Source: Candidatus Cloacimonadales bacterium (GTDB lineage: Bacteria; Cloacimonadota; Cloacimonadia; Cloacimonadales; JAIOQZ01). Taken from it: a DNA stretch of 64,000 nucleotides. Position 1 is the first letter of the stretch; every line of letters begins with the position of its first letter. Of the stretch, positions 1 to 64,000 are shown one piece after another. The notes beneath the pieces are model-generated. The model saw only the letters and a list, made by a program, of their open reading frames with translations. It was not told where the DNA came from and did no database searches. The stretch covers positions 2,080,001 through 2,144,000 of the forward strand of contig CAXXTU010000002.1 of NCBI GenBank assembly GCA_963662655.2, written 5' to 3'. The translations under genes and the position numbers were made by a program.

Positions 1-806
1 CCGTCGTCGAGCTTCCCATGGGCGAAGCGGAGAACCAACTGAGTGTACATATTGTACCAAGAGACTATGACTGCTTGGATGAAGGCCCAACAAGTTTCAC
101 GGTCGATGAGGACGAGAATATCTACGTTCTAACCAGGCGCAAGAACATCATCAAGAAATTCGACAAGGATGGAAACTTCGTTTGTGCCTCGAAATATGAA
201 GGATGTGCTGGTGACGTAATCCGGTTTCTCGGTTACCATGACGGAATGATTTATACAATGAGCGGAGATATGAGTGTTGTATGTGTCAGGCGATATTCCA
301 TGAATCTTGAACTTGTTGATTATCATACCGTCAAACAGGATGGTAGATTCTATTATGGTTTCAGTTTCACTGAAAGCTATCAAGGAAAATTCGGATTGCT
401 CATCTACGATGGACCTCAAGCGATACAAGCAGGCGAACTTGTGCTGCAAAATAACCAATATCATATCAAGAACATGGAGCTGTTCAATTTCACCTACAAG
501 CCCATAGACCTGAAAAAGGTATGGCGTTCCGATATCGGATATCGATTCATGAACTATGATAGAGATAACTACTTGTATTTCGAAAACTTGGTTGCTCCAT
601 TGACAGCAACGGAACTCGGCATTGTAACGGAAAATGGCGATTTCATCTCCACGAATGTCGTTTTCGATTCAAATTTAGTTCATGATGTGCATTTCCACGA
701 TAGAGTTTATCCTTTTATTTCAAAGTCCGGAGTTGCCTATAACCTGGTAGTTTCAAAGGACAAAATTGAGTATATCCGCTGGCATAAGACAGGAGTTGAG
801 AAATGA
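1..806 (+). CDS. Hypothetical beta-propeller (NHL-like) protein, probably 5'-truncated by the window edge
   Basis: Frame is open upstream of ATG 18 to the window edge (VVELPM); GPTSFTVDEDENIYVL...IKKFDKDGNFV resembles an NHL blade; relatively AT-rich. Confidence 0.55.
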   Translation, partial: VVELPMGEAENQLSVHIVPRDYDCLDEGPTSFTVDEDENIYVLTRRKNIIKKFDKDGNFVCASKYEGCAGDVIRFLGYHDGMIYTMSGDMSVVCVRRYSMNLELVDYHTVKQDGRFYYGFSFTESYQGKFGLLIYDGPQAIQAGELVLQNNQYHIKNMELFNFTYKPIDLKKVWRSDIGYRFMNYDRDNYLYFENLVAPLTATELGIVTENGDFISTNVVFDSNLVHDVHFHDRVYPFISKSGVAYNLVVSKDKIEYIRWHKTGVEK

Positions 807-901
807 TCTTCTAACCATCGATGCCTCACAAATGCTACCATCGAAGATACCCACTTCTGTTTCGCACACCAGCAACTACCATAACCGTCCACATATTTCC
901 C

Positions 902-930
902 TTGACCCGAAACAATCGTCTTGATATCCT
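902..930 (+). promoter_or_regulatory. sigma70-type promoter for the PHP-GT4 operon
   Basis: TTGACC-17 nt-TATCCT with TGn extension, 26 nt upstream of ATG 957. Confidence 0.5.
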
Positions 931-956
931 ATTCCAATTGATTATCAGGTGGTTTT

Positions 957-1772
957 ATGAAGATCGATTTACATACACATACAAGCTATTCGGACGGCAA
1001 GCTGCACCCGGAAGAGCTGGTCAGGTTATATGCTGAGCACGGCTTCGATGTTATTTCCATTACCGATCACGACAACATCGACGCGCTTGAACCGGCCCGG
1101 AAAGAGGCGGACAAGCTCGGACTCGAATTGATCCCGGGCGTGGAAATCAGCACCCTGTTCGAGGATCGCGATCTGCACATCCTCGGCTACTACGTGGAGC
1201 TGAACAAGGAGATGCTTGATCTCCTCGATTTCATCCGCCACGAACGGGTGTATCGCGCGGAGAAGATGCTGGCGCTGCTCAAGGAGCACTTCAACATCGA
1301 GCTGAAGATGGAACGCCTCTTCGAGATCAGCGGTTCCCGCGATGTCATCGGCAGGCCGCACATCGCCAAGGCCATCCTGGAGGGCGGTTACTGCGATAAT
1401 ATCCAGGACGCCTTCGATCGCTTCATCGGCGACGATTGCCCCGCAAACCTCCCCAAGCAGAGCGTCTCGCCGGAAGAGGCCATCGCCATCATCAAGCGAG
1501 CGGATGGAATCTCCGTCATGGCGCACCCGCTGTACTCCGGCGGGATCACCAACATCAAGGCCATGATCGAAGCCGGTATTCAGGGCGTGGAGATATTCTA
1601 CCCGGGGCAGGAAAACCACCCGGAGTTTGGCAGAACCGCTCGCCGGAACGAACTGGTCATGACCGGCGGCAGCGACTTCCACGGCTTCAAATCGGACTAT
1701 GAAGTGATGAAAACTTTCAGTGCACCCGATTCCTGCGTTCTCGAATTAAAGAAACTCAAAGGAGTGCAATAA
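957..1772 (+). CDS. PHP-domain metal-dependent phosphoesterase (TrpH/YciV-like)
   Basis: DLHTHT..SDG, ITDHD, GVEIS, HILGY, GRPH, AHP and GGSDFHG motifs. Confidence 0.92.
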   Translation: MKIDLHTHTSYSDGKLHPEELVRLYAEHGFDVISITDHDNIDALEPARKEADKLGLELIPGVEISTLFEDRDLHILGYYVELNKEMLDLLDFIRHERVYRAEKMLALLKEHFNIELKMERLFEISGSRDVIGRPHIAKAILEGGYCDNIQDAFDRFIGDDCPANLPKQSVSPEEAIAIIKRADGISVMAHPLYSGGITNIKAMIEAGIQGVEIFYPGQENHPEFGRTARRNELVMTGGSDFHGFKSDYEVMKTFSAPDSCVLELKKLKGVQ

Positions 1773-2299
1773 TGCCGGAAAATCGAATCCCGGGCATCCT
1801 TCCCGCGAAAAAAGTGTATCGATTCAACCAGTTCGTGCGCTGGCTCGTGCTGGTGTTTGCCGTTGCGGCGTCAGCCTACGCGGTATGGGTCGCATTCAAT
1901 AAAATCGGTGCGGACACGAAGATATTCTTCAAGATCGTCCCCTTCATTATTGTTTTCCTCGCGGTCAACACAATCATCAAAAACCTCTTCAGCATCAACA
2001 CGGTCCGCTTTACCGCCGGGGCCATCCAGTTCGGCTTTATCGGCAGGGCGAAGGTCGTGATCCCGTGGGAATCGATGAAGAAGATGGAGTTCGTGACCTC
2101 GCGCCAACGCCTCATCCGTATCACGTACGACAAGAACGGCAACGACGCGGTGTTCACCTTCACGACCGCTTTCCCGAAGATTCTCGAAATCCTCAACGGA
2201 ATCCTGGGCATGAAACCGGACATCGAGATGGATGAATTCCTCGACAAGGTTCTGGTCGGTCCACCAACATACAATATAGACGAAAAAGAAGACAAATAA
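1772..2299 (+). CDS. Hypothetical membrane protein (2 TM plus PH-like soluble domain)
   Basis: Two hydrophobic segments; start overlaps the upstream stop (TAATG). Confidence 0.75.
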   Translation: MPENRIPGILPAKKVYRFNQFVRWLVLVFAVAASAYAVWVAFNKIGADTKIFFKIVPFIIVFLAVNTIIKNLFSINTVRFTAGAIQFGFIGRAKVVIPWESMKKMEFVTSRQRLIRITYDKNGNDAVFTFTTAFPKILEILNGILGMKPDIEMDEFLDKVLVGPPTYNIDEKEDK

Positions 2300-2309
2300 A
2301 GCGAGTGAT

Positions 2310-3434
2310 ATGCGAATCGCTTTCTTAGGTCCCGCCCACCCCATCCGGGGAGGAATCGCTCAATTCATCGCCATTCTGGCCCAGCGACTCCAGAAAAGGG
2401 GCCATGAAGTGAAGGTGTTCTCCTTTCACCGGCAATATCCCAAAATTCTATTCCCGGGCAAGGAGCAGGTCGACCACAGCAAGAAGCGGATCGAGCTGGA
2501 CATCCAGGCCGTTGTAACGCCATACAATCCACTGACGTGGCCTTCCGCGCTACGGCAGATCAAGCGCTGGAAGCCGGATGTCCTCATCATGAAATACTGG
2601 ATACCCTTCTTTGCTCCCATGTACGCGTGGATGGTTCGGAAGCTGAAGAAACACACCGGCATCCGCACCATCTTTGTGATCGACAACATCGAATTTCACG
2701 AGAAATGGATCGCAGGCGATACATTGACTCGCCTGGCCCTGGGCAAAGCTGACAACCTGATCACCATGTCGGACGCGGTGTATCGTTCCGTGGACAAGGT
2801 ACTGCCGGGATTTCCCGCGCATAAGGTCGTTCCGCTCTTCCACCCCAATTACGACTACTATACGGAGCCCGTTACACGCGAGACGGCCAAGGCCCACTTC
2901 CATCTTGGGGAGGGACCGGTCATTCTGTTCTTCGGCTACATCAAGCGATACAAGGGTCTGGACATCCTCCTGGATGCCGTGCCGGAAATTCGCGAGCAAA
3001 TCCCGGACATCCAGCTATTGATCGCCGGAGAGGTCTACGGCGACCCGGGCGAGTACGAGGAGAAAATCGCCTCGCTCGGTGACTGCGTGAATTTCCAGAA
3101 TCGTTTCATCAACAACGAAGAGGTGCCTTATTTCTTCAACGCCAGCGACGTGGTGGTTCTCCCCTATCGTAGCGCTACGCAGAGCGGAATAACGCAACTC
3201 GCTTTCGCTTTCGACAAACCAGTCGTGGCGACGGATGTTGGAGGGCTTTCTGAAGTGATTCACGACGGGAAGAACGGATTCCTCGTCGAAGCGGAGAATA
3301 CTTCCGCTGTCGCTGAGGGCGTTGTGAGGTTCTTCAAGGAAAACCGGGGAGAGGCGTTTGCGAACGAAATCCGCATGGAGAAGGCGAAATACGACTGGGA
3401 GCCTTTCGTGGATGAAGTGGAGAAACTGCTTTGA
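2310..3434 (+). CDS. Glycosyltransferase family 4
   Basis: GGIAQF N-terminus, FFGYIKRYKG, VVLPYRSATQSG, PVVATDVGGL. Confidence 0.92.
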   Translation: MRIAFLGPAHPIRGGIAQFIAILAQRLQKRGHEVKVFSFHRQYPKILFPGKEQVDHSKKRIELDIQAVVTPYNPLTWPSALRQIKRWKPDVLIMKYWIPFFAPMYAWMVRKLKKHTGIRTIFVIDNIEFHEKWIAGDTLTRLALGKADNLITMSDAVYRSVDKVLPGFPAHKVVPLFHPNYDYYTEPVTRETAKAHFHLGEGPVILFFGYIKRYKGLDILLDAVPEIREQIPDIQLLIAGEVYGDPGEYEEKIASLGDCVNFQNRFINNEEVPYFFNASDVVVLPYRSATQSGITQLAFAFDKPVVATDVGGLSEVIHDGKNGFLVEAENTSAVAEGVVRFFKENRGEAFANEIRMEKAKYDWEPFVDEVEKLL

Positions 3435-4696
3435 AACGATGCCTGCTTCTCACCTACTATTTCCCGCCTTGCGGGGGAGCCGGAGTCCAGCGCTGGGTAC
3501 GCTTCCTGCGCTACCTGCCACAAAACGGCTGGCTGCCGACGGTTATAACTACAAAAGACGGAGACTACCCCGTAATCGATGACAGCCTTCTCACCACGAT
3601 CCCGCCAGAGATCGAGATCATCCGCACGCACACACCGTCTTATGCGGGATTGTTCCGTAAACTCGCCGGCAAGAAGGCGCAGATTCCCTACGGGGATTTC
3701 AGCACAAGCAAGAAGGATTCACCCCTTAAGCGATTAGCCTTTTTCCTTCGACTCCACACCGTTGCGCCGGACATGCGCATCCTATGGAATCCATACCTTT
3801 ACAGGGCCGCGCTGGAAGAGCTTCGAACGAAGAAGTACGATTGCATCCTCACCACCGCTCCACCCCACTCGACGCATCTGGTGGCGAAGAAGCTGAAAAA
3901 GAGATTCGGGATCCCCTGGCTGGCCGATTTCCGCGATCCGTGGACCAAGGTCTTCTACCTCCAGCAGCAAAAACAGAATCCCGTAATCCGGGCCATCAAC
4001 AACCGTATGGAGAGAGGCGTTGTCGGAAACGCCGACGTGAATCTGATCATCACGAAGTATATCGCGGACGAGCTTCCCAATGGCAACAAGGTTGTGCTTT
4101 ATAACGGATACGATCAGCAGGATTTCGAGAAGGCGGAATACCGGAAATCGGAGAAATTTCGTCTGAAATTCATCGGAAAGGTCACCCAGGGGCAGGACAT
4201 CGCCGCAGCGATTTCGGCAATCGAGGAGCTGCGTAACGATGGCTTGGACAAGCTCGAGGCGGTCTTTATTGGAACGTGGAACAAGGGGCAGGAACCGTTC
4301 GGGCAAAGCTTCATCCGCTATCTCCCACAGCAGCCGCACGCTGAAGCCGTTCGGCAGATCGTGGATGCGGAAGCTCTGCTGCTGCTGATCAACCAGTATG
4401 AAGGTAGCAAAGGCATGCTCACCACGAAGCTGTTCGAGTACGTTGGAGCGAAAACGCCGATCGTAGCGCTTGGCGATACGCGAGGGGAAGCAAACGCGGT
4501 TCTGCGTGATTATGGCGCAGGAAAGATGTTCGAATACAACGACGCGAAGAATTTCAAGCAGGAAATCGGAAGATTGTATCGTGCCTGGGAAAGCGGCCGG
4601 GCAATCCGCAATCAGAAAGACGTGGCATCCCTATCTGCCAGGGAACAAACGAAAGAATTGGCGGACATCCTCAATCGGATGCTCCCTCTTCCTTGA
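3431..4696 (+). CDS. Glycosyltransferase family 4 (GT-B)
   Basis: TYYFPPCGGAGVQR, TTAPPHSTH, ADFRDPW, KLFEY motifs; TTG start overlaps the upstream stop. Confidence 0.9.
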   Translation: MKRCLLLTYYFPPCGGAGVQRWVRFLRYLPQNGWLPTVITTKDGDYPVIDDSLLTTIPPEIEIIRTHTPSYAGLFRKLAGKKAQIPYGDFSTSKKDSPLKRLAFFLRLHTVAPDMRILWNPYLYRAALEELRTKKYDCILTTAPPHSTHLVAKKLKKRFGIPWLADFRDPWTKVFYLQQQKQNPVIRAINNRMERGVVGNADVNLIITKYIADELPNGNKVVLYNGYDQQDFEKAEYRKSEKFRLKFIGKVTQGQDIAAAISAIEELRNDGLDKLEAVFIGTWNKGQEPFGQSFIRYLPQQPHAEAVRQIVDAEALLLLINQYEGSKGMLTTKLFEYVGAKTPIVALGDTRGEANAVLRDYGAGKMFEYNDAKNFKQEIGRLYRAWESGRAIRNQKDVASLSAREQTKELADILNRMLPLP

Positions 4697-4943
4697 AACG
4701 CTCGATAATCGTGTAGTACTCCGGCGCGGTTTTCTTCGAAACATTCCCCACCGGTATCTTTTCTATCTTGAGCTTCGTGTTCCAACCGAACACCGAGTAT
4801 TCTATCTCGTCTCCATCGGAAACGATCGTGCTTGCCTTGGAAACTTTTCCGTTGAGCTTTACCAGATTGCTGTCGCAGGCTTTCTTCGCCATGCTGCGTG
4901 TCTTCATCAGGCACAATGTGTTAAGCAGTTGATCGATGCGCAT
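4671..4943 (-). CDS. S4-domain RNA-binding protein (Hsp15/HslR or RqcP-like)
   Basis: MRIDQLL..LCLMKTRSMAKKACD..VKLNG..SKAS..V..GD S4 signature. Confidence 0.88.
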   Translation of the reverse strand: MRIDQLLNTLCLMKTRSMAKKACDSNLVKLNGKVSKASTIVSDGDEIEYSVFGWNTKLKIEKIPVGNVSKKTAPEYYTIIERFKEEGASD

Positions 4944-5066
4944 ATAAACCCCTGTTATTCTTTTGTGCCACCTTTATCAAATATTATCTGGCAGGCAATT
5001 TTTTTCCTTGCCAGATTTTCCTGTATCGTGATTTTGGCTTTCACATGAATTGTAAGGAGCTTGTAA

Positions 5067-5627
5067 ATGGCTGGAATGAATGATCTCCGTAACGGAATGG
5101 TTATTAACTGGCGTGGCAAACTTTGGGAAGTTGTTGAATTTCTCCATGTGAAGCCAGGCAAAGGCGCCGCTTTCGTGCGCTCGAAAATCAAGGATGTCAT
5201 GACGGGGCAGGTGATTGAAAACACCTGGCGCTCCAGCGACAAGTTTGACGAAGTTCGCATCGAAAAGGTGAATAAGCAATATCTCTATTTCGATGGAAGC
5301 TTCTATGTGTTTATGGACAACGACACCTACGAACAGATGTCTGTCCCGGAAGAAGTGATTGGCGACATTGCACCTTACATGATCGAGAACATCGAAGTGT
5401 GGATGCGCATCGATCCGAATGGCAAGATCATCGGTATCGAGCTTCCCATCACGATCGAGATGGAAATCACGGAATGTGAACCGAATGTGAAAGGTAACAC
5501 GGCCTCGGGTGGCGGCAAGGGCGCGGTCACACAAACCGGCCTGAAAGTTACAGTTCCCTTCTTCATCGAAGTTGGCGACCATATAAAAATTGATACTCGT
5601 TCAGGCGAGTATCTGGAACGTGTATAA
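5067..5627 (+). CDS. efp: Translation elongation factor P
   Basis: HVKPGKGAAFVR, KGNTA, VPFFI..GD.IKIDTR..EY.ER. Confidence 0.97.
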   Translation: MAGMNDLRNGMVINWRGKLWEVVEFLHVKPGKGAAFVRSKIKDVMTGQVIENTWRSSDKFDEVRIEKVNKQYLYFDGSFYVFMDNDTYEQMSVPEEVIGDIAPYMIENIEVWMRIDPNGKIIGIELPITIEMEITECEPNVKGNTASGGGKGAVTQTGLKVTVPFFIEVGDHIKIDTRSGEYLERV

Positions 5628-5641
5628 AAATAAAAAAATAC

Positions 5642-5670
5642 TTGACAACCTACTCGATGTAGATCAAATT
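5642..5670 (+). promoter_or_regulatory. Possible sigma70 promoter with A-tract UP element
   Basis: TTGACA-17 nt-CAAATT preceded by an A-rich tract; the -10 is imperfect. Confidence 0.4.
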
Positions 5671-5693
5671 ATCTATGTTGATGCGGAGGAAAA

Positions 5694-5900
5694 ATGGCTA
5701 AAGGTAGATCTTTCTCAGCAAAATTGGCACATGAAATCTCAACCGAAGGTAAAGTGATTTGCCCGGTTTGCAACACTGAAGTGAAACAAGTGAAACTGAT
5801 TCGGGCTAGAAAATCCAAAAGCGAAAGCTGGGCCCCACGGTATGAGTTCATTAAAATGTGCAAATGCAACGAAAATGATGTTATGAGCGGTAAAGTTTAG
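5694..5900 (+). CDS. Small basic Cys4 protein, possible bL38/DUF4295-like ribosomal protein
   Basis: Strong RBS GGAGG; Lys/Arg-rich; CPVC and CKC; followed by a strong hairpin. Confidence 0.75.
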   Translation: MAKGRSFSAKLAHEISTEGKVICPVCNTEVKQVKLIRARKSKSESWAPRYEFIKMCKCNENDVMSGKV

Positions 5901-5935
5901 AGTTCTCACACCCTACATAAAATGCCCTCCTAGCG

Positions 5936-5967
5936 AATACCCTCTAATCGCCCGATTAGAGGGTATT
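5936..5967 (+). terminator. Perfect inverted repeat, probable intrinsic terminator
   Basis: AATACCCTCTAATCG-cc-CGATTAGAGGGTATT followed by T-rich sequence. Confidence 0.65.
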
Positions 5968-6054
5968 TCCATTTTAGAAATCCTCTTCTCTTTGCAGTCT
6001 CTCTTACAAATTCTCCATACAGCACCAGAAAACCCGGCATCGCACAACCATACA

Positions 6055-6234
6055 GCGCGCAGACGGCGTGTGTGCATAGCACACGAGAATGCATCCCTAC
6101 TCATCCCCAATAAATGAGCAGGGATGCATTCTCAGAAAGCCCCCAAAAAGCCCCGACAACATGCTTCATCCACCAGTTGTTACCGGTTTGATTCATGTTG
6201 TCGGGGCGTATGGGCTTCCACGCCGTCCGCGCGC
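6055..6234 (+). repeat. Four-way-junction palindromic element, family B copy 1
   Basis: Outer stem GCGCGCAGACGGCGT/ACGCCGTCCGCGCGC; hairpin GTGTGC-ata-GCACAC; 20-bp arm 6085-6133; AAGCCC..GGGCTT arm enclosing GCCCCGACAACATG/CATGTTGTCGGGGC. Confidence 0.75.
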
Positions 6235-6251
6235 GGCAAGCAGGTCGAAAC

Positions 6252-7151
6252 CTATTTCACTTTCACAAGCTTGTCCATCGGAACGCGCATGATATCCTTC
6301 TGTTCGTTGGTCACGATCAATTCGTCACCGTCCCAGCAAATTCCCTCGCATTGCCTTGCCTTGATCGGCAAATACTCAACGCTTCCGGTAAGCCATTCAC
6401 CCGGCGTGTCTGCCGTGAACACCCAGAGATTCAAATACGTGAGTACTGCCAGCTTCCTGCCGTCGGGCGTACAATCCGCACCGGTAACGTTCCCGATCTT
6501 GACGTCGAAGGTTTCAAGCTTGGTGAGAACGTTTTCTTCAAGCTGATTCTCGCTTTCCAGCCTGTACAGCGTCGTGTTTGTATCGGAGCGGTTCTTACTC
6601 AGCAGATAGATATGTCCACCAGCGTAGAATACGGCTTCGCAGTCGTAATTGCGCATTTTGGGCGGAAACTCCTCCTGGTCGGGATAACGGAACGGTATCT
6701 TCTTCGAGTACCGGCAGGCAATCGTGTTGTCCGGAACCGGCTCTTCGACAATGTACAACGCAAGATCCTTGCGCGTATTGCCGTTGTTGCCGCAAGCTCC
6801 GATAATCAGATTCCCCCTATCGTCGGCAGCGATATCCTCCCAATCGATATTCACCGCGTCGGGAATTGAGATGCCTTCAAACTCGGGGTACCATTCCGGC
6901 TTGAAGCAATCTCCCTTCAGATCGAACGGAAAGATGCGCGCCTTGTCACCGCTGTCATTCAGCGTCCAGAAAACACCGTCGTACTGCCGGCTCTTAACAA
7001 TCGCGCTCGATTCATCGATCTCCGCATGCGAGAAAGCCGTGACAGGCTTAAGATACACCGTATCGACCACAGGTACTTCAATCGAAATCACATCCTGCGC
7101 CATGATGGCGCACACGAGCATCAAAAAAGTAATTAAAATTGCGTATTTCAT
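6252..7151 (-). CDS. Secreted beta-propeller protein (SdiA-regulated/esterase-like)
   Basis: Signal peptide MKYAILITFLMLVCAIMA; ESSAI..S..FWTLNDSG, DWEDIA, GNN.N.R, DCEA motifs; GGAG RBS before ATG 7151. Confidence 0.75.
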   Translation of the reverse strand: MKYAILITFLMLVCAIMAQDVISIEVPVVDTVYLKPVTAFSHAEIDESSAIVKSRQYDGVFWTLNDSGDKARIFPFDLKGDCFKPEWYPEFEGISIPDAVNIDWEDIAADDRGNLIIGACGNNGNTRKDLALYIVEEPVPDNTIACRYSKKIPFRYPDQEEFPPKMRNYDCEAVFYAGGHIYLLSKNRSDTNTTLYRLESENQLEENVLTKLETFDVKIGNVTGADCTPDGRKLAVLTYLNLWVFTADTPGEWLTGSVEYLPIKARQCEGICWDGDELIVTNEQKDIMRVPMDKLVKVK

Positions 7152-7260
7152 ACTCCCACTCCTCAATTGCATCATGCGGCAGCATCCCATTCCGAAATCT
7201 TCTTGTCAAGGAGAAGCATTCAACGTGAAATGGGTCTCAAGAGAACCCACAGGAGTGATT

Positions 7261-7986
7261 ATGGACCACGTAGCACACTATAAAACGGATGCAGAACTTT
7301 TCGATTATTTCGATGAAGAATTCGTCTCTCCCGACGAACAACGACGACGTCAGGTAGTTTTCCACCTTTGTCGGCCAGGTCTCGGAGAGAAAATACTCGA
7401 CGTTGGATCCGGCAGCGGCTGGTTCTCCATCGAGATGGCGCAACGAGGATTCGACATTACGGCCCTAGACCTCTCCGAGAAGAATCTCGAGCGTATTAAG
7501 CAAAGCGCTCCAGCCGTCAAGACAGCAGCGGCTGACGCTTACAAAACGCCCTTCGAGTCGGGCAGCTTCGACTGGGTCATCGCCAACGAGATTATAGAAC
7601 ACCTCGAGAATCCGGTAGAAGCCCTTAAAGAGTGGCGCAGGATCCTCAAACCCGGTGGAAAAGTCCTGTTGGCAACACCCTATCGCGAAAAAATCCTGTA
7701 CGCGCTATGCATCCACTGCAATCGCAAAACGCCGCTCCATGCGCATCTTCATTCCTGGACGAAAGTATCGCTACGTGAAGCATTCGTCGAAGGCGGATTC
7801 AAACGCGGCTGCATGGTGCCCTTTTTCAACCAATACCTCTCTCATTTCAGGATCAACACACTCCTGCAAAAGATTCCATTCCTTTGCTGGTTCCTGCTGG
7901 ATCGCGTCATGAACAAATGGACCGACAAACCCCGTTTCATCGCCGTCATTGCTCGGAAATCAATGGAGGAACCATGCCAACAGTAA
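7261..7986 (+). CDS. Class I SAM-dependent methyltransferase
   Basis: ILDVGSGSG, FDWV..EIIEHL, LKPGG; AGGAG RBS before ATG 7261; CIHC..HAH motif. Confidence 0.88.
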   Translation: MDHVAHYKTDAELFDYFDEEFVSPDEQRRRQVVFHLCRPGLGEKILDVGSGSGWFSIEMAQRGFDITALDLSEKNLERIKQSAPAVKTAAADAYKTPFESGSFDWVIANEIIEHLENPVEALKEWRRILKPGGKVLLATPYREKILYALCIHCNRKTPLHAHLHSWTKVSLREAFVEGGFKRGCMVPFFNQYLSHFRINTLLQKIPFLCWFLLDRVMNKWTDKPRFIAVIARKSMEEPCQQ

Positions 7987-9062
7987 AAGATATTGCCGCT
8001 ATCGTTCACCGATTCGCCCCCCCGGCTCTCGCTTACGAGTGGGACAATCCGGGATTGCAAGTGGGCGACTGGTCGCAGGAAGTTACCAAAATCCTCGTAG
8101 CGCTCGATGTGACACCCAGCGCACTCGATTACGCGCTGGAGATCGGCGCAAATATGATCATTTCCCATCATCCGCTGATCTTCCGGAAAATCCGCAACAT
8201 CACCGATCCCTTCCTTCTCGATCTCATCCGGAATAACATCGCCGTCCTCAGCGCGCACACCAACCTCGATGTCACCATCGATGGCGTGAATCATGAGCTC
8301 GCGAAAACGCTTGGCATTGGTAATCTGAAGTACATCAGCAACGAAAGCGGCGCCGGATATTTCCATATTGCTGTATACGTGCCGGAAGATAATCTGGAAT
8401 TACTTGCAGAAGCCGTTTACAAAACCGGCGCGGGTCGCATCGGCGAGTACAGGGATTGCGGAACGCAGCACCCGGTTAAAGGAAGATTCGAGCCGCTTAC
8501 CGGAGCAAATCCAACGATCGGCGAAATCGGGCGTAAAGAAACCGTGCGCGAGATGAAGTTCGAGTTCTTCGCCGACAGTACAAACCTGAACGCTGCGATC
8601 AGCGCCATGAAATCGGTACACCCCTACGAAGAACCGATTTTTGCAATATACCCACAGCATCAGAGCAGTCCGAACTACGGCCTCGGCCTGATAGGCACAC
8701 TCGATTCACCAATGTCCCTCAGCGATTTCGCTCAGTACGTGAAAGGCTGCTTGCATGCGCCATTTGTCAGACTATGGGATGCTGGCAAGTCACATCAAAC
8801 TCCCATATCAAAAGTCGCGCTCTGTGGCGGTTCAGGTTCCTCGCTCCTCGGGAAGGCATCTGGAAAAGCCGACGTTTTTATCTCCGGCGACTTCACTTAC
8901 CACACTTTGCTCGATTCCAGAATGCCCATCATCGATGCCGGACACTTCTATACGGAGTTCCCCTCACTCCAAATTATAAAAAAAATTCTCACCCACTGCG
9001 AAGTGGACATCGAAATACTAGCTCTTGAAAACCACGAGGGATCAAGGCTCCTCTCTGTATAA
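7974..9062 (+). CDS. Nif3-like dinuclear metal centre protein (GTP cyclohydrolase I type 2 homologue) with PII-like insertion
   Basis: WDNPGLQVG, ISHHPLIF, HTNLD, HPYEEP, GGSG, DAGHFYTE. Confidence 0.93.
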   Translation: MPTVKDIAAIVHRFAPPALAYEWDNPGLQVGDWSQEVTKILVALDVTPSALDYALEIGANMIISHHPLIFRKIRNITDPFLLDLIRNNIAVLSAHTNLDVTIDGVNHELAKTLGIGNLKYISNESGAGYFHIAVYVPEDNLELLAEAVYKTGAGRIGEYRDCGTQHPVKGRFEPLTGANPTIGEIGRKETVREMKFEFFADSTNLNAAISAMKSVHPYEEPIFAIYPQHQSSPNYGLGLIGTLDSPMSLSDFAQYVKGCLHAPFVRLWDAGKSHQTPISKVALCGGSGSSLLGKASGKADVFISGDFTYHTLLDSRMPIIDAGHFYTEFPSLQIIKKILTHCEVDIEILALENHEGSRLLSV

Positions 9063-9173
9063 GAAATGCGCTCATTAATGGGAGGGTGGGCGCATGGAAT
9101 TGGAAATGGATTTGCCGACTTCGCAAATCCAGTTTCAAATCCATGCGGGACCGCTTCTCTCCAAGCGCATTTC
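9063..9173. repeat. Long imperfect hairpin (about 110 nt)
   Basis: GAAATGCGCT/AGCGCATTTC outer stem; GCATGGA..TGGATTTGC/GCAAATCCA..TCCATGC inner stem. Confidence 0.65.
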
Positions 9174-9189
9174 GTCAATAATCGCACGA

Positions 9190-9371
9190 CGTGGCATCTT
9201 CGCCCGATCGTGCCGCTCCAACGTGGATATAATGCACCTTTGATCTCCACTAACATGATTTCGAGGAACGAAATCACAACGCTCAGGTTTTCGTTTTAAC
9301 TACGTCAAAGCCGAAAATAGGTGCATAACACCACGTCTCCGCGGCAGATCGAACGAATCTACTCACGTCTC
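9190..9371 (+). repeat. 182-bp structured element, family A copy 1
   Basis: 9 mismatches to 15680-15861; termini shared with the inverted copy at 62077-62203. Confidence 0.92.
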
Positions 9372-9377
9372 ATTCTG

Positions 9378-9409
9378 AAAAAAAAGGAGCGATCTCTACC
9401 AATCGCTCC
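9378..9409 (-). terminator. Intrinsic terminator of the flagellar operon
   Basis: Minus strand GGAGCGAT-loop-ATCGCTCC followed by T8, downstream of fliW. Confidence 0.75.
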
Positions 9410-9455
9410 CTAATACTTATCTGATTCTTCGAATCGACCGAAGGATTTACTCCAT

Positions 9456-9902
9456 TCATCCGGCCTTTGCCACGGCATCATCCGATAGCAGGCGGTATTT
9501 CAGATCGTAGTCCGGGTGGTCCAGCACAACCTGTTTACCCAGGTTATTCTCCGTATTGATCAGTAGAGGACCCTTCATATTGGCGGTCATCTTGGCTGGA
9601 TCCTTCGGAACGGTAACAATGACCAACTGCGCGACGCGAGTCGGATCACTGACTTTGATTTCTTCCAGGTCCGAGCGATACAGCCGTATCTGATAATCTG
9701 GCTTGAAAATCAGTGGATCGGTAACCACAAACGCCAGATCGGGAGAATCCATGCTCTGAAGCCATTTGAGAGGAGATTTTTTATTGGCGTCGATCAGGAC
9801 AAAGTCCTTGTATCCGGAAAATCCAAGCAATCCACTCGGAAAAGTGATTTTCGTTTTCGGATCGATTTCGATCTCGCCGAATCGTTTCGTCATGATTTTC
9901 AT
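9456..9902 (-). CDS. fliW: Flagellar assembly factor FliW
   Basis: TKRFGEIE, FP.GLLGF, WLQS, LAFVVTDP, TANMKGPLLIN..GKQVVL. Confidence 0.93.
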   Translation of the reverse strand: MKIMTKRFGEIEIDPKTKITFPSGLLGFSGYKDFVLIDANKKSPLKWLQSMDSPDLAFVVTDPLIFKPDYQIRLYRSDLEEIKVSDPTRVAQLVIVTVPKDPAKMTANMKGPLLINTENNLGKQVVLDHPDYDLKYRLLSDDAVAKAG

Positions 9903-9919
9903 GTTACTTCCCTCTTTCC

Positions 9920-11092
9920 TTAGATATAGTTTAGCAGACTGTCAGTAAGAATACTACCAAGCACCGATGTAGACGAAGATAACGCAGATTCGACCATCGA
10001 GAGTTCCGATATCACCTCGATGAGATCGGGCTGAGAGACATTCTCGATATTCGTAAGCAAGTTTTCTTCGGTTGCAACCATGTTGTTTCGTGCAACTTCC
10101 ACACGGCTCATGCGCAGCCCCGTTTCGGCCAGGACATTCTCGAATGTGTCCTGCACCGCGCGGAGGTCTTCCAGCGCTTGAGATATGGCAGCGGTATCGT
10201 TGTTTTCCAATGCGATCTTAAGATTGTACATCGTGTCGATCATACCGGTATTTTCAGCAGCTTCCAGCCCTGTCACATTGGTCGTTACACGGGTATTCCG
10301 GCTCATATTGAAGTCGATCTTCCCGTCATCGCCATTATAACTGCCGGCGCGAACATAAACCTTGAATTCATCTCCCTCGGCAAAGGTCCCACTGGTAAAG
10401 CTTGCCTGAACGCCAAGATCCTCACCATTCACATCATCGTAGACCGCAATGTTCCCAGTCAAAGTCAACTCACTGCCCCAGGTCTCTCCCCCATCTTCGG
10501 AAATCTGATACTGTGCCGTACCGATATCCCCACCGGAAATGATCCGGACAAGATACTCCTTCTCCGAATTACCGGTGAAATCTCCCGAAGTGGTCATCTC
10601 ACCTTCGTAGGTGTTGGCGGATGAAGCGTATCCCGGCAGAATCCTGCCGTAATCCTGGTACGCCTGTTCACCCGTATTGTATCCTGAAAAGAGGTAGCGA
10701 TTATTCTGCTTTGTATTTAATGTCTGGAACATCTGTTCGAGGATATCGCCTATTTCTGTCGAGCCAACCTGATGGACTGTTGAATCAGCGGTCTCAGTAG
10801 CATTCAATTCAGCAACTTCCCTCGCTTGGGTAAGCAGGGTACTGAGGTCCTGCAAACACTGCTCCGTCGCCGTCAGGTATTGATCGGCGTCATCCATGTT
10901 TTCCTGATAGCGCAGCGTAGCCGAGAGGTCGATTTGAAACCGCGTGTACATGGACGTACCGGTGGGATCATCCGACGGACTAAGCAAACTCCGCTCCTTG
11001 CTGATTTCCTCTTGCAGTTCCCTGTATCTCTCCAGGTTCTTGCTGACCTGGCCATACAGGTTCTGAAATGCCATCTGGGTTGTAACTCGCAC
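9920..11092 (-). CDS. flgL: Flagellar hook-associated protein 3 FlgL
   Basis: MRVT, PSDDP, RYLFSG, C-terminal SLLNYI; GTG start. Confidence 0.9.
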   Translation of the reverse strand: MRVTTQMAFQNLYGQVSKNLERYRELQEEISKERSLLSPSDDPTGTSMYTRFQIDLSATLRYQENMDDADQYLTATEQCLQDLSTLLTQAREVAELNATETADSTVHQVGSTEIGDILEQMFQTLNTKQNNRYLFSGYNTGEQAYQDYGRILPGYASSANTYEGEMTTSGDFTGNSEKEYLVRIISGGDIGTAQYQISEDGGETWGSELTLTGNIAVYDDVNGEDLGVQASFTSGTFAEGDEFKVYVRAGSYNGDDGKIDFNMSRNTRVTTNVTGLEAAENTGMIDTMYNLKIALENNDTAAISQALEDLRAVQDTFENVLAETGLRMSRVEVARNNMVATEENLLTNIENVSQPDLIEVISELSMVESALSSSTSVLGSILTDSLLNYI

Positions 11093-11093
11093 G

Positions 11094-11339
11094 TTATCCT
11101 CCCATCTTACCGCTCAGCAGCTCGTTCAGTTTGTCGAACGCTGTCTGATCGATAGCTGTCTTTGATGCCTTCTGGTTTTCTCTAAGGATCTTCTCGTAAA
11201 CTTCTTTTCTATATACCGGCAGCGCTTTGGGCGCTCGTATTCCGATTCTTGCTGATGTTTTGTTCATTTCCGCGAGTACGATCTCTATGTCGTCGCCGAC
11301 GATGATCGACTCACCGATTTTTCTGGTTAAAATTAACAT
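11094..11339 (-). CDS. csrA: Carbon storage regulator CsrA
   Basis: MLILTRKIGESI.VGDDI..RIGI.AP..V.RKEVY..I..EN..A. Confidence 0.95.
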   Translation of the reverse strand: MLILTRKIGESIIVGDDIEIVLAEMNKTSARIGIRAPKALPVYRKEVYEKILRENQKASKTAIDQTAFDKLNELLSGKMGG

Positions 11340-11399
11340 CTTTCACCTTCCTTGGTGCCTTTGTATTGCCCGCAGGCGTTATAAACCTTCCCTGGTTGA

Positions 11400-12776
11400 T
11401 CAGCCGACCAGGCCTATAATTGTTCCTATAAGCCCATCAGCCATTTCGACGACCTTGGCAGCAGCCTGATAAGACCTCTGGTAACTGATCAGGTTTACCG
11501 ATTCCTCATCGATCGACACTCCTTTTACCGACTCGCGGTAATTGCCGATTTGCGTTGCCGTCATTTCAAGCATCTCACTCTGGTTAGCAGCGTTGGCGGA
11601 ATCCCTACCAATTGCCGAGAGCATGGATCCATAATACTCTCCAAAAGATTGAGACCCCATCGTCGCGTCGCTCCGGAGCGATGATATCTGTAGGGCGATT
11701 CGATTATCGCCTTCCGCTCCGCCCATCGAGGCGGCTATTTTATTCGGTGATGCGGCGATCGCGTCGGATATTCTGAAGTCCGCGGCGCCGGTCACATCCG
11801 ATGCAAAGAAATCAAGATTGGTTGAGGGAGGATCGCCAAGTCCATATCCCTGGCGATGGATCGCGTTGACCTGCTGGCTGAGGTTCACCGCGAGGTTGTC
11901 CAGCCTGTCGAGATAACCGGCAAGCTGCTCGTCCCGGAGCATCATGAGCCCCTTGAGCTCTCCCTTCTGAAGTCCGTTGATGCCTGTATTGGTGTCGTTC
12001 CAAACAAGCTCGCTCGTCTCGAGCCCATCGACCGTCTCGCTCTTGACACGAAGATGGCGCGAGGAGTCGTGGGTAACCAACTGATCCGAGCCGAAATACA
12101 CGACCCTGCTTCCGTCATCGTGATTCTTGACTTTCACCTCGCCGTATTCCGAGAGGTCGTCCAGCAGCTTGTCCCACTTGTCCAGGAGGTCGTTGGGAGC
12201 ACTTCCCGACTGCTCTGCCATAGTGATCTGCTTATTCAGGGCCGCGAGTTGCTCGCCGATGCTGTTCACCTCGGCGGCGATGGTTTCGATCTCGTCGTTG
12301 ACCTCGGTGTACTTGTCGGTAATCGTCGCGTGAACACGTGCAAAAGATTCCGAAAGATTTTGCGCCGATTCGAGCAGGTCGAGGCGGAAGAGGTTGTCCA
12401 TCGGATTGTCCGAGAGGGCCTCCCACTTATCCCAGAATTCGTTGAGATCGACGGATAGGCCATAGTCGGTGAGCTCGTTCAATTCCGCTTCCAGCTCCGA
12501 GAGTTTCTCGGAAGAGCGTCCCCAGTAATTGAGCTCCGTGTTTTCTTCGCGGTAGGAGTCGTCCAGATAGAGGTCACGCATACGTTCGATACGCACGGCT
12601 TCGACGCCGGTACCGTATGAAAAGTGACAATCGGAGATCGGATCGCTGTTCGTCTGCACGACTCGTTGCCGGCTGTAGCCTTCGGTGTTCACGTTCGCGA
12701 TGTTGTGACCCGCCGTCTGCAAATGCTGTTCGGCATTTTCGAGCGCTTTACGTCCGATGGAAAGAATGTTGAACAT
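11400..12776 (-). CDS. flgK: Flagellar hook-associated protein 1 FlgK
   Basis: GHNIANVNTEGYSRQ, PNDLLD, GELKGL, GVSIDEE..NL..YQRSYQAAAKV. Confidence 0.95.
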   Translation of the reverse strand: MFNILSIGRKALENAEQHLQTAGHNIANVNTEGYSRQRVVQTNSDPISDCHFSYGTGVEAVRIERMRDLYLDDSYREENTELNYWGRSSEKLSELEAELNELTDYGLSVDLNEFWDKWEALSDNPMDNLFRLDLLESAQNLSESFARVHATITDKYTEVNDEIETIAAEVNSIGEQLAALNKQITMAEQSGSAPNDLLDKWDKLLDDLSEYGEVKVKNHDDGSRVVYFGSDQLVTHDSSRHLRVKSETVDGLETSELVWNDTNTGINGLQKGELKGLMMLRDEQLAGYLDRLDNLAVNLSQQVNAIHRQGYGLGDPPSTNLDFFASDVTGAADFRISDAIAASPNKIAASMGGAEGDNRIALQISSLRSDATMGSQSFGEYYGSMLSAIGRDSANAANQSEMLEMTATQIGNYRESVKGVSIDEESVNLISYQRSYQAAAKVVEMADGLIGTIIGLVG

Positions 12777-12810
12777 AGCTTTACATCCTACTCGTCTGAT
12801 GAGAAGTCGA

Positions 12811-13311
12811 TCAGATCCTCTTGTTAAGAAGGATCGAGCTTCTCTTCTGGTTAATCATTCCCACGCGACTGTAAACGCGGTCGCGGTCGATGATATCCGC
12901 AATCATTTCCAGGTTGTCGCCCACCATCTCAAGTCCTGTGCGGATCAGTTCCTTGTTCTCCGCCGAAAGCTTGTCGATGGTTTTAAGCGTGTTGGCAAAG
13001 ACCTTGAAAAACACTTGCGCCTTCTCCTGATCTTCCGGCTCGATGAATATCCGGTCGATGTTCTTCAGTGAGGTTTCGTCGATCTCCACGCCCACGGTGA
13101 GCATCAAGGCTTCCATGAGATCGTTTCGCTCGTTGGTGGTGTTGTGTGCTTTTCCGATCAGTAGCGCAGCTCGCTGACTGACTTCCTGAAATTGACGGAT
13201 ATCCCACTTCATCAGAGCGTATTTTTGCTCCGAGAGTACCAGTGCTACTTCCTGGTAGGCGGCAATCTCTTCCTCCCAGGCGTTGAAAAAATCTTTCTTC
13301 AGGGCATCCAT
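12811..13311 (-). CDS. flgN: Flagellar export chaperone FlgN
   Basis: Helical protein directly upstream of flgK; N..LI..GL motif and Y..G near the C-terminus. Confidence 0.7.
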   Translation of the reverse strand: MDALKKDFFNAWEEEIAAYQEVALVLSEQKYALMKWDIRQFQEVSQRAALLIGKAHNTTNERNDLMEALMLTVGVEIDETSLKNIDRIFIEPEDQEKAQVFFKVFANTLKTIDKLSAENKELIRTGLEMVGDNLEMIADIIDRDRVYSRVGMINQKRSSILLNKRI

Positions 13312-13324
13312 CTTGACTCCTTAT

Positions 13325-14176
13325 TTATTGCATCGATTTGTAATAATCCATGACTCTTCGCACGTAGTGCTGCGTTTCCTTGAATGGCGGAATGCCGTTG
13401 TATTTATCCACATTACCGGGGCCGGCGTTGTAAGCCGCCAGAGCCAGATCCACATCGTCGTAGCGATCGAGCATCATCTTGAGGTAGCGAACGCCGCCAC
13501 GGATGTTCTGCTCGGGATCGAAGGAATCGGTTACACCCAATCCTTCCGCCGTCTTGTCCATCAACTGCATCAGCCCCTTTGCTCCCGCGTGGGATTCCGC
13601 ATTCGGATTGCCGTAGCTTTCCTGTGCGATAACCGCTTTCACGAGGTTCTCGTCGACGCCGAACTGCTCGGCCATATCGACGATAATCGGGTTGAACTGC
13701 TCCAACCGCTGTGAAAGGGTTTTACCCAGCGGTGCGGGGGCTTCCTCTAACCGAGCTGATGATTCTTCGATCTGAGCCGCCTTCGACGATTTGCTTTCCA
13801 GGGCAGTCGTGTGAATGAAATCGTTCTCCGAGAGGTCGCGCAGACTCTGGACAGGAACATCCTGCCGGATGTCCAGTTGACCGAGTATCTGACGTGAGAG
13901 TCCCAGCTCTCCCTTCTCGGCGATGTTCATTGCAACTTCTTGCAGAAACATCTCCTGATACCAGTCACTTCCGGGACCAGTGCCCAACATGGAGTCGTCC
14001 TCCAGCGTTTCGGTCATCGCGCTGAGCATCTGCCGTACGAAGATCGCCTCGAACTCCTGCGCTGCCTTCTCCGCTTCTCCGCGGTCGTACTCTTTCAGCT
14101 TCTCACCGAGCTTCTTGAAATCATCGGTGTTCAGCTTTCGGAGCTGCATTGCCTGGGTTTGCTCGAGGTCTATCAT
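13325..14176 (-). CDS. flgJ: FlgJ-like rod-binding domain fused to an SLT (GH23) lytic transglycosylase
   Basis: AAQEFEAIFVRQML rod-binding motif; VIAQES, GAKGLMQLM, ALAAYNAG, IPPFKETQ.YV SLT motifs. Confidence 0.85.
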   Translation of the reverse strand: MIDLEQTQAMQLRKLNTDDFKKLGEKLKEYDRGEAEKAAQEFEAIFVRQMLSAMTETLEDDSMLGTGPGSDWYQEMFLQEVAMNIAEKGELGLSRQILGQLDIRQDVPVQSLRDLSENDFIHTTALESKSSKAAQIEESSARLEEAPAPLGKTLSQRLEQFNPIIVDMAEQFGVDENLVKAVIAQESYGNPNAESHAGAKGLMQLMDKTAEGLGVTDSFDPEQNIRGGVRYLKMMLDRYDDVDLALAAYNAGPGNVDKYNGIPPFKETQHYVRRVMDYYKSMQ

Positions 14177-14185
14177 TGTTATCTC

Positions 14186-15271
14186 CTACATAATCACGAG
14201 CTCGGCCTGTAACGCGCCGGCTGCTTTAAGAGACTGGAAAATCGATATGAGGTCGCGCGGAGTGACTTTAATGCTATTGAGCGCTCGAGCCAGTTCCTGA
14301 ACCGTGCTCGATTCGAGAACCATAACCCGCGCCGGTTCGTTGATCGCCGCAACGGTGCTGTACTCGCTGCTTTCCTCGACCATTCCGAACCCGTAGCTCT
14401 CGCTCTCGGAATAGGTATTAATCTTGATCATGAGGTTCCCATGCGCCACAGCGACTTCAGAAAGCTCCACATTGCCTCCGGCAACGATGGTGCCGGTGCG
14501 TTCGTTGATCACGACACGGGCTTTCTGCTCGGGAACCACTTCGAGGTTTTCGATGGATGAAATGAAACTGATCAGCTTCTTCTGTACCAGAACCGAATCC
14601 GGCACGACAATCTGCACGGAGCTGGCGTCTTCCGGTGCCGCAAGTCGATATTCGAAATGCTCGTTGATTGCCGTCGCAACCCTTTGAGCAGTTGTGAAAT
14701 CGGGATTGTGCAGATTAACGAGAAGCTCGCCATTGTAGATCATCTGGCTGTAAACTTCCTTTTCAACGACCGCTCCGTCGGGGATTCTGCCGACCAGCGC
14801 GAAGTTCTTGCGGAGCTTCGTTCCGCTCGCGCTCGAGTTGAATCCTCCGATCGATACCGCACCCTGCGCCATGGCGTAGAGCTCTTCATCGACGCTCAGC
14901 AGCGGCGTCATGAGTAGCGTTCCGCCTTCAAGGCTTTTCGCGTCTCCCACAGAGGAGACCGTGACGTCGAAATGACTGCCTTGCTTTGCGAACGCCGGTA
15001 GGGTCGCTGTTACGATCACGGCAGCAATGTTGTTGGGACGAATCTTGTTTTGCGCGATGGTCAGGCCAAAGCGTTCCATCATGTTCTTGATGGATTGAAT
15101 CGTCATCTGACTGCTGCTGCCGTCGCCGGTCCCGTCCAAGCCAACCACCAGGCCGTAGCCGATGAGTTGCTTCGATTCCAAACCGCTGAAACCGGCGATG
15201 TCCTTCAACCGGACCTGCGCCTGCATGAGCGCTATGCTCAGAAGAAACGCAAGAAACACGGTCTTTTTCAT
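14186..15271 (-). CDS. flgI: Flagellar P-ring protein FlgI
   Basis: RLKDIA, LIGYGLVVGLDGTGD, GDAKSLEGGTLL, VINERTGTIV, AGALQAEL. Confidence 0.96.
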   Translation of the reverse strand: MKKTVFLAFLLSIALMQAQVRLKDIAGFSGLESKQLIGYGLVVGLDGTGDGSSSQMTIQSIKNMMERFGLTIAQNKIRPNNIAAVIVTATLPAFAKQGSHFDVTVSSVGDAKSLEGGTLLMTPLLSVDEELYAMAQGAVSIGGFNSSASGTKLRKNFALVGRIPDGAVVEKEVYSQMIYNGELLVNLHNPDFTTAQRVATAINEHFEYRLAAPEDASSVQIVVPDSVLVQKKLISFISSIENLEVVPEQKARVVINERTGTIVAGGNVELSEVAVAHGNLMIKINTYSESESYGFGMVEESSEYSTVAAINEPARVMVLESSTVQELARALNSIKVTPRDLISIFQSLKAAGALQAELVIM

Positions 15272-15500
15272 TCTTCACCTCATAAATTGGTACTTTTCAG
15301 AGCACGCCGAGTGTGCTCCGATTCAGGCCGAATGCTTCGTTGCCGAGACGATGCGTCAGCCATTTTAAAAAACCCGAACCAGATGGGCTGTGAGAAAATA
15401 TCCGTTGATATGTTGTCTCTCGTAATCAACAGATCACATTTTGATGTATGTCCACCGTCGCGGACGTCATCTTGTTACACATTCTATGCATCGTATCATT

Positions 15501-15517
15501 TTGCATGAGCTATGCCA
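15501..15517 (-). promoter_or_regulatory. sigma54 (-24/-12) promoter of the flgI operon
   Basis: Minus strand TGGCATAGCTCATGCAA with exact GG-N10-GC spacing, about 230 nt upstream of flgI. Confidence 0.6.
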
Positions 15518-15679
15518 AACGATTCCACAAGCTCGTTACTTATTGTATAGAAGTTGTTTACGCTAACATTGCAGAAGTATTTCACAATGGGAAATGAGTG
15601 GTTTTTTATTCCATAGTGGAAAGATTTTCCTGTACTATTTTACCGGGCATCAGCGAGGAAACGGCAACTTGCTTTCCGT

Positions 15680-15861
15680 CGTGGCATCTTCGCCCGATCG
15701 TGCCGCACCAACGTGGATATAATGCACCCTCGATCTCCACTAACATGATTTCGAGGAACGAAATCATAACGTTCAGGTTTTCGTTTTGACTACGTCAAAG
15801 CCGAAAATAGGTGCATAACACCACGTCTCCGTGGCAGATCGAACGAATCTGCTCACGACTC
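15680..15861 (+). repeat. 182-bp structured element, family A copy 2
   Basis: Direct repeat of 9190-9371 (about 95% identical). Confidence 0.92.
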
Positions 15862-15913
15862 GCGGTGAAGCGGGATCATCAAGAATGATTCAAAGGTGGG
15901 AAATGTGTAAGAA

Positions 15914-17944
15914 TCAGGGGTGCAAAGCTTTGTGGAGCAAGTGAGAAATTTTAACCCAGTCCAGTGGTTTTTCGATCACATTGTCGGTGATATCCTTGAG
16001 TTTGGGTAGTTCCTGATAGTAAGCGGTAATAATGAAAACGGGCAACTGGGGGTACATCTCGCGGAGTTCCTGAATCATCTGAACGCCGTCGGGTTCCGGC
16101 ATGGCGTAATCGAGGAGGACGGCATCGATACGGGCGCCGTGCTCCTTCATGAATTGCATGGCCTTGCTGGAGTCCTGGAACGTGTCGATATCGTAGCCGT
16201 AGCTTTCGAGCATCATGCGGCCGATCTGCAGGATGGAATCTTCATCGTCAACGAGCACAAGACGCGCGCCGTCACTGTACACGGCTTCCGAGACACCGCT
16301 TTCCAATTCAGCCGGGAGTGTTTCGCTAATGGGCAATTTGACGATAATCGATGTTCCTTCCCCCATCTCCGAGCTGATTTCGATGGTACCGCCAAGCTCT
16401 TTCACGACGCTGTATACAATCGCCAAACCCAGACCGGAATGATGCTGGTGATCCTTCGTGGTGAAAAATGGCTCGAAAATCTTTCCCCTCACAGCCGGAG
16501 CGATACCGCTTCCGGTATCCGAAACAACCAGTTGCACGTCACGATAGACTTTTTCGTCCACATTCTGCTCGATCCGACTCAGCGAAACGCTGAGCGTTCC
16601 GCTCGATCCCATTGCCTGGGAGGCGTTATGCAAGAGATTAATGAGGATTTGCTGGATTTGAACCGGGTCTCCGAAAACGGCAGGAATCTCGTCGGCGATA
16701 TCGGAGACGACTTTGATCTTGTGCGGCAAATTCTTCTTGAACTGCTTCAGTACCTGGCGCACCTGATTGGCGATCACGATCGGGCGCGGCTCCAGCTCAA
16801 CCTGCCGCGAGAACATCATGATCTGGCGCACAAGCTCTTTTGCGCGATCGCCCGATTTCAGAATGGACTGGACGTGGTTCATCACTTCCGGCTTATCCTG
16901 CGCCTGCATTCGCGCCAACTCGGCAGAGCCGATGACCGACGAGAGAATGTTGTTGAAATCGTGTGCAATGCCGCTGGCGAGGGATTCCATCGCCTCGAGC
17001 TTCTGGACGTGGTAAAGCTTCTCGCGTGCTTTACGCATCTCCTTCTCGTACTCTTTCTGTTGCGTGATATCCTGCACGATGCAGAAGATATATATGTGCC
17101 CGAATAGGGTAACCGTTGTCAGATAGATATTTACGTTCCGCGTGCTTCCGTCCGCCAAACGATTCACGCTGAAGAAAGATTGAACCCCCTTGTGGTCGAG
17201 ATTCCGGATGGCCGAAATCATCTCGTCTTCAGAGGAAAGATTGATCTCGGCGAAGCGCATCATCTTGAGCTGGCCGGGAGAATAACCGTAGAACTCCGCT
17301 GCGCCCATGCTGGCGTCTTCGATGCGACCGTTGTTCGGATTGATCATGAGGATGATGGCGTGATTGTTGTCCAAAAGCGAGTGGTAGAACCGATTGCTCT
17401 CTTCAAGCTTCTTGCGCTGCTCCATCGAGGTGAGATCGGCATCCAGGCAACGCTCGACAGCCGTCCCGAGCATCTTGAACAACGAGCGCATATTGCGAGC
17501 GAAGTCACGCGGTATTTCCACGATTTTGCTCAGCGAATGGCGGTACGAATCGCTATCGAAACCAAAGCGACGGGAGGTTCTCTCCACCTTCTTCGGATCA
17601 ACTGGTTCGAAGGTGTATCCGCAAGCTACAAGCATCCCGAGAGAGCCGTTACTCGCCTGAATAGAATAGCACAACACGGGGTATCCGAAGGGGCACAGAG
17701 GCTCAGCAAGCTTTGCGTCACCCGTTTTGACGGACAGCTCTTCCGCCCATTCACGTAGAAATCCACCGCCAGCCGGATGACTGAAATGGAATTTCTCGCA
17801 AACCGTCTCGTCTCCCAGATTCAGAAACAGCTCACCTTTCGGTGAAACCAGCATCACGTGCGTTCCCGTTCCCGATTCAAAATCAGCAAACAATCTCAGA
17901 ATTATTTCCACATTCACAGCTTCAGGCAAGAAGGCTTTCTTCAT
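15914..17944 (-). CDS. Hybrid sensor histidine kinase (PocR-PAS-HisKA-HATPase-REC)
   Basis: N-terminal C..FH...CPFG PocR-like region; PAS; GIAHDFNNIL H-box; NLLHNA, DTGSG, FEPFFTTK, GLGL; C-terminal LVDDE/DYAMP/KP receiver. Confidence 0.9.
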   Translation of the reverse strand: MKKAFLPEAVNVEIILRLFADFESGTGTHVMLVSPKGELFLNLGDETVCEKFHFSHPAGGGFLREWAEELSVKTGDAKLAEPLCPFGYPVLCYSIQASNGSLGMLVACGYTFEPVDPKKVERTSRRFGFDSDSYRHSLSKIVEIPRDFARNMRSLFKMLGTAVERCLDADLTSMEQRKKLEESNRFYHSLLDNNHAIILMINPNNGRIEDASMGAAEFYGYSPGQLKMMRFAEINLSSEDEMISAIRNLDHKGVQSFFSVNRLADGSTRNVNIYLTTVTLFGHIYIFCIVQDITQQKEYEKEMRKAREKLYHVQKLEAMESLASGIAHDFNNILSSVIGSAELARMQAQDKPEVMNHVQSILKSGDRAKELVRQIMMFSRQVELEPRPIVIANQVRQVLKQFKKNLPHKIKVVSDIADEIPAVFGDPVQIQQILINLLHNASQAMGSSGTLSVSLSRIEQNVDEKVYRDVQLVVSDTGSGIAPAVRGKIFEPFFTTKDHQHHSGLGLAIVYSVVKELGGTIEISSEMGEGTSIIVKLPISETLPAELESGVSEAVYSDGARLVLVDDEDSILQIGRMMLESYGYDIDTFQDSSKAMQFMKEHGARIDAVLLDYAMPEPDGVQMIQELREMYPQLPVFIITAYYQELPKLKDITDNVIEKPLDWVKISHLLHKALHP

Positions 17945-18017
17945 TTATCGTCATGCTCCATTCTTTATTTACATTAAGATACGCTTTTCTCGCTCGAAGT
18001 CAAGCATAACTTGCGAT

Positions 18018-18464
18018 TCACTGATTTCGTTTCGCGTCCATCCGCTTCTGCAGAACCTTTTTGAAATCGATCTTCTCCTGAAGCTTATAGCCGCAATCCT
18101 CGTCGAGCCTCCCGCCATGCCGGAACATCCAGATGTTGGGAAACTCACGGCAGATGTCCGGGCGTTCCTCGTATCGAGTGCAACGCCCGTCATCGCCAAC
18201 AAGTTTACAGGAAAAAATCAAAATACCTGCCTCATCCCTGCCGATAATCTCCATATTGCGGTAGAAAGGGCTCCTCTTCTGAAGCTTGCGGAAATATCGC
18301 CTGGACCGTACAACGCCATGCGTCTCGATCAGCATCAGGCTGCGGCAGCAATCTCCGCATTGCTTGCATTCGCCAATGACCTCGAGCTTCTCCGGCGAGA
18401 ACCGATAGAGCCACTCACGCTTCAAGCGCAGCAACAGAAACCGGGCAAAATCGGTTACACGCAT
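18018..18464 (-). CDS. YkgJ-family CxxCxxCC cysteine-cluster protein
   Basis: CKQCGDCC and C..L...C..YEERPDICREFP. Confidence 0.85.
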   Translation of the reverse strand: MRVTDFARFLLLRLKREWLYRFSPEKLEVIGECKQCGDCCRSLMLIETHGVVRSRRYFRKLQKRSPFYRNMEIIGRDEAGILIFSCKLVGDDGRCTRYEERPDICREFPNIWMFRHGGRLDEDCGYKLQEKIDFKKVLQKRMDAKRNQ

Positions 18465-18467
18465 CGC

Positions 18468-20984
18468 TTATCGCAGGAGAACGATCTTCTTCACCAGCGA
18501 ACGCTCGCTGCTCTCGATCCGCGCGAAATAGATACCGCTACCAACTCTCTTGCCCGACTGGTCGGTTCCGTTCCACTGAATCATGTATCTGCCACCGGCG
18601 TCTTTCTCCGGTTTCCACGACTGGATTTTCTGCCCCTTCACGTTGTAGAGGCTAACGGTGGGTACTTTCGAGGATGCGATGCTCATCGAGATTCCGCTTC
18701 CGCTTGCAAGGTTGGTCGGATTCGGGAATATGTGCGCCGCAAGGAATTTCTCCGGCGTGGGATCAGGCTCGTCGCCGATGCTCTGGATGTTTATCTCCAG
18801 GGTGTTGGTCGAATAGGATTCACCTTGTTCTGTAATTGCTGCAATATAGTATTCATTATTGCCCGACGGCACTTCTACGTATGTCCAAAAACCTGTAAAG
18901 TCAAGCATCTCTTCAACATCGCCGTTTCGGTAGAGCCAATATCCCGTGAAAGGATCCGCCGAATCAAGGAACGGTGGGTCCCACATGAATAGGTAAAGAT
19001 TGTCATGCTGATGCCACGCAGTGAGATTCATGGGGCCTTCGTGATCCATGTCCCGGACGAAGCCCCAATAATTTCCTTCACAAAGCGGCATATAGCCTTC
19101 GCCGCCATTCAAGTAGCAGCCCTCGGCCTGGTAATCGTTTTCGAGACACCAGGATAAATACTCCTTCTCGTTCATGAGGCCGAAATCCTCTACGAATCGC
19201 CGCCGGTACAAAATTTCTTGGTTGTATTCGTAGTAATCGACAATTAACTCACCTGTTTCTCCATACGGTGTAACCAGGGCATTCAGGTAGTTGACCGTTA
19301 AATCGTCGCCCAAATCTGCAGAAACCCATGTATCTCCTGGTTCCAGATCATCGTTGCGAACCAACCAGCAAGTTTGTGCGATCCACAGGGTCTCGGGGAA
19401 GGTCGGTTCATAATCTACGAGACCGACAATCTGAACGCCTTCATCAGCATCGACCAGTAAATAGTCTTTCTCCCAGAAGATGAGGTGGGAGTATCGGTAC
19501 GGATAGATTTCCATGCCGTCGTGCGTGAATGGGGCATAGATTGTTCGGGAGATTGGTAACTCCTCAACAAACTCCCTGATGTCGATACCGGTGGTGATGG
19601 TTTCCTCTTCGATATGAAGAACGTCCGGATCGCTAATACCGTCGTATATACTCTTCAACGGGTTGTCCTCGACGTCCTCTTCAACGTACACGAAGTAGTT
19701 GCCGGCAAAGGGAACCGGTAGGAAATAGGTGCTATCGGAGGTTGAATGCCCGGTCGCGACGATGTCTCGGGTTTCCTCTTCCACGAGATAAACGTTAACT
19801 TCCGGATTCACCAGGTTGCTGACCTTCCCGGTAATAAAGGCTCTGGCCAGACAATCCGTCGTATAGATCGGATCGTAATCCACGGAACCGGTGATGGTTT
19901 CTTCGATCTCCGCCGGAATGACGGTACCCCAGAAGCAGTTTTCCGCCTTGATTTCGTGCGATGAACCGGAATAGATACTGTGGGTGGTCCCCGATCCGTC
20001 GATATTATCGTAGATTATATTGCGGCCTGTGCCGAGTGTGGTATTACCCAAATCCCCGTTCGCGTTGTTTATAATGTAGAATCCCGTATAGTTTCCGGTG
20101 ATGATGTTCTGGCTGAAGGTTGGATATGTCGTCGCGCCGTAGAGCATCACTCCCGCGCCGGAATTGGCGTTTCCAGGTACGAAATTGTTGCGGATTATGT
20201 TATTCTCGAAGTAACCGGAGGCATCGTAGAGATAGATGCCCGTCAGGTTTTCCTCGATCAGGTTCCCTCTGACGGTTGGGGAAATATCGCCGCTTGCGTA
20301 GATATCCCAGGCCGTTATCCCCTGCCAGACGTTGTTGTGGATGTGGTTGTCATAAATCTGCGGGTGGCAGATACCGCCATCGCTCTGGCAGGCCATCTGA
20401 ATGGCTGCTCTGGGCGATTCGTCCAGCGCGCACTGCGTGATCTCGTTATTCGTGATGATCGGATTGTGTTCGTAGATCATGATGCCGTTTTGCTGGCAAT
20501 TCTCGATCAGGTTTTCGTTGATGATCACCTCGGGCGGATTGGAGTTCCCCAGCCCGTAGACATGGATTCCCGTAACGTTGTTGTCGAAGTGGCAGTTGGT
20601 AATTTCCAGCTGCGTATTGAGGGTGTTGATTCCATTATCCGCGTGTTCGATATAGCAAAAGCTGAAGAAACTTCCCTGGCTGCTATTATCCAGCCGAATA
20701 CCGCCCCAAACACTTTCGTCCGGTGAATAAAAGTGAATAAGACTGGTCGCGGTTCCCTCTGCCGTGATGGCTCCTTCGACGTTGATGCGATAATCGCCCA
20801 TCGCTTCAACGTTCACACCGGGGTGGATCGTCAATGTGTTCCCGGCCGAAACCGTTATGTCGCCAACAACCTGGTAGGGATTGTTATCCATAGTCCATGT
20901 ACCGCTCTGATTTCCTGAGACGTCGGTACCGCTCAATATGCTGACGCATAGGAACACTGAAATCAATATCAAAGCCTTTTTCAT
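18468..20984 (-). CDS. Secreted right-handed beta-helix protein with FlgD-Ig/T9SS-like C-terminal domain
   Basis: Signal peptide MKKALIL; PbH1-like Asn-rich repeats; FPNP...YNVKGQ..WNGTDQSGKRVGSGIYF..KKIVLLR. Confidence 0.85.
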   Translation of the reverse strand: MKKALILISVFLCVSILSGTDVSGNQSGTWTMDNNPYQVVGDITVSAGNTLTIHPGVNVEAMGDYRINVEGAITAEGTATSLIHFYSPDESVWGGIRLDNSSQGSFFSFCYIEHADNGINTLNTQLEITNCHFDNNVTGIHVYGLGNSNPPEVIINENLIENCQQNGIMIYEHNPIITNNEITQCALDESPRAAIQMACQSDGGICHPQIYDNHIHNNVWQGITAWDIYASGDISPTVRGNLIEENLTGIYLYDASGYFENNIIRNNFVPGNANSGAGVMLYGATTYPTFSQNIITGNYTGFYIINNANGDLGNTTLGTGRNIIYDNIDGSGTTHSIYSGSSHEIKAENCFWGTVIPAEIEETITGSVDYDPIYTTDCLARAFITGKVSNLVNPEVNVYLVEEETRDIVATGHSTSDSTYFLPVPFAGNYFVYVEEDVEDNPLKSIYDGISDPDVLHIEEETITTGIDIREFVEELPISRTIYAPFTHDGMEIYPYRYSHLIFWEKDYLLVDADEGVQIVGLVDYEPTFPETLWIAQTCWLVRNDDLEPGDTWVSADLGDDLTVNYLNALVTPYGETGELIVDYYEYNQEILYRRRFVEDFGLMNEKEYLSWCLENDYQAEGCYLNGGEGYMPLCEGNYWGFVRDMDHEGPMNLTAWHQHDNLYLFMWDPPFLDSADPFTGYWLYRNGDVEEMLDFTGFWTYVEVPSGNNEYYIAAITEQGESYSTNTLEINIQSIGDEPDPTPEKFLAAHIFPNPTNLASGSGISMSIASSKVPTVSLYNVKGQKIQSWKPEKDAGGRYMIQWNGTDQSGKRVGSGIYFARIESSERSLVKKIVLLR

Positions 20985-21028
20985 GTTACCTTCAATATGA
21001 GTATGTTGCATCTATGTCAGTTTCTATG

Positions 21029-21745
21029 TTATTCCTTTATTTTCTCTTCGAATAAGTACTCGATTTTCGAAAGGTTGTCTCGAATGAACGATTGCGCGAT
21101 GAACTCGGCGAAGATATCGAGGATGATCAGCGCGTTGATGTGGGTGTCCTTCGCTCGTTGAGACTTTATACGTTTCATCAACGTTGTATTGACCTGATGG
21201 ATCTGGTCGAGATCGGTTGTCAACTCCTGAAGGTCCCAATCGGGCTTCTGCCCCTTTTTCTTGCGGAAGAACTGGCGAACGAGGTACATGGAAATCCAGC
21301 GGTACATGGTCTCTTCCAGCGATGCGAACGGGAGATGGAATCGAACCATCGGGCGCAACGTCGAAAGTACCGGGCAGCCGCAGGTGACAGTGAATATACC
21401 CATTATCGAACTAACACCCTTTTGGAGATCGATCAGTTGCAGGTAGGTTCTTTCCTTCGCTTCCACCCGAACTTCCGCTTTCTCGAAGGATACCAGATTC
21501 TTGAAATAATCGATGATATCCACCAAGCTCGCCGCCACCGGGCAATAGAGATGTTCCTCTTTCGTAAGTGTGCAATTGGGACACTTGTGGAACTCGAGCT
21601 TTGTCCAATCCGGTAGGTCCACGTAAGGCTCTCTTACGAGCTCAAGCGTATCCGGCTTGAGGAAGATATCGATATTCTGCATTTCTCCGTTTTTAAATAT
21701 GAACGTATATGTGAATTTAATTAGCTGCGGGGACATTGCTTGCAT
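21029..21745 (-). CDS. Conserved hypothetical protein (DUF6901-like)
   Basis: WTKLEFHKCPNC..CPVA, CGCP..LRPMVRFHLPF motifs. Confidence 0.7.
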   Translation of the reverse strand: MQAMSPQLIKFTYTFIFKNGEMQNIDIFLKPDTLELVREPYVDLPDWTKLEFHKCPNCTLTKEEHLYCPVAASLVDIIDYFKNLVSFEKAEVRVEAKERTYLQLIDLQKGVSSIMGIFTVTCGCPVLSTLRPMVRFHLPFASLEETMYRWISMYLVRQFFRKKKGQKPDWDLQELTTDLDQIHQVNTTLMKRIKSQRAKDTHINALIILDIFAEFIAQSFIRDNLSKIEYLFEEKIKE

Positions 21746-21892
21746 TTCATTACCTCAGTGTCATAGAACGCAATTAAATTATCAGTGTGTCAAGAAAGAA
21801 TTGCAATGCGTCTTTGCATCGCTCCTGAACGTTCGTGTTCGGAACTGAACGGCACAAACCAGAATTATCACATTTAAACCGAACTTGACAGA

Positions 21893-21908
21893 TGGCATGC
21901 GACTTGCA
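21893..21908 (+). promoter_or_regulatory. sigma54 (-24/-12) promoter of the ABC permease gene
   Basis: TGGCATGCGACTTGCA, about 76 nt upstream of ATG 21985. Confidence 0.65.
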
Positions 21909-21984
21909 TAAATGATATAGGATGATTTTTGCTGAGAAGAGATGTCGGCGACAATCATTTGACTCAATTTTTACCGGAGGTCGG

Positions 21985-24351
21985 ATGTTTCGTAACTACC
22001 TGGTGATCGCTGTCAGGAACATTGTACGCTACAAGCTGCATTCGCTGATCAATATCATGGGATTGGCGATTAGCTTCGCCGTTTCGATCCTGATCGCGTT
22101 TTGGGTCATGCACGAGTACTCGTACGACAAATTCCACGAGCATATCGACAACATTTACCTCGTGCCGAGTTATGTTTACTATGGGCCTCAGAAGAATTTC
22201 AACACCGGCAGTCCCCCTGCTCTCGCCCATGCTATCGAAACGGAATATCCGGAGGTGATTCGGGCAGGACGTCTTTACAACAGCGATACGAACGTCCTGA
22301 TCCAGGTCGGGCAGGATTCCTTCAAAGAGAAGCTGAACTTCCTTGATCCAGCACTCTTCGATATATTCACGTTTCCATTTGTCAGCGGAGATTTCAAGGC
22401 CGGCGAGATAGATCCCTATTCCCTGGTTGTTTCGGAGACCATCGCGAAGAAATTGTTCGGAGACGTGAATCCGGTCGGGAAAACGGTGGATATCGACGAG
22501 AGGTTCACGTTTACCATTACGGGCGTCTTCCAAGATATCCCCGGGAACTCAACCATCACATTCTCGATGGCCGCGCCCATTATCTTCCTCGAGAATTATT
22601 ATGACAGAGAAGGATACACGCAAACGTGGTATAATTGCAGTTTCCGGTCATACGCCCTGCTGAAGGACAATTTCGATGTAGTGCCGTTTCTGGAGAAGCT
22701 TTCCGGGCGCTGCAAGGAATCGCGACCCGAGAGCGATATCGAGCCATTCCTCTATCCCTATAAAGACCTGTATCTCGTGTTGTACGGTTATTCACGATAC
22801 ACCATGATATTCATCAACATCTGCCTGTTCATTATCTTGATCGCGATGATCAATTTCGCCAACCTCTCGACGGCTTCCGCTTTGCGGAGATCGCGGGAGA
22901 TCGGAATTCGCAAGATATACGGCAGCAGCAGAAAAAGGCTCATGTTTCAATTCATTGGAGAATCGATTCTACTGGCGTTTTTATCTCTCTTCATCAGCAT
23001 TTTCCTGGTCGAGTTCACGCTACCGCTGTTTAACAACCTGACAAACGAGACCTTCTCTTTCAGGAATTTCTTCACTTTCAAACTGGGGTTGATCGGCTTC
23101 GGAATCACCCTCCTCACCGGGCTTCTGGCGGGAATCTATCCTGCTTTCTTGCTTTCGAGATTCAATCCGATTGATGTGCTGAAGAACCCGGATTTCCGTG
23201 TTGGAGGGAAATCGGTGCTGCGCATCATTCTGGTGATTACCCAGTTCATGCTCAGCTCCATTATGTTTATATCCCTCATGTTTGTCATGCAGCAAACCCG
23301 ATACATGATACATAAAAACTTGGGCTTCGATAAGGAAAACCTCGTTGTGATCCCGGTCGAGGGCAATTTGATCGAGCACGCCGAGACCTGGAAGCACGAT
23401 CTGGTGTCGCATCCGGACATCGCTTCAGGAACTCTCTCGTCTCACCTGCCTACCGGTATCTGGTACAACAGCTCCGGCTGGGATTGGGAGGGGCGTCCTG
23501 AAGACCTCGTTTTTCTCGTTACATTCCTTAACATCGATTACGATTACCTCAAGACGATGGACATCGACATGAAGTTGGGTAGCTTCTTCTCGCCTGAGAA
23601 AAACCCGCAAAATTCGTCGAATGTGGTTATAAACGAAGCTTTCGCAGAGAAAATTGGCGTGGAGAATCCGACGGGAATGACGCTTCACTATTCCGGCATC
23701 GACGTGACGGTGATCGGCGTTGTGAACAATTTTAATTACAAGACCCTCGAGTACGAGCTCGGGCCGCTATTGATGCAGTGCACCAACAATGAAGACTTGT
23801 TCGGTTCCATTAAATACAACTACCTCACTTTACGGGTGATAGATAGCGATATTCCCAAGACCATCGAGTACATCGAGAAAGTGACGCGGAAGTTCAATCC
23901 GAGCTACCCCTTCACCTACTTTTTCCTGGACGATCTCCTGCAGAGCCGATACAGAACAAGTCAGAGATTTATGCAGATGGTGGGAAGCTTCACGGTCTTG
24001 GCGCTCTTTATCTCCAGTCTGGGACTGTTCGGACTCGCTTCGTACATGACTCGGCAGCGCACAAGGGAGATCAGTATCAAAAAAGTTCTGGGGGCATCCA
24101 TCACACGCATCAGTCTTACCATGATTTTCGATTTCTGCAAATGGGTTCTTCTGGCGAATATTCTTGCGTGGCCCATCGCATGGTATCTGGTCCGCAAATT
24201 CCTGGAGGCTTATCCGTACAGGATTGATATCGGGCTCCATCCCTTTATGCTTTCGACCCTTATCACCTTCTTCATTGCGGCACTCACCGTAAGTTGGCAA
24301 ACCATCCGCGTCGCCTTTATGACGACAACAAAATCCTTGCAAAACGAATAG
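21985..24351 (+). CDS. MacB/FtsX-family ABC transporter permease (duplicated)
   Basis: MFRNYL.IA.RN, two periplasmic core domains, REIGIRK..G and REISIKKVLGAS; GGAGG RBS. Confidence 0.92.
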   Translation: MFRNYLVIAVRNIVRYKLHSLINIMGLAISFAVSILIAFWVMHEYSYDKFHEHIDNIYLVPSYVYYGPQKNFNTGSPPALAHAIETEYPEVIRAGRLYNSDTNVLIQVGQDSFKEKLNFLDPALFDIFTFPFVSGDFKAGEIDPYSLVVSETIAKKLFGDVNPVGKTVDIDERFTFTITGVFQDIPGNSTITFSMAAPIIFLENYYDREGYTQTWYNCSFRSYALLKDNFDVVPFLEKLSGRCKESRPESDIEPFLYPYKDLYLVLYGYSRYTMIFINICLFIILIAMINFANLSTASALRRSREIGIRKIYGSSRKRLMFQFIGESILLAFLSLFISIFLVEFTLPLFNNLTNETFSFRNFFTFKLGLIGFGITLLTGLLAGIYPAFLLSRFNPIDVLKNPDFRVGGKSVLRIILVITQFMLSSIMFISLMFVMQQTRYMIHKNLGFDKENLVVIPVEGNLIEHAETWKHDLVSHPDIASGTLSSHLPTGIWYNSSGWDWEGRPEDLVFLVTFLNIDYDYLKTMDIDMKLGSFFSPEKNPQNSSNVVINEAFAEKIGVENPTGMTLHYSGIDVTVIGVVNNFNYKTLEYELGPLLMQCTNNEDLFGSIKYNYLTLRVIDSDIPKTIEYIEKVTRKFNPSYPFTYFFLDDLLQSRYRTSQRFMQMVGSFTVLALFISSLGLFGLASYMTRQRTREISIKKVLGASITRISLTMIFDFCKWVLLANILAWPIAWYLVRKFLEAYPYRIDIGLHPFMLSTLITFFIAALTVSWQTIRVAFMTTTKSLQNE

Positions 24352-24376
24352 GACACTCGAGATCGGCACCCAACCA

Positions 24377-24558
24377 GCGCGGCGGGGCGGCGGGTGTGCT
24401 TCGCACACGATCCACTCCTCTTGCATGCGACCCCGCTTGCAAGAGGAGTGGATTAAAAGCCATTTCTCAGCGCTGCGACATGACTCGCCGACCGGATGCA
24501 ATTCGGGATGGACTGGCATGTCGCAGAGCGAAAGGGCTTTTCCGCCGCCCCGCCGCGC
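24377..24558 (+). repeat. Four-way-junction palindromic element, family B copy 2
   Basis: GCGCGGCGGGGCGGCGG/CCGCCGCCCCGCCGCGC outer stem; GTGTGC-ttc-GCACAC; ATCCACTCCTCTTGCA arm; AAAAGCC..GGCTTTT arm enclosing TGCGACATG/CATGTCGCA. Confidence 0.8.
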
Positions 24559-24647
24559 GGACGTACGAGCAAATCCCGGATTGCAGCTTCTCTCAAAAAG
24601 AGAAGCGCGTCTTTCGACGCGCTTCGATATGATACGATTCTAATTAC

Positions 24648-27452
24648 TTACTGACTTGGGAATGCGTTGATCAGGAACGTCAGATGGAAGGTCGAAAGTG
24701 CGGTTCCAACAATCGTGAAAACGATGATTAGGAACTTGGCCGCGTCCTGTGCCTTCAGGGTACCCAAAGTCAATGGTTCCTTCGAAAGGTATGCCGAAGC
24801 TGCGTAAAGCTCTTCACCGATCAGCGTGTAGTCGCAAGTCGTGATGAAGAACGGAATCTGCGTAACCGCGTCCGTACCGGCGATCTGCACACAACCCGCG
24901 GCGTTCCCGGTCTCGGTCATGATCAACGCTTCCGCGAAGAACATACCCATGTAGAAGTTGGTTGCAGTCCGCTCACGAAGCATGATACCGTTCACGCCGG
25001 CAACGTACGCAAACTGGCGTTCCGCAATGAAGAACACGTCGTTGCTGTTGTACGCATCGGGACGACCGGCCTCATAGCAAGCTTCCTTCACGATTTCCTG
25101 CGCGACAGGAAGAACGATGTAGTCGCACACAGGAACTAGAATTCTGCTGTCGTACTCGGCAGCTCTTCTTGCCACGTGACCGAGGATGGAAAGCCCCGCC
25201 AGAGTCGCAACGTCATCGATCGAAGAAAGCCCTGGGACAAACAGCATCGGCCTGCCCATTTCGGTAGCGCGGCCGATCGCGTTGTCGATCTCGGCAAGAC
25301 CGGCAATAGGTCTCACGAAGAATTCTTTTCCGCGCCGTGCCATGAAAATGAACAACCACACAAAGAAACCGAAAAGCAGCGTTGCGATCAGCATCGGATT
25401 CTTGGTGGTGTCAAACCACTCCGATTTCGGGAAAAGGAAGGACTCACCATCGTGCGTGTAAGTCTCCGAAAGCGTGAAGCGTCCCTTGTCGTCGCTCTTG
25501 CAGAACTGATACTCGAAGCTTCTCTTCATCCTGTGACGGAACTCGGAGAGCATTCGCATACGAGCCTTGCCATTTTCGATCTGGTTCGCCTTGCTGATAT
25601 TGGGATCCTCATTCTGCATCCATATCAACGAGCGATAGTACTCCTCGGCTTCTCCGTAATAAGCTTTCTGTTCCTCCGTTTCGGCAGTTGCAACCGAATC
25701 GGCATAAGCGTCCGCTTCTTTCGTCCACTCGGCCATCGACTTCTTTACTTCATCGCCGAAGATCGTCGTTTCGACCATCGTTTTCTTATCGCGATTGTAG
25801 TATACTGTCAAACTCGGTGAAACCAGCAAGATGTCCTTATCAGCATCGAAACGATTCACCAACTTGAAAATGGAATCTTCATAAGGAATGTTATCGTCGT
25901 GGAAACGCTGGTATGGACTCAGCTTTTTCGCGGTACGGTAAACCACGTCCGCAGCGGCTCGTTTGTACAGCTTGTAAACGTAGTTCTGAACGATTTCGCC
26001 ATCAACGGTTAACGGCGCAATCTGGAAATCCTTGAAATCGATGTTGTAGCTTACATTCTGCGTAAGAACGTAATCCTCGGGAACAGCCGTCTTGCCAGTC
26101 TTCAGCTTCATTGACACCAGCAATCCCTTCTCGACCGTTTCATGGTCAGGAACCTTGATGCGAATGATGTTGTCCTGGTAAAACTCGTTCACGTGATCCA
26201 GTAGATTTCCTTCCGCGTCATACACGTCGAAGTAGATATTCTTGATGCGATAATTGTCGTTGATACTGATCTCGTAATTCAAGGTGACGACATCCTCGCT
26301 CGCATAGGAAGCGCTCGATATCTGCACCAATGGCTTTCCGAACACCAGTTCGTTGTACTCGCCCTTGTCATTCGCCTTGTCACGAATGGCAAACTCCGGA
26401 AGCGAGGGAAGCTTCTCGGAAGTTATCGTGTCGAGGGGTACAGGAGACGAGAAAGTCTCTCTTCCGTAGTAATCGATCAGCGAAATCACGAACATCCATG
26501 ACTTCTGCGGATCGTACACGACATCGATGCCGTGATCCTCATCGACAATCCTGCCATCTCTAACATCGACCTGCGCCAGGTCCATGGAAGAATATGGGAA
26601 CGCCGTCTGACGACGGAAGATCATTTGAGCCGGATTCTCCACGGTAAGCGTTGTATCGCCCTGAGCAGCCGCAAACTGGTTGAACTGAGCAACATTCTCC
26701 TGCTCAACCATGTAGATGCTGTGGTACTGGATGTCATCCTTGAATATCGGGAGTTCCCACTCGAACTGCAACCGGTTGGAATCGCTCACATACACGGCAT
26801 TGAGTTTGTGTATCTTCTCAGGGTAGTTATCCTCTGGTGAACCGCTTTCAATCCCGCATGGAGGATAGTGCTTACCCGATTTGTCCACAACGCCGACGGC
26901 GTAGTAGTACGTGTTCCCGGCAAGCAAAGTCGCGTACAGCCCGTCGAACTGGTACAATCCCAGTCCCGCGGAAACGTCTTCGTCTTCCCCTACGATCTTC
27001 TGAGCGCGGTAGTAAAACTCATCGTTGATGATCACGCCCAAAATATAGAAATGCTCCAGCATCGGCCCATACACGTTGATATCGCGCGGTATCTGCCGGT
27101 AGAACGGTGGATCGAGCTGCGTATCCGCCTTCATTGAAGCAGGGGAATACACGGACACGAAATCGAGGAAACCGCGATCGTAGAAATACATCTTATCGCC
27201 GCTTACACCGGTCTTCGCGTTCACCTCGATGCTTCCCATCAGGAAAAGGCTGTCGGGAGTGATTCCACGGTAGATTCGGTACTCGATGATCCGTTGTTCC
27301 TTGGGAAGCGGAGTCCAGCTCAGCATCAAGCCGGAGCCGTCATCGTTGGGAACATCTTCAATTTGTAAGTTTTTGACTTGGTAATCAGCTATGTCTATAG
27401 CGCATATTTGCATTGCTACAACCAGTAGCAGCGCACATAGAAGTCTTTTCAT
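24648..27452 (-). CDS. Large ectodomain (FN3-like) plus C-terminal DUF6754-type membrane domain, paralogue 2
   Basis: Signal peptide; DVPNDDG..L.W..IIEYRIYRG; RPIAGLAEIDNAIGRATEMGRP; QIPFFITTCDYTLIGEELYAA; GAGGT RBS before ATG 27452. Confidence 0.88.
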   Translation of the reverse strand: MKRLLCALLLVVAMQICAIDIADYQVKNLQIEDVPNDDGSGLMLSWTPLPKEQRIIEYRIYRGITPDSLFLMGSIEVNAKTGVSGDKMYFYDRGFLDFVSVYSPASMKADTQLDPPFYRQIPRDINVYGPMLEHFYILGVIINDEFYYRAQKIVGEDEDVSAGLGLYQFDGLYATLLAGNTYYYAVGVVDKSGKHYPPCGIESGSPEDNYPEKIHKLNAVYVSDSNRLQFEWELPIFKDDIQYHSIYMVEQENVAQFNQFAAAQGDTTLTVENPAQMIFRRQTAFPYSSMDLAQVDVRDGRIVDEDHGIDVVYDPQKSWMFVISLIDYYGRETFSSPVPLDTITSEKLPSLPEFAIRDKANDKGEYNELVFGKPLVQISSASYASEDVVTLNYEISINDNYRIKNIYFDVYDAEGNLLDHVNEFYQDNIIRIKVPDHETVEKGLLVSMKLKTGKTAVPEDYVLTQNVSYNIDFKDFQIAPLTVDGEIVQNYVYKLYKRAAADVVYRTAKKLSPYQRFHDDNIPYEDSIFKLVNRFDADKDILLVSPSLTVYYNRDKKTMVETTIFGDEVKKSMAEWTKEADAYADSVATAETEEQKAYYGEAEEYYRSLIWMQNEDPNISKANQIENGKARMRMLSEFRHRMKRSFEYQFCKSDDKGRFTLSETYTHDGESFLFPKSEWFDTTKNPMLIATLLFGFFVWLFIFMARRGKEFFVRPIAGLAEIDNAIGRATEMGRPMLFVPGLSSIDDVATLAGLSILGHVARRAAEYDSRILVPVCDYIVLPVAQEIVKEACYEAGRPDAYNSNDVFFIAERQFAYVAGVNGIMLRERTATNFYMGMFFAEALIMTETGNAAGCVQIAGTDAVTQIPFFITTCDYTLIGEELYAASAYLSKEPLTLGTLKAQDAAKFLIIVFTIVGTALSTFHLTFLINAFPSQ

Positions 27453-27518
27453 ATACAACCTCGTAACAACATCATTTCGGGCTCATAGCCCGAGAACCGG
27501 AAGCATATTCAATGAATA

Positions 27519-27546
27519 ACGGAGTGCCCACAGCGGGACACTCCGC
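27519..27546 (-). other. Intra-operon hairpin before the second DUF6754-type gene
   Basis: Plus strand ACGGAGTGCCCA-cagc-GGGACACTCCGC imperfect inverted repeat. Confidence 0.45.
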
Positions 27547-27572
27547 ATGAAATATGACAGCGGTTGTATCCG

Positions 27573-28172
27573 CTATTTTATCAGACCGAGCCAGTCTCCC
27601 ATCAGGAACTGGATACGACCGATCAGAAGCGAGATACGCGCCATAACGGTATAACCGAATGATGCGCCGAATCCGATCATCATGTACCAGACACCAATCT
27701 TGGAAACCTTGCCGTACCATCCGGTATGCGCCTTCGAGAAATAGAAGTACATGAGGATAGTTACCGTTCCGACGAAAATCAGAGCGGTGTTGATGTTGTC
27801 GATAGGCAGCATTGCGCTACGCATCTGAACCAGAACCTGCGCGTTCATCGAGAGAGGAACGAACATACCGGTGGAGCACATGAAGATAACCATCGGGTAG
27901 CGTGATAGCCAGCTCAGGTTTTTGCTGAAGCGCGTGAGATACAGGATACCGAGCAGAGTCGGAATCAGGATGATGTATTTATGCTGCAGGAATATCGGTG
28001 TGTAGACGTACGGCAGGTAAACCGAGTCGTAAATCAACGGAATCGCATATCCCATTGAGACACCGACGAACAGATGCTCCGCGAACCGGTAGAAGGGGTT
28101 GTCCTTGTACAGGAACGAGAAGATCGATAACGTCAAAAGAGCTGCTACTGTATTACTGACGAGTTCAAACAT
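27573..28172 (-). CDS. Conserved integral membrane protein of the DUF6754-type operon
   Basis: About 6 TM; SFLYKDNPFYRFAEHLFVG; FGASFGYTVMARISLLIGR. Confidence 0.88.
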   Translation of the reverse strand: MFELVSNTVAALLTLSIFSFLYKDNPFYRFAEHLFVGVSMGYAIPLIYDSVYLPYVYTPIFLQHKYIILIPTLLGILYLTRFSKNLSWLSRYPMVIFMCSTGMFVPLSMNAQVLVQMRSAMLPIDNINTALIFVGTVTILMYFYFSKAHTGWYGKVSKIGVWYMMIGFGASFGYTVMARISLLIGRIQFLMGDWLGLIK

Positions 28173-28183
28173 ATCTTCCTCCC

Positions 28184-29515
28184 TTATTTCCCAAGCTTTT
28201 CGCGGCGTTTCTGCAGGAAGAACCCTATGTTACCGAGGATGATGAACAGGATGATCATCAAGTGGGCAACCGTCTGGGCATTCATGCCGATACGAGCCAT
28301 TTTGAATTTGTAGAGGACGTTTTCGCCGGTGATCGTGATGCCCTCGTCGGCGTCTTTCACGATTTCCTTGCTGAAACGTCTCGAGTCGGGAATCAACATA
28401 TCGTCGCCGGCCATAACGTAGCGATCGAATCGATTGATCTTCTTCTCGTCACCGGTCTGCTTTTTTTCTTTCATCGCCTTGGTGATGTAGAAACCTTCGT
28501 CGTTTCTTACCAGGTTGGTGCCATCGACCTTTACCAGGTTACCACCAAAGTCGCGAACGCGACGAGCATTCTCAGAGAGGACAACGTTTCCGTTTTCATC
28601 TTTGATATGGAAGCCGTCCTTACGTTCGTAGATGCTCATGCCGACTTCGTCGAAGGTCTTGTCTTCGATGCGGCCCATGAACTGAGGCTTTTTCACCTTT
28701 ACCAGATTTCCGTCGTAATCGCGGATAAGGTTCTTGCCGGTAGCTTCGAGTTTGTGGTTGGCAAACACGTCAACCAGCTCTTCGTACTCGGCAGCGCCCT
28801 TGAGACCGCCGAGGATACCCACGAGCTGGCCTGTCTGAATGTAGGGATACTGGTCGGCAGCCATAACGGCGGTGATACCCGCGGCAACCTTCGCGCCGAA
28901 GCGTGCACGGGCGAATGTGTACCATGTACCGCCGGCAGAGGATGCCGAGAACTCGATGATGAAGTTCATCTCGTTGTAGTTGGTGATATCCTTCATGGCA
29001 TCGAGGTTTTCAATGTTGCGACCCTCGGCGTCCGTTTCCACGGCCTTGGCGATGTTGTCGCCCATACCGAGAACGATCGGCATGTAAAGGGCGGCGGGTT
29101 TGTAGCCGAAGTTGATATAGTCTTCACCCGATTTGATGTTCGGGAATTCTTCTTTCACGGTGGTGATCGCGAAGTCCATCAGCGGAGAAGCGACCGGAGT
29201 GAAGCAGAGTGTGAAGACGCGAACTTTACGCAGGAAGCAGTGACGCAATACGGAGACTTCCATCGGGAAGAGCTCCGGCATGGTTCCGGCATCGTGCGAG
29301 AACACGAGAAGAACGGCCTTTTCCTGGAATTCCTTTTCACCTTCCTCGGTGATCCGGCCGGCGTAGGAATCGATAAGCTGATAGATGTTCTCCACCGGCT
29401 CCGTCGTGTAGGTACGCTGGTTGAACGGAATCAGGAACGGAATAATGATAGCGAGCGCGACCACGATATAGATGTATCGTCTATCGAGGTGTTGAAGTTT
29501 GTCGAATAAGTTCAT
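28184..29515 (-). CDS. Membrane-anchored alpha/beta protein of the DUF6754-type operon with an internal repeat insertion
   Basis: N- and C-terminal TM; DYINFG; YPYIQTGQLVGILGGLKGAAEYE; AGGAGG RBS before ATG 29515. Confidence 0.88.
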   Translation of the reverse strand: MNLFDKLQHLDRRYIYIVVALAIIIPFLIPFNQRTYTTEPVENIYQLIDSYAGRITEEGEKEFQEKAVLLVFSHDAGTMPELFPMEVSVLRHCFLRKVRVFTLCFTPVASPLMDFAITTVKEEFPNIKSGEDYINFGYKPAALYMPIVLGMGDNIAKAVETDAEGRNIENLDAMKDITNYNEMNFIIEFSASSAGGTWYTFARARFGAKVAAGITAVMAADQYPYIQTGQLVGILGGLKGAAEYEELVDVFANHKLEATGKNLIRDYDGNLVKVKKPQFMGRIEDKTFDEVGMSIYERKDGFHIKDENGNVVLSENARRVRDFGGNLVKVDGTNLVRNDEGFYITKAMKEKKQTGDEKKINRFDRYVMAGDDMLIPDSRRFSKEIVKDADEGITITGENVLYKFKMARIGMNAQTVAHLMIILFIILGNIGFFLQKRREKLGK

Positions 29516-29529
29516 GGTTCCCCTCCTTA

Positions 29530-30156
29530 TCAATCACCGCCACCCAGATAGGTGCGTTCGATTCCAAGTATGATCTTCAGTGAGGTTGCCACCATGCCCA
29601 GACCAACGCCCAACGCGATACCGCGTTTCGCGGCAAGGTTCGGAACGTTGAGGATCCAGGTCGTCGTTTCGGGAATGCCGATTTTTAGTGCGGCGCCCAG
29701 CGGGATACGTCCCAGCATCACGATGATAGCCGCAACCAGCAGAACGGTTGCCTCGATAGAGCGTGCGCGGAATGCCTTGTACGCAGCCGACGCGATGTAG
29801 AACGCCAGCAGCGAGAACATCGTCGCGCCCAGCGGCATCTGGATATTCTCGAATATCCACATATAGGGCGTTCCATCCTGGCGGCCCCAAATGAAGCCGG
29901 CTGCCGCCGTGCCAATCAGGCCCACGAATACAAATACACTATACTGCCAGTTATGTGCTTTTCTCTGGATTTTTGTGCCGTGAATCATGAACAAGCTCAT
30001 CACACCGAGGAGCACGAGAAACGGCGACATCGCCTTCGTCCATACCAGGTACCATTCGAAATAGAAGTCCTGGGATATCTTATGAGGAATGAAGACATGT
30101 GCCACAAAGGTGAAACCAAGTATGATCACGATCAGTAATGGAATGGTTCGTTTCAT
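29530..30156 (-). CDS. Conserved integral membrane protein of the DUF6754-type operon
   Basis: About 6 TM; PLGATMFSLLAFYIASAAYKAFRAR; AAKRGI..G..LG..LGIER. Confidence 0.88.
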   Translation of the reverse strand: MKRTIPLLIVIILGFTFVAHVFIPHKISQDFYFEWYLVWTKAMSPFLVLLGVMSLFMIHGTKIQRKAHNWQYSVFVFVGLIGTAAAGFIWGRQDGTPYMWIFENIQMPLGATMFSLLAFYIASAAYKAFRARSIEATVLLVAAIIVMLGRIPLGAALKIGIPETTTWILNVPNLAAKRGIALGVGLGMVATSLKIILGIERTYLGGGD

Positions 30157-30166
30157 CTATCCTCCT

Positions 30167-33100
30167 CTATTTGTCCGGGAATGCTCTGATGAAGAAGGTC
30201 AGGTGGGACGACGAGAGCGCCGTACCGATGATGACCAGCGCCAGAATAATGAACTTGGCGTAGTCCTGAGCCTTCAGGGTTCCCAGCATCAGGGGCTCGC
30301 GGGCAAGGTAAGCCGCGGCCGCATACAATTCTTCACCGATAAGTGTGTAGTCACAAGTGGTAATAAAGAACGGGATCTGCGTAACCGCGTCCGTTCCGGA
30401 AATCTGAATCGCACCGGTGGTGCTACCGGTTTCGGTCATAATCAGCGATTCGGCGTAGAACATTCCAAGATAGAAGTTCGTTGCAGTTCTCTCGCGGATC
30501 ATGATACCGTTAACGCCGGCAACGTAAGCGAACTGAGACGTCGTCAGGAAGAACACGCTACCTTTATCGTAGGTGTCCGGGCGGCCAGCCTCATAGTGCG
30601 CTTCTTTCACGATTTCCTGTGCAATCGGCATGACGATGTAGTCGCGGCATGGAACGATAAGCTTCGTATCGTATTCGGCCGCCTTCTTCGCCACCTTGCC
30701 CAGAATCGCCAGCGCTGCAAGCGTTGCAACGTCGTTGAGACCAGACATACTCGGTACGAACAGGATCGGACGACCCATCTCCGTAGCGCGTCCGATCGCA
30801 TTATCGATTTCTTCGATACCGGCGATCGGGCGGAGATAGAAGTCGTGGCCCTTGCGTGCGCGACTGATCATGAAGAATACCATCCCACCGAAGATGATGG
30901 TTGCGATCAGCATGGCCCACTTGGAGGTGTCGAACCAGTTCGAGACAGGGAAGAACCTTTCGTTGCCTTTTGCGTCTTTGTAGACTTCCGACATACGGAA
31001 TGCAGCCTGACCGTCCGACTTGATCATGCGGTACTTGAAGTTACGGGCTGCTTTCTCGCGGATCTTCGCGATAAAGTGATTTCTTTTCTTATCGTCTTTA
31101 ATTTGGGCTGCTTTCGCAAGGATTTCGTTGTCAAGCTGTGCCGAGTAGTGATCGATATACATCTGAAAGTGATCTTTTTCGGCATCGGTGGCAGCGGAAT
31201 CTCGCTTTGCAGTGTATTCGTCAACGATCTCCTGAGCATCTTTCTTGTCTTCCTCGAGCACGGATCCGTAGATCGGGATGCTGATGGAAGCCTCGTTCTC
31301 GTAGTCGTAGTTTACAGACAACGAGGTGCTCACCAGGACAATACCTTTGTCCGCGTCATATTCGGAGACGCCTTTGAAGATACTGCGCTCGTAATTAATG
31401 GTGTCGTCGAGCTGACGCATGAAGCCGGAGAGTTTCTTCGCTTCGCGGAAATTGGCCGAGTTTGCCGGCTGCTTTGTGATCATGTAGTAGTAATCATCCA
31501 CGATCTCTGCGCCGTGCATCAACTTCCCTGGTTCCATCGAACGGGAGGTGTCGTTGAAGAAGAGTTCCTGCGTCAACACGTAGTCATCGCCAATCTCTTC
31601 GTCGTGGTTGGTTTTAAAGCGCATCGAGATCGTTACGCCATCCTTCAGATTGTAGCCGTTCGAGGCGGATACCTTGATCTTGTTATCCTGGTAGAACTCG
31701 TTGACGGTGTCAATCTGATTGCCGTCTTTATCAAAGACGTCGAAGTACATATTATAAATCTTGAAATGCTTGTTGGTCTGCGTTTCGTAGTTGACCAAGA
31801 GCTTCTTGATCGTGGAACGAATCAGTTCGCCGTCTTCGTCTTCTTCACGATCTTCGGAAATGATAACCGCTTTGGTAAGGTTCACGATGGGTTTACCCCA
31901 GAAAACGGTGTTGTAATCGCCTTTGTCGTTCTCCTTGTCTTCCACGGTAATGGCCGGAAGAGCTGGGAGGTCGGCATCGGATATCGTCTTTGTAACGATC
32001 GGATCCGAGAATGTCTCGAAACCGGGGTAGTTCTCGTCCGGATACTCGATAAGCGAGAATACGAACAGGTAGTCTCCCATCATTTCGGGATCGATCGGAA
32101 CATTGATACGATTATCTTCATCCTGGATAGCCCACGCACCGTTTTCATCCTGAGTCATATCAACATAGCAGGTTTTCACGGATGTGTAGGGGTAGGCCGT
32201 CGGACGTGTAAAAATGCGCTGGGCAGGATTCTCCACCGGATTCTCGATCTCGGGGATCACTGCGCTTGTATCGATCTTGCTCGCCAGAAGGTTCTTTTCC
32301 TGCTGTTTCAACTGAGCGACATACTGCTGGAATACCGGCAGGTCGTCCTTGTGCATCATGTACACGTTGTGGGAACGGATATCGTCGTTGTTCAGCGGAA
32401 GCGACCACTCGAACTGCAAGCGGTGGATGTCGTTCACGTATACCGAGTAAAATTCCTTCGTTTTCTCCGGTGCGTTGTTTCGCGGCGTCCCGGCCTGCGG
32501 TTCGCAATACGGGAGGAACTTACCGGTTTGGTCCACTGCAAGGACCGTGTACAGGTACTCGTGATCGGGGATCAGTTTCTTGTACATGGTAAGCTGGCGA
32601 ATTGCCAGCCCTGCGTAGGTCTCGATTTCAGGCCCTTCGTCTTCTTCTTCGCCCTCACCTTCTTCCAGATCGCCTTCAGCCTCTTCTTCAGCGGGAGCTT
32701 CGCGCTCGATCTTGGTGGTGTGGTAGTAGAATTCCTTCTTGGGGATAACGCCCAGTATTCGATAGTGCTTCAGCATGGGACCGGTTATCGAAAGGTCCTT
32801 GGGCAGTTCCTGGTAAAGCGGACTATCTGGCGCTTGCTGTTTTTCCTTTTTCAGCTTGCCGGACGCCCGGACATCCAGGAAATAATTGTAGCTTTTGTCG
32901 TAGAAATACATACGATCAGAAGCCACGCCTGTCTTGGGGTTGACAGGAATGCGTCCGATATAGAACAGCGAATCGCTGCTTATACCTCGATACACCCTGT
33001 ACTCAATGATTCGCGCTTCTTTGGGAAGCGGCTCCCAACTGATCTGCAACCCCGTGCCGTCATCGTCGGCAACATCCTCCACCACAAGATTCTGAACTTT

Positions 33101-33184
33101 CATGTCTTGTGCTGCAAGTGGGATCCAGAGCAGTACCAGGAGTGTTGATAGAAACAAGCCGGATAAGAACCGTCGTACAATCAT
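30167..33184 (-). CDS. Large ectodomain (FN3-like) plus C-terminal DUF6754-type membrane domain, paralogue 1
   Basis: Signal peptide; acidic loop EEEAEGDLEEGEGEEEDE; C-terminal domain highly similar to 24648-27452; ATG 33184 chosen on RBS spacing (GTG 33187 is the alternative). Confidence 0.88.
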   Translation of the reverse strand: MIVRRFLSGLFLSTLLVLLWIPLAAQDMKVQNLVVEDVADDDGTGLQISWEPLPKEARIIEYRVYRGISSDSLFYIGRIPVNPKTGVASDRMYFYDKSYNYFLDVRASGKLKKEKQQAPDSPLYQELPKDLSITGPMLKHYRILGVIPKKEFYYHTTKIEREAPAEEEAEGDLEEGEGEEEDEGPEIETYAGLAIRQLTMYKKLIPDHEYLYTVLAVDQTGKFLPYCEPQAGTPRNNAPEKTKEFYSVYVNDIHRLQFEWSLPLNNDDIRSHNVYMMHKDDLPVFQQYVAQLKQQEKNLLASKIDTSAVIPEIENPVENPAQRIFTRPTAYPYTSVKTCYVDMTQDENGAWAIQDEDNRINVPIDPEMMGDYLFVFSLIEYPDENYPGFETFSDPIVTKTISDADLPALPAITVEDKENDKGDYNTVFWGKPIVNLTKAVIISEDREEDEDGELIRSTIKKLLVNYETQTNKHFKIYNMYFDVFDKDGNQIDTVNEFYQDNKIKVSASNGYNLKDGVTISMRFKTNHDEEIGDDYVLTQELFFNDTSRSMEPGKLMHGAEIVDDYYYMITKQPANSANFREAKKLSGFMRQLDDTINYERSIFKGVSEYDADKGIVLVSTSLSVNYDYENEASISIPIYGSVLEEDKKDAQEIVDEYTAKRDSAATDAEKDHFQMYIDHYSAQLDNEILAKAAQIKDDKKRNHFIAKIREKAARNFKYRMIKSDGQAAFRMSEVYKDAKGNERFFPVSNWFDTSKWAMLIATIIFGGMVFFMISRARKGHDFYLRPIAGIEEIDNAIGRATEMGRPILFVPSMSGLNDVATLAALAILGKVAKKAAEYDTKLIVPCRDYIVMPIAQEIVKEAHYEAGRPDTYDKGSVFFLTTSQFAYVAGVNGIMIRERTATNFYLGMFYAESLIMTETGSTTGAIQISGTDAVTQIPFFITTCDYTLIGEELYAAAAYLAREPLMLGTLKAQDYAKFIILALVIIGTALSSSHLTFFIRAFPDK

Positions 33185-33402
33185 CACTCATTCTCCTTGT
33201 CTGTTATCTATGCTATGTGTTATAAAAAACATTCTAATTGCAGGACTTATCAAATGGTATACCTCCGTTACCCAGATACTTTTTTTTCAGTATATTAAGA
33301 CTTCACTTTTTCAGGCAAACAGCAACCTTGTCAAATGATTTTCAAGATTTGCATCAATATGCAGTTAAAAATATGCCGAACTCCGAAGCCCCATTTCACT
33401 AA

Positions 33403-33418
33403 TGCAATGCACGTGCCA
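33403..33418 (-). promoter_or_regulatory. Consensus sigma54 promoter of the DUF6754-type operon
   Basis: Minus strand TGGCACGTGCATTGCA is a perfect TGGCACG-N4-TTGCA. Confidence 0.75.
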
Positions 33419-33562
33419 ATCTGAATCCACGCGCACATATATATATAAGAATGTAGAACGCGCCACACTCATCGCAGGAATGGCATCTCTTTGATTGACA
33501 CTTTGGTGGGCCTTCGAACTCTTGACCGCAAATAAAAATATTCATGAAAAGGTGGTTTTACA

Positions 33563-35143
33563 ATGATCTACATAGACGGACGCTCTCTCACACTGGATCA
33601 GATTCGAAGCGTAGCGCGCGACCGCGAGCAGGTAGCGCTGACCGATGAAGCGAAGAAGCGCGTACAGCGCTGTCGCGATGAGGTCGATCGCATTATCCGC
33701 GACAAGAAAGTTGTTTACGGAATCAATACCGGCTTCGGCGCACTCAAGGATAAGCGGATTCCGGCCGACAAGCTGCGCCAGTTACAGCGCAATCTGATTA
33801 TCAGCCACTCAACCGGCGTAGGCAAGTACCTCCCCGTCGATGTGGTTAGAGCCATGATGCTTCTCCGCGCCAATTCACTTTCCAGCGGATTTTCGGGCAT
33901 CCGGCTCACCACGCTGCAAACGCTGATCGACATGCTGAACAAAGGCGTTCATCCGGCGGTTCCCGAACAGGGTTCTGTGGGCGCGAGCGGGGACCTCGCT
34001 CCACTGTCGCATATCGCGCTCGTGATGACGCGCGACGAGAGCGAAGACTGCGTGGAATGCAGTGGGCGTGTGATCATTGAGGAAAACCGGCATCGCGACG
34101 ACTTCCGGGTCAAGACCGTCACCGGCTACGAAGCCATGCACAACGCGGGTATTGATCGCGTTGTCCTGGATGCGAAAGAGGGACTCGCCCTCAACAACGG
34201 AACCAACATGATGACCGCCGTTGCCGTTTTGGCCGTCTGCGATGCAAAGGTATTGCTCAATAACGCGGTGAAGATTTTCACTGCCTCGCTGGAGGCCCTG
34301 CGCGGCGTTTCGGACGCGTATCATCCGCGTATCCACGAGCTCCGCCGCCAGAAGGGACAGCAGCTTATCGCCCAGCAGGTGCGCGAAAACTATTCCGGCA
34401 GCAAATTGATCGATTCCAGACAGGGTGAAGTGCAAGACAGCTATTCTCTCCGGTGCTTCCCGCAGGTCGTGGGGCCCATCAAGGCGACGATCGATCTCGT
34501 GATGCCCATAATCGAACGGGAAGCGAACGCCGTAACCGACAATCCGCTCATCATTCCCGATGCGGAAGACGGCAAGACATTCCTCTCGGGCGGTAACTTC
34601 CACGGCGAACCCATCGCGCTCGCAAGCGATTACATGAAAATCGCCATGGCGGAACTGGGCAACATCTCCGAGAGACGCATCTTCAAGCTGACCTCGCAGT
34701 ACATCAGCCACGGGCTCCCCAGCATGCTCACCAGCGACCCCGGTCTGCAAAGCGGCGTGATGATTCTCCAGTACACGGCGGCAGCGCTCGCGTCGGAGAA
34801 CAAGGTGCTCGCCCATCCGGCTTGCGTGGATTCAATCCCCACCAGCGAAGACATGGAAGACCACGTATCCATGGGGCCGATCGCGGCACGACAGTTTCGG
34901 GAAATCCTCGAGAACGTGAAACGCATTATCGCGATCGAATACATCACGGCCTGCCAGGCTCTCGATATGCGTTTGCGCATCGACAAAGAGTTCCACGACC
35001 TGACGGCAGAGGAACTTTTCGGGAAAGAGACGCTCGTCATATACAAAAAACTGCGTGAGAAAGGCGTGGAGTTCTGGGAGACGGACAAAGTCGCTTACAT
35101 CGATATCGAGAAAGCGATCGAGCTTCTGGAGGATGAGCTGTAG
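33563..35143 (+). CDS. hutH: Histidine ammonia-lyase
   Basis: VYGINTGFG, LIISH (Ser-His HAL specificity pair), GSVGASGDLAPL (MIO), QDSYSLRC.PQV, GGNFHGEP, EDHVSMG. Confidence 0.93.
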   Translation: MIYIDGRSLTLDQIRSVARDREQVALTDEAKKRVQRCRDEVDRIIRDKKVVYGINTGFGALKDKRIPADKLRQLQRNLIISHSTGVGKYLPVDVVRAMMLLRANSLSSGFSGIRLTTLQTLIDMLNKGVHPAVPEQGSVGASGDLAPLSHIALVMTRDESEDCVECSGRVIIEENRHRDDFRVKTVTGYEAMHNAGIDRVVLDAKEGLALNNGTNMMTAVAVLAVCDAKVLLNNAVKIFTASLEALRGVSDAYHPRIHELRRQKGQQLIAQQVRENYSGSKLIDSRQGEVQDSYSLRCFPQVVGPIKATIDLVMPIIEREANAVTDNPLIIPDAEDGKTFLSGGNFHGEPIALASDYMKIAMAELGNISERRIFKLTSQYISHGLPSMLTSDPGLQSGVMILQYTAAALASENKVLAHPACVDSIPTSEDMEDHVSMGPIAARQFREILENVKRIIAIEYITACQALDMRLRIDKEFHDLTAEELFGKETLVIYKKLREKGVEFWETDKVAYIDIEKAIELLEDEL

Positions 35144-35152
35144 GCGTTACGT

Positions 35153-35371
35153 CTATTTTCCGTTTATCAACCGATTCGCATCTTCGGTCATGTTCGGGAA
35201 AAGGTCCATCGGCACTTTTTCCCGACCAAGGCTTTTGAATACCATATAGCGCGCGCAATCCTCGTTACTGCCGAGACAATAGCGCTTCTTCATCATGTCC
35301 GCGATGGACGGCATGTTTTGCATGTTATCGTTGAAAAAAGGACACTTGGGAAGGCACTCACAGTTTGGCAT
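35153..35371 (-). CDS. Small Cys-rich conserved hypothetical protein
   Basis: C..CPFF...YC...CARY...VP.DL.PN; GAGG RBS. Confidence 0.75.
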   Translation of the reverse strand: MPNCECLPKCPFFNDNMQNMPSIADMMKKRYCLGSNEDCARYMVFKSLGREKVPMDLFPNMTEDANRLINGK

Positions 35372-35506
35372 AGCGTATCTCCTCTCAAAGATTAGTATGC
35401 AAAAATATACAACAATCCTGCATGAAACGTCAAAGAATTTTTACATATTAACTATCTTTCACCCAAGAAGCTGTCGCACGATCGAGCCTATACACAGTTA
35501 TCCTCC

Positions 35507-35537
35507 AAAAAAGAAGCCCCGCCAAAAGGCGGGGCTC
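35507..35537 (-). terminator. Intrinsic terminator
   Basis: Minus strand GAGCCCCGCC-tttt-GGCGGGGCTT followed by CTTTTTT. Confidence 0.8.
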
Positions 35538-35672
35538 AGGAGGTTACTTACAGCTACCTTTTCTCACACTACTACGTTTCTACATCTGTCAGGTTCAAAT
35601 TCACAGATGATCATTGTGGCATTTTGCTTGCATATTCTTCGGAGGATTCAAGCATAACTAAGCCAAATGACA

Positions 35673-37399
35673 CTACTTCAGGAGAATCATTTTATTCACA
35701 TGCGTATAACCGTCCGATTTCATTTTGCAGAAGTAAACGCCACTCGATACCGATTTTCCCCGTTCATCCATACCGTTCCAGACGATCGAATGCGGACCGG
35801 CTTCAAGAACATCGCTTACAAGCGTTTTCACTTTCTGACCCTTCAGGTTATACACTTCCAATTCGACTTTAGACTTATTCGCAAGACTGAATTTGATATT
35901 CGTTTCGGGGTTGAAGGGATTGGGGTAGTTACCGTAGAGGCTTGTTACCGCAGACACGGCTTCGTCGTTCGCACCCATTCCGTGATAAGTGAACTGGTAT
36001 GTATCGATCGGAGACTTACCGACTACATATACGGCCTCGATGCCAACCTCATACGTCTCACCGGGCGTCAAACCCAGCAGTTCATAATCGAACTCCGTAT
36101 CGGGATACAAGTCCAAATCAACAACAGTAATAGCCTCTTCACTCACCGTAATCATCTCGTAACAGACGGTTTCAACCAGTATTTCATCGACGAAGATATT
36201 GTAATACATCGGGAAGTACTTGGGGGCCTGACTGAAGTCGTCGCTACCATTGGTCTGATACCACCAGGTTGCATTAAACTGCTGCATGACTTCCCAAGGT
36301 GTTTCTATGAGCGCATAGTTATCGAGGTGCTGGAACACACCATAATGATCGGTCGACGTATTATGGTAAACGGCGAAATCGCCAAATCCGTCCGGGCTTG
36401 TGTCCTTGTCCCACAGTGCGATATGTTCACTTCCATAACTCAACGTTGAAGCATCGGTGAGTTGATTGATATTCGTAGCCGGGGATGCCGCGTGTAATGT
36501 TGATCCGCAGCATACCGAGTTATACATCCATATCCTCTCGTGGTCGATGGGACCTTCGTGAATCCAGGAGGCCGCGCCCCACAGGAGCTGCACGGAATCT
36601 TCATCATCCCCGAACGATGCCGGTATAGGATCACCTTCATAGGGCCAGAGAAAACCCCACATAATCGGCGCTCCCATGTGCATAATGGTACCGCCGATGA
36701 TATCGCCCTGCCCGGGATTGCGCCAGCTCATTGTCCCTTCCGTTTGGTTGAAACTAACATCGGCAGCCGATTCCAGTTCATGAAAGTACATCTCGTAGCG
36801 CGCTGCCGGCCGCATCATGGCTGAGACACTTCCGTCGCTGTAGTTAACGGATATCCCAACATAGTAGTTCTCTCCGTATTCCAAGTCCGTGAGCAACCAC
36901 GTGAGATCGGTCGTATTCGCCAGAAATACACCATTCAGTGAGATGTCGTAGGAGATGGGTTGCGGCGCGTCTTCGCTGACAGTCTCAGGCGCTTCCCACA
37001 CCATTTGCGAGGACAATCCGTCATAGTTGTTGGTAAACACGACTTCGTCCGGATTCGGGTAAAACGGATTGCTCAGATAGATGTCAATTGTGGTTATCTC
37101 CGATTCCCACTATTGTATACTGCTTGCACACCAATCGTGTGAACCATGTTTTGTGTGAAATCTGAATACGAGAATTTATGACCAGTGATGTAATATGCTT
37201 CTTCCATTTGGTCGTCCCAATACGCATTGACACTCAATACACTGTCGGCCGACTCAAACGTCCAGGTGGCGATCACATTACCGCACCCTCCGTCGGGATA
37301 GAAGTATGCTCGAACGGATTGAATCTCGGGCGCTTCATACTGCGCAAAAAGACCGACTACCAGGATTAAAAAGACCAGAGACAAGTAGATTCTTCTCAT
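35673..37399 (-). pseudogene. Secreted FN3-like protein with FlgD-Ig C-terminal domain, split by a 1-nt frameshift (ORFs 37094-37399 and 35673-37040)
   Basis: Signal peptide is in the upstream ORF and the sorting domain (YPNPFNPET..KMILLK) in the downstream ORF; adding one G at the GGG at 37106-37108 gives AVYNSGESEITTI read-through. Confidence 0.75.
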
Positions 37400-38256
37400 T
37401 TTTCACCTTCCTTTGCATTAGTAGATTCTAAGCTCATTTTGTACTCGTCGTATGTCATCGAGCTTTCCCAGTACATTTCGAAAATTAAACTGATGGTTTT
37501 AGCCAAATTACTATCGTCCATGAAAGTGAACGTACTATCATTATTTTTCCCGGGATTCTTTCCCAACGTGAATATAATCCTCTGATGATCAAAGATGACA
37601 AATTTCATGGGCAGATACTTAGCGACTCTGACATCCTCGCCACTTTGTAAACCGAAGCGTAACAGCTTGAGGAAATTCTCATTCTCATGATCGATTTCAT
37701 ACACTGTTCTGTGGCGAACCCCACGCTCGGTACTCTTGTTCTGGCTTTGACATGATACTTCTAAGTTTTCGACATCCATGAGGTATGGAGGTTTGCTGAA
37801 TGCCAGAACTTCCGTGTTTGCCTCAGCTTCGTATTTCGATAGCGTATCAAGAATATGAGCCCTCGAATGCAGCACTTTGATCATCTCGTTCTTTGCATTA
37901 CTTGATCGCGCCTCGAAGATAGGGGTCAATGTGCTTTCTAGTTTTTTGATAAAGTCAATCTTCAGACTCAATTCATCCATTGTAGCTTCGAATGCCAGCG
38001 ACGGCTCTATAGCCCGATACTTCCTTACCGTATCACTGATCTCGATGCAGAAGCCTCGTGAAACGAGCTTCTTCAACATCCCATATACATACGATCGATT
38101 GATTCTCAATGCCTCCGCCAAAGTAGATGCGGAGAGGTCTTGCTCTAGAAGAAGATAATATGCAGTGGCTTCTGGCTCGGTCAAGCTCAGGTGCTCTTGC
38201 ATTTTTGCGATTATTTTTTCTTTGTTCATTTTACTCATGGGCCAATAATCATTCAT
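37396..38256 (-). CDS. TrmB-family transcriptional regulator
   Basis: LT..EA..Y..LL wHTH, R..VY..L..L..RG, Y.A..P; C-terminal effector domain with LPMKFVIFD. Confidence 0.85.
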   Translation of the reverse strand: MNDYWPMSKMNKEKIIAKMQEHLSLTEPEATAYYLLLEQDLSASTLAEALRINRSYVYGMLKKLVSRGFCIEISDTVRKYRAIEPSLAFEATMDELSLKIDFIKKLESTLTPIFEARSSNAKNEMIKVLHSRAHILDTLSKYEAEANTEVLAFSKPPYLMDVENLEVSCQSQNKSTERGVRHRTVYEIDHENENFLKLLRFGLQSGEDVRVAKYLPMKFVIFDHQRIIFTLGKNPGKNNDSTFTFMDDSNLAKTISLIFEMYWESSMTYDEYKMSLESTNAKEGEK

Positions 38257-38446
38257 AAAATCTCCTTGTCAATATTTTTGTTTCATCAGGAGACAAAATT
38301 TTTTATCCACGATCAGTTATATCCTGCTCGTGACGGCACTACACATATTTAAAAAAATGATTGACTCTCATCGCTTAATGATCCATGATTGTGTAAATAC
38401 AAGAAATAAAAATAGGATATTGTTAGATTCCCAATGGAGGCTCAAG

Positions 38447-41400
38447 ATGGAAAAGGGATTTAGTGTGACATTTTTGCTGTTTGTTTTTTTGGCTTTACCT
38501 GTTACTGCCATGTATGCGGTCAATCATTCAGGTACGATCGGAACCGAAACGTGGGTCGCCCCATACTCCCACTTCATCTTAAGTAACGTTACCATTCCCG
38601 ACGGCGAAACGCTGACGATCGAAGCAGGAGCGAGCGTGAGGTTTTCCGCAGGGACGAGCCTGATCGTCGAAGGTCGACTCATCGCCGATGGAACCTCACT
38701 GGACGAGATTGTGTTCACCGCCGACGCCACCACTCCGACGGTCGGATTCTGGGATCGCGTCGTCTTCAACGCTGCCGATGAAGGCTGTGTGATAGATCAC
38801 TGCATTTTTCAGTATGGCGGAAACGGGAACGAGATGGTGCAAATCCACAACAGCCTCGATCACATCTCCATCACGAACTCGACATTCGCAAATGCGGATG
38901 GAGACGGATTGTTTCTGTGGGATTCAGGCACCTCCCCTTCCACCCCGCACATCGCGAACTGCAGTTTCTCCGGTAACGACAAATACGGCCTGAACTGCGG
39001 GGCGAGTTACTCCGCGCCCATCATCGCCAATTGCAGCTTCTCCAATAACGAACTCTATGGCATTTGTGCGTTCGCCGCGGGGTTATCGAGCATCACCGGA
39101 ACGATTGCGATGTCCGGTAACGGCACGAATGCGATTCTCGCTCAGGGCGGCAACGTCTCGACGGGAACTTGGGCGGATTACTCTGTCCCGATACACTTGA
39201 GCGGATACACGACCGTCGTTGATGGCGACACGCTTACAATCAACGCCGGATCCGACATCCGCTTTTCCGGCAATCATTACTTGAAAGTCGATGGGGCATT
39301 AATCGCGAACGGTACGTCCGGCAATCACATCAAGTTCTCTTCTGCAAGCGCAGAGCCCAGTCCAGGCGCCTGGCAATATCTGCAATTATACAGGCCCGAG
39401 CCGGGTACGATTATCAACTATTGTGATTTCTCCTATGGCGGATCGACGGGACCCATGCTCTACCTCAACGAGGATAACACGGACGTGACGATTTCCAACT
39501 GCACCTTTTCACACAGCCATGATCGTGGCATCTATATTTATGATACGGGGTCACCCGCATCAAACCCGACCATTTCGAACTGCTCCGTACAGTATTGCGG
39601 AACGACAGGAATCGAAGCGAGTGGAAGCTTTGCTCTTCCCTGGATTTCCGATTGCTCCGTCTCATATTGCGGTTCATACCCAATTCGTGTCAACGCTACG
39701 GGGTTGAGCCGTCTGACGGGGAATATCTACGGCAATTCAAACGGAAATGACGGTATCCTAGTAGATGGAGGGAGCGTTACCACCGGAACCTGGAACAAAA
39801 TGGGATTCCCGTATTACATGAACGGCAGCGTGACGGTTGTTAACGGAAACACGCTTACAATCGAAGCCGGAACGCAGCTTCTGTACGTTTCCGATTCCTA
39901 TTTCAATGTGGAGGGAGCTCTTGTAGCCAACGGTACGGAATCACAGCGCATCGTGTTCTCGTCCGGGCATTCGAGTCCGAATCCCGGAGACTGGAAATAC
40001 CTCGGTTTCAGCAATGCAGACGCGGGGACTTCCCTTTCCTGGTGCGAGATCAAGTACGCTGGATCGAGCAACGCCAACCTGTTCTTCAACAACGGGCCCA
40101 ACGATTTCACTGTGTCGAATTGTTATATTTCAAACAGCCAAAGCAGCGGAGTTATGCTGAACGACTACTACGCGACTCCGTCGTGTCCGACCTTTTCCAA
40201 TTGCACCATTACCGACAACGCAGGATTCGGGATCGATTGCGCTCAAGGTCTGTCGATTCCGTACATTCAGGATTGCACCATAACCAATAACGGTTTGTAC
40301 TCGATCTACGCCTGGGCCTCCGGCGTCGCACGGATTACCGGCAATAATGTTTTAACGGGCAATAATCCCGACGGAATTTTCCTGAACGGAGGATCGACGG
40401 AGACAACGACCTGGTACAATTTCGGCGCACCGTACTATCTCAACAGCAATATAACGATCGAAAATGGAGACACCCTTACGGTCGAGCCCGGAACAGAATT
40501 CAAGTTCGTCAGCCAAAGCTATATCGAAGTGCAGGGAACCTTGATCGCGGACGGCACCCCCGAATCTCACATCGTGTTCACCTCCGCATCCGCATCCCCG
40601 AGTCCTGGCGACTGGAAATTCATCTATTTCAACAATGCAGAACCCAATTCCAGGTTGGATTATTGCGATATCTCTTACGGTGGCAACAGCCAGGGTAACC
40701 TGTATTTCCACAACGGTCCCAACGAGGTGACAGTATCCAACAGCACAATTTCGCATAGTCATTCGGCTGGCGTCAGGCTGAACGATCACTATACCACCGC
40801 CTCCTGCCCAACGTTTTCCAACTGTGATATCAGCGACAACGCGAGCTATGGCATCGATTGCAGTTCGAGCTCATCGTATCCGTACATCGAAAACTGCTCC
40901 TTCGACAACAACGGTTCCTACACGATGCGAGTCTACGCGAACGGTGTGAATCGAATCTCGGGAAGCATCACCTCTTCGGGCTGCAACCCCGATGGAATCA
41001 TGGTCGATTCGGCATCCATTGGCACGATGACCTGGCCGAAATACGATTTCCCCTATTACATCGCGGGAAGCCTCCTGGTAGGTGACGGCTCGACACTCAC
41101 GATACTTCCGGGAACGCAATTTCTCTTCCTCGGCAACTACGAATTGCGTGTCGACGGCGCCCTGATCGCCGATGGAACCCCGGAAGAACACATCGTCTTC
41201 ACCTCCGCGCAAGCGAGTCCCGAACCGGGCAACTGGCGTTATCTCTATTTCTATCAGGCAGATGCGGGGACCGTTCTTGACTACTGCGATTTATCCTACG
41301 GAGGATCGAGCAACGGAGCATTATATATCCATAATGGACCCAATGAGTTCCCGATAACCAACTGCAGCATCGTCAACAGCGCTACAAACGGAATACGAAT

Positions 41401-43321
41401 AAGCGATTACTATACTGCCTGGTCGAACCCGACAATCGACAATTGCCGGATATCGAACAACAGTCAGTACGGAATCGATTGCGGATCAGGGGGGTCCAAT
41501 CCGATTATCTCGAATTGTACGGTAAGCGATAACGGCGGCGCACCGTTGAACATCTGGGCGTACAACATCAATCGTGTTGCCGGAAACTGTGTTTTCACGG
41601 GAAACGGTGATCAGCGAATTGAAGTTCTGGGCTCCAATTTCTGGGATGCCACGATCCGCAATCATGGGATACCTTACCGATTTACCGGTACAGGCAACCT
41701 GAGCAGCGAATACACGCTCAACATCGAACCCGGGACCGTTATTCAGTTCGACGACGGCGTGGGCCTCAACATCAACGGTACGCTCATCGCCGAAGGAAAC
41801 GCAAGCGAGCAAATCACGTTCACGACCAGCCTGGCGACTCCTGCTCCGGGAGGATGGCGTGGTATCTACATGGATCACACCGGCGCAGGAACTTCTCTCG
41901 ACTACTGCAACATTCTGTACGGCGGCGATTGCGGCGCGAACGTATACATTACAAACGCGGCGAACGTGCAGATCGACAACTCAAAAATCTCGTGGGGCTC
42001 ACAGGACGGCGTTTACTGCTCCGACTACTATACGAATCCATCGAGCTTCATCCTGACGAACTCGACGATCAGCAACAACGCCCACTATGGCCTGGACCTC
42101 ACGGGCGGAGCGTCCAACACTTCCATCTCTGATTGTACGATCCAGAACAACGCGCAACAACCAATCAAGCTCTACCCATATCAGGTTGTAGGCTTGGGCG
42201 GTACGTTGACCTTTGGAGGAAACGCGATCGAAAGAATCCTGGTGACTAACGGCAACACCAACTCGGGAACCTGGCACAACTACGGCATTCCGTACCAGAT
42301 TTCAGGTGACGTCGATGTTCAGGATAATCAAGCGATTACCCTCGAACCGGGCACAGCGCTTCATTTCGACAACAACGTACGGCTTCGGGTTTTCGGTGGT
42401 TTGACGGCAAACGGCACCGAAAGCCAGCACATACAATTCGATTCAGCGCAGGAGAGCCCGTCTGCAGGTAACTGGAAGAATGTCTATCTGGAAGACTGCA
42501 CATCCACGAGCAGCTTCCAATACTGCGATTTCACCCATGGCGGTTCTTCCGACGGCATGCTTTATCTGACTGGGGCCGGAACGATTGACATCCTGAACTG
42601 TACATTCAACCACAGCGCAACGAACGGAATCTACATCAACGACCAGTACCATTCCGGGTCATCCGCGACGATAGACAACTGCGATTTCCAGAATGCGGCT
42701 TCCTGCGGTATTCGCCTCACCAATACAGGCTCCCACAGCATATCGAACAGCACGCTGCACGGATGCCAGACAGGACTCTACATCAGCAGCGGATCGGCGC
42801 AAGTAACGGGTGGAAATGCAATCACCGGCAATACCGATTACGGCGTCCAGCTCGTGGGAAACGCATCGCTCCTGTTCGGCAGCGACACGGATCACTGGAA
42901 TGACATCTACGGCAACGGTTTGTACGATTTTTGCAACGGAAATTACAACATTAACGCGTCTTACGTGTATTGGGGCACGACGGATCAATCGGCAATCGAA
43001 GACGCGATCTACGATTATAACGACAATGCTTCGATGGGCGTCGTCAATTACTGGCCGTTCCTCGACCAGTCTCACGAGACACAGTACAACCAGTCGCTCG
43101 ACGCACCCGTTATATCCTCTGTAACCGTCGACGGCGGGAATGTGATCATTCAATGGAATTCGGTGGCCGGAGCAACCGGTTACCGGGTTTATTCGAGCGG
43201 GAATCCCGAGGTTGATTTCGATACATGGACACTTGTCCAGGACAATATCACGACATTATCCTGGAGTGGCGCGATTTCGCAGGGGAAGATGTTCTATCGG
43301 ATTGTTGCATGTAGTAACTAA
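38447..43321 (+). CDS. Large secreted parallel beta-helix protein with seven tandem modules of about 207 aa
   Basis: Signal peptide; recurring W..PY..TLTIEPG..L.A.GT..PG.W..YC...YGG module every 618-621 nt; GGAGG RBS before ATG 38447. Confidence 0.9.
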   Translation: MEKGFSVTFLLFVFLALPVTAMYAVNHSGTIGTETWVAPYSHFILSNVTIPDGETLTIEAGASVRFSAGTSLIVEGRLIADGTSLDEIVFTADATTPTVGFWDRVVFNAADEGCVIDHCIFQYGGNGNEMVQIHNSLDHISITNSTFANADGDGLFLWDSGTSPSTPHIANCSFSGNDKYGLNCGASYSAPIIANCSFSNNELYGICAFAAGLSSITGTIAMSGNGTNAILAQGGNVSTGTWADYSVPIHLSGYTTVVDGDTLTINAGSDIRFSGNHYLKVDGALIANGTSGNHIKFSSASAEPSPGAWQYLQLYRPEPGTIINYCDFSYGGSTGPMLYLNEDNTDVTISNCTFSHSHDRGIYIYDTGSPASNPTISNCSVQYCGTTGIEASGSFALPWISDCSVSYCGSYPIRVNATGLSRLTGNIYGNSNGNDGILVDGGSVTTGTWNKMGFPYYMNGSVTVVNGNTLTIEAGTQLLYVSDSYFNVEGALVANGTESQRIVFSSGHSSPNPGDWKYLGFSNADAGTSLSWCEIKYAGSSNANLFFNNGPNDFTVSNCYISNSQSSGVMLNDYYATPSCPTFSNCTITDNAGFGIDCAQGLSIPYIQDCTITNNGLYSIYAWASGVARITGNNVLTGNNPDGIFLNGGSTETTTWYNFGAPYYLNSNITIENGDTLTVEPGTEFKFVSQSYIEVQGTLIADGTPESHIVFTSASASPSPGDWKFIYFNNAEPNSRLDYCDISYGGNSQGNLYFHNGPNEVTVSNSTISHSHSAGVRLNDHYTTASCPTFSNCDISDNASYGIDCSSSSSYPYIENCSFDNNGSYTMRVYANGVNRISGSITSSGCNPDGIMVDSASIGTMTWPKYDFPYYIAGSLLVGDGSTLTILPGTQFLFLGNYELRVDGALIADGTPEEHIVFTSAQASPEPGNWRYLYFYQADAGTVLDYCDLSYGGSSNGALYIHNGPNEFPITNCSIVNSATNGIRISDYYTAWSNPTIDNCRISNNSQYGIDCGSGGSNPIISNCTVSDNGGAPLNIWAYNINRVAGNCVFTGNGDQRIEVLGSNFWDATIRNHGIPYRFTGTGNLSSEYTLNIEPGTVIQFDDGVGLNINGTLIAEGNASEQITFTTSLATPAPGGWRGIYMDHTGAGTSLDYCNILYGGDCGANVYITNAANVQIDNSKISWGSQDGVYCSDYYTNPSSFILTNSTISNNAHYGLDLTGGASNTSISDCTIQNNAQQPIKLYPYQVVGLGGTLTFGGNAIERILVTNGNTNSGTWHNYGIPYQISGDVDVQDNQAITLEPGTALHFDNNVRLRVFGGLTANGTESQHIQFDSAQESPSAGNWKNVYLEDCTSTSSFQYCDFTHGGSSDGMLYLTGAGTIDILNCTFNHSATNGIYINDQYHSGSSATIDNCDFQNAASCGIRLTNTGSHSISNSTLHGCQTGLYISSGSAQVTGGNAITGNTDYGVQLVGNASLLFGSDTDHWNDIYGNGLYDFCNGNYNINASYVYWGTTDQSAIEDAIYDYNDNASMGVVNYWPFLDQSHETQYNQSLDAPVISSVTVDGGNVIIQWNSVAGATGYRVYSSGNPEVDFDTWTLVQDNITTLSWSGAISQGKMFYRIVACSN

Positions 43322-43416
43322 ATCTTTTTTTCGGGCGCGGGTCTGTCGATGTGGAACCGCGCCCTATTCCACAAGCCATTCAGGATGAGCAATTTCGAAT
43401 ACAAAGGTGATAGCAT

Positions 43417-45273
43417 GTGACAAAGCCAATCGTATGGAAGCTTCTCACGAACCGAGCCAGCACGTTTCATTTGGACGTATCGATCGACGACAGCAACCTC
43501 ATGTCCCCTCGTGGTTACACCGCGAAGAGAGCGCAGTATCGTCTGCTTAAAACTACGAGCATCAAGAATGTGTCGAACCGTCCCATGCGATGCGTTCGCC
43601 TCCGCGTGAACGGCAAACCGCTCGATACGCTCTCCTCTCTGCTCCCTGACATTGGTCAAATGCCCAAGCGAAAAATCGCGCTGCAACTATTCCGATACTG
43701 GCAGAACAACATCATACACTTCCCGGTGGGGCTCAAGGCAGCGCAACACCCCTTCCTGCTCATCAATTACTGGGGCTACAACATCTGCGGTTTTGCGGCA
43801 GCCTTCCTCAGCACAATGATGCAAAACGCCGGCATTCGCGCCCAGAAATTACCGGTGCAGGGGCATGTGGTTCACCAGTACGAAATCAATGGCAGATGGA
43901 TCATTCTCGATGCCGATCTGAATTGCGCGTACCGCATGCTGGACAATAACCGTCTTGCTGGCTACGAGGATATCCTGAAGGATCCGTATCTCGTTCATCG
44001 AACCAACTCATACGGCAGGTACCGGCCTTTCGATCTGGAACGAAATCGATTTTCAGCATCACTATACGATCGCACTTCCCCGCTTCCCGGAAAACCGCCA
44101 GCGTACGACAGCAACGTTTTCGAGCAGTTGGCTGCGTCCGTTTCCCTCTACCCGGGAGAATCGATCCGGTATCGCTACAACGAGACCGTCGAGAACCCCC
44201 TGCGAGAATCCTCCGCCCCGCACCCGAAGGAGCTTGGCGAGATTTCCCTGATGAAGGTTCAATACGAATTCATCCCGGCAGAAAGGCCAGTGAACGAGCG
44301 CGGCGAAAGAGTACTTTTCACAAGGTATCCGATACGAAGCATAAGGTTCTCGAAATCCGGTCGCGAGATCGAACTTCCGAATGACCGGATCGTAACGAAC
44401 ATCAGCATTCCCTCGAATGTTGAGGAGAATGTTCTTTGCAATTGCCAGTGCAGCCGGATCGCTGCCCCGCGAGTAAAACGCGGTTTGAATACGATACGAC
44501 TGGACTGTCTCGATCGCGAGATCGAAGCGGAATTTTCGTTCGAAGTGGATGAGGAGGTTGCCGGGATGTCGCCGCCGGGACAACCGGCTTTGATCGTGAA
44601 AAGCGAATACGTGGATGAGCCGGTGCGTTTCCGCTGGAATCCGGAGAATGCCCAATCGATATGGATTCAGGTGCTGGGCGATGACGATCAACCGCTGCTG
44701 GACTACATTCGTAATGCCGAAGAGACGATTGAGTTCCATCCCATCGAGCAGACCTTCTTCAGCAACGGAGGAAAGTATCGCGTGAGGGCCAGGCAGCAAA
44801 TCGACGACATCTATAGCGAATGGACGGATGACATCGAATTTTCCGTACGGAAGCCCGAGGTGCCAAAAAACATCTGGATTTACGCCGACGAAAAAGGGGG
44901 AATTACCGCCAACTGGGAAGGGGAAAGCGATTGCGAATTTCTCCTTTTCGGCAGCAATCGTATTGATTTTGTCCCGGATGTTTTCTCGAGTAACGAACCT
45001 GTGAAGGGTCTGGACGGAAAATTGGAGCTGAAGTCCGTGAAGAATCTGATCGCGAGAACGGAGGCCACAACCTGCCGGATTCCCGAGCCTTGCGCTTTCT
45101 ACAGGATCATCGCGTTTCGCGGGGGCATGTACTCGAATCCATCGGTCATGGTGGATTTCTCACGCAATGTCGAATGGCTTCATCGATTCAAGCTCATCCC
45201 GGAAGTATTACAAACGTATCACCGGAAAATCGATGGAGAAAACCGGTACGACACCGTTCTCGAGAAGTTGTAA
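43417..45273 (+). CDS. Hypothetical protein with transglutaminase-like Cys-His-Asp motif and FN3-like C-terminus
   Basis: GYNICG, GHVV, WIILDAD; start codon uncertain (GTG). Confidence 0.6.
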   Translation: MTKPIVWKLLTNRASTFHLDVSIDDSNLMSPRGYTAKRAQYRLLKTTSIKNVSNRPMRCVRLRVNGKPLDTLSSLLPDIGQMPKRKIALQLFRYWQNNIIHFPVGLKAAQHPFLLINYWGYNICGFAAAFLSTMMQNAGIRAQKLPVQGHVVHQYEINGRWIILDADLNCAYRMLDNNRLAGYEDILKDPYLVHRTNSYGRYRPFDLERNRFSASLYDRTSPLPGKPPAYDSNVFEQLAASVSLYPGESIRYRYNETVENPLRESSAPHPKELGEISLMKVQYEFIPAERPVNERGERVLFTRYPIRSIRFSKSGREIELPNDRIVTNISIPSNVEENVLCNCQCSRIAAPRVKRGLNTIRLDCLDREIEAEFSFEVDEEVAGMSPPGQPALIVKSEYVDEPVRFRWNPENAQSIWIQVLGDDDQPLLDYIRNAEETIEFHPIEQTFFSNGGKYRVRARQQIDDIYSEWTDDIEFSVRKPEVPKNIWIYADEKGGITANWEGESDCEFLLFGSNRIDFVPDVFSSNEPVKGLDGKLELKSVKNLIARTEATTCRIPEPCAFYRIIAFRGGMYSNPSVMVDFSRNVEWLHRFKLIPEVLQTYHRKIDGENRYDTVLEKL

Positions 45274-45377
45274 GCGTTGCACAAGCGTGACACGCATCAG
45301 TCATAGTTTCTTGCAAAAACTCATCTTGGAAATTCCTTGACATAATCTTCAGCCTCAGCGGTTTCGTTATCGGATTA

Positions 45378-45443
45378 GCGGATAAGCTTTGTACGGGGAG
45401 TCAGGTAACTGCCTCCCTGTTTATGTCTGCAAAAAGCATCCGC
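45378..45443 (+). promoter_or_regulatory. Structured 5' leader of glnA (candidate cis-regulatory RNA)
   Basis: GCGGAT/ATCCGC outer pairing enclosing GGGAGTCAG-GTAA-CTGCCTCCC. Confidence 0.35.
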
Positions 45444-45477
45444 CATCAAGACGAAAGCAATGTACCGGAGGTTATAC

Positions 45478-46908
45478 ATGACACCCGTAATGGAACGTGT
45501 AAATGAACTGATCCTTGAGCACGACATCAAGGCTATTGACCTGAAATACTCTGATTTGATGGGAAACTGGTATCACATCACATTCCCGGCATACCACCTC
45601 AAAAGCGTAATGGAACATGGAATCTCGTTTGACGGGTCTTCAATCCCTGGCATGCGGGCGGTAGAGTCTGGCGACATGGTCTTGATTCCCGATCTCAGCA
45701 CAGCCATTATCGATCCTTTCACCAAATATCCCACGCTCAGGATGTTATGTTACATCTGCGACGCGGACACGCGAATCGGTTTCATCAAGGACCCACGCAG
45801 CCTGGCAAAGCGCGCCCAGGAATATATGGCAGGTACCGGCATCGCCGATCAGTCTCTCTGGATTCCGGAATTCGAGTTCTACCTTTTCAACGAAGCTGAA
45901 ATCACGAACGGGAAATACAATGCCGGATTCGCTTTCACTTCCGCCGAGAACAAGGAAGACCTTCCTTTCGGATATCGTGACAAGAACGGAACCGCCGTAG
46001 CAAACCGCAAGGGCTATCATATCGATGTCCCATTCGACAAATACGCCGATATCCGCCAGGAAATGGTGAACGCCATCGAGAACATCGGTTGCAGCGTTCG
46101 CTACCATCATCACGAAGTGGGGCTCTCCTCGCAGCAGGAAATCGAGACGACGCTCCTGCCTTTCGAGCAGATCACCGACCAGATGATGTACATCAAGGAC
46201 ATTATCCACAACACGGCTCTCAAGCACGATCTTTCCGCCACATTCATGCCGAAACCGCTGTACGATGAGCCGGGCAACGGTATGCACTTCCACATTCAGT
46301 TGCGCAAAAACGGTAAGAACGTCTTTTACAAGCAAGGTAACTACGCCGACCTCTCCAACGAAGCGCTCTGGTTCATTGGCGGCATCCTGCATCACGGCAG
46401 ATCGCTTACTGCCTTCACGAATCCGAGTACGAACTCGTTCAAGCGCCTGCTCCCGGGTTTCGAAGCTCCGGTTAAACTGTTCTTCGGACTCGCGAACCGC
46501 AGCGCCGCGATTCGTATTCCCAAGTACGCCACCAGCGAGGAAGACAAGCGAATCGAGTTCCGTACCGGAGACGGCACTTGCAACTACTACTTCGCGATGA
46601 GCGCGCTCCTGATGGCCGGTTTGGACGGCATAAAGAACAAGATCATGCCCACAAAGGAAAACGGGTACGGTCCTTACGACGACAACGTGTTCAGTTGGAA
46701 CGAAGAAGACAAGCAGAAGCTTGTGTCAATCCCGACCTCACTCGAAGAAGCGCTCGAAGCGCTGAAGGAAGACCACGATTACCTGCTCGAAGGCGGCGTA
46801 TTCAACGAAGACCTGATTCAGAGCTGGATCACCGAGAAGATGAAGGAAGTCGTCGCGGTGCGCAACCGTCCGCATCCTTTCGAAATGAACCTGTACTACA
46901 GCCTGTAG
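45478..46908 (+). CDS. glnA: Glutamine synthetase type I
   Basis: FDGSSI, ESGDM.L.PD, PEFEFY, HHHEV, ATFMPKP, GNGMH.H, NRSAAIRIP, RIEFR, RPHPFE..LYY; GGAGG RBS before ATG 45478. Confidence 0.96.
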   Translation: MTPVMERVNELILEHDIKAIDLKYSDLMGNWYHITFPAYHLKSVMEHGISFDGSSIPGMRAVESGDMVLIPDLSTAIIDPFTKYPTLRMLCYICDADTRIGFIKDPRSLAKRAQEYMAGTGIADQSLWIPEFEFYLFNEAEITNGKYNAGFAFTSAENKEDLPFGYRDKNGTAVANRKGYHIDVPFDKYADIRQEMVNAIENIGCSVRYHHHEVGLSSQQEIETTLLPFEQITDQMMYIKDIIHNTALKHDLSATFMPKPLYDEPGNGMHFHIQLRKNGKNVFYKQGNYADLSNEALWFIGGILHHGRSLTAFTNPSTNSFKRLLPGFEAPVKLFFGLANRSAAIRIPKYATSEEDKRIEFRTGDGTCNYYFAMSALLMAGLDGIKNKIMPTKENGYGPYDDNVFSWNEEDKQKLVSIPTSLEEALEALKEDHDYLLEGGVFNEDLIQSWITEKMKEVVAVRNRPHPFEMNLYYSL

Positions 46909-46922
46909 TTTACGATATTCCC

Positions 46923-46961
46923 AAAATCCCCTATCGACGATCTCGATAGGGGATTTTTCTT
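46923..46961 (+). terminator. Intrinsic terminator after glnA
   Basis: AAAATCCCCTATCGA-cgatc-TCGATAGGGGATTTT followed by T-rich sequence. Confidence 0.85.
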
Positions 46962-47002
46962 TCTGGGAGCCCCGCTCAACCGCAGTCGGAAAGCACGCTC
47001 CC

Positions 47003-47114
47003 GCGGCGGGGCGGCGTTGGAAGCGAACGCTTCCAGACCCCGTTTCCACGAGTTTCCGGCCGGAAAACTCGTGGAAACGGGGTCGTGTGCCTTGCACACA
47101 CGCCGCCCCGCCGC
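47003..47114 (-). repeat. Four-way-junction palindromic element, family B copy 3
   Basis: Minus strand GCGGCGGGGCGGCGT-GTGTGC-aag-GCACAC, GACCCCGTTTCCACGAG arm, TGGAAGC/GCTTCCA arm, ACGCCGCCCCGCCGC. Confidence 0.8.
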
Positions 47115-47230
47115 TGAGTCGGGTGGAATTAGCAGATTGCATTCTTCCTGGTGGGTGCAAATCGCGGGTACATATTATAAGGAACATTTTTTGCATGTAC
47201 ATGGGCTAATTCAAATTCATGGAGATTATT

Positions 47231-50200
47231 ATGAAGAGACTTACCGGGGGGAGAAGTATCAGAGCATACTTCATATTCTCAATCCTACTGATTTTCAGTA
47301 TGTTATCGGCCTACGAACTTGAACTTGGAAATCCTGAGAACGTACCATTGTTTTCTTGCAGTGAATCGAACGACGCTTTTACGGAATTCACTTTCACCCT
47401 TGATGGTATCGAGGTGACCGAGGAAGTCGTAAACGGAATGATTTTCCAGCACTTAGAACACAGTAAAGCAGCCTACACACTCGATGCGGGAATGCCTGAA
47501 TTCCCAGTTTTCGGTACAATGATTGCAATTCCCGACCTCGGAAACGTGTCGTTCGAAATTGTAAACCAGATTTACCGTAGATTCAATGACTTTTATATAT
47601 ATCCGTCGCAAGGCGTGACCCTCGAAGGTAATCCCCACGAATTCCATTACAATGAAAGTTACTATGGCGGAAAAGGCACCTATGACCTTCAGCCGGTGCT
47701 GGTTGGAGAACCTGCCATCATGCGCGACTGGCGTACCGTTCCGGTCAACATTCAACCCGTGAAATGGGATGTCAAGACAGGAGAACTTCAAGTCATCACA
47801 AAATTGACGGTTCGTCTGAACTACTCCAGCGAACCGAGCATCAATGAACTCGATCGCAGCCAGAGAAAGCTCTCCAGAAGCTTCGAAGCGCTTTACGAAG
47901 GATCCATCCTCAACTACAGCCTGATTCGCGACGAAGACCCCGAGTATCAAACTCGTAGCATCCTCGTGATCCACCCAAACGTAACCGAAGTTACGGAGCA
48001 GGTAACCAGCTTCGCGAATTGGAAACGCCAGAAAGGATTTAAAATCACCACGGCTAGCACATCCCAAACCGGAACCAGCAACAGCTCGGTCAAAAGCTAC
48101 ATCCAGAGCATGTACGACGATGAAGAAGATCGTCCTGAATACGTTGTTATCGTTGGCGACGTCAGCGGTTCCATCGGCATTCCGACCTGGATTGAGAACT
48201 ACAGCTACTACAACGGCGAGGGCGACCACCCCTACACGCTGCTCGATGGTAACGACTACCTCAGCGACGTGTTTATCGGCCGCATTTCCGTTTCCACAGT
48301 AACGGAATTGATGACCTTCCTCTCCAAGATGAATATCTACGAACGCAATGTCAACATCGCCGCGCCCGAGCGGTTCCATCGCAGTCTCCTTGTCGGCGAT
48401 ACGAGTCCTTCAGGCTTCTCATGCATTGTTACCAACAAATACGTGAAAGATCAAATCCTTTCGAAGGATCCGGAACACACGTTTACCGAGCTCTATGCCG
48501 CTGACCCAAGCCCGAATGATATGGATACCGCGATCAATGCTGGCGTCCTCTTCTTCAACTACCGCGGCTGGATCGGTATGAGCGGCTGGACCACAAGTAA
48601 TATATCAGGGCTCTCGAATATTAGCAAAATCTGTAATGCAACGATCATCACCTGCGATACGGGTTCTTTCAGCGGCACTGCTCGAACAGAAGCCTTTATC
48701 CGCGCCGGATCGCCATCCGCACCCAAAGGCGCAGTTTCTGCTATAGGTATGGCTACATCCGGTACGCACACCCAGTTCAACAACATGCTCGACGGCGGTA
48801 TCTACCACGGACTTCAATCCCTGGGCATGCGCACGATGGGTGAAGCGGTCAACAACGCAAAGGTCGAGTTCTATGTGGCGTACTACAATATTGCCCAGAA
48901 CTACGTGAACATGTTCACACACTGGTTCAACCAGATGGGTGATCCCACGATGGATGTTTGGGTTAATATGCCGCTTGAAATGAATGTTTCATACGACGAC
49001 AACCTGCCCTTCGGACAGGATTACATCGAAGTCAACGTTACCGACGACGATAGCTACCCTATCGAAAACGCCTGGGTAACGGCACGCAAAGGAAATGACG
49101 AAATATTCGCGTCAGGCTACACCGACAATATCGGTAACATCGTTCTACAATTCGATGGCGAAAACGCAGGCGATGTCGATCTCACCGTTACAAAACCCGA
49201 CTACATTCCTCACCTCGGCGAGTTTACAATCAGCTCCACAGGCGGAATCGCATATTACTCCATGAACATTGACGATGACAACGGCGGAAACTCGAGCGGA
49301 AACGGAAATGGAAATGTAGAACCGGGCGAAACGATCGAATTGATCGTCAATCTGAAAAACTATGATTCAAGCAGCTATTCGAACGTCAGCGCAGAGCTGA
49401 TCGCGAACGATCCATACGTGGAAATCACAACCGCTGACGGCGACTATGGAACGATGTCCGCCGGTGGAACGGCTGAAGTAAGCCAGGCTTACGTCTTCAC
49501 CGTTAGCCCCGACGCTCCGGACAACCATCAGTTCCAGTTCCTTCTGGACATCGAAGACGGAAGCACGAACGACTGGACCGGACGCCTTTGGATCACAATT
49601 GCCGGTAACGATATCGATATCCAGTCGCTGAGCGTCATAGACGGCAATAACACCATGGACCCGGGTGACACGGTTCAGCTCCGCTTCACCATCGTCAACA
49701 ACGGCCAGACCGATCTCGACGATGTTTGGGGCGAACTCCGCTCCCTCAACGGTCTTGTGGGCGTTAACGACTCCATCGGATACTTCGGTAGCATCAGTGC
49801 GGGACAAACAGCAACCTGCACCACAGATAACTACGAAGTCTACTCCATGGCACAGATACTTCCCGGCATGCAGATCCCGCTCGAACTGGTTCTCTACAAC
49901 ACGGATGGATACGAAGAGGAAGAAATCGCAAAACTTCCCATCGGTAATGTAACGGTTACCGACCCGCTTGGACCGGATGCTTACGGATACGTTTGCTACG
50001 ACTCCAACGATTCCGATTACGCGGATGCCCCCGAGTACGACTGGATCGAGATCAATCCTTCCAACGGCGGTCAGGGAACGAGCGCCGGCGTTGGCGATTC
50101 CAGCATCGAAAGCGGAACCATCAATTTCTTCGATCTGCCGTTTACCTTCACCTTCTACGGAGAAGAATACGATAACATCGGTATCTGCTCGAACGGATAT

Positions 50201-52744
50201 GTAACATTCGGATATCCCGAATCGGAAAACGTTTCCTTCCGTAACTGGCAGATCCCCGGCGCAATGGGACCAAGCCCCATGATCGCCGGACTCTGGGAAG
50301 ACCTCACTTCGAACAGCGGAGGCGTCTACTACTGGTTCGATGAAGAATCGGCTCAACCCGCATTTATCATTGAATATGACAACTGCCAGCTCGCCTCGGG
50401 CGGAAACGTCACATTCGAAATCATTCTCTACAATCCCGAGCACAACGCCACACCGCAAGGTGACGGTCTGATCAAGATTCAATATCAGGAATTCGAAAAT
50501 ACGGATTCTTACAACGAAGCCAGCGGCCCTCAAGGCAACTATTGTACGATCGGTATCGAAGATCATACAGGAACCGTCGGGCTTCAATACACATACGAAA
50601 ACGATTACCCTGCCGGAGCGATGCCACTTGCCGACAACACGGCAATCCTCTTCTCAGGCATTCCGATCATCTACCCGGATTCATTCCTCATGCTCGGTGA
50701 CATCATCGTTCACGATGAAAACGGAAGCGGCATTATCGACGCCGGCGAATCCGTTGATCTCGGCGTATTCATGCAGAACGTCGGCCTGACGGAAACCAGC
50801 GGCGCTTTCGCAACGCTCAGCTGTTACGATCCCTACGTTACCGTTACGGCAGACACCTCCTCCTACCAGTCGATTGGAAGCGGACAATCCGCTACAAACA
50901 CGCATTTCTTCTCGTTCTCGACCCTTCCGCAAACGCCGGACAACCACGTTATCACATTCGAAATGAACATCGAGAACAGCGATGGCGATTGGGATTACAT
51001 GTTCACAGCAGTAGTGCGCAGATCTTCGGTACACGTGATCTCTTCCATGATCAACGACATCGACGAGAACAACAACGGCGTGATGGACCCGGGCGAGACG
51101 GCGAAGCTGATTATCAACCTGGGTAACGACTCCGATTCACCGGCTTATGACGTTAGTGCGGCTCTGAGTACGGACAGCGAGTACGTGACGATCGGGACTT
51201 CCGAAGTCGTGTACGGCGACATTATGCCAGGCCATAACATGCAGAAGGTATTCATGATCACGGTTAGCGAAGACGCGGTAACTCCGGGCTCGGCTGACTT
51301 CGATCTGGAAATCGAGCACATGTATACCGAGCCTTCGATCTACTCCTTCCCAATGGGTATCGGCGACTGGGGATTCCAGGAAAGCTTCGAGACGGACAAC
51401 GGCGGATTCTATTCCTATGCCGGCTGGCAATACGGTATTCCTTCCGTCGGGGCGCATTCCGGCGACAAGTGCTGGGCGACTCACATCGCGGCGAACTATG
51501 GTAACAACGTTAGCTGGTACCTCAACACGCAGCGCTTCTTTATCGGAGACAACACCCAACTCACCTTCTGGCAGTATTTCGACACGGAAGCCGGATACGA
51601 CGGCGGTAACGTGAAGATATCCAACTCCAACGGCATCGCTTGGGATTTAATCTACCCGGTTGGCGGTTACAACACGAACAACATTTATAACGGAACCTCT
51701 GGCGTGGGCGGCGAGCCGGGATTTACCGGCGAGTCCGGCGGCTGGCAGCAGGTTACCTTCGATCTCTCGGAATACACCGGCAATGAAATCATTCTGCGCT
51801 GGCACTTCGGCACGAACAGCTCCACCGTCGACTACGGTTGGGCCATCGACGACGTGGTGGTATCCGGAGGTCAGGAACGCTCCGGAATCATCAACGGAAC
51901 GGTCTCGCTCAGCGATCCCTACGGTGACCTGGTACTTACGGAGATCACCGTTGGCGATTACACGACATTCCCGAACAACGAGGGTAATTACGAACTCTAC
52001 GTCCCGGGCGGTCTGTACGATCTCACCGCCACCCTTCCAGGATTCGAAATCGGTCTTTACGAAGACGTGACCATCGAGGCCGGACAGGAGTTCGAGGACT
52101 ACGATTTCGAACTCACCTATCTGTGCCCCCCAGCGGAATTGGACAAGAATCTCAACACATCCACCGGCGCTCTCGAGCTCTTCTGGGCCTACAACCCGCC
52201 GACAGTGGCTCGCGACAGCGGTCGCAAGCAGACTACGCTGGATCGTGACGAATTCATTCAGTTCAACATCTACAAGCAGACCGAGAGCGGATACTACGTG
52301 ATGGTGGACAGCACCGAATCGCAGGAATGGAACGACACCGTCGACATGCATCGCATTTATCGCTACTACGTGACCGCGCTGTACGACACCGGCGAAAGCC
52401 TTCCGTCCAACATCCTCGGCGTCAACATCAACACGAACGCAACCGGCGAAGAGGGCGTTATCGAGTTCACCAACAACCTGGAGAACAACTACCCGAATCC
52501 GTTCAACCCGGAAACGACCTTCGCGTTCTCCATTGCGGAACCCGGCAAGGTTAGCCTGCGGGTGTACAACGTGAGAGGCCAGTTGGTAAAAACCCTGACA
52601 AACGACCGACTGGATGCCGGACGCCACACCATTACGTGGAACGGTACGGCCAACACGGGCAAGCCGGTTTCTTCCGGTATTTACTTCTACCGCCTCGAAA
52701 CCGACAACTATACGAAAACACGCAAAGCGCTGCTCCTCAAGTAG
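47231..52744 (+). CDS. Gingipain-like C25 family protein with propeptide, Ig-like and carbohydrate-binding-like domains and FlgD-Ig C-terminal domain
   Basis: W.RQKGF, PEYVVIVGD, D.PY..LDG.DY..DVFIGR, NYRGWIG, TCDTG, MGDPT; C-terminal NYPNPFNPET..SSGIYFYRL..KALLLK. Confidence 0.9.
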   Translation: MKRLTGGRSIRAYFIFSILLIFSMLSAYELELGNPENVPLFSCSESNDAFTEFTFTLDGIEVTEEVVNGMIFQHLEHSKAAYTLDAGMPEFPVFGTMIAIPDLGNVSFEIVNQIYRRFNDFYIYPSQGVTLEGNPHEFHYNESYYGGKGTYDLQPVLVGEPAIMRDWRTVPVNIQPVKWDVKTGELQVITKLTVRLNYSSEPSINELDRSQRKLSRSFEALYEGSILNYSLIRDEDPEYQTRSILVIHPNVTEVTEQVTSFANWKRQKGFKITTASTSQTGTSNSSVKSYIQSMYDDEEDRPEYVVIVGDVSGSIGIPTWIENYSYYNGEGDHPYTLLDGNDYLSDVFIGRISVSTVTELMTFLSKMNIYERNVNIAAPERFHRSLLVGDTSPSGFSCIVTNKYVKDQILSKDPEHTFTELYAADPSPNDMDTAINAGVLFFNYRGWIGMSGWTTSNISGLSNISKICNATIITCDTGSFSGTARTEAFIRAGSPSAPKGAVSAIGMATSGTHTQFNNMLDGGIYHGLQSLGMRTMGEAVNNAKVEFYVAYYNIAQNYVNMFTHWFNQMGDPTMDVWVNMPLEMNVSYDDNLPFGQDYIEVNVTDDDSYPIENAWVTARKGNDEIFASGYTDNIGNIVLQFDGENAGDVDLTVTKPDYIPHLGEFTISSTGGIAYYSMNIDDDNGGNSSGNGNGNVEPGETIELIVNLKNYDSSSYSNVSAELIANDPYVEITTADGDYGTMSAGGTAEVSQAYVFTVSPDAPDNHQFQFLLDIEDGSTNDWTGRLWITIAGNDIDIQSLSVIDGNNTMDPGDTVQLRFTIVNNGQTDLDDVWGELRSLNGLVGVNDSIGYFGSISAGQTATCTTDNYEVYSMAQILPGMQIPLELVLYNTDGYEEEEIAKLPIGNVTVTDPLGPDAYGYVCYDSNDSDYADAPEYDWIEINPSNGGQGTSAGVGDSSIESGTINFFDLPFTFTFYGEEYDNIGICSNGYVTFGYPESENVSFRNWQIPGAMGPSPMIAGLWEDLTSNSGGVYYWFDEESAQPAFIIEYDNCQLASGGNVTFEIILYNPEHNATPQGDGLIKIQYQEFENTDSYNEASGPQGNYCTIGIEDHTGTVGLQYTYENDYPAGAMPLADNTAILFSGIPIIYPDSFLMLGDIIVHDENGSGIIDAGESVDLGVFMQNVGLTETSGAFATLSCYDPYVTVTADTSSYQSIGSGQSATNTHFFSFSTLPQTPDNHVITFEMNIENSDGDWDYMFTAVVRRSSVHVISSMINDIDENNNGVMDPGETAKLIINLGNDSDSPAYDVSAALSTDSEYVTIGTSEVVYGDIMPGHNMQKVFMITVSEDAVTPGSADFDLEIEHMYTEPSIYSFPMGIGDWGFQESFETDNGGFYSYAGWQYGIPSVGAHSGDKCWATHIAANYGNNVSWYLNTQRFFIGDNTQLTFWQYFDTEAGYDGGNVKISNSNGIAWDLIYPVGGYNTNNIYNGTSGVGGEPGFTGESGGWQQVTFDLSEYTGNEIILRWHFGTNSSTVDYGWAIDDVVVSGGQERSGIINGTVSLSDPYGDLVLTEITVGDYTTFPNNEGNYELYVPGGLYDLTATLPGFEIGLYEDVTIEAGQEFEDYDFELTYLCPPAELDKNLNTSTGALELFWAYNPPTVARDSGRKQTTLDRDEFIQFNIYKQTESGYYVMVDSTESQEWNDTVDMHRIYRYYVTALYDTGESLPSNILGVNINTNATGEEGVIEFTNNLENNYPNPFNPETTFAFSIAEPGKVSLRVYNVRGQLVKTLTNDRLDAGRHTITWNGTANTGKPVSSGIYFYRLETDNYTKTRKALLLK

Positions 52745-52763
52745 CCGCTACGCAATATATCGC

Positions 52764-52797
52764 AACGCCGCCCCCAGAAATGGAGGCGGCGTTTTTT
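52764..52797 (+). terminator. Intrinsic terminator
   Basis: AACGCCGCC..GGCGGCGTT followed by TTTT. Confidence 0.8.
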
Positions 52798-52804
52798 CTG
52801 CATT

Positions 52805-52866
52805 TATGTCACCCTGAGCTGTGTGTTTTACGAGGAAAAACACGAATCCTCATAGAATCGAAGGGG
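52805..52866 (+). repeat. GTCACCCTGAGC..TCGAAGGG-type repeat, long form (family C)
   Basis: 15-bp perfect inverted match to 54045-54059; full-length inverted homologue at 55299-55364. Confidence 0.8.
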
Positions 52867-52974
52867 CCTTTCCATGATATGCAGATACCCAATGTCTCTA
52901 TTTGATCTTCTTTCTTGACATTTCTTATGAATAGCAAGCACTTTTGCTTTGTATATTAATTGATGGAGGTAAAT

Positions 52975-54021
52975 ATGGCAACCAGCGAGGCGAAATGCCC
53001 TGTTTGTGGGCAAGAAGCAGAAATCCTGAACCCCGGTAATAATAATTATAGAAATGCAACAAAATATCACTGCGAGTTGTGTGGGTATTTCATGATTACT
53101 GATGATAATGGATTGCTTACGGAGATTGAGAACAACATAGGAAAAAATCATGAACTGATTTTTGCACTCAGAAAACACAGTTCAAAAGATAATATTGTCC
53201 AAATTAGTTCGAGTGAAGATTTTGATAGGCTAATTAGTGAAACTCAATTCCCTCAAACTTGGAAGGAAAAGGAGAAACTATTAGCGTTTTACGTATATGA
53301 TCGCATGGGAAAGAAAAATGGGGATGTTTTTATAGATAAAGCAACTTGTGCAGTGATGGGGGTTTCTGATCAACTTGAGTTCCGAAAGTATAGACAAAAC
53401 ATAATTAACAGCCCTTTATTTAACAAGCAGAAAACCCTGTTAGCAAACGCGACTATTGGACTTACCCTTTCAACTTATGGAATTAATTATATTGAATCTA
53501 TACTGTATCCTGAAGAACCTCAAGAGGAAAAAACAATGTCTATCACGCAAAAAAAACAATGGAAAAAAGCCTGCTTCCTTGTACATGGACGGGATGATGC
53601 TTTTAAAAATAAAGTAGCACGATATATAGAGAAAAACTATAATCTAGATGTTATTATTCTCCATGAACGACCTAATGCCGGACGCACTATTTTGGAGAAG
53701 TTTGAAGCACATTCCTCGGATGATGTCATCGACTTTGCGTTATGTCTCTACACGCCCGATGATATTGGATGCCTGGCTGGAGATGCTTCCGATCCTGCAA
53801 GCATGAGTAAAAGAGCGAGACAGAACGTAATCTTTGAAGCAGGTTATTTCTTCGGAAAGCTTGGACGGAAAAGAACAATAATATTGAAAGCGCCAACTGT
53901 AGAAAACCCCTCCGACATTCATGGCTTGGGCTACATCGGCACTGAAGGACAGTGGACCACTGATCTTGATAAAGAAATCTCCGCCATCTACGGCGACGAT
54001 ATCAAAGACATCAGGAAGTAG
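52975..54021 (+). CDS. Zn-ribbon/wHTH plus CAP12/Pycsar-type TIR-domain protein (putative NADase defence effector)
   Basis: CPVC/CELC N-terminus; FLVHGRD, TILEKFE, YTPDD, RARQNVIFEAGYF, PSDI.G; AT-rich relative to neighbours; GGAGG RBS before ATG 52975. Confidence 0.85.
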   Translation: MATSEAKCPVCGQEAEILNPGNNNYRNATKYHCELCGYFMITDDNGLLTEIENNIGKNHELIFALRKHSSKDNIVQISSSEDFDRLISETQFPQTWKEKEKLLAFYVYDRMGKKNGDVFIDKATCAVMGVSDQLEFRKYRQNIINSPLFNKQKTLLANATIGLTLSTYGINYIESILYPEEPQEEKTMSITQKKQWKKACFLVHGRDDAFKNKVARYIEKNYNLDVIILHERPNAGRTILEKFEAHSSDDVIDFALCLYTPDDIGCLAGDASDPASMSKRARQNVIFEAGYFFGKLGRKRTIILKAPTVENPSDIHGLGYIGTEGQWTTDLDKEISAIYGDDIKDIRK

Positions 54022-54032
54022 TGCCGCATTTA

Positions 54033-54059
54033 CCCTTCGACTTCGCTCAGGGTGACATA
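54033..54059 (-). repeat. Family C repeat, short form
   Basis: Minus strand TATGTCACCCTGAGCGAAGTCGAAGGG. Confidence 0.8.
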
Positions 54060-54115
54060 CAAAAATCCCCTCCTTGCTCTCACAAAGAGGGGCAAATAAA
54101 GATGAATTTATATCC

Positions 54116-55210
54116 CTACTCCCTCAGCAGATTCAGCAATTCCCTCACCGCCTGGGTAACGGGCAAATCCCCGCCCACAATCCGCTGCTCGATGTCGGGC
54201 AGAACGGCCTTGATATTGGGATCGTTGTAAAACTTGTTCAGAAGCGCTTCCTTGATCATGGCGTGCATCCAGTCCTTGGACTGCTGCCTTCTGCGCGCGT
54301 CGAAGATGCCGCTTTGGGTGGTTGTGTCGCGGAATTTGGCGATGAGTTCCCACATCTCGGTAATACCGGAACCGTCGAGCGCTGAGCATGTCACGGAAGG
54401 CGTTTGCCAGCCCTTGGTGGCGGGATTGATGTAGTGGAGAACTTGTTCGATCTCGGCACGTGCGCGATTGGCTCGTTGCAGGTTGTCACCGTCCGCTTTG
54501 TTGATGACGATCGCGTCCGCCAGTTCCATCACGCCTTTCTTGATCCCCTGAAGCTCGTCGCCGGCCCCCGCGATCTTCATCAGCAGGAAGAAATCGACCA
54601 TGGAGCGCACGGTAATCTCGTTCTGCCCCACTCCGACCGTCTCGATGAGGATCACGTCGAATCCCGCCGCTTCGCAGACGAGGGTTGTTTCGCGCGTCTT
54701 GCGGGTGACGCCGCCCAGCTCTCCGCCGGATGGTGAAGGCCGTATAAAGCTGCTTCTCTCACGAGAGAGGAGTTCCATGCGGGTTTTATCGCCCAGGACG
54801 CTACCGCGCGAGATGCTGCTGGATGGATCGACCGCCAGAACGGCGACCTTGTGGCTCTGCTGGATCAGGTAGAGCCCAAACGCTTCGATGAAGGTACTCT
54901 TGCCGGCTCCCGGAACGCCAGTGATGCCGATGCGGATGGAGTTTCCGGAGGGCAGGCGACGCAGAAGTTCCTGCGCCTGATCGATGTGGCGGTTGCTCTC
55001 GATGAGGGTGATGGCGCGCGCGAGGGTGGTGCGGTCATCGGCCAGAACGCCTTCGACGTATTCGTCGATGGAGAGGTCGCGGCGCTTTCCTACGGGCTTG
55101 ATGCGGCGGCTTCTGTGATGGGGGTTATCGACGCCCTTCATCACCGATGTGGTGAATTCGCTTCCGGCGTCTTCCGGCACCCATTCGGGTCGTTTCTTGT
55201 CTTGAGGCAT
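54116..55210 (-). CDS. meaB: Methylmalonyl-CoA mutase-associated GTPase MeaB
   Basis: LARAITLIES, GITGVPGAGKST, AVDPSS..GS.LGDKTRM, ETVGVGQ, GDELQGIKKG, NKAD. Confidence 0.96.
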   Translation of the reverse strand: MPQDKKRPEWVPEDAGSEFTTSVMKGVDNPHHRSRRIKPVGKRRDLSIDEYVEGVLADDRTTLARAITLIESNRHIDQAQELLRRLPSGNSIRIGITGVPGAGKSTFIEAFGLYLIQQSHKVAVLAVDPSSSISRGSVLGDKTRMELLSRERSSFIRPSPSGGELGGVTRKTRETTLVCEAAGFDVILIETVGVGQNEITVRSMVDFFLLMKIAGAGDELQGIKKGVMELADAIVINKADGDNLQRANRARAEIEQVLHYINPATKGWQTPSVTCSALDGSGITEMWELIAKFRDTTTQSGIFDARRRQQSKDWMHAMIKEALLNKFYNDPNIKAVLPDIEQRIVGGDLPVTQAVRELLNLLRE

Positions 55211-55229
55211 GCGTATTCCTTAAAGGGAA

Positions 55230-55255
55230 AGGGCAGGCACGGTGACCTGCCCTAC
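55230..55255 (-). repeat. GTAG-type REP-like palindrome
   Basis: Minus strand GTAGGGCAGG-tcaccgtg-CCTGCCCT. Confidence 0.5.
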
Positions 55256-55298
55256 AATATTCTATTGAACTTCGATTGGGTTTAGCGAACATTCATGT

Positions 55299-55364
55299 GC
55301 CCCTTTGACTCTATGAGGATTCGCGTTTTTCTTCGCAAAACCCACAGCTCAGAGTGGCACAGAT
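55299..55364 (-). repeat. Family C repeat, long form
   Basis: Reverse complement aligns over about 62 nt with 52805-52866. Confidence 0.8.
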
Positions 55365-55379
55365 CGATGAAGTTCGTTG

Positions 55380-57548
55380 TTAGCCCAATCTCTTCTCGAG
55401 TTCTTCGAGCATCTTCTTCGCCGCGTCCGGAAGGACGGTTCCGGGTCCGAAGATAGCAGCCGCGCCGTGCTCGTAGAGGTAGTCGTAATCCTGTGCCGGG
55501 ATAACGCCGCCGCAGACGATCATGATGTCGCCGCGCCCGAGTTTTTCCAGCTCTTCCACGAGCTGCGGAAGCAAAGTCTTGTGTCCACCGGCGAGCGAGC
55601 TCATGCCGATGACGTGGACGTCGTTCTCGACTGCCTGACGCGCGGTTTCTTCCGGGGTCTGGAAGAGTGGTCCGACGTCGACATCGAATCCCATATCGGC
55701 GTATGCGGTGGATACCACCTTCATGCCGCGGTCGTGTCCGTCCTGGCCCATCTTCGCCATGAGGATGCGCGGACGGCGGCCTTCGTTCTCGGCGAATTCG
55801 TCGGTCATCCTGCGGACTTCTTCCACCGCCGCTTCTTCCGCGAACTCGCTGCTATAGACGCCGGATACGATCTTGGTCACAGCTTTATGTCTCCCATATA
55901 CTTTTTCCAGTGCGTCGGAAATCTCGCCCAGCGATGCGCGCAGTCTTGCTGCTTCGACGGAGAGCGCAAGCAGATTGCCTTCGCCGCTGTCGGCAGCGTT
56001 GGTCAGGGCTGCGAGTACCGCTTCAACCTTCTTGTTGTCGCGGTTCGCCTTGAGCTGTTCGAGGCGCTTGAGCTGCGCCTGACGCACGGAAGTGTTGTCA
56101 ACTTCGAGAATCTCGATCGGTTCTTCCTTGTCGAGACGATACTTGTTTACGCCGACGATGGTCTCCCGCTTCGAATCGATATGCGCCTGGCGACGTGCAG
56201 CGGCTTCCTCGATGCGGAGTTTCGGGATACCTTCGTTGATGGCCTTTGTCATGCCGCCCAGCGATTCGACCTCTTTGAGGTGTTCCCATCCACGCTTGAT
56301 CAGTTCGCCCGTGAGCGCTTCCACGTAGTAGGAGCCGCCCCAGGGATCGACCACGTCGCAGATACCCGTTTCATGCTGGAGGTAGAGCTGGGTGTTTCTC
56401 GCGATGCGAGCCGAGAAGTCGGTGGGCAGCGCGATGGCTTCGTCCAGCGAGTTGGTGTGCAGCGACTGGGTGTGACCGAGCGCTGCGGCCATTGCTTCTA
56501 CGCAGGTGCGGACAACGTTGTTGAACGGGTCCTGCTCTGTAAGCGACCAGCCGGATGTCTGGCTGTGGGTTCTGAGCGCCATGGATTTGGGATCTTTCGG
56601 GTTGAACTGCTTGATCAGGTTTGCCCAGATCACGCGCGCCGCGCGCATCTTGGCGATCTCCATGAAGTAGTTCATGCCGATGCCCCAGAAGAACGACAGC
56701 CGTGGCGCGAACGCGTCCACGTCGATACCGGCCTTGAGACCGGTGCGCACGTATTCGAGACCGTCCGCGAGGGTGTATGCCATCTCCAGATCGGCAGTCG
56801 CGCCGGCTTCCTGCATGTGGTAGCCGCTGATGCTGATGCTGTTGAACTTGGGCATGTTTTCCGAGGTGAAGCGGAAGATGTCCGCGATGATGCGCATGGA
56901 AGGTTCCGGCGGGTAGATGTAGGTGTTGCGCACCATGTATTCTTTCAGGATATCGTTCTGGATGGTACCGGTGAGTTTGTCGAGCGATACGCCCTGCTCC
57001 TCGGCGGCGACGATGTAGAACGCCATCACCGGCAGAACTGCGCCGTTCATGGTCATGGAGACAGACATCTTGTCCAGCGGAATGCCGTCGAAGAGGATCT
57101 TCATGTCTAGAATCGAATCGACCGCCACGCCTGCCTTACCGACGTCGCCCACCACGCGGGGATGATCGGAATCGTAACCGCGATGGGTCGCAAGGTCGAA
57201 CGCGATGGAAAGACCGCGCTGTCCCTGCGCCAGGTTACGTTTGTAGAAGGCATTGGATTCTTCCGCGGTGGAGAATCCGGCGTACTGCCGCACCGTCCAC
57301 GGACGCATGGCGTACATGGTTGCATAAGGTCCCCTGAGGAACGGCGGAATCCCGGCGGTGAAGCCAAGATGGTTGTATTCTTTGAGGTCCTCAGCCGTGT
57401 AGAGCGGCTTGACCGGAATTTGTTCGTTGGTTTGCCAGAGCGCTTCGCCCGGCGTCTTGCCCGTGGCTTTCTTGAAGGCCGCTTCCCACTCGCGGAAGCT
57501 GCCCGATGGCTTCATTTCGAGGTTGTGTTTGTTAAAAACTGGTCTCAT
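55380..57548 (-). CDS. mutB: Methylmalonyl-CoA mutase, large catalytic subunit
   Basis: [48 protein letters not shown]12-binding motif. Confidence 0.97.
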
Positions 57549-59554
57549 TGTACCACTCCTGTTCGCGTTGCGATCGTGCTAAGAATCTGCATGGCGTTCG
57601 CGCGGACGTGTATGAATTCATCGATACCGGATGCTTTATGTTGTTCGATCTGGTCTTTGGGATAACCGGCCAGAACCGTTACAATATCGGGGTTATTCTT
57701 CTTCAGACCTTCCATGATCGGCGGAACCAGCTCGGGGTAGGTGTCGTCGGTAGAGCAGATCACCACGACGGGAGCTCCGTTCTCGCCGGCGGCCTTCACC
57801 GCGTCTTCGACCGTCGCGAAACCCTTGTTGTCGATCACGTCGAATCCCGCCACCTGGAAGAATCCTCGGGAGAAATCGGCACGCGCCTTGTGCTGCTTGA
57901 CGCCGCCCATGTTCATCAGGAATACGCGCTTGTCGCCCTCGTACTCCATGACGCGGGTACGCAGGTCTTCGAATCCCTTTGCGAGTCGATAGCTCTCGAG
58001 CGGTTCGACAGTCATCATGTCGCCGTTATCCGTAAGTTCCAGCGCTTCCTCGAGTGTCAGACCGTCCTTGAACGCTTTGGAAAGCGTAGCGATGTCCGTC
58101 GATCCGGGCTTGATTCCGGATTTCTTCGAGCGGCACCCCTGGCATTTCCAGTCGGGACTGTCCCAGGGGGCAGTCACCGGATTCTCGTCCGGGTTGGTAT
58201 ACATGTTGATGCCAACCAGCACGTCTTTGCGGATGTTGAGGTTTTTGTCGCGATCGCTGCGGATTCCGGCGATACGGTTTTGAAGTGTGCCGGTCTGAAG
58301 CGCGTTGATCACGCCGCCGTCCGCTTCCATTTCGCGGAATAGGTTCCAGGCCTCGCCGGTGAGGTAGTTGGTAAGCGTTTCGATCAGGTAGGAACCGCCG
58401 GCGGGGTCGATCACCTCGTCCAGGTGCGATTCTTCACTGAGAATAATCTGTGTGTTACGTGCGATGCGCCGCGCGAAACCGTTCGGGAAATCGTAGGTGG
58501 AATTGAACGGTTCCACGGTCACCGAATCCGCCATTCCAAGAACGCCCGAAAGCGCTTCGGTGGTGGTACGCAGCATGTTCACGTACGGATCGTAGATGGT
58601 CTTGTTCATGAACGCGGTGCCGACGTGGATGTGCAGGTTCGGAGCACATTCCAGCTTGCCGTAGGCGTCGCAGAGGTTCTTCCACAGGATGCGTGCCGCG
58701 CGCAGCTTGGCAATCTCCATGAAGAACTTTCCGCCCAGCGCGAAGGAGACTTCCATCTTGTTCAGGGCAGTATCGAGCGCGATTCCTGCCTTGGTGAGTC
58801 TGTCGATGTATTCCACGGCGCTGGAGAGAAAGAAAGCAAGCTCTTCCACCGCGCTTCCACCTGCCTCGTGGCAGACTTCCGTGTGGATGGTGATCGGGTT
58901 CATGCCTGGGTGGTTTTCGTAAATCCAGTCTGCGGTGTGGACTGCGTCTAAAATCGAGTCAAATGTAACCTTGCCGCAGGCTGCCAGTTCACCGATCGGG
59001 TCCATACCCAGCGAGCCGTTGAGCGGTTTTTTCATCGCGTCCAGCATGGCTGCGAGCGCTTTGCCGGATGCGTAGCTGTTGAACCGCAGCGGCACGTTCG
59101 CCAGATCGATTCCGTCGAACGCCTTTTCGAGGTCTCCGAGCGTCTGCAAGCAGAGGCATGTGCGGAACAGCTTTTCCTTGATATGATTCGGGGCTACCGG
59201 GTTGATGCTGACGGCGGTCATGCCGCGCGAGAGATCGCTCTTGAGCGCTTTGTTGTAATCTTCGATCGCGTGCTCTTCAATCTCCTGGGCAATCAGCCAG
59301 CGTTTTTTACGGAAGCCCTCGGATTTCAACCCGCGTACATAAGCCGGCGTTCCTGGCATCGAACCGATATGATCCAGACAGTCAGTATCTTGACGATCAT
59401 AGATCGGTTCAAGCAAAAAGCCCTCCGGCGTCTTCGTTTTCAGCACCTTGTCGAAAGGCGCTCCCTTCAGCAGCTTGTCGGCCGCTTCTCGCCATGCTTC
59501 CCGCGTTGCTTCGGGAAACATCTCTTTCCATTCTTCTGGATGGTTTTGCTCCAT
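57545..59554 (-). CDS. mutA: Methylmalonyl-CoA mutase, small subunit
   Basis: MCM-fold motifs ([27 protein letters not shown]) without DxHxxG; ICSTDDTY; stop overlaps the mutB start; GGAG RBS before ATG 59554. Confidence 0.93.
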
Positions 59555-59863
59555 GGTGTTTCTCCATCGAATCTTAATGTGAAGTTTCACTTCGGCGCAG
59601 TAATTATACGATTTACCGATTGATGAACCACCAAATGAAAAAAGGTCCATCGGGAAATCGTTCCCAGAGAACCATTTCCGCATCCTTCATCTCTCTGATT
59701 CATGAATCGTCAAAGCGGAAATGGTATCAACTGCAATTACTGCAAATTCACTTGGGTGACGTATTCGCCGAATTCAGCAACATGTCAATGAAAATCGAAG
59801 CCGGACATCCCTTTATCAGGACGAAGCCGGATGTATTAAAACGGACTTGATTCCGAAATGAAC

Positions 59864-59891
59864 TTGACAAGCGGAAGCGTGAAACTAAATT
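59864..59891 (+). promoter_or_regulatory. Possible sigma70 promoter
   Basis: TTGACA-16 nt-TAAATT upstream of ATG 59961. Confidence 0.4.
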
Positions 59892-59960
59892 ATTAATATA
59901 GCTTATCAATTTGATTTATGATTCTTGTTGCGGCATTACATAACCTTGAGGAGGGTTATT

Positions 59961-62054
59961 ATGAGAGGGTCGATATTAATACTGCTTGCTATCATGCTAG
60001 TACTTCCTGTCATCGCAACGGACAACGGCTACCTTTCAAGCACCGGTCACAAGATTGGCTTCCCGGAGCGAAACGGTTCCAATCTGGCATGGCAGATTCA
60101 CACACCGCCAACGCCGCTTCTTGAGACTTTCGACGACCAGGCAATCAGTGCCAATAACGGCAACATGATCTTCCTTCACGAATCCAGTTATGGCGACAGC
60201 GATCTGAAGGTGCTTTCCGTCCAGGCTCGTGATGATTACGGCGCTGAACCGCGCGCTCACGAATTGTATTTCTATCATCCGGAGAATGACAATATTGGCA
60301 GTTACTATACCAGTGCGGAAAGTAACCAAACGAACGTCGTTTCAGCGATGGATTTCGAAACACACGATCTCATATTTGTTTGGGAGCAGTGGAACGATGA
60401 ATCGGATATCTGCGAGATATGTATTTCCTGCGATGTTTGGCATCTGGTGAATTGCCCGGGATTGATTTCATCGTCCCATGTTGTCTTCAGTAACAACAGC
60501 AACGAGCAGGAGTTTCCATGCGGTCTCGACAACTCCTTCCGCAATCCGCAGGTTCACATCGGGAAAGCCCCAAGCTACGCGGAAGATGGAAAACGAAGGC
60601 TATATATCTTTCTCTCGAGGCCCTACATGGCCTCCCGTTTCCAGGATGTTAAAGGGCAGTTCAAGATTCTCTGGTGCGATTTCGATACGCAGGATATCGA
60701 AGACGGTTCGATGCTGGAACCGGACTGGAATATTGTCGAATTCGACGTTCCAACGCCTCCGCATCCAGCCACCAGCGATCCTGTCAGTACCTATCTCTCC
60801 TGCGACTGCCGTGATGACGGACTCTTCGGCATCTACTGCTGGATCGACGGATCGTACGAATCGATGCCTCTTGGGGAGGAAAACATCTTTGTGCTGATCA
60901 ACGAGAACTACTGCGAAGGAGAATGGCAAACCTACTCCCGCTTCCTGGGATACGAAGTCGAATCGCCCCTGAACCACAACCGGATGCCCTGGCTTCAAGG
61001 CATAGACGAACTCTATATCGCGCCGGTTCACGCGGGGAATTTCAACGCGCTCTGGGACGACTTCGGACACTTCCACATACAGATGCCATTCTGTCTCCAA
61101 GGCGTGCAATTCCGGGTTCCGACACGCTGGCCGCTGATGTCTCAGGTCCGCAACGTTACCTACAACCACAATTCCCATCAAATCTTCTCAGTGGATGTCT
61201 ATCCGGTCAGTGAAAATCCCATTGAAGGCGATCCCGTTCTGCCGTGGGACATCGATGAAGATGGCATTGTGGATGTCATGGATTATGAAACGGGAGAAGT
61301 TGTTCCCGCGTGCTGCTATCCATGGCCGCACTGGAATGAGGAGTATGCGGACACCCACAACGGCATCAGGCTCGTGTGCAATCAGGATGAAGGCTGGATG
61401 GCCTGCTTCTGGAGCGACGCCCTCAAATCATGGATGTACAACAATGGCTACGATCTCCCAGAAGAAGCAAACCGACCGGAGATATTTTTCACGACATCCG
61501 GCTACTGGGTCGTCGAGTGGCGACAGGCGCAGGTTTTAAGCGGAAATCCCGAGGACGATGACTTCGTCCCCGAGATGGAAGGGAAGATCCCCCGAGACCT
61601 CATCCTTGCAAACACAATTCCCGAATTCACCAACTGGAGCGACGGTCTGCTGAGTATCGCCTACTACAACGACAACGAATACGGTTTCGACGATGACTCG
61701 GGCGGAACCATCGAATACATGTCCATACAGGCTGATTGCGAGAGACCCATCGAAACGAGAAACGCTGACGTAACACCGCCACAAGCCTCAATCTCCTGCT
61801 TCCCAAATCCGTTCAATCCAGCTACGACCATTCGCTACAATCTTCCCGAAGATTCGCCCGTTAACATCAGCATCTTCAATGTGAAAGGGCAGATCGTGCG
61901 CAGGCTCGTCGACGAACACCAAACTGCCGGGAACCGCTCGATGGAATGGAACGGAAAAGACGATTATCAAAAAAACGTTTCCAGCGGTGTTTACATGATC
62001 CGTATGAGAACAAATGGAATCGAGAAAACGCAGAAGGTGATGCTTTTAAAGTAG
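59961..62054 (+). CDS. Secreted acidic protein with FlgD-Ig/T9SS-like C-terminal domain
   Basis: Signal peptide; FPNPFNPAT.I..FNVKGQ..WNGKDD..VSSGVY..KVMLLK. Confidence 0.85.
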   Translation: MRGSILILLAIMLVLPVIATDNGYLSSTGHKIGFPERNGSNLAWQIHTPPTPLLETFDDQAISANNGNMIFLHESSYGDSDLKVLSVQARDDYGAEPRAHELYFYHPENDNIGSYYTSAESNQTNVVSAMDFETHDLIFVWEQWNDESDICEICISCDVWHLVNCPGLISSSHVVFSNNSNEQEFPCGLDNSFRNPQVHIGKAPSYAEDGKRRLYIFLSRPYMASRFQDVKGQFKILWCDFDTQDIEDGSMLEPDWNIVEFDVPTPPHPATSDPVSTYLSCDCRDDGLFGIYCWIDGSYESMPLGEENIFVLINENYCEGEWQTYSRFLGYEVESPLNHNRMPWLQGIDELYIAPVHAGNFNALWDDFGHFHIQMPFCLQGVQFRVPTRWPLMSQVRNVTYNHNSHQIFSVDVYPVSENPIEGDPVLPWDIDEDGIVDVMDYETGEVVPACCYPWPHWNEEYADTHNGIRLVCNQDEGWMACFWSDALKSWMYNNGYDLPEEANRPEIFFTTSGYWVVEWRQAQVLSGNPEDDDFVPEMEGKIPRDLILANTIPEFTNWSDGLLSIAYYNDNEYGFDDDSGGTIEYMSIQADCERPIETRNADVTPPQASISCFPNPFNPATTIRYNLPEDSPVNISIFNVKGQIVRRLVDEHQTAGNRSMEWNGKDDYQKNVSSGVYMIRMRTNGIEKTQKVMLLK

Positions 62055-62076
62055 CTGGAATATATGATCGTGAATT

Positions 62077-62203
62077 GCGAGGCGTGAGCAGATTCGTTCG
62101 ATCTGCTTGCGCAGGCGTGGTGTTACACGTCTTTTTATTAGAGTTCGATAGTTTTCAAGACGTGTTATATCCACGCCGGAGCGCAGATCGTGCGAAGATG
62201 CCA
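62077..62203 (-). repeat. Family A structured element, short inverted copy 3
   Basis: Reverse complement shares TGGCATCTTCGC.CGATC, CGTGGATATAA, TAACACCACG and GCAGATCGAACGAATCTGCTCACG with copies 1 and 2; the centre differs. Confidence 0.8.
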
Positions 62204-62228
62204 TGCCGGTAGACCAATGATAAAAAAA

Positions 62229-62828
62229 CTACCTCTTCTTCAAGACGTCGCTATACATCTTCTCCACGCATTCCGGACACAGACCATGCGAAAACTCGAT
62301 CCCGAAATTCTGCGTGAAATAGACCTCGAGATGCTTCCAATTCTTCTGCTCCGTCGCCTGCGCTTCAACGTTGCGAACCTTCCTGCAATGTGAGCAGATT
62401 GCCACGGTCGATTCCGTTTCGCCCAGCTTGTGCAGTTCGTCCGCCAGCGCAACGTTCAGCTTGTACTGCTCGATTGCCTTTTCGATGATAGGCAGCATCT
62501 CTTCGTATTCAATCGGTTTGGTTAGAAAACGGAAGATGGAACACTCGTTCACGGCGCGAATGGCCATATTGAGATCCGCCTGCCCGGTTATCAGTATCGG
62601 CACAGAAAGCGTATCGAACGCCATCTTCATCTTGATAAGCTCGATACCGTCGTGATCAGGCATGGAGTAGTCCGTAACAATCACAGACACTGGCGGGGAT
62701 TTCTTCAGGGATTCCAACGCTTCTAATGCGCTTGCGGCAATATCCACCTGAAACTGGTGGCGATATTGCCTGCGGTATGATTTGAGAAGATTTACATCGT
62801 CATCGACAAAAAGTACTCTGTGCAGCAT
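62229..62828 (-). CDS. Response regulator with C-terminal CxxC..SHG.CPxC domain
   Basis: LFVDDD, TDYSMP..DG, LITG, FLTKP; ICSHCRKVR..FSHGLCPEC. Confidence 0.88.
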   Translation of the reverse strand: MLHRVLFVDDDVNLLKSYRRQYRHQFQVDIAASALEALESLKKSPPVSVIVTDYSMPDHDGIELIKMKMAFDTLSVPILITGQADLNMAIRAVNECSIFRFLTKPIEYEEMLPIIEKAIEQYKLNVALADELHKLGETESTVAICSHCRKVRNVEAQATEQKNWKHLEVYFTQNFGIEFSHGLCPECVEKMYSDVLKKR

Positions 62829-62830
62829 AT

Positions 62831-64000
62831 TTATTGCCCTTCAGCCTCGAGCCATTCTTTGTATTTCTTTTCAAGACCGGCGGTTTTCAGAAACAGCATA
62901 TCCGGTTGGGATTCCAGATTGGTTATGCTGCCACCTCTCTTTATATCGACAATGGTATTGGCCATGTGAACGGCGGCCAAAGGAGAAAACCCTGTGTGGT
63001 AGCCCATCATCGGTGTATGATGGAAAGCGATGGGCTCGATGATTTCATCGGGTAAACCCCAAATCCCCATCATGTAACCCGCAATCTCCTGATGACCGAC
63101 CCGAAACCTTTTCAACTCCGCGTCCAGCAGATCGACATGATTCTTCTCAACGTCCTCAAGCGCTTCACGATATAGCTCTGGAAACTCGGTTGCCAGTATC
63201 AGCTTGCCGATATCATGGAGCATCCCCCCAACAAAAGCCTGGTCTTCAGTCTCTTTGCAGCATTCCGAGCCAACGGTGATCTTCTTGGCCAACTCAGCGA
63301 CACACATCGAGTGCGACCACAGAGAACCATAATGGAATACCTGGGACTGGTTCTCGTATGACTTGAACAGGTGTATCGAAAGCGCAAGATTACGTACCGT
63401 GTTCAATCCCAACAAGCTTGCAGCCTGCATCGGGCTGGATACCGTGCGATACGTGCTGAAGAACGGCGAATTCACCAGATGAAGAATCTGCGCGCTCATC
63501 CCGAGATCCTTACTGATGATCTCACCAACACGCTTGATCGAGCTGTTCTCCCTGTCCAGTTCTTCGATTAGCTCCTTGTAAATCTGCGGAAGACTGGGAA
63601 TCGTCCGCATCCCGGATACCAGGCTCGTCAGCGCTTCGTTTTTCATGAGCTTGCGGAGGTTCAATATCCGTGTGATGATCCCGATCAGATGATCTGTCTC
63701 GCATGGCTTGGTTAGGTACTGATGAGCAATTTTCACCGCCTCCATGGCAAGATCCTGCTCGGCATAGCCGGTCAGAATGATCCTGACCGTCTCGGGGTGC
63801 CTCTTCGATACCTCGCGGAGCAACTCCACCCCATTCATGTTCGGCATCTTGACATCCGATATAAGAATATCGAAATGCTGCTTACCCATCAGTTTCAACG
63901 CCTCCTCTCCCGAGGTGACAAATTGTAAATCCCAATCCTTACGCTTTGATCTCAAGCTCCTCCGCAGGCCATCAAGGACGTGCGGTTCGTCATCAACAAA
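62831..64000 (-). CDS. REC-HDOD signalling protein, 5'-truncated by the window edge
   Basis: Frame is open to the window edge (FVDDEPHVLDGLRRSL); SDVKMP; PSLP, VNSPFF, LWSHS, LHDIGKL, WGLP..I..HH HDOD motifs. Confidence 0.9.
   Translation of the reverse strand, partial: FVDDEPHVLDGLRRSLRSKRKDWDLQFVTSGEEALKLMGKQHFDILISDVKMPNMNGVELLREVSKRHPETVRIILTGYAEQDLAMEAVKIAHQYLTKPCETDHLIGIITRILNLRKLMKNEALTSLVSGMRTIPSLPQIYKELIEELDRENSSIKRVGEIISKDLGMSAQILHLVNSPFFSTYRTVSSPMQAASLLGLNTVRNLALSIHLFKSYENQSQVFHYGSLWSHSMCVAELAKKITVGSECCKETEDQAFVGGMLHDIGKLILATEFPELYREALEDVEKNHVDLLDAELKRFRVGHQEIAGYMMGIWGLPDEIIEPIAFHHTPMMGYHTGFSPLAAVHMANTIVDIKRGGSITNLESQPDMLFLKTAGLEKKYKEWLEAEGQ

Follow-up and report, generated by a model that had tools for sequence, protein, structure and literature searches.

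A conserved DUF6754 membrane module that tracks an ASKHA-fold ATPase: probable component of an undescribed ATP-driven cell-envelope machine

A five-gene operon in a 64,000-nucleotide stretch of DNA (the window) from a Candidatus Cloacimonadales bacterium represents a real membrane system that is undescribed within the literature searched, and its five-gene form is a lineage variant of a four-gene module. The module probably belongs to an undescribed ATP-driven machine of the cell envelope, because it nearly always co-occurs with one very conserved actin-fold ATPase. It could well be a translocation or uptake machine in which one shared motor serves interchangeable modules, a reading that we prefer tentatively. 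No published description of the system was found among the openly available main texts searched. The novelty resides in the whole system and not in the five-gene form seen in the window.

Gene order and the conserved unit

The five-gene set is confirmed, with all genes on the minus strand and each ATG preceded by a purine-rich stretch: A (33184-30167, 1005 aa), B (30156-29530, 208 aa), C (29515-28184, 443 aa), D (28172-27573, 199 aa) and E (27452-24648, 934 aa), which encodes a second large DUF6754 protein. The tight minus-strand operon described in an earlier note on this DNA agrees with these open reading frames in sizes and places, with gaps of 10, 14 and 11 nt for A-B, B-C and C-D and then 120 nt for D-E. 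Close relatives carry Cloacimonadota names. Between D and E lies a candidate terminator or attenuator hairpin of 11 pairs (27519..27546, minus strand; z = -2.82 for the region against 200 shuffles). Of 12 other D-E gaps, 9 contain strong hairpins of unrelated sequence, as judged by eye without a shuffle control. The hairpin in this operon would reduce the expression of E, and together the hairpins suggest that less E is produced. A terminator-like hairpin with a T-rich tail directly past E (24602..24625, minus strand) is a consensus match only, from a search that found 14 such matches in the region against 8.3 expected. Two long antisense ORFs on the plus strand, one of 1019 codons opposite A (30089-33148) and one of 415 codons opposite C (28262-29509), are probably shadows of the coding strand. 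The operon is flanked by a gene of the aromatic amino acid lyase family that diverges from A (33563-35140, plus strand), a MacB/FtsX permease gene converging on E (21922-24351, plus strand) and a DUF6901 gene (21029-21745, minus strand), all of which are absent from the recurrent neighbours of the module elsewhere.

The conserved unit is of four genes, A(DUF6754)-B-C-D, and not of five. B, C and D directly follow 79 of 89 scorable DUF6754 genes, namely those with at least 3.2 kb of downstream sequence, at 79 loci of many phyla; these loci were taken from the best 80 of 624 matches, with a bias towards close relatives. The remaining ten comprise seven extra copies right behind D, like E, two with a split gene and one that stands alone. 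The fixed order, together with D and DUF6754 occurring in the same 33 of 121 genomes of one phylum (see below), bears out the expectation that the module genes co-occur elsewhere. The idea of a five-gene complex survives as to fixed order and co-occurrence across phyla, but not as to its size, since E is a lineage-specific, Cloacimonadota-type duplicate of A without B, C and D of its own. A second large DUF6754 gene past D is present in 12 other large-type loci and absent from 9, and a 40-row tree divides the 11 complete copies into two groups, the deeper forks being weakly supported; E is therefore a recurrent but optional extra arm. The same genome also contains a second operon, A'-B'-C'-D' (L021:8710-12027; G000:C2:998.7-1002 kb), encoding proteins of 381, 231, 276 and 212 aa, in which A' has a short ectodomain and a DUF6754 domain that groups with other short Cloacimonadota forms in a distinct and well-supported clade. 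At another locus (L118:11692-14337), a strongly degenerate A-B-C copy that lacks the invariant DUF6754 residues lies behind two normal A genes.

Subunits of the module

A begins with a signal-like N-terminal hydrophobic stretch, followed by an ectodomain of ~730 aa with Fn3-like units, a membrane helix (residues 756-774), the DUF6754 alpha/beta domain and a second membrane helix (978-996). DUF6754 (PF20539) is matched at residues 748-999 of A (390.3 bits, E 4e-117) and 676-929 of E (391.5 bits, E 2e-117), in both cases with the profile covered nearly in full against a gathering cut-off of 27, so that both are clear members of this Pfam entry, which has no function. Because a basic cluster follows the helix, the DUF6754 domain of A appears to face the cytoplasm. 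In an alignment of A and E over 984 columns, the DUF6754 part is 70% identical and the ectodomain 43% (647 aligned pairs), and E retains 25/25 invariant DUF6754 residues. The two proteins thus have similar C-terminal domains and diverged ectodomains, as the earlier note claimed, although these ectodomains are clearly homologous and should not be read as unrelated. A profile of the short-A ectodomain matches A at residues 15-110 (E 3.5e-13) and 411-455 (E 1.6e-5), compared with 0.0019 for the reversed control. Among DUF6754 proteins in general the ectodomain varies, with fn3, PQQ-type propeller and HEAT types, just as had been supposed of exchangeable ectodomains; FG-GAP parts are also found on the outer side of module proteins. 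Fn3 and propeller ectodomains suit scaffolding or sensing no less than uptake, which weakens their value for a transport reading.

The last 264 aa of E are modeled with a pLDDT of 95.1 and a pTM of 0.88, and in the model DUF6754 is a Rossmann-like domain of generic type, flanked by two membrane helices. The system might also be a trans-membrane sensor, in which the ectodomains detect an outside cue and DUF6754 switches the activity of the ATPase pair, which acts on cytoplasmic targets. We regard this as improbable: the match of the model to RCK is tied with many other Rossmann folds, the genes conserved beside the module include no kinase, cyclase, phosphodiesterase or regulator, and a core of about sixteen membrane helices would exceed the need of a simple sensor.

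B is a protein of ~six membrane helices with at least 6913 relatives, some of which accept large inserts in a loop near residue 95 that presumably faces outward. In Planctomycetota (P0431, P0503 and relatives), the inserts in this loop are 300-400 aa long and belong to no Pfam family, and one long B relative bears the source name 'ECF transporter S component'. C consists of an N-terminal membrane helix, an alpha/beta domain, a lineage-specific insert of ~160 aa and a C-terminal membrane helix in which M411, H418 and N429 are invariant; its relatives are mostly of 270-340 aa. The alpha/beta domain of C would face outward. In a pseudo-symmetric secondary transporter with inverted repeats, A would be homologous to C and B to D in opposite orientation; A and C are presumably of opposite sidedness, and profile comparisons of A with C and of B with D give the level of reversed and shuffled controls. 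The polytopic D has invariant E32, S146, T175, R179 and R186, together with GFGASFG, a segment rich in glycine. No family takes in B, C or D: none of them gives a match above cut-off in Pfam or NCBIfam, and in scans of their relatives (71 for B, 83 for C and 66 for D) no family is common to more than nine members. None of A to E matches a characterised family or a solved sequence, DUF6754 being a catalogue entry without function; the gene-by-gene family check that had been proposed thus meets no characterised complex.

No Walker A, CxxC, CxxCH, haem, flavin-attachment (S/TGAS/T) or lipobox motif is found by a motif scan of A-E, which bears out the absence of Walker and redox-cofactor motifs noticed earlier; B has no cysteine at all, and no cysteine is invariant in the alignments of B, C and D. 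These features bear on an ion-coupled or redox energy converter with a logic akin to that of transhydrogenase or Rnf/Nqr. The partner of the ATPase described below does carry domains of the RnfC/NqrA type, but its scores fall well short of the RnfC and NqrA cut-offs, and it resembles those proteins in their N-terminal domain only. Unlike in Rnf/Nqr, the membrane subunits contain neither Fe-S cysteines nor flavin-attachment motifs, and a profile comparison with one sequence of PntB, the beta subunit of NAD(P) transhydrogenase, is at chance level. An energy converter is accordingly very improbable, and an Rnf/Nqr identity is rejected on the tested features (no CxxC, no S/TGAS/T).

The co-inherited ATPase and its partner

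Missing Walker motifs do not imply that an ATPase is absent, since a GlmL-like ASKHA pair encoded elsewhere tracks the module. In this genome, a 634-aa GlmL-like ATPase (PF13941, E 1.8e-127) is followed by a 374-aa partner with barrel-sandwich domains at G000:C2:1401.2-1404.2 kb, 700 kb from the window. The segments T12-K20, D302-D309 and S448-G450, which we take to be the phosphate-1, phosphate-2 and adenosine motifs, are invariant or nearly so in 47 sequences, and the long GlmL-like protein is thus predicted to be an ASKHA ATPase with intact motifs. At L110:8476-11589 (G000:C2:3324.5-3327.6 kb), behind an ORF that is presumably TetR-like, a diverged GlmL-like ATPase and the partner domains are joined in one protein of 1037 aa, and fusions of 930-1020 aa are met again in further genomes. 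Since such fusions occur here and elsewhere, the sequences support the ATPase and its partner acting as one putative unit.

The ATPase shares its PF13941 domain with GlmL/MutL and Or-4 (NF040745, TIGR01319 and NF040744), accessory ASKHA proteins of B12 mutases; MutL/GlmL is described as a chaperone that reactivates glutamate mutase (PMC4682846). It differs from them in being ~120 aa longer, in falling below all three cut-offs (222 against 475 for NF040745, 161 against 204 for TIGR01319, and likewise for the Or-4 model NF040744) and in being followed by the barrel-sandwich partner. Furthermore, the glutamate mutase E subunit (PF06368) is not found in this genome, which is 98.95% complete, and short GlmL forms do not accompany DUF6754. 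The classical GlmL identity is therefore rejected on the scores and on the lack of PF06368 in the genome.

The ATPase and the module are nearly always inherited together. In the phylum of the window, DUF6754 is present in 144 and PF13941 in 145 of 151 genomes. Six small genomes, all of one family, have neither, and in G069 (93% complete) the ATPase family occurs without DUF6754 or D. In the phylum of G152 (its locus is named Planctomycetota), DUF6754 and D are confined to the same 33 of 121 genomes, and the long ATPase is present in 31 of these 33 against none of the other 88; in 18 of the 31, no more than ~6 kb separates it from a DUF6754 gene, and in 13 it is unlinked. In the phylum of G151, DUF6754 is above cut-off in 40 of 264 genomes and the long ATPase is found in the same 40, while five genomes with only short GlmL-like matches (31-36% identical; four without the unpublished G529) all lack DUF6754. 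In the class of G155, DUF6754 is found in all 101 genomes with 2-10 matches each and the ATPase in 100, mostly as one copy, and in the phylum of G153 the counts are 5/5 and 3/5. The pattern of co-inheritance repeats in separate phyla with a built-in control, and since genomes within a phylum are kin, the counts overstate independence. There is usually one ATPase per genome against several modules. The order ATPase-partner-A occurs in 13 loci among those listed, and the ATPase often heads an operon ATPase-partner-A-B-C-D.

The module alone might instead be a secondary transporter or channel with which the ATPase pair is merely co-inherited. The two are unlinked in this genome and in the 13 genomes just mentioned, and a few genomes hold only one side, namely G069 and, with DUF6754 but no ATPase detected, G205, G208, G276 and G277; these exceptions also count against an ATP-driven transport reading. 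They are mostly draft assemblies, however, and the identical presence in 40/264 and in 31/33 genomes and the tight operons in several phyla make an ATPase-independent module scarcely probable.

Upstream of the ATPase, glycine cleavage P2 recurs in 5 loci; the other recurrent neighbours of the system are two small ORFs of no known function and lineage-specific genes. The P2 gene lies two or three genes off the system in L049, L050, L053, L074 and L118, and glycine cleavage H and lipoate ligase are each found near it in two loci. A 117-151-aa ORF of no known family immediately 5' of the ATPase in six loci (L053:4986-5366, L064, L074, L086, L118 and L120) is possibly a seventh component.

A platform for envelope assembly is conceivable too, in which the ASKHA ATPase organises a trans-membrane complex and its Fn3 and propeller arms place or reshape proteins of the periplasm or the surface without any solute crossing. 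PilM coupled to PilNOP of type IV pili is an actin-fold cytoplasmic protein with inner-membrane subunits that have periplasmic domains. The present system resembles PilMNOP in combining an actin-fold cytoplasmic protein with inner-membrane subunits bearing outer-side domains, but belongs to a different ASKHA branch and has a polytopic core and no pilus genes among the scanned neighbours. Scaffolding would suit the outer-side parts (Fn3-like, PQQ-type propeller, HEAT and FG-GAP), the housekeeping-like retention of the system (144/151 and 101/101 genomes), the 57-69% identity of the ATPase between phyla and the model of B, which alone does not fold as a compact domain (pLDDT 78.3, pTM 0.54). On the other hand, the ATPase matches GlmL, Or-4 and weakly hydantoinase A, and gives no PilM or FtsA match and for MreB only a weak MreB-like_C match (E 0.069); the recurrent neighbours in the 20 representatives scanned include no pilin, secretin or division gene; and polar residues conserved within the membrane segments of C and D are suggestive of a path or site. 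A scaffold of this kind is thus unlikely, if a serious alternative.

Proposed mechanism and significance

We return to the preferred reading, an ATP-driven translocation or uptake machine. Related ASKHA chaperones remodel or reactivate B12 enzymes. In the proposed machine, A, B, C and D would form an inner-membrane module, in which the outward ectodomain of A and the domain of C engage the cargo and B and D make up the membrane core, and the cytoplasmic motor, the 634-aa ATPase with its 374-aa partner, would dock on the inward-facing DUF6754 domain and, by analogy with those chaperones, remodel it. This remodelling might drive a solute or macromolecule across the membrane through B and D. E may serve as an alternative A subunit, probably less abundant, on the same B-C-D core. 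It is possible, and we propose it with some reserve, that the machine is a primary active one powered by an ASKHA (actin/Hsp70-fold) ATPase and not by an ABC, AAA+, P-type or rotary motor, with one conserved motor pair serving several interchangeable four-subunit modules by docking on their DUF6754 domains, and with A and E competing for one core in this lineage. Against transport stands that no substrate-binding protein or conserved catabolic flank travels with the module among the scanned neighbours, the flanks being mostly lineage-specific.

In group II ECF transporters, one energising module is shared by several scattered membrane modules. The present system is similar in having one motor for many scattered modules, with B and D of ~200 aa like S-components. 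It differs in that the motor is of the ASKHA fold and not ABC, that large soluble domains lie on both sides and that the parts are apparently unrelated; no ECF family is among the Pfam matches listed for 71 B and 66 D sequences (25 of 53 families for B). The resemblance is one of organisation only. An ECF identity is rejected on the motor, as A-E have no Walker A and the tracking ATPase is PF13941.

To our knowledge, an ASKHA ATPase is not the direct motor in any class of transporter. Whole uncultured lineages carry the system almost without exception (144 of 151 and 101 of 101 sampled genomes). Some named Planctomycetota that are in culture, such as Rubinisphaera brasiliensis (source name), have long B relatives, so that genetic tests of the system are feasible.
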